Below are positions 1-35,055 of a stretch of 35,055 nucleotides of DNA, one piece after another. The notes beneath the pieces were generated by a model. That model was not told the origin of the DNA. It worked only from the letters and a program-made list of their open reading frames with translations, and searched no databases. The stretch lies in assembly GCA_943704425.1 (NCBI GenBank), contig CALSCP010000692.1:75977-111031 (forward strand), in the 5' to 3' direction. The DNA is from Ministeria vibrans ATCC 50519. Taxonomy: Eukaryota > Protista > Filasterea. How positions within the stretch are numbered: the first letter of the stretch is position 1; every line of letters starts with the position of its first letter. The translations under genes were made by a program, and so were the position numbers.

Positions 1-35
1 GAGAGAGAGAGAGAGAGAGAGAGAAAGACACAAAG

Positions 36-82
<47 letters not shown>

Positions 83-201
83 AAGTGATAAAGAGAGAGA
101 GAGGATGAAGAGGAGAAAAGAAACAAAGTGATAGACAGAGAGGAGGAAGAGGAGAAGAGAAACAGCGTGATAGAAAGAGCTAGGAGAAAGAAACAAAATG
201 A

Positions 202-248
<47 letters not shown>

Positions 249-300
249 TGTTTGTGAAGAGGAAGAGGAGAAAGAAACAAAGTGATTGAAAAGTGATAGA
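1..300. repeat. Intronic (GA)n/(GT)n microsatellites with interspersed AAAGTGATAGA motif
   Basis: Seen directly; lies in a PAP intron. Confidence 0.9.
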
Positions 301-347
301 GAGAAAGAAAGTAAACAAAATGATGTTTTCTTATTATGCTGTTGTAG

Positions 348-1530
348 GAACTTTTCTACAATGCCAGTGCGACTAAACCAAGTCGACTTTGACCCTTACA
401 TTGGACTGCCCAACTGGGACCCTCAAGTACACAAGAACAATCAAGAGACAATACACAAGCAACTCAATATCTTACCTGCACTTTCAACCATATATATATT
501 TTCTCACTCTCTCACTCACACTCTATATCACGACAGGTCAACGCTCGCAACCGGTACGACGTGATGCCTGTGATTACGCCTGCCTACCCGTGCATCAACA
601 GTACCTTCAATGCGACTCGGAGCACGCTCACGACCATCAAACACGAAATGAACATTGCAAAGGATTTGGTCGTCCAATGTGAGACGCGCTTTCTCGAGTG
701 GAGTGCCCTTTTTGAGAAGAGTCCTTTCTTTCTCGATTACAAACACTTTATTGAAGTCACTGCCGAGTCAGGTTCAAAAGAGGAGCACGTCAAATGGTAT
801 ACAAAGGAGAGTGAGAGTGAGAGTGAATGAGTGAGATTGAGAATAGTGGTAGTGAGAGGGAGAAGGGAGAGGGAGATTTAATGCGTGATGATGAGAGGGA
901 ATGGGAAAAACTAAGTGAATGCGCATTTTAGGGAGGGATTTGCCGAAAGTCGATTGCGCAAACTCGTCGAGGCTCTTGAGTTGTCATTTAGACAGGCACA
1001 ACTCAATCTTGGTGAAGATGTGATGGTACGACCGCTCTCACTGTCACAATCACAATACCTCTGGCTTTTGTTGTTTGTTTCTTACTTTACACTGTCTACC
1101 CGCTCTTTTGTTTACTTCCTCATTGTGGGCTTTGTTTGATTTTTTTCTCGTCGCAGTTGAGACCTTATCCTTACTCGTTTTCAAATCACTCAAACGAGAG
1201 CAAAGACGAAACGGAGATTGTAGAGAAACTGCCAGAACACGAATGGTAGTCAATAAGTGCGCTAATGTTTTTCTTTCACTGAGCCTCTCTTTCTGTCTTT
1301 GTAGGGATTTGGGCGGAGCAGTGGAGAACAATTTGGAGACGAGTGGAGAAGAGACAAAGGGAGAAAATGGAAAAAGTGCGGAAGGAGAGGGAGAAGGAGA
1401 AGGGGAAACACAGAAGAAGACGAAGGAAGAGGGAGGGAGTGAGGCGGAAGGGAGTGGGGTGGAAGGGAGTACAGCAAAGGCAGTGTATCGCTCTCTCTTT
1501 TTTATTGGACTTGCCTTTCCCAAGAAGGGT

Positions 1531-1624
<94 letters not shown>

Positions 1625-2505
1625 GTGTTCGTATATATATATATGTAATATTATGTGTGTCTATGTCTGTGTGTGTTGCGAGAAGGGGGTTATGTTTTGT
1701 TGTATTGAATGTTGCCTGTAGAGAAGCCGATTTCGCTTGATTTTGGAGCTGCCGTTGCGCGGTTTGAGACACAGCTGATGACCGAGTACCGCGAACGCAC
1801 TCCGTCTATGGCAGTTACAGTTGCGTACAAGAAATGGTATCAACATGGCACATTTTTCCTCTGTGATTCTTTTTATTTTGTTTGTGCCTGTGTGTTAGGG
1901 CGGATTTGCCTCCGCTGGTGTTTGGAGGAGAAGAAGAGATGGCCAAGGCGAACCGAGCGAGAAAGCAAAAGAAGAAGAAGTCAGCCAAATCATCGTCAGT
2001 CCCCAAAACGACCACTGCAACCACTGCGGCTGTACCGGCCAAGGGCAATGACGACCAGTCGAAAAAACGACCGCTCACCGACGAAGAAGTACAAACTGTG
2101 TTGTCTCCGTGCAACGTGCGCACTGCTCCTTAACACTGTACCTTTTTCATCGTGTAGCTTGGACCGGAAGACGCTGATACAAAGCGAGCACGCACAGGCG
2201 CCTCAGACGATGCAGCGCCAGCAACGACAGACTCTGCCACCACCACCACCACCACCACAACAACAACAACAGCAACAGCAGCTCCTGCAGTCGTCCCCTC
2301 TCAACCTAAACGGTACACTACACCCACACGTTCTCACGCACACTCACCCATTCTCAATCTGTGACATCTTTCCTATTCTTTCATTGTCTATCTCTCCCTC
2401 TTCTCTGCTCTCAGACCCGACATAGAGCTTGGCGCAGGCGATGATGCACACTCCGAAGACCTCTCTGCCGCTAAGCGAGGCCCAATCAAGCTCGTCATGC
2501 AATAA
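348..2505 (+). CDS. PAP1: Canonical poly(A) polymerase, 3' part (multi-exon; 5' exons lie outside the window)
   Basis: Spliced exons give WNFSTMPVRL..LPNWDPQ|VNARNRYDVMPVITPAYPCINSTFNATRSTL..FF..YKHFIEV..W|GFAESRLRKLV..LRPYP..YRSLFFIGL..ADLPPLVF. These match the PAP central (MPIITPAYP-NST-NV) and RNA-binding domains. The protein ends ..RGPIKLVMQ with TAA at 2503-2505. Confidence 0.93.
1533..1622. repeat. (GT)n microsatellite in a PAP intron
   Basis: Seen directly, immediately after a GTACGT donor. Confidence 0.95.
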
Positions 2506-2681
2506 CAACCACTCGCTCTCTCATTTTAGAAATAGTTCTTACTACTAACCACCTTGATACTCTCAATCACATCAAACACTCTCACACAACAAAAAAAAAG
2601 AAATAGAAAGTAAATTAAATGAATAAAAGGTAAAGAAAAAGTAAAAATGGTGCACTCACAAATATATAAGAATGAAGAAAT

Positions 2682-6512
<3,831 letters not shown>

Positions 6513-6638
6513 ATTATTTGTTTCAGCCGACAAGAGAGAAGAATTAATATTAAAATATTTTTGATTTCAAACTTGTTCATTTTCATTTTTCGAACACTAA
6601 TCTGTAATCAGTTCATTTCGCATTCATTTAGCAGTCAG
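6513..6638. promoter_or_regulatory. Putative bidirectional promoter for CDC27 and CETN3
   Basis: Only 126 nt of AT-rich DNA separate the two divergent ATGs. Confidence 0.6.
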
Positions 6639-6889
6639 ATGTCGTCATTGAAAGCAGACTTGTCACTGGACAGATCGAAGAGGCGCCGGCGCCCCGAACT
6701 CAGCGACGAACAGAAGCAGGAGGTACAGACGATTGGGAGTTGTTCAGTCGCCACTGGTCGAGTTATGTGCGGTTCATGAGACGCTAGAGAGTCCCTGAGG
6801 GCAGTGTTTATGATTTGAATGTGCGTCTTGCAAAGCGACACGCGTTGGGTGTGCGGAGAGGACTGTTTTGGGGAAACAGAGAGAGAGAG

Positions 6890-6923
<34 letters not shown>

Positions 6924-7546
6924 CAAAAGACGTTGAGTGTTGAGTGACTGTTTGTTGTGCTGTGGTGTACGTGTAGGTGCGGGAGGCGTTTGACCTGTTT
7001 GACAACGACAAAGACGGGCATGTGGACTACCACGAGCTGAAGGTAGGGCGCGGGAGGGGGCGAGGGGGCGCGTGGAGTGACGTGCGCGGTGGGTGTGCAG
7101 GTGGCAATGCGCGCGCTGGGCTTTGACGCGAAAAAGGCCGACGTGCTGAAGATCCTGCGCGACCACGACCGCGACGGCAGCGACAAGATTAGCTATGATG
7201 ATTTCTACGAAGTCAGTAAGTGGCAGTGTGCTCAGCTGAAAGGAGCTTAAGCGAATTGCGACGGTGTTTTGAACGGCTGTTGTGTGTTGTTGTTGTTGTT
7301 GTTGCTGCAGTGTCAGAACGGATTCTGGCAAGGAATCCTCGCGACGAGATTCTCAAGGCATTCCGGCTGTTTGACGACGACGAGACAGGAAGGATTTCGT
7401 TGCGAAACATGCGGCGGGTGGCGCGTGAGCTTGGGGAGACGATTGGCGATGAGGAGTTGCAGGCGATGATTGATGAGTTTGACCGCAATGGCGACGGAGA
7501 GATTGACGCAGACGAGTTTATGTCGATTATGACTGCAGACTACTGA
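6639..7546 (+). CDS. CETN3: Centrin-3 (Cdc31 type) EF-hand protein, 4 exons
   Basis: [28 protein letters not shown]|[22 protein letters not shown]|[19 protein letters not shown]..|..[41 protein letters not shown]. The DYHELK and KKADVLKIL motifs are typical of centrin-3. Confidence 0.95.
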
Positions 7547-7594
7547 GCAAATATGGATTGTAAGGAGAACAGAATCACTTTAGGGGGGTTGTCT

Positions 7595-13092
<5,498 letters not shown>

Positions 13093-13406
13093 ATTGAAAA
13101 TGTTTGAGTGAGATGTGGTTTCAGGTTTGATTAGATTAGAAGTTAACCTTTAACCACCATAATAAAAGTGTAATAAAATGATCCAGCTGACCATGCGAGG
13201 CGCAACGAGGTCGCCTTGCCACTTGCAGACCGACAGACAGCAAGCAGAAATGACTTGATTGAGGAACCGAACCTCCGCGAGGCAGCAGTACGAGGATTGT
13301 GCCGGATGACACTCAGGGGAATTTCCATACATTCGTAGTCAGATAATCATTACCATTATTCACATTTGATTCTTGTCTCTTCCCTTTGTGCACGTATAAC
13401 ACAGCA

Positions 13407-13638
13407 ATGAAGAACTCCGTGGTTGTCGCGGCCCTCGTCGCCGTGTTTGCTTCGGGTGTTGCCCTTGCGCTGACCCCGTGCGGTACGCCAGTGCCAACAC
13501 CCACACGCGCCCCTCCCCTGCATCGCCGTCTTACCCATCTTCATTGCAGTCCTTCCCCAGCAGTATACCGCCTCCGTCTTTCAAGTTCGTAACCTCCATT
13601 GTTCACCCTAACAACTTTTAATGCTTTCTATTTGCTTT

Positions 13639-13675
<37 letters not shown>

Positions 13676-13772
13676 CTGTCTGTCTGTCTGTCTCTGTCTG
13701 TCTGTCTGTCTTTGTCTGTCTGTGCGTCTCTGTCTCTGTCTGTGTGTCTCTGTCTGTCTCTGTCTGTCTGTC

Positions 13773-13815
<43 letters not shown>

Positions 13816-14603
13816 TTGTCTGTGTGTCTCTCTGTTTGTCTCTATCTGTCTCTCTATCTGTCTCTCTATCTGTCTCTCTGTCTGTCTCTCTGTCTGTCTC
13901 TCTGTCTGTCTCTCTGTCTGTCTCTCTGTCTGTCTCTCTGTCTATCTCTCTCCCGTGTGTCCTCTGCTCTACCAGTGGTCGCCCAACGGAATCCCTGCCA
14001 TTCCTGCTCCTCCCATGCACCAGACCTTTGCCATCACCGTCGACGCTCCCACGCGCCGCGTCAAGCTCGACGTGAACACCACGCTGGATCAGTACGGCAT
14101 TTCCTTCAACAATATTCTTGTCTTCCAATTCTACGACGAGAAGCTGCAGTACACCGTCGAGGACAATGGGGCGGGCAACTGCACCGTCGCGACGTACAAC
14201 GAGCCGTGGTTCCCCCCCGTCATTCCCGACAACAGCACCTACGTCGGCAACTTCCGTCTCTTCAAGCAGTCTGACAATGCTTACATGAACACCTGGTGTG
14301 CCAACAACTATGCGTCCTTCCGGGAGGCCTGCTTCTCCGTCACTGCCGACACCTGCTGGCCCATCGAAATGTCCTTTCAGGTATGTCACGACATTGTTTC
14401 TTTTACAAGTTCACGTTTGTCTTTCTCTTTCTCTTTTGTTCTTCTGAATGTAGACTGTCGAAGCGGACGATTCAGTGACGTACATTGAGCAGAAGCTCTT
14501 CAACTACACTCCGTTTGTTCCTACGGCGTCCACCTTTGCCCTTCCCCCGCAGTGTCCCCCCTTTCCCACCCTCACTACCACTGTTCCAACTCCCACTGTG
14601 TAA
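13407..14603 (+). CDS. Ependymin-related (EPDR-like) secreted/lysosomal protein, paralog 1, 4 exons
   Basis: Signal peptide [21 protein letters not shown], then TPC-x-x-P-x-x-Y, [40 protein letters not shown] and C-terminal [11 protein letters not shown]. This is the Cys/Pro pattern of the ependymin family. Confidence 0.8.
13640..13952. repeat. (TCTG)n/(TC)n microsatellite in intron 2 of EPDR paralog 1
   Basis: Seen directly; absent from the equivalent intron of paralog 2. Confidence 0.9.
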
Positions 14604-14761
14604 TACAAGGATTACCTATTTATGTTAAGCAGAATGAGTTATCAAGTATCAACTGATAACTGTACTGGTTTCTGATTGTTTTGATTTTCATCCTTTTCAG
14701 AATATAGAAATGTGTCGAGTTCTCACTCTGTTCTTGCTCAATAATCAATTTCTTTCTCGCT

Positions 14762-15646
14762 ATGAAGACTTCAACAGCAGTCGTAGTCGCGCTCTTGTGT
14801 GCAGCAGTCTCTGCTTTGGCCGTTACGCCTTGTGGTACGACCAGTCAAAGTGTTTATGATTCCATCTCAGCCGTTTCCGCCTCTCTCGCCCTCTTTCCTT
14901 GTTCCTTACTTTGTCCAGATGTTCCTCAATCATACAAGGCGACTGTCTTTCAGGTATGCCTCACGCATTTGGCGATACACAATAGCAACTGACTGGGTGC
15001 TTTCCCCGCTCGCCCCTCTCCTCTGCGCCCTGCCCCCTGCTGCTTAGTGGTTCCCAAACGGAATCAAGCCTGTCGACGGCCCTCCCCTGCACCAGCTGTT
15101 CGACATCATCGTCGACAGTGCGGCGCACCAGGCCGTCATGACCGTCAACACCACCCTCGACGAATATGCCATCTCCGTCGACAACATCCTCACCTACCTC
15201 TTCTTCGACCAGAAGCTGCAGTACAGCGTCGAGGACAACGGCGCCGGCAACTGCTCGGTGGCGCCCTACGACGTCCCCTATCTCCCCTGGGTCATTCCCG
15301 ACAACAGCACCTACGTCGGCAACTTCCGTCTCTTCAAGCAGTCTGACAATGCCTACATGAACACCTGGTGTGCCAACGACTTTGGCTTCTTTCAGGAGGC
15401 CTGCTTCTCCGTCACTGCCGACACCTGCTGGCCCATTGAGCTTTCCATGAAGGTACGGCGTCTTCGTGCTGCACGCCAACCCTAACATTGTGCGTCTCTG
15501 CATAGTTTTTGGACACCAACAGCACAGTGACGTATCTCGAACAGAAGTACTACAACTTCGAGCCGTACACTCCTCCCGCATCGACCTTCCAGCTGCCCCC
15601 TCAGTGCCCTCCCCTCCCCTCTCCAACTGTGTCCCCAACAATGTAG
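14762..15646 (+). CDS. Ependymin-related (EPDR-like) protein, paralog 2, 4 exons
   Basis: MKTSTAVVVALLCAAVSALAVTPC|DVPQSYKATVFQ|[29 protein letters not shown]|FLDTN..YYNFEPYTPPASTFQLPPQCPPLPSPTVSPTM*. Intron positions are the same as in paralog 1. Confidence 0.8.
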
Positions 15647-15805
15647 AAAGGAACAATCATCTTCATTTTACCGCCATAGATCATAGACCGCTGGGCCGGA
15701 CCGCGGTAGCTTACTGAGTGAAGTATCAAGTACACGGCCCCGACTCCTCAAGTAGACTGTACCCTGGATCACTGTGTTTAATCGCGATCTTGTTGAACTC
15801 GTCAA

Positions 15806-15862
15806 TCTAAAATTCTAAATTTCTAAAATCTAAAATCTAAAATCTAAAATCTAAATTCTAAT
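15806..15862 (+). repeat. Tandem TCTAAA(A/T) repeat, ~8 units, just upstream of the RNase MRP RNA
   Basis: tctaaaat tctaaatt tctaaaa x4 tctaaat tctaat. Confidence 0.85.
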
Positions 15863-15890
15863 CAGTTGTATTTCCAAAGACACTGCAAAG

Positions 15891-15958
15891 GTACTGTCTC
15901 ATCAATCCCTACACCACGACTGACCCTCCCCACCCACCCCTCCCCTCCCATCTCATAG
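15891..15958 (+). other. Spliceosomal intron 1 of the RNase MRP RNA gene (68 nt)
   Basis: AAG|GTACTG donor, ACTGAC branch-like site at 15919-24, C/T-rich tract, CATAG| acceptor. Removal joins P1(5')-AG-P2(5') as in canonical MRP RNA. Confidence 0.8.
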
Positions 15959-16014
15959 GACTGTAAGTCGGAGCTACAAACGAAGCGGAGGAAGGGAAAC
16001 CTTTCGGTTGCTTG

Positions 16015-16325
16015 GTACGTCGTCTTGGCTCGCTGCGGATTTGTGGGGGGGGGATGCGGAAGAAACTGCCTTAAACAGCGCACATTGCACGTCAAAGGCG
16101 AAAAGAAAAAAAAGAAAAGAAAAAAAAAGAAGAAAAGGTCGTTTGCACATGCGGTTGGGTGTGCACGCGGTGAATGCTTGGGGTGCTGCCATCAGAGCGA
16201 CACGGTCCAGCTCCGCAGATGCACAGCATGCTTCGATTGCGCCTCTTCCGTGCTGCAGTGGCGTTCTTTGTCGTTTCCGACTTTTGACATTTTCGCTCTC
16301 TCTCTCTCTTCTCTCTCCTCTGTAG
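16015..16325 (+). other. Spliceosomal intron 2 of the RNase MRP RNA gene (311 nt)
   Basis: TTG|GTACGT donor, TTGAC branch-like site at ~16284-88, long (CT) tract, TGTAG| acceptor. Removal gives a compact P3 domain. Confidence 0.75.
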
Positions 16326-16735
16326 AATTGCTCTGGGGAAAGTCCCCGGACACTGGGCAGCAAGTGCCACGTGCCGAAGGAGTGCACGTCCACGCGTGGG
16401 CAGCCCCGCTCTGCCGAGTGGAAAGGGTCGCTGCGCCATGACGCCTGCTGAGACACCCCGTGCCCTGTGCAGGGGTTGCAGCACGGCTGAGCCGAGCGAC
16501 CCGCGTGCGCCAGCGTGATCGTCCAAACACAGTGATACAGTCAACGGGGGCACGGCAATATGCGGCGGGAGAGCGGCCCTCGGGTCGTTCCCCACGATGC
16601 GCTGTGCTCTGGTCAACACAACGGGGCTCACTCTTGCATTGGTGTCAATCGGAAGTACAACTCACCAAAAAAAAAAAAATAGAGAAAAAGAATAGAATAG
16701 ATTGTACAACGCAGAAAGGGAAGGGAAGGGGGGCA

Positions 16736-19312
16736 TTAGAGGAGACAGCGACGGAAGACGAAGCGATGAGTGTCGTCGGTAGCGGAGGGGGGCCACTTGA
16801 GCTTGCGGTCCTGAGGGTGCTGATCAGGGCCAATCGGGTATTCTGTTTGAGGGTGTGGTTGTATTAGTATGGAAGTGTGTGCGCTGAATGCGTTTTGCGC
16901 GTGTGTGCGAACCTTTTCCTTCGCGCAATTCGAATAGTTTGTATGAGGTGTAGTCTTCGTGTCGAATGTTGAACCGTCGACACACCATTTCACTGTGCAC
17001 AAGAAACTTGTGTGAGAAAAAGAAACACATACACACACACACACACAAGCAGAGCCTCTTACATTGCTTCTGTGGTTGTCGTTGGATTGCGAATGGGAAA
17101 TGTCTTGAAGACACGTCCAAAGGGATCACCGGGAAAGTAGACGCGCAAAAAGGACTGCATTTCGGAGATGGAGGGCATGCGACGCATCTGCAAGGGCTCG
17201 CTGGGAGTAGTAGTGGCAGTGGCAGTGGTCGTCGAGGTAGAGTCCAGCGGCGCCTTGTATGTCTTAAGGACTTGTACTGCACTGCTGAACACAGTTAGGA
17301 AATACCCTCCTTCGCCTGTCAGAAGTTTAGGCTCGAGCAGTCCTATTTTCAAAGTGTGAGTATTTTTTCTCTGTGTGTCTGTGTGCAGGCATACCCCAAA
17401 GAAGCTCGGCCTCAACTTCGCAGGAGGCCATGCCACTGAGGGCAAGCACATAGATAAAGATAGGAAGGAAGTCATCTGCGCCGAGTACAATGCGCTTGCC
17501 CTGCGCCTGCAGACGCTCCACTATGCGATGCACTGCCGCCACTGAGCTCAGCATGAACTCCAGTTTTTGCAGTGGCAGTGTTGCCTTGGCCATGTTGTGC
17601 AGACATACGACGGCCGGAGACCAATCGGAGTGCGCTAGACGCGGATTGACGCCCATCTCAGTTTGCGAGCGCATCGCAACGGCGCGCATATTGACACTGA
17701 GAGGCGTCAGAGGCTCACTATTGCCCTCCTCCGCTGCACTGCGGTTGCTTTGCAGCGTCCGAGCATTCACCTCCTCCTCCATGCGACGGTATAGCAGCGT
17801 GCGCAGTGGCTTGACCACCAGCCGCTGCAACACCACCTCCTGGATCGCATCGACATTCACTTCCACCATACCATTTGCACTCCCCTCACTGCCCCCCGCC
17901 ACTGTCCCATCCTCCTGTCCTGCTCCTTCATCCTCCCCACATTCTTCACGCAATCGCGCTGTCTCGCGCGCCACAAGACGGTTGACCGGCTCTTGCTGGT
18001 GCTTGCACAAAAAGTGCTTCATTCCATCAATAAACTGCCGCACATTACTTGCCAGCATTGTACCCGACTCAGTGCTCTCGCGCGTGCACACAATAAAGTT
18101 GTCAATGGTGCGCCCTTCCGACGTGTGTTTGCTTGAGCAGGCCTTCATGAGCATCGCTGTGACTAGTTCGTTGATAGAGCGGTGTTCGCGTCGCTGTCGG
18201 CCACCGATGCGTCGCATGAAGGGCCGAATCTTGTTCTTGAGAAGACGAGTACTGCGCGGGAGGGGCGCCGGCACGACGGCCATAGTGGTAGGCGCGGGGG
18301 GTGCTGTGGCGGGTAGTGGGGGTGCAGTGGTGGTTGGAGTGGGAGAAGTTGGAGCGGAGGTTGGATCTGGAGCGGTTGTGCTGTTGTCGTCCGTCGACGC
18401 GTTTGTCGTGGTGCTGTCGCTGGTGGTACTCGCGCGGAGAGTATTGTCAATCTCGTAGGCGGCCACGGTGAAGCTGGAGCGTGCACAGGCCGAGCCGCGC
18501 GAGGGTGAGGAAGAGAGGGTGTCGCTGGAGGGGGACGTGAGGTAGAGGTTTTGTTTGCCGCGCGATTTGGTCGGTGTCTGGCCGACAATGGCTACGCCGC
18601 CGGTGGTACCGTCGCCTGGTGGACGTGGTGGAGGCTTGGGAAGCTTGCTAAAGGCAAGTTTCTTTTTCGGTGAGGAAGAACCGCTCGCGGAGAGGATCGG
18701 AGTTGAGGAGTCGCTCGCGGTCCTGGCGATGCGAGGGGTGCTGTCAAGGGCTTTTGCTGTGGATGTGGGCCGAGAGAGAGCACTCGACTCGACTGAAGCT
18801 TCGCGTGCCATCATGTCAAGGTCTTCGTCGTCGAAAAGCTCGTCGAGTGCCGGGTTTTCTAAGTAGAATCACAATGACGATATTGATTATTGTTATTTTT
18901 ATGGTTTGTTGCAAAGCCAACGGTTGGAAACGACAGGCGCGATAAGCATACCGAACGTTTCAATGTCGTCAGGCGCATCCTGTGCCAACGAACCCACAAG
19001 AGCCGCCATGTTTTTGTCCTTGTCTTGGGCGGAATTGGGCTGGGAAGGGGCGGGGGTCGTGAGCGAGAAGAGCTCGTCAAGGTGCGCTCGCTCCTGCTGC
19101 ACCGCGTGCATTTGTCTGCTGTCGCTGGTGTCGTCGACGTGCGCAACCTGCAACGGGAAGAAGAGCGCGTGTGAGGGAGACCAAAGAGGAGCGTGAAGGG
19201 AGTGTACGTCGTCGAGAAGCTCGTCGAGTTCCGCTGCCATTGTATTGATGGCATCAAAGTAAAGGACTTTGACTCGCGCCTTGGGAGGCAGCGGTGGTGG
19301 AGCGGGGTCCAT
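16736..19312 (-). CDS. RIN-family Rab5 GEF: RIN-homology + VPS9 + Ras-association domains, no SH2 seen
   Basis: RH-like GRTIDNFIVCT..NVRQFIDGMKHFL. VPS9: LPLQKLEFML, LGADDFLPIFIYVL, ELLWG|LLEPKLLTGEGGYFLT. RA: FLRVYFP..KTFPIRNPTTTTEAI|EMVCRRFNI..YKLFELREGK|EYPIGPDQHPQDRKLKW..FVFRR. Confidence 0.85.
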
Positions 19313-19927
19313 TGAGCGAAGAAGAAAAAAAGTATTCTGTGTTTATACTTTACAGTTAAGGGACTTAGGTCTTAGTACTTTATATTCTATTTGAATTCGC
19401 TTCTCGTGGCTCTCACAGTACAATCGTTGCCACCAGACAACGTGGGCCTGCTGTCAGTGCTGTGGCCTGTGGATCTGCATTCTGCAAGGCCCCAGAAAGA
19501 GTTCAAAGGCAGGCAGCCTACCTAAGGACATTGTTGTCCTGCGACTCTATTCTATTGAAGAAGAAGAGGAATACAGCCCATTGATATAATAATTATTTGC
19601 TCTCAGCCTTGAAAGCTTGGCTCAACCTCGGCTCAACCTGTGGCGCGCCTCAAGGGATATCTTCGTGTTCCCACTTCTCATGCGTGCACTACAGGGTGGA
19701 TGGCGGCAACTTAACTGATTTTACCCTCACTCTCTCAGACAGGCAAGAGAACAAAAAGAGATAATTGTTCCTCTGTAATCACACACCTCACACACACACA
19801 CACACACAATAAAAACTGAAAGAGCGCGCCGGATAATTGTCTCAGCAGACTCTAGAATCTAGATTTTCTAGGATGGGTGGTAGGGAGTCGGAGCGAGTAG
19901 CAGATGAAGCTGTAATGGGTCGTGGAT

Positions 19928-19968
19928 TTGCGGGAGTTGCGGGAGTTGCGGGAGTTGCGGGAGTTGCG
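19928..19968. repeat. 9-nt tandem repeat (TTGCGGGAG)x4
   Basis: Seen directly. Confidence 0.85.
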
Positions 19969-19997
19969 TTTGGAGGGAAGGGTTGCCGTTGTCACCG

Positions 19998-20237
19998 TCA
20001 ACGATGGTGAGCTTTCGGTGCCCACATCTTTCTGGGTCTGTTGGGAACGGTCGAGAAGGAGACGTCGGCGAGATTGCGTTGGCAACTCGGGGAGCGCACA
20101 AGAGTGCGAGCGGCTGTTGTCGAACTGTTGTCCTCTGGCGATGATGTCGCGGGCGTTGTGGTGGCCTTGCAAACGCGACTGGGCATGAGACGTGGCAGAC
20201 GCAGTGGTGGCGCGGCAGGCGTGGAATTGGTGGTCAT
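19998..20237 (-). CDS. Possible small hypothetical protein (79 aa, Ser/Thr/Pro-rich)
   Basis: ATG-initiated ORF in a GC-rich island downstream of an AT-rich stretch; no recognisable motif. Confidence 0.25.
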   Translation of the reverse strand: MTTNSTPAAPPLRLPRLMPSRVCKATTTPATSSPEDNSSTTAARTLVRSPSCQRNLADVSFSTVPNRPRKMWAPKAHHR

Positions 20238-20509
20238 TGCCGCTGCGGATGCTGTTGGTGGGTTGGGACTTGATTTCTTTTATTGATAGTACTTATTTTC
20301 TCCTTCTTGATCTTTTGAGTAATTTCTTTGGTGTTTGTCACTTTTCTCATTGTTTTCCTCTTGTTTTCCTATTATTGTTTATTATTATATTTTTTCAATT
20401 GTCCCCTCTATACCTTCTCTCTTTTCCCTCGCTCGATCTCTCCCCTCTCCCTTGGTCAAAATTCAAAAATGTTTTTGTTTTTCGCATTGCGACACCGGTA
20501 TGTGTATGC

Positions 20510-22261
20510 TCAAAAATCCGACACCATGTTTGGCAAGTAGCCATCGGCTTCTCTCTGCTGAACATGACCAGTCGCCGAGTCAATTGGCCACCTTGAGCCT
20601 GCGTGCGTTTCATCCTTATGGCCAGAATACTGCCTGGCGAACGCCTTGTGGTGGTGCGAGTGCGACATTGCGGGACGAGTCGGGGTCGGCGTTGTCCCTC
20701 CCGTGCCAGATTGGCTTTGGTCGGACGCAGGAGTGCTGGGGTACGAGCTCGAGATATACCCCGAATCGTCGGTCTTCATAATATTATGGTGTTCCAGTGC
20801 CCCCACGTGATTGTCTCTGCTTGCGTCAACCTCCTGTACACGTGTCCCATTGTGTGCGCCCTCCTCCTCCTCCTCCTCCTCCTCCTCCTCCTCCATCCTG
20901 CGCAGTTCCTGCTCCTTTTGTTGCTGTCGCTTATCCCTCGCGTCCAAAAAGCCGTCATAGCCCAGCTGCACTTGTATATTGGCAGCCATGGCGGGCGCAA
21001 GAGCAAGAGAGAAGACAAGGAACTTGATGGTGGCAAAATGCTTGTCCTTGGCGAGTCGCTCGACAATGGGGTTCTGGAAGAAGATCATGCCCGCCTCACC
21101 GAGCGAGGCACACAGCAGGAACGCCATTGCGCTCCAGCACCAATGCTTCAGCGTCTTCTCGTCTTCCGTGCGATAGTTGGTCCGTGCCGCCTGCAGCAGG
21201 AGCCGTTGGTTATACTTGTGAACAGATTGGCGGACTTCAAAGCAGTTCCACAGGATCAAAGCGCCCTCAAGGGTGATGCGGACAATCCACTTGGTGGAAA
21301 TTATGTCCTCCTCAACCAGTGCAAGGAAGACGTTTAAAAGAATGCAGGCAACCTTACGAACCACCGACCACACGGGGATGTATGTCGCTCGTGGCGCATC
21401 TGCCGCGTGTATCGTCTCTGTCAGAGACTCTGCCGTGTTGATGGTGTTGGTGCCTGTCTCGTTCTCTGCCACACCGACAGACGATTGAGAGAAGCAGCGT
21501 TCGAGTGCGTGAACGCAGGCCATGATAAGAGCGGGGAATGTTGAGCACATGAGGGCAGCTGGGATTTGCCAGAAGAAGACGAGAGAAAAGTCAATCTCCG
21601 TGTCAGGTTCTGGGCCAGCAGAGCGCCGTGCGGGTGGCCCGAGGCCTGTGCCATTTGTTGGGGTTGCGTGGTGCTCCTCGCGTGTCTCGTGAAAGTTGCG
21701 GGCCACCAGGAGTTGGATGATAAGCAAGACCCAGCCCACAATATGCAACAATGCACAGTAGGCGGTGGTCGAGAGCACGCGCTTCAGTGTGAGATGGCGC
21801 TCAACCTTGAAAGCTATCCATGCGCACGGAACAACAAATGTGGTGGCCAGCAGAGGAACGGCCGCCTCGGTGTACTTGTGCAACCAAATGAGCGAGGTGA
21901 TCCGCTCCATTGATTGATCAAGGGTGCGACGGTCGACGTAGGAGCGCAGGCCGTAGAGGGACATAACAACGCCGGCAAAGGGGAGGAGGGTGAAGAAGAC
22001 GGTGTGCGCCAAAGGAGCTCTTTGGCGCTCTTCTGGATGGCGGCAGCTCATGTGCACGTGGAAGAAGAAGCAGAATGTCACAGCAATGGCGGCAATCAAG
22101 AGCTCGAAAGCGTGCTTGGTCATGAATGTCACTTCAGCGTCCGTTTCGTCTGGTTCGACCGGTAACGATGCAGCCAATACGCCGAAGCAAATGGGCCAGC
22201 ATGATGACAAGACGAGGAGAAGGAGGGTCATGGCAAGTTGGAAGGTGCCACAGTGAGGCAT
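20510..22261 (-). CDS. Intronless orphan multi-pass membrane protein (~10 hydrophobic segments, N-terminal signal-like segment, acidic C-tail)
   Basis: Open frame of >1.7 kb with first ATG at 22261. Multiple ~20-aa hydrophobic stretches and a poly-E tail. Family not recognised. Confidence 0.7.
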   Translation of the reverse strand: MPHCGTFQLAMTLLLLVLSSCWPICFGVLAASLPVEPDETDAEVTFMTKHAFELLIAAIAVTFCFFFHVHMSCRHPEERQRAPLAHTVFFTLLPFAGVVMSLYGLRSYVDRRTLDQSMERITSLIWLHKYTEAAVPLLATTFVVPCAWIAFKVERHLTLKRVLSTTAYCALLHIVGWVLLIIQLLVARNFHETREEHHATPTNGTGLGPPARRSAGPEPDTEIDFSLVFFWQIPAALMCSTFPALIMACVHALERCFSQSSVGVAENETGTNTINTAESLTETIHAADAPRATYIPVWSVVRKVACILLNVFLALVEEDIISTKWIVRITLEGALILWNCFEVRQSVHKYNQRLLLQAARTNYRTEDEKTLKHWCWSAMAFLLCASLGEAGMIFFQNPIVERLAKDKHFATIKFLVFSLALAPAMAANIQVQLGYDGFLDARDKRQQQKEQELRRMEEEEEEEEEEEGAHNGTRVQEVDASRDNHVGALEHHNIMKTDDSGYISSSYPSTPASDQSQSGTGGTTPTPTRPAMSHSHHHKAFARQYSGHKDETHAGSRWPIDSATGHVQQREADGYLPNMVSDF

Positions 22262-22916
22262 TTGGAGGAGGGACAGCGTGTTGGGAAGAGGTGCAAATTT
22301 ACTGACAGTTGAGCCTAAATGGAGCGATGACGAAATGCCCAATTTTACGATTGATTTGACACTCACTGGCGTATGCGTCCGCTATTTTGTATCGTCAAGG
22401 CGCATCGTCCCAAGCAGTACATAGTAACGTGTATGTGGCAACTGAGCGCATGCCTGGCGACTATTATCGATCGCTCGCTTGTTTCATTTTTGAACTTGTC
22501 GAAATTATTTGGTCGAAAATATTGTATATATAGGTCGAATTCAATTACACTCTTGTTTCCCTCTCAGCATTGTACTTCGTACACACTCACTGCACTGTCT
22601 CTTTTAGACAGACTTTTCACTTTAGTACATCGGCATTGAAGCCAAAACAATCAGTCTCTGAGAATACAAAAGAAAAAGTGGCGATCAGTATATACCGGCG
22701 GAGTCACTCGCCGTTAGACACTGACTGATTGCGAAGCAGATGGTACATTGAGTGTAACACACACTTAGCATATGATCTGGCAGAACACACTTTGCTGCGC
22801 ATCTCGTTGTCTTGACTTTGTTTTGGGTATATACTGCTTACAATATACTGCTTACGATTCATTTCTTCTCTTGGTCCTCTCGTCATACACACACACACAC
22901 ACACACACACAAATGT

Positions 22917-25181
22917 TCATTCAGCATCGTCAGCAGGTACATCGAGAGGTACATAGTCCTCCCAGCCGGTGGGGGTGTTGTCAACATACGACGAGTACGT
23001 GGGGTGGTAGAAATGGTCGTGGACAAAGTCGCGGGTGTTCGGGGGACGGGGCACATAGGCGGCGATGCCTTGCGCATATGCATAGTCGACGATGGCAATG
23101 GCAATCTCCTCGCTGCATTCGCGGATGCGGTGGAGACGCGGGTAGACGCAGCCGACGGTAAGATCGTCGGGGTTGGTGAGCTCGGAGAGGCGTTCGGCGG
23201 CAATGAGAAAGCACTCTTCGGGAACACGTGACGCCTCGGCAAGGATAATGCCAAGGCCGACGCCCGGAAAGATGAAGGCGTTGTTGCCCTGGCCCGGGAC
23301 GTGCTGCTGACCGTCGATGGTTACAGGCGCAAAGGGGGAGCCGGAGGCAAAAATGCAGCGGCCCTTGGTGTGGGTGTACGCGTGCTCGGCAGAGCACTCG
23401 GCCTTGGACGTGGGGTTGCTCAGGGCAAAGATGGTAGGCTCGTCGCAGTGCAGCATGGCCTCACACACCTCCTGCGTAAATACGCCCGGCTGTGCCGACG
23501 CCCCAATAAGCACCGTGGGCTTAAGCGTGCGCACCATCTCTGCAATGTCTTTGGTCTCGCTCCCTTCATGTGCAAAGCGGCCCTTCTGCGCGTTGATTCC
23601 GCCTGTGCTGCGGCCCTTCACAACCAGTCCCTTGGAGTCCACCAGGAAGATTCGGCTGCGAATTTCCTTCTCGCTCACCCCATTTCGCGTCATCGCATGC
23701 AACACAATCAGCTCCGCAATGCCCAGCGACGCAGATCCTGCTCCAACAAACTACAAGCGAATAATATTGAGTAAAATCTCACCTCTCATAAAGTCCGTCT
23801 CATAGAATACGTCTCTCACTCTCTCCTTGCTCTGTCACTTTGTTTCTTTCTTCCCTCACTTTGGTTTTTTCTCCCTCCTAATTTTCTCTATCACTTTGTG
23901 TTCCCCCCTCCCTCCTTCCTCTTTCTTTCACACCGTGTCGTACCAAAAAGGTGTTGTCGGCAAGAGGCACATTGCGCTTGCGGCTGGCGGAGAGAATACC
24001 GGCAAGGGCGACGGATGCAGTACCCTGAATGTCATCGTTGAAGGTGCATGCCTCGTGGCGGTACCGCTCAAGCAGTGGAAACGCATTAGCATTGCCAAAG
24101 TCCTCAAACTGAATGAGAACGTTGGCGCCAAAGCGGTGGCGAGCGCTCGTGACAAACTCGTCAAGAAGGTCCTGGTACTGCTGGCCACGGATGCGACGCT
24201 GGCGCAAGCCAATGTACGCCGGGTCAGCAAGTAGCTTGGTGTTCTCTGTGCCTACGTCAAGCTGGATGGGCAGACAGTGGTGCGGGCGCACTCCTCCGCA
24301 CGCCACGTACAAACTCAGCTTGCCAATCGGAATTCCCATTCCGCAGCTCCCCAGGTCTCCCAACCCCAGAATGCGCTCGCCGTCTGTCACGACAATCACA
24401 CGCACGTTGGGTTCGGGCCAGTTCTTCATGATGTCATTCATGCGACCCTGGTCACGCGACGACAGAAACAGCCCGCGAGGACGACGAAGCACATGGTGGT
24501 AGTTCAAGCACGACTGCAAAAGAGGAAAGGAAAGAGGAGGTTACAAAGAAGCATGGTGATGAGACGGGGCTCACCTGGCCGACTGTTGGAGTGTACACCA
24601 GCGGCATCATCTCCTCAATGTGGGTCACAAGGACTCTGTAGAACAGTGTCTCGTTGCGGTCCTGCAGCCCCATCAAATAAATGTATCGCTCCAGATCTGA
24701 CGTCTTGGCGCGGACCGTATCCACTGCCATTTTCACTTGAAGCTCCTATGAATGAATGGTATTATTGCACACAACAAAGGGTTTAGCTCTCGCCATACCA
24801 TGCTCATCACACAGGCTGGCATGAGACCATGGATACACAACGCTTGGCGCTCTTGAATCGAAGTGGCGTAACCCCTAGAAGGAGAACAGAGTGGGACAAT
24901 TATCAGCACAAAAAAAAGAGAGCGAGAGAGAGTAAGAGACACTCTGTGCTCCGTGTCTCAGACGCAAGCAGTGCGTACTTGTTGTATTTGCCCTCGCGCA
25001 AGACCTCGCTGCCGCTGAGCACCGTGCGGCCAAAGGGCGTCGTGTGGCGGTCCGGCTTGGCACCTGACGACGCAGGCGCACGCCACGACCAACCAGAGCT
25101 GGTCTCGCGCGGCAGCGTCAAGCTGTTCTCGCCAGACGCATCGTTGCTTGTCTCCCGCGAAATGTTGTGCAGCTCTGACAT
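22917..25181 (-). CDS. ME1: Malic enzyme (NAD(P)-dependent, decarboxylating), 5 exons
   Basis: YNK|[106 protein letters not shown]. Cofactor specificity and paralog identity were not determined. Confidence 0.96.
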
Positions 25182-25345
25182 GGTTTGGTGTTGGAGGAGA
25201 GAAAAAGGACAGGAAAGTGTGAGATTGAGAATGATCAATGATGATCATCTCCTTGAGAAAAAATATAATATTATCACGCTCGGGATTGACGATTCACGCG
25301 AAAGTCTAAAATCAATCGATTTCATTCCGCTTCTCTCGCTACACT

Positions 25346-26291
25346 ATGGACACCGGTGGTCCAGTTCCTATGCCACTAGCCGCAATGGAAACGGCGGTGC
25401 CGCTGTGGGCGAGCGAGAGTCTTGTGCCCACAGTCATTCCCTTCGTCCCCGACTCCAACGCGACAGTGTATCCTCCCAATCCGGCGCTGCTGGGACGCGA
25501 CTTCTCCTTTACTATCACCTATCTGATGTGCGCAATCACCGCCGTGGTCCTCTTTGTCAAGTAAGAGTGCGGCATGCTCGCTAACCCGTCTGCTCGCCAC
25601 ACCGCACTCCCTACACTCCCCACGCGCTTCTTGTGCGCACCAACACAGTCTATGTGGACCCTTTACTCATATTTTGAGTTTGATGCTGCTCTATCTCCGG
25701 CGACAGTGGCGCTTCGAGCGTGGTAATTCACACTCACACATTGTCGATCTTTCCTTCTTCCCTTAGATCACTGTTGTCGCCGATGAGCCATTCGAAGCAG
25801 CATCAGACACAACGGATGTTTTTAGCACTCACCTTTGTGCAAACCATTGTGCGCTGCGTGTTCTTTCTGGTTGCCTCACTTGCGGAGTTGAACACTCCGC
25901 TGCGCGTCAACAGTGTTGCACTGAATGTGATTGCCTCGCTCCCGACCGTCCTCTACTTCACCATGTTTTCCATTCTTCTGTACCACTGGGTCACCCTCTA
26001 CCACTTTGCTTACAGCTCCCGCCGCGCCAGCATTGCCGTGCGCACTCTCATCGTCCTGCTCAATGTCCTCTTCTACGCCGATGCCGTTGCCTTTTATGTC
26101 ATCACCTATGCGAGCCCCGTTGCCTCAGACTACAGCCAGATCATCTACTTCTCTTCATTGGGTATCTAATTTACTTGAGAGAGAGAGAGAGGAGGGAGAA
26201 AGAAAGAGAGTGATAGAGAGAGAGAGAGAGAGAGGAGAGAGAAAGAAAGAAAGTGATAGAGAGTTTGAGAGAGAGAGACCGAGAGAGAGAC

Positions 26292-26326
<35 letters not shown>

Positions 26327-27062
26327 CAGAGAGACAGAGAGAGACAGAGAGACAGAGAGAGAGAAAGGAGAAAGAAACAAAGTGATAGAGTGAGAGAGGG
26401 GAGAAAAAACCAGGGTGATAGAAAGAGAGGAAAGAATCAAAGGGATAGAGTGAAAGAAGGGGGAGAGAAACAAAGTGGTAGAGTGAAAGAAGGGAGAAAG
26501 AAACAAAGTGATAGAAACAGCGATAGGGCTAACACCGCCTTGTAGGAACCTTTTCTCTTGTTCTTGCACTATTCTTTGCATTTTATGGGTTCCGGCTGTA
26601 TCGTGCCTTTCGGCACGTTTCCATTCGAGCCGGACCGCGCAAGAGCATTGCAGTGACTCGGGTAAGAGTGAAAAATAGATGAAACAAGAGCACGCCCAGT
26701 CTCTCATTTTTGTGCCTTCTTTCTGTGCACAGGTGGGTCTTGTGGCGTGCGTGTGTGTTGTGTGCTTTGTCGTGCGAGGGGTCATTCTAATTGTCGATCG
26801 TGCGGGCATAGACCAGTTCACCGTCTTTATTGTCTACTTTCTCTGCTCTGAGATTGTGCCGACCATTGTCATGCTCATCGTCTTCAACGACGTCCCCAAG
26901 AACCTGGCCGTCGCCGCTGACCGCCGCACCGACTCCCTTCTTTCCGGCCCCATCAACGAGTCCAACGAGTCTGAGGCGCTTCTTGCTCGCCAGCAGTACA
27001 TCCGCCGCTCTCGTCCGCCCATCGAAGTCACCCCCATCTACTACGACAAACTCATCGAATAG
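25346..27062 (+). CDS. 7TM protein of the TOM1/THH1 (DUF1084)/GPR137-like family, 4 exons
   Basis: TQRMFLALTFVQTIVRCVFF, SLPTVLYFTMFSILLYHWVTLYH, FAFYGFRLY, VGLVACVCVVCFVVRG, VYFLCSEIVPT. Dileucine-like motifs in the tail (TDSLL, ESEALL). Confidence 0.85.
26178..26525. repeat. Intronic (GA)n/(GAGACA)n repeat with AAAGTGATAGA motifs
   Basis: Seen directly. Confidence 0.85.
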
Positions 27063-27186
27063 CTTTCCGTTTGTTTGCTTTGTACCACTATTAGTTTGGG
27101 GGGTTTCTTCTCACTGTATCTTATTATTGCAACTGCCGCACATTAATTATATTTATTATTCTTTTTATTATTATTGTATTTTTGAA

Positions 27187-28775
27187 TTAGAAACTGAAAA
27201 AGGAGCCAGAGGGAGTAGGCTCGTCGTCAAGGGGAGGTGGCTGCTTGGCCATCATGGCAAAGGGCGCTGGCTCGTGCACCAATGTTGCTGCACCTGGTGC
27301 GTGAGGGGTCGTGGGCGAGCACGCGGGTGGTGGTGTCGGCGGAGGGGCACCCTGGGTGGGGCTCATCCGCATAGGGGTGGGTAGGGCCCGACGATGTGCT
27401 ACAGTGCGCATGGCTGTAGGTGTTAGCGCAGGGGAAAGTGGCGGTGGGTGAGAAGAAGCAGATGGAGAAGCGTCCACCGTCGTGCTCTTCTTGCCTGCTA
27501 CAACAGTAGGTCTGAGTGATATTGCTAAGGAAATAGCTTCTTTTTTACCACCAATAAATTCAGGTGGAGTGCTGCGCATCACTTCAGTCGGCTTGGATGG
27601 AGTCGCTGTTTCCGACAGCGAGTATTCGCTGGCAGATTTTTCTGCAATAGGTTTCATCTCGACCTGAAAAGTCTCTTCTTTTTCGACTCACCCATTGGTT
27701 TCTCAGGGCTCATTCGCAACTCAGACGATTCAAGACTCAACTCTGTAAGACGTTTGCTTGTCGTCTCGTTGCCTTCTTCCTCCATGTGTGGTGGAGCAAC
27801 CTACATATAATATGACGTATTTACTTCACATTACTATTATAATTAAGACCGTCATTTCCAACTTACTTTTAGGATTTGCATCTCTTGAGCGCCCTCCTCC
27901 TTCTCCTCCTCCCTTTCCTCCTCCTTCTCCTCCTCCTCCTCCTCCTCCTCCTCTACTCCATCCATTGGTTCACTTACCATCACGTGTTCAACAAACTCCT
28001 GACATTCGCGCTCCAGTTGTCGAACTATTGGCGGGAAAAACCATAAATGAATTATTTCGCGCCACTATTCTCTCAGAGACCTACCACGTTCAACAGTCTC
28101 ATCCAGCACCTTTGTCGCCTCTACAAGGGCTTCCTCTTTGGGCAGCCCGCCGAAAAACTCCTTCTCTTGCTGGCTCATTGCGCAGATGGCATCGTCACGT
28201 TCCTTCAACATGGCTCTGACAAAAACGAACGTTATCGTGAGATTTTTTCTCTCTCGCGCACATCTCACCGTTCCTGCTCCATTTCTTTGCCACGTGTGGC
28301 CTCACATTGCTTGAGGCTTTCACATCGCTCCTCCGCCATACGAATCGTGGAAGGAAAGCTACGAAAAGGAGGAAACCCGATTCTAAGCGTTGTCCGGGGT
28401 GGTGACAGTGCGGCCTTCATGTGCTTTGGGGATGCCCCGCCACCACGTGTATCCTCATGTAGGCACACATATATACCTTTCCAACGACGCGCTGACTATG
28501 GTCTTGGTGCTGTTTAGCTTGGCGCACGCCTCAGTCTCTTGTCGAAGTTTCGCTTGAAGCGCGTCTCGTTTGGCAACACTCGACGCAACCGCTGCGCGAG
28601 CGTCCTCCAATCGCTGTTCTGCACTGTTGACCTGTGTTTTCAACGTCCGGCTTTCTATTATTGAAAACCGGACAGGCGTGCGGGTGAGAACGAGAATGTG
28701 CGCAACGAAGTGGTCAGGACCTTTTTGCAGAGCCTGCATGCGGCTCTCCATGTCCATCAGATTCAACGAGGTCAT
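27187..28775 (-). CDS. Uncharacterised protein: N-terminal coiled coil, poly-E, disordered C-terminus (3' end ambiguous, 27654 or 27187)
   Basis: GT-AG exons chain MTSLNLMDMESRMQALQK|ESRTLKTQVNSAEQRLEDARAA..|..MAEERCESLKQ..|..VRQLERECQEFVEHVM..EEEE..QILK|VAPPHMEEE. A frame discontinuity occurs near 27654-27690. Confidence 0.65.
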
Positions 28776-29130
28776 AGCGTATGATAATGAAAAGAGTAAT
28801 TAATGTAGCGAGGGACGAGTGACGGTGTGTGAACGAAGTTGGGTGGAAAAGTGAAAGGGTGAAAACGAGTGATCCGTTTAAAAGAAGAGTAATGACTAAA
28901 AATTAATGCATATAATATCTTCTTCTAATGCATATCGAATTATTGTCGATAATCTTGTCATCTTAAGTGACAAGTATCGAGAGTCGAGAGTCGAGATCTC
29001 AGAGCTGTCAGTTGAGAGTTTAGCGAAGCCGCCGAAGCGGACGTATCCAGAACATATGAAACTGATTGAAAAAGAGAAGTGATCCAAGTGAAATTAATTA
29101 TTATTATTTCTTTTCTATTCACTTCCCAAC

Positions 29131-29709
29131 ATGTCCATGGAATTGCAACGGGTATGCTTTCTATGCTACTGATGAGCGAGACATATTGTGTGTGATTGCG
29201 TCTTTCTTGTTCCCATATTCCGTTTTTTTTTTCGCTTTCCACACACCCACACTCATGCTCTCTCGTCCTCTCTCACGTTCATCCATACCATTCACATGGG
29301 CATGTGGCTACGTAGGCGCTGGCCGAGTCGCAGGACAAGCTCTTTACGATCCGCAAGGAGGCAAACATGTTCGCATTGATGGAACACTCTAAGAAAACCG
29401 AAGCGAAGCAGGCGCAGGATGGCCTGGAGACGCTGTCGAAGCTCCAGGACGGCGCGGAAGTCTTCAAACCCGTCGGCAAAATGTATGTCTTGGATGGATG
29501 TGTCTCGTTTTTCACTCTTGTCGTTTCTGCGTGACAGGTTTTCATTAATGAGCACGGCCGAGATGAAGGCTGATCTGGAGGCCAGCAATGCCAAGCTGCA
29601 GGAGGCGGCAACGGGGCTGAAGCGGCACAAGATCAAGGCGGATCTGCAGTATAAGGAAGAGGAGGATCACTTCAAGGAGCTGATGCGGTCTGCCAATGTG
29701 CAACACTAG
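29131..29709 (+). CDS. PFDN1: Prefoldin subunit 1 (beta-type), 3 exons
   Basis: MSMELQR|ALAESQDKLFTIRKE..TLSKLQDGAEVFKPVGKM|FSLMSTAEMKADL..KEEEDHFKELMRS. Shows the VG(K/R)MF hairpin motif and a C-terminal E-x-x-(I/F)(R/K)E(M/L) motif like PFDN1. Confidence 0.85.
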
Positions 29710-29909
29710 AGCTGCAATTGTGTATTAAAACCTTCTATATCACTATTACCAGAGCGCCACTTGACGATACGGACCAATGGTCTATGATGAGCTCACAATG
29801 ACTCATTAATTAATTACGTCTTAATTCTTATTAGTTTTAGAACCTTTAGAGTTTAGTGAGTGACTGAGTAGTCACTCTTTTATACTTTTCCTTTTTATTC
29901 TTTCGTGTC

Positions 29910-32858
29910 ATGTCCGTGAAGCTGTTTGGAAACACCACCGGAGGAGGCACAAGTACCACCATGGATATGGCTCAAAACGGAGTTGCCTGCCATGTACTAT
30001 ATCTTTTAATCTTTTTGAAAAAAAAAAAAAACGATCTTAGTTTTTTGAATTTCAATTTCAAACACCATCTCGCTTGATAGGAGTCTGAAATTGCGCTACC
30101 GCGCCACAGACGAAGGCCTCTGAGTAGTAGCACACACAACGCGGGACCTGCTCCGTTCGACGGGTCCTCAGGGCAGTCTGTGCGCTCAGCGGCGTTCCGC
30201 AGCGGATCGGCTGTGTCGCTTGCGTCGATCCAGCCGGCAGCCGACGAGCAGCTGGATGGAGTCCTTGAGCGCAATGCATTTTTGGAAGCTCTTGGTAAGG
30301 CACAAGTGGTCGAGGGAGCGAGCGATGAGCGACAAGCGCCAAAACTGATAGTATTATTTTGAACTTTGGATATCACACTTGCCATTTCCGCTCTACAGTC
30401 GGACAACAGGCGGAAATCATCAGGGCGTACCAGGACAAGTACCAAGACAGCTTTACTGCCAACGAGTCGGGGGTATGTACAGAGGACGGCCAACGAGAGA
30501 CTTCTTTCTGACGCGGGAGGCTGGGTGTTGTCTGTCTGTCTGTCACTAGGTCGCCGTTCCCTGGATGGTCGATCAGAGTCTGATGCCACTGATCCGTGAG
30601 TACGACGGACTCATTTTGCAATTGCGTGCTGACCTAGCAGAGTCTGTGGTAAGCAATATCGGGTGAAGGGATAAACATTGTGATGCACTCACCTTTTCAT
30701 GGTGTTAGAATCAATTGGCTCGGCTGGGAGAAGAAGCGAAGCTGGTGACTGAGGAGAACGACGAGCTGCGCGTAGAGCTTGCAAAGCGAACAGATCAGCT
30801 AGCCAAGGCAAACATGGAGGCGGCGGAACGGGAGGACAATGCGATCGGAGAAGAGAGTCTGATCGCGCGAGAGGACGCTGAGCTGGCGGAGCATGTGCAG
30901 CGCGAGAACGAAGTGATTGTGGCACAGCTGCGGGTGATGGAGGCGGAGATGGAACAACTGCGGGCTGTGGAGAAGGAACGTGACGGATTGCGCAAAGAGG
31001 CCAAGCGGTGTCGCAAGGAGGCGAGTACGTATCGCGAAGCACTGGAGCGGCTGAGGGGGGGATCGCACACCGCGATTGCGGCGGTGCCTGCGCTGGTGGA
31101 GGGGGATAGTGCAAGGGATGCACAGAGCGACGATGCACGGTTGGCTGCGCGCAAGAGTGCCGAAGCTGAGCGAATGGCCAAGAGGGCCCTTGAGAGGTAC
31201 GTACTCTGTCAAGCTGAGATTGTGTGTGTGTGTCTNNNNNACAGAGCGACGATGCACGGTTGGCTGCGCGCAAGAGTGCCGAAGCTGAGCGAATGGCCAA
31301 GAGGGCCCTTGAGAGGTACGTACTCTGTCAAGCTGAGATTGTGTGTGTGTGTTGTTGTTGTTGTTGTTGTGTGAGCATCAACTTGTGTGTGTGTTGTTGT
31401 TGTTGTGTGAGCATCAACTTGTGTGTGTTGTTGTTGTTGTAGAGTTCGCGAGGAGCTGAATGAGGAGCGAGAACGCAATGAAAAGCTGCGCGGACAGCTG
31501 AATGAGGTGGAGATAGGGCAGAGGGAGAGCGGACGACGAGTAGAGATGGTGATGGGAGAGCAGAGGGGCACACAAAAGGCACTGGAGGCCCTGCGGCGAG
31601 AGCGCACTGGTACGTCGCTGTGCTTTCTTGATTGTCATTGACTTGTGATTCTGTAGAACTGATGAGGACAATGGAGAGTCTGGAGGGGACAGTGCGGGAG
31701 TGCGAAGGGCGAGAGGGGAGTGCCGTGAGAGGCCTGCGACGAGCAAAGGAGGAACTGAGTGTAGCGGTGACGGAGCGGGAGCAGATGGAGCAGAGGGCAA
31801 GTGCGGCAGAAGGCACAGTGGTGGGGCTGCGACAGGAATGTGCACGACTGCGCAATGGAATGGCAGAGCTGATTGAGCGGGAGCGAGCGCAGTGGGCGGG
31901 AGAGCACAGGGAGTTGGTGGAACGACTGCGGGGGGAAGTGGAGGCAGAGGAGCGACTGCGGGTGGAGGCACTAGGAGAGTGCGGGCGGTGGGAGCGGATG
32001 GTTGGACAAATGGAGGAGGAACAACGAAGGGTGGTACGGGAGCGGGAGGAGGAGGTGGAGCGTCTGACGATGCGGATGAAGACGCAGGAAGAGCACGTTG
32101 GGCGACTGGTGGGCGAGCGAGACGACGCAGTGGAGGAGTTGGAGCGGGCAAGGAGGGAAGGGGAGCGAGCGCGAGATGTGGTTGCGCATGATTTGCAGCG
32201 GAGTGTGGCGGCCGGAGAGGAGGCGCGGCGGCGGATGGTTGCGGCGGAGGCAGAGTGTGCGCGACTGGAGCGGGAGAAAGGGACGCTGTTGGAGCAGGTT
32301 GGATTGGTGGAGGGGGAGTGTGAGCGGGAACGCAGACGTGCTGAGACTGCGGAGAGTGCGGGACGTGCGTTGGCGGAGCGCCATGGGCGCGAAGTACGGG
32401 AGGTGGGCGAGCGGGCAATGCGGAGTATAAAGGGCGAGCGGGAAGGGCGCGAAAGGGAGGTGAAGGAGCTCATAGAGTTGCTGGAGAACCAACGGGAGGT
32501 GTGTGGCCGGTGGCGGGCGGAGGCACGACGGCTTGCGGAGCGGTACCAGGATGCGGTGGAGGAGCGGGAGCGTGAGAGACGAACAGACGGACGGGCAATG
32601 AACGTACTGCGGCGGCAGTGTGGGGAGCTCATGGCGCGCACTCGCTTGTACGAAACGCAGTTGGACGAGTCGAGTCGCGTGCGTGCTCGTCTGGCCCAGT
32701 CGCTGTCGCAGACTGGAAGTCGCGCAGCACTGTCGCAAAAGGACGACGGTTCAGGTGAGTGCGCGAGTGAGGGTCACCACCGGCCGACATCTTAATTCTT
32801 ACGTGTAGAGCACACGCAGAGTGGAGTGCCATCGGTTGCGTCCTCTGATGCATTTTGA
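29910..32858 (+). CDS. Long coiled-coil protein, SCLT1/SDCCAG8-like centriolar distal-appendage candidate
   Basis: Multi-exon E/R-rich coiled coil. The C-terminal ELLENQREVCGRWRAEARRLAE..RLAQSLSQTGSRAA resembles the recalled SCLT1 motif 'QQKAANRWKEETKKL..RLSQAEERAA'. The family call is tentative. Confidence 0.6.
31122..31350. other. Assembly gap (NNNNN at 31236-31240) flanked by an exact ~110-nt direct duplication
   Basis: acagagcgacgatgcacgg...gctgagattgtgtgtgtgtgt occurs on both sides of the Ns, typical of an unmerged contig overlap. Confidence 0.85.
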
Positions 32859-32971
32859 TGAATAATAGATACAGTCACCATAGAATATATACAAGACCTT
32901 TTTTTGTTTTTTTATTATTATTGTATTTTATCATAACGTTATACAATCATACAATACAATAATAAAATTAT

Positions 32972-34021
32972 TTATAGTTGGGCACGAGAGTAGATATGTT
33001 TGGCTATGAGAGCGACCACGTCGGGCTGAGTTGCTGCAACAAGGAGAGTATTGAGTGTGTCGTCGGGTGAGAAGACAAGGGTAGGCATGGCTGATGCAAG
33101 TGCGTCTGTGAGTAGCTCGCTGTTGTCGTGCGTATCGTTGTATTGCTCGCCCGTGTTGAGCCAGGCGACGGGGCCTGCGCGATGCGGGTGTCGCGCGTCG
33201 ATTCCTGGAGCGTGTTCGCCGCCCTTAAGACCGCACACGAGAGTGCGCACAATAGCCTCGTGAACACGCTCATGTGCGTCGAGGGGATGGTCCACCCACA
33301 AGTTGACGCTGACTGACGAGGCGCTCGTTGTTTCGACCTGGTGCCACCAGTGCCGGGGCACGTACAACAGGTCCCCTGGCTCCAGATCAAACACCATTGT
33401 GCCCGTCTCGCTACGGTACTCGTCGTCGGTCGGTAGTGTGGGAAGCGAGGCTGCAAAGATGGAGGACTCCTCGTAGGGCAGTCGTGTGGAGTGGAGGCGG
33501 GCGCTGTCGCGACTGTGAGGCTCGACAAGTGTCCATCGCTTTGTGCCGTACAGCTGCATGACAAAGTTGCTCCCGTACGAGTCATAATGGCATCGCGTGG
33601 TGCAGCCCTGTGTGCCCCACCAAAAGCGCGCCTGTTCGCCGTCCACATGAGCAGGCACGCCGGCAATGGTCGACCAGCGGATTTTGCAGGCGACGTCGCG
33701 ACGCAGATCGAACACGTTCTTATAGTCCATGTACGCCGCATAGTCGTCGCGACAATACCCGGCAAATGGATCTGCACAGTCGGGGTCAATGGGGCTGTCG
33801 CGGTCGCTGGCGCTGCGTCCATCGAGTTGCTGGGACCAGCGATGGAATTGGCGGAGGGTGCACTCGACATGGATTCCTTCGCTCTCCCACTCCTCCTTGC
33901 GACGCAGCAGCCGCACAGTTGTAACGTGGTTGCCAGCATCTTGAATTATCCCATCGGGAGACCAATGGGACAGGTCGACGGCGCCGAGACAGCCGCCCTC
34001 AATCCGAACAGGGGAAGTCAT
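32972..34021 (-). CDS. HSPBAP1: HSPB1-associated protein 1 homolog (JmjC/cupin dioxygenase), intronless
   Basis: AYMDYK, FWWGTQGCTTRCHYDSYGSNFVMQLYGTKRWTL, TRLPYEESSIF, LEPGDLLYVPRHWWHQVE, SVSVNLWV, RVHEAIVR. The HxD..H triad is intact. Confidence 0.9.
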   Translation of the reverse strand: MTSPVRIEGGCLGAVDLSHWSPDGIIQDAGNHVTTVRLLRRKEEWESEGIHVECTLRQFHRWSQQLDGRSASDRDSPIDPDCADPFAGYCRDDYAAYMDYKNVFDLRRDVACKIRWSTIAGVPAHVDGEQARFWWGTQGCTTRCHYDSYGSNFVMQLYGTKRWTLVEPHSRDSARLHSTRLPYEESSIFAASLPTLPTDDEYRSETGTMVFDLEPGDLLYVPRHWWHQVETTSASSVSVNLWVDHPLDAHERVHEAIVRTLVCGLKGGEHAPGIDARHPHRAGPVAWLNTGEQYNDTHDNSELLTDALASAMPTLVFSPDDTLNTLLVAATQPDVVALIAKHIYSRAQL

Positions 34022-34205
34022 GAAAGAAATTGTTTACACTTCGGATGTTTGTTTTTATTTTTATATTATTAATATTAGTATTGTCGGATCACGCCAGTCT
34101 TTTGTGCAACACTTCAACTACCAGTCTACCGGAATTTTTTCTTCAAAAATTGAAAACATAAGTGAGGGGAAGAGTATTAATAGTACAAGGGAAGAGGAAA
34201 GGACG

Positions 34206-35055
<850 letters not shown>

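Follow-up and report, generated by a model that had tools for sequence, protein, structure and literature searches.

The RNase MRP RNA gene of Ministeria vibrans is most probably divided into three exons by two GT-AG introns

The single RNase MRP RNA gene of the Ministeria vibrans genome most probably lies in three pieces with two U2-type (GT-AG) spliceosomal introns between them, as judged from sequence. RNase MRP RNA is an essential, universally conserved ribozyme-type RNA of eukaryotes, which is transcribed from a Pol III gene in animals, and to our knowledge its gene has hitherto been treated as contiguous. The family is a known one (RNase MRP), and the gene layout is not the known one. 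We found no report of mRNA-type introns inside any MRP RNA gene in the literature searched, an absence that is no proof because many subscription papers, including the main MRP surveys, were beyond reach. An intron-containing MRP RNA of a red alga, mentioned in the initial annotation of this locus, was not found in the same literature. Positions given below refer to the 35,055 nt stretch of DNA that was analyzed (the window), unless another contig is named.

Layout of the gene and MRP identity of exon 3

In the proposed layout, all parts of the gene are on the + strand. Exon 1 (15879-15890; GACACTGCAAAG), which is 12 nt long as modelled, consists of the 5′ strand of helix P1, GACACTGCAA at 15879-15888, and an AG linker. 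This exon is very short, and transcription may start further upstream of 15879. Intron 1 (15891-15958, 68 nt) starts with GTACTG and ends with CATAG; between these it has a branch-like CTGAC (15920-15924) and a tract rich in C and T. Exon 2 (15959-16014, 56 nt) carries the 5′ strand of P2, an AG linker, the outer 5′ strand of P3, the internal loop UACAAACG, and an inner P3 hairpin of 12 bp with a GAAA loop (15983-16013). Intron 2 (16015-16325, 311 nt) starts with GTACGT and proceeds through an A/G-rich middle, a TTGAC branch-like site (16284-16288) and a CT-rich tract to its CTGTAG end; it also contains T4 runs at 16282-16285 and 16290-16293. Exon 3 (16326-16646, 321 nt) comprises the 3′ loop and strand of P3 (16330-16336), CR-I (16335-16351), P8 (16356-16368), the variable domain 2, CR-IV AGTGA (16531-16535), the 3′ strand of P2 (16536-16542), CR-V (16615-16634) and the 3′ strand of P1 (16634-16646). 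The 3′ flank (16647-16700) is devoid of an oligo-T terminator and harbors a genomic A13 run at 16668-16680. All motifs and coordinates of the initial annotation were present in the sequence when re-extracted by script.

Exon 3 is MRP RNA. When the whole window was scanned with Rfam at the gathering threshold, one match was obtained, RNase_MRP (RF00030) at 16221-16646 with 52.6 bits, and the RF00030 search of the 29.7 Mb genome returned the MRP locus as its sole match with 58.3 bits (window positions 16172-16640). Exon 3 alone (16326-16660 offered) aligned to RF00030 with 65.3 bits as a 5′-truncated match covering model positions 58-266. The curated gathering score of RF00030 is 50 bits, which is exceeded by the contiguous alignments from the window and the genome as well as by exon 3. 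CR-I (GAAAGUCCCC), P8, CR-IV (AGNNA) and CR-V (in its GGGGCU context) were aligned with high posterior probability; the P8 loop is GCAAG versus the consensus GAGAG.

Exon 3 alone outscored the contiguous alignments by 7-13 bits, and the addition of the last 105-154 nt of intron 2 to exon 3 lowered the MRP score. In the contiguous 52.6-bit alignment, which covers model positions 1-266, about 8 of the 30 pairs of P1-P3 are non-standard. The contiguous alignments score lower because P1-P3 borrow the letters of intron 2 and mispair, and the higher score of exon 3 without upstream letters indicates that the MRP 5′ region is not encoded in the letters immediately before 16326. The initial annotation had predicted that a covariance search of genomic DNA would return only a truncated hit; the truncated exon 3 match does score best, but Rfam also gives a spurious full-length alignment at a lower score.

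This alignment raises the alternative that the gene is contiguous and unspliced, with an RNA that starts within intron 2 (~16172-16221) and forms imperfect P1-P3 helices from those letters. Such a gene would account for the coverage of model positions 1-266 at 52.6 and 58.3 bits, both above the gathering score. However, both values fall short of the 65.3 bits of exon 3 alone, the mismatches among the P1-P3 pairs of the 52.6-bit alignment count against it, and the perfect P1, P2 and P3 strands further upstream with their GT/AG borders would be left unexplained. In addition, the share of locus words that it predicts for its RNA (0.51-0.57) appeared in no sequencing run, as described below. We consider a contiguous gene very improbable.

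Exon 2 alone yielded no MRP match in Rfam because it is too short and its pairing partners are missing. In the assembly, exon 3 occurs once, as does a 30-nt stretch of exon 2, and searches with RF00030, exon 2 and exon 3 revealed no contiguous or processed second MRP copy in the 29.7 Mb. The locus might instead be a decaying or non-functional copy disrupted by insertions, with the working MRP gene residing in an unassembled part of the genome. The assembly is indeed fragmented into 2860 contigs, and U1 snRNA (RF00003) had no match in the genome at E <= 0.01, where U2, U3, U6, SRP RNA, RNase P RNA and MRP RNA were all found. The U1 gene may lie outside the assembly, be too divergent to match, or be split as well, so that some ncRNA genes may be absent from the assembly or have escaped the search. 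Against decay, all conserved regions and helices are intact, the insertions sit exactly at helix borders and carry splice signals, the exon words occur in many RNA-type runs, and the assembly holds no second exon 2 or exon 3. A defunct copy is accordingly a far less credible explanation than a gene split by introns.

Upstream pairing strands and intron signals

The complementarity and the order of the upstream pieces are exact. P1 is formed by 15879-15888 with 16634-16646 (GACAC/GTGTC and TGCAA/TTGCA), in which all 10 pairs are Watson-Crick and interrupted by a 3-nt bulge. P2 pairs 15959-15965 with 16536-16542 right after CR-IV (GACTGTA/TACAGTC, 7/7 Watson-Crick), and P3 pairs 15968-15974 with 16330-16336 right before CR-I (TCGGAGC/GCTCTGG, 7/7 including two G-U pairs). 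Following the P3 strand, exon 2 goes on with the UACAAACG loop, corresponding to uACAuACG in the Rfam consensus, and then with the inner P3 stem. The P1-P2-P3 order on the 5′ side is satisfied only when exons 1 and 2 provide the 5′ strands, and the order and spacing of P1, AG, P2, the two-base linker, P3 and the loop are those of the Rfam consensus and agree with 18 full-length MRP genes of other eukaryotes retrieved from metagenomes.

How often such strands arise by chance was estimated by scanning both the window and shuffled sequences. The P2 partner followed within 0-4 nt by the P3 partner occurs as a 14/14 composite only once on the two strands of the window, at 15959, while shuffled windows gave 0.35 such composites per 70 kb with G-U pairs allowed. 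The composite at 15959 is in the correct orientation, 367 nt before exon 3, and the conserved loop motif follows it. In a scan restricted to Watson-Crick pairs, 15879 was the sole + strand match for P1 in the window, compared with 1.8 per 35 kb in shuffles, and this match directly precedes AG and then GT. A permissive P1 scan, which allowed G-U pairs, 11 helix ends and 5 bulge sizes, found 283 ten-mers in the window and was uninformative.

Folding energies and sequence profiles were less discriminating. The minimum-energy fold of the three-strand cofold recovered P1 and the inner P3 hairpin, and P2 and P3 were not recovered. The energy gain of cofolding exon 2 with exon 3 was no better than that of random 56-mers (reached by 148 of 250 controls), and the gain of exon 1 was reached by 6 of 250 random 12-mers. 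Cofold energy was rejected as a test of exon pairing, the exon 2 gain being unexceptional. A sequence-only profile built from 16 distinct animal-type 5′ regions did not single out exon 2 in the window with 15814-15861 masked (E = 12, rank 6).

The spacers between the pieces have the appearance of spliceosomal introns. The GT of intron 1 comes directly after the two-base P1/P2 linker and its AG directly before P2, so the placement of its borders is not free. The GT...AG ends of both spacers fall exactly at helix boundaries, and each spacer has a branch-like site of the CTGAC or TTGAC type followed by a long pyrimidine tract and a TAG end. For comparison, about nine HSP70 introns of the M. vibrans genome were located by exon-by-exon family matches. 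These introns start with GTA or GTAC (one with GTACGT), contain CTGAC-, TTGAC- or CTAAT-like motifs and T/C-rich tracts, and end with CAG or TAG; most are 46-114 nt long and one is near 590 nt. The two MRP spacers conform to this pattern. We hold intron 2 to be a real intron with high confidence, and intron 1 is likely to be one as well.

In one alternative, intron 2 is the sole true intron and the mature RNA begins close to or at exon 2, or has some other first exon; the match at 15879-15888 would then be fortuitous, or P1 would be otherwise formed. Exon 1 has just 12 nt, the permissive scan offers 283 ten-mers able to pair with the 3′ end, random 12-mers occasionally reach its cofold gain (the 6 of 250 above), and word shares from sequencing runs are blind to an exon of this length. 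On the other hand, 15879 is the sole Watson-Crick match on the + strand and lies 80 nt upstream of exon 2 with the AG linker and then GT after it, spacer 1 has its AG exactly before P2 together with a CTGAC site and a pyrimidine tract of its own, and in the Rfam model the P1 helix is common to all MRP RNAs. A gene with intron 2 as its only intron is thus improbable, though less so than the other alternatives considered here, and we retain the layout with two introns.

The region from exon 1 to intron 2 gave only chance-level matches in Rfam, with no snoRNA in intron 2, and intron 2 did not fold better than its shuffles. With no Rfam match and no unusual structure, intron 2 gives no sign of a hosted snoRNA.

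Public sequencing runs, polymerase and proposed maturation

We compared the locus with an index of public sequencing runs, in which 20 runs from 11 studies hold part of 15860-16660, represented by 89 sampled words. In fourteen runs from at least 8 studies, 0.38-0.43 of the locus words are present; two of these runs (X6 and X7) are recorded as poly(A) RNA-Seq, most of the fourteen are only guessed to be RNA, and the contigs drop rare forms. Two DNA-like runs hold 0.90-0.95 of the words, and X1-X4, whose kind is not recorded, hold 0.64-0.79 and could be DNA or RNA rich in precursor. The predicted shares are 0.377 for exon 3 alone, 0.411 for exons 2 and 3, 0.429 for exons 2 and 3 extended to 16660, 0.514 for an RNA from 16221, 0.569 for an RNA from 16172, and 0.957 for the unspliced RNA. 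The plateau at 0.38-0.43 therefore fits the exon-only models, no run of this group exceeds the exon-predicted words, and no run shows 0.51-0.57. Since the presence of all exon 3 words requires near-identity across the variable domain, these runs contain the own RNA of M. vibrans and not the conserved core of a relative's RNA. The word shares, from runs that are mostly guessed to be RNA and by a measure blind to junctions and to the 12-nt exon 1, give indirect support to the removal of the introns, not to ligation.

Accordingly, the spacers might be excised and the pieces left unligated, giving two or three RNA fragments joined by the P1, P2 and P3 helices, as in fragmented rRNAs. The word shares would be the same, for they report that exon words are present and intron words absent and are silent on junctions, and all three contacts between exons are helices able to hold the pieces together. 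Yet both spacers carry complete spliceosomal signals at exact positions, a free 12-nt fragment would be unstable, and we found no precedent for such an RNA; we regard fragments of this sort as highly unlikely. For the spliced RNA that we favor, we infer ligation at 15890^15959 and 16014^16326, as we do the identity of the polymerase, the actual termini of the RNA and a regulatory role of the gene, if it has one. One MRP gene with two GT-AG introns, as the initial annotation had proposed, is thus supported by the behavior of the covariance model, the exactly placed unique complementary strands, the intron signals and the word shares of RNA-type runs, with ligation as its conjectural step.

The A13 run at 16668-16680 is located 22 nt past the 3′ helix of MRP RNA. 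If precursors reach it, this run could explain the capture of MRP RNA in the poly(A) libraries X6 and X7. It may belong to the 3′ end region of a convergent VPS9/RIN-like gene (17327-18814, - strand). The antisense ORF of exon 3 had no protein match, and the neighboring VPS9-domain ORF had no record match.

The features of the locus suggest that the MRP RNA gene is transcribed by Pol II. A Pol III gene would be expected to have an oligo-T terminator just after the gene and no internal T runs, and the MRP gene differs on both counts: runs of at least four Ts are absent past 16293, and intron 2 contains two T4 runs. The lack of a T-run terminator, the internal T4 runs and the introns together point to Pol II. 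The RNase P RNA gene of the same genome (L028 1463-1905; G000:C1258) is contiguous with 94.3 bits and has the classic look of a Pol III gene, with a TATA-like GATAAATA ~35 nt upstream and a T14 run ~20 nt past its end. The U6 gene is followed by at least nine consecutive Ts, after which the contig runs into Ns. Both polymerases are known for this RNA, as yeast NME1 is a Pol II transcript and human RMRP is a Pol III gene (PMC7277114). A tandem array of TCTAAAA-type heptamers occupies 15806-15861, which places it 20-70 nt ahead of the proposed start of the MRP RNA at 15879; this array may be a TATA-like promoter element.

RNase P RNA, U2, U3 and SRP RNA have contiguous full-length matches in the genome, and the split MRP gene is therefore exceptional and not one of many split ncRNA genes. 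The sole U6 snRNA match (L029 1425-1563; G000:C648, ~2603-2741) has ~27 extra bases between the ACAGAGA box and GAAGATTAGCATGGCCCC. This 27-nt insertion is without GT...AG ends, and Rfam aligns only model positions 44-105 of U6 with 57 bits. The insertion could be a tiny non-canonical intervening sequence or a tolerated insertion, or the match could be a pseudogene.

In the proposed maturation, a precursor of at least 768 nt would be transcribed, probably by RNA polymerase II. Intron 1 (68 nt) would be excised from between the P1/AG linker and P2, and intron 2 (311 nt) from the 3′ internal loop of the P3 arm, yielding a product of ~389 nt (12 + 56 + 321). Only in this spliced product would the 5′ strands of P1, P2 and P3 be collinear with their partners at the canonical MRP spacing. 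With its strands on either side of intron 2, the outer P3 stem could draw the two splice sites of this intron close to each other. The P3 arm is the binding site of Pop6/Pop7, and it would be complete only after intron 2 is removed or looped out. If this scheme is true, an rRNA-processing enzyme of M. vibrans requires the spliceosome, and probably Pol II, for its maturation, and we speculate that the split MRP gene couples rRNA processing to spliceosome activity.

The layout is of interest to specialists in RNase P/MRP and in intron evolution. As a unicellular relative of animals, M. vibrans would be well suited to the questions of when the polymerase for MRP RNA changed and how readily introns are acquired by stable RNAs. 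Because covariance-model annotation of such a gene produces a marginal and wrongly aligned match, other ncRNA genes split in this way may escape detection or be wrongly annotated in protists with many introns.

Comparison with known systems

We scanned metagenomes with the exact 26-mer spanning CR-I and P8 of the M. vibrans MRP gene, which retrieved 26 JGI contigs (L002-L027), and 20 of them were scanned with Rfam. All 20 are animal-like MRP RNA genes of other eukaryotes. Among them, 18 are contiguous over a full length of 263-299 nt and score 127-153 bits, and the other two are partial with 92 and 64 bits. These genes are closely related to one another and probably derive from the animal hosts of the sampled microbiomes. 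Neither relatives nor RNA contigs of M. vibrans were present among them. The first 24 nt of exon 2 are collinear with contiguous animal-type MRP genes, 15 of the 24 columns being invariant in an alignment with seven genes.

The M. vibrans gene shares CR-I, P8, CR-IV, CR-V and the potential to form P4 with canonical MRP genes (RF00030; human RMRP and yeast NME1; L002-L027), and it has the same order of P1, AG, P2, linker and P3 with a UACANAC loop. In contrast to those contiguous genes, the first 68 nt of the RNA are divided between two upstream exons, and its domain 2 is longer. The separation of the 5′ part and the longer domain 2 explain why the contiguous alignment only just passes the threshold.

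Spliceosomal introns are found in fungal genes for small stable RNAs, namely Schizosaccharomyces pombe U6, Saccharomyces cerevisiae U3 and some U2/U5, and in the U3 genes of yeast the first exon is likewise very short. As proposed for M. vibrans, these are mRNA-type introns in a structural or catalytic ncRNA, whose removal is needed before folding. The present case differs from fungal U6 and U3 in that the RNA belongs to the RNase P/MRP-type ribozyme family, two introns are proposed, and the host is a holozoan protist.

Two other systems link this RNA family or its proteins to splicing. In insects and crustaceans, RNase P RNA is reported to reside within an intron of a host gene transcribed by Pol II (PMC6797745). 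This resembles the M. vibrans gene in that a P/MRP RNA has departed from the usual Pol III mode toward Pol II and splicing-linked processing. There the RNA is the content of an intron and is released, whereas here it would consist of the spliced exons and the introns would be discarded. Similarly, the fission-yeast telomerase RNA TER1 is reported to undergo spliceosome-dependent maturation, in which only the first splicing step is used, generating its 3′ end (PMC13303942). In that account, the spliceosome likewise matures a stable ncRNA that binds P/MRP proteins, by the first step only in TER1, while two complete splicing events are proposed for the MRP RNA of M. vibrans.
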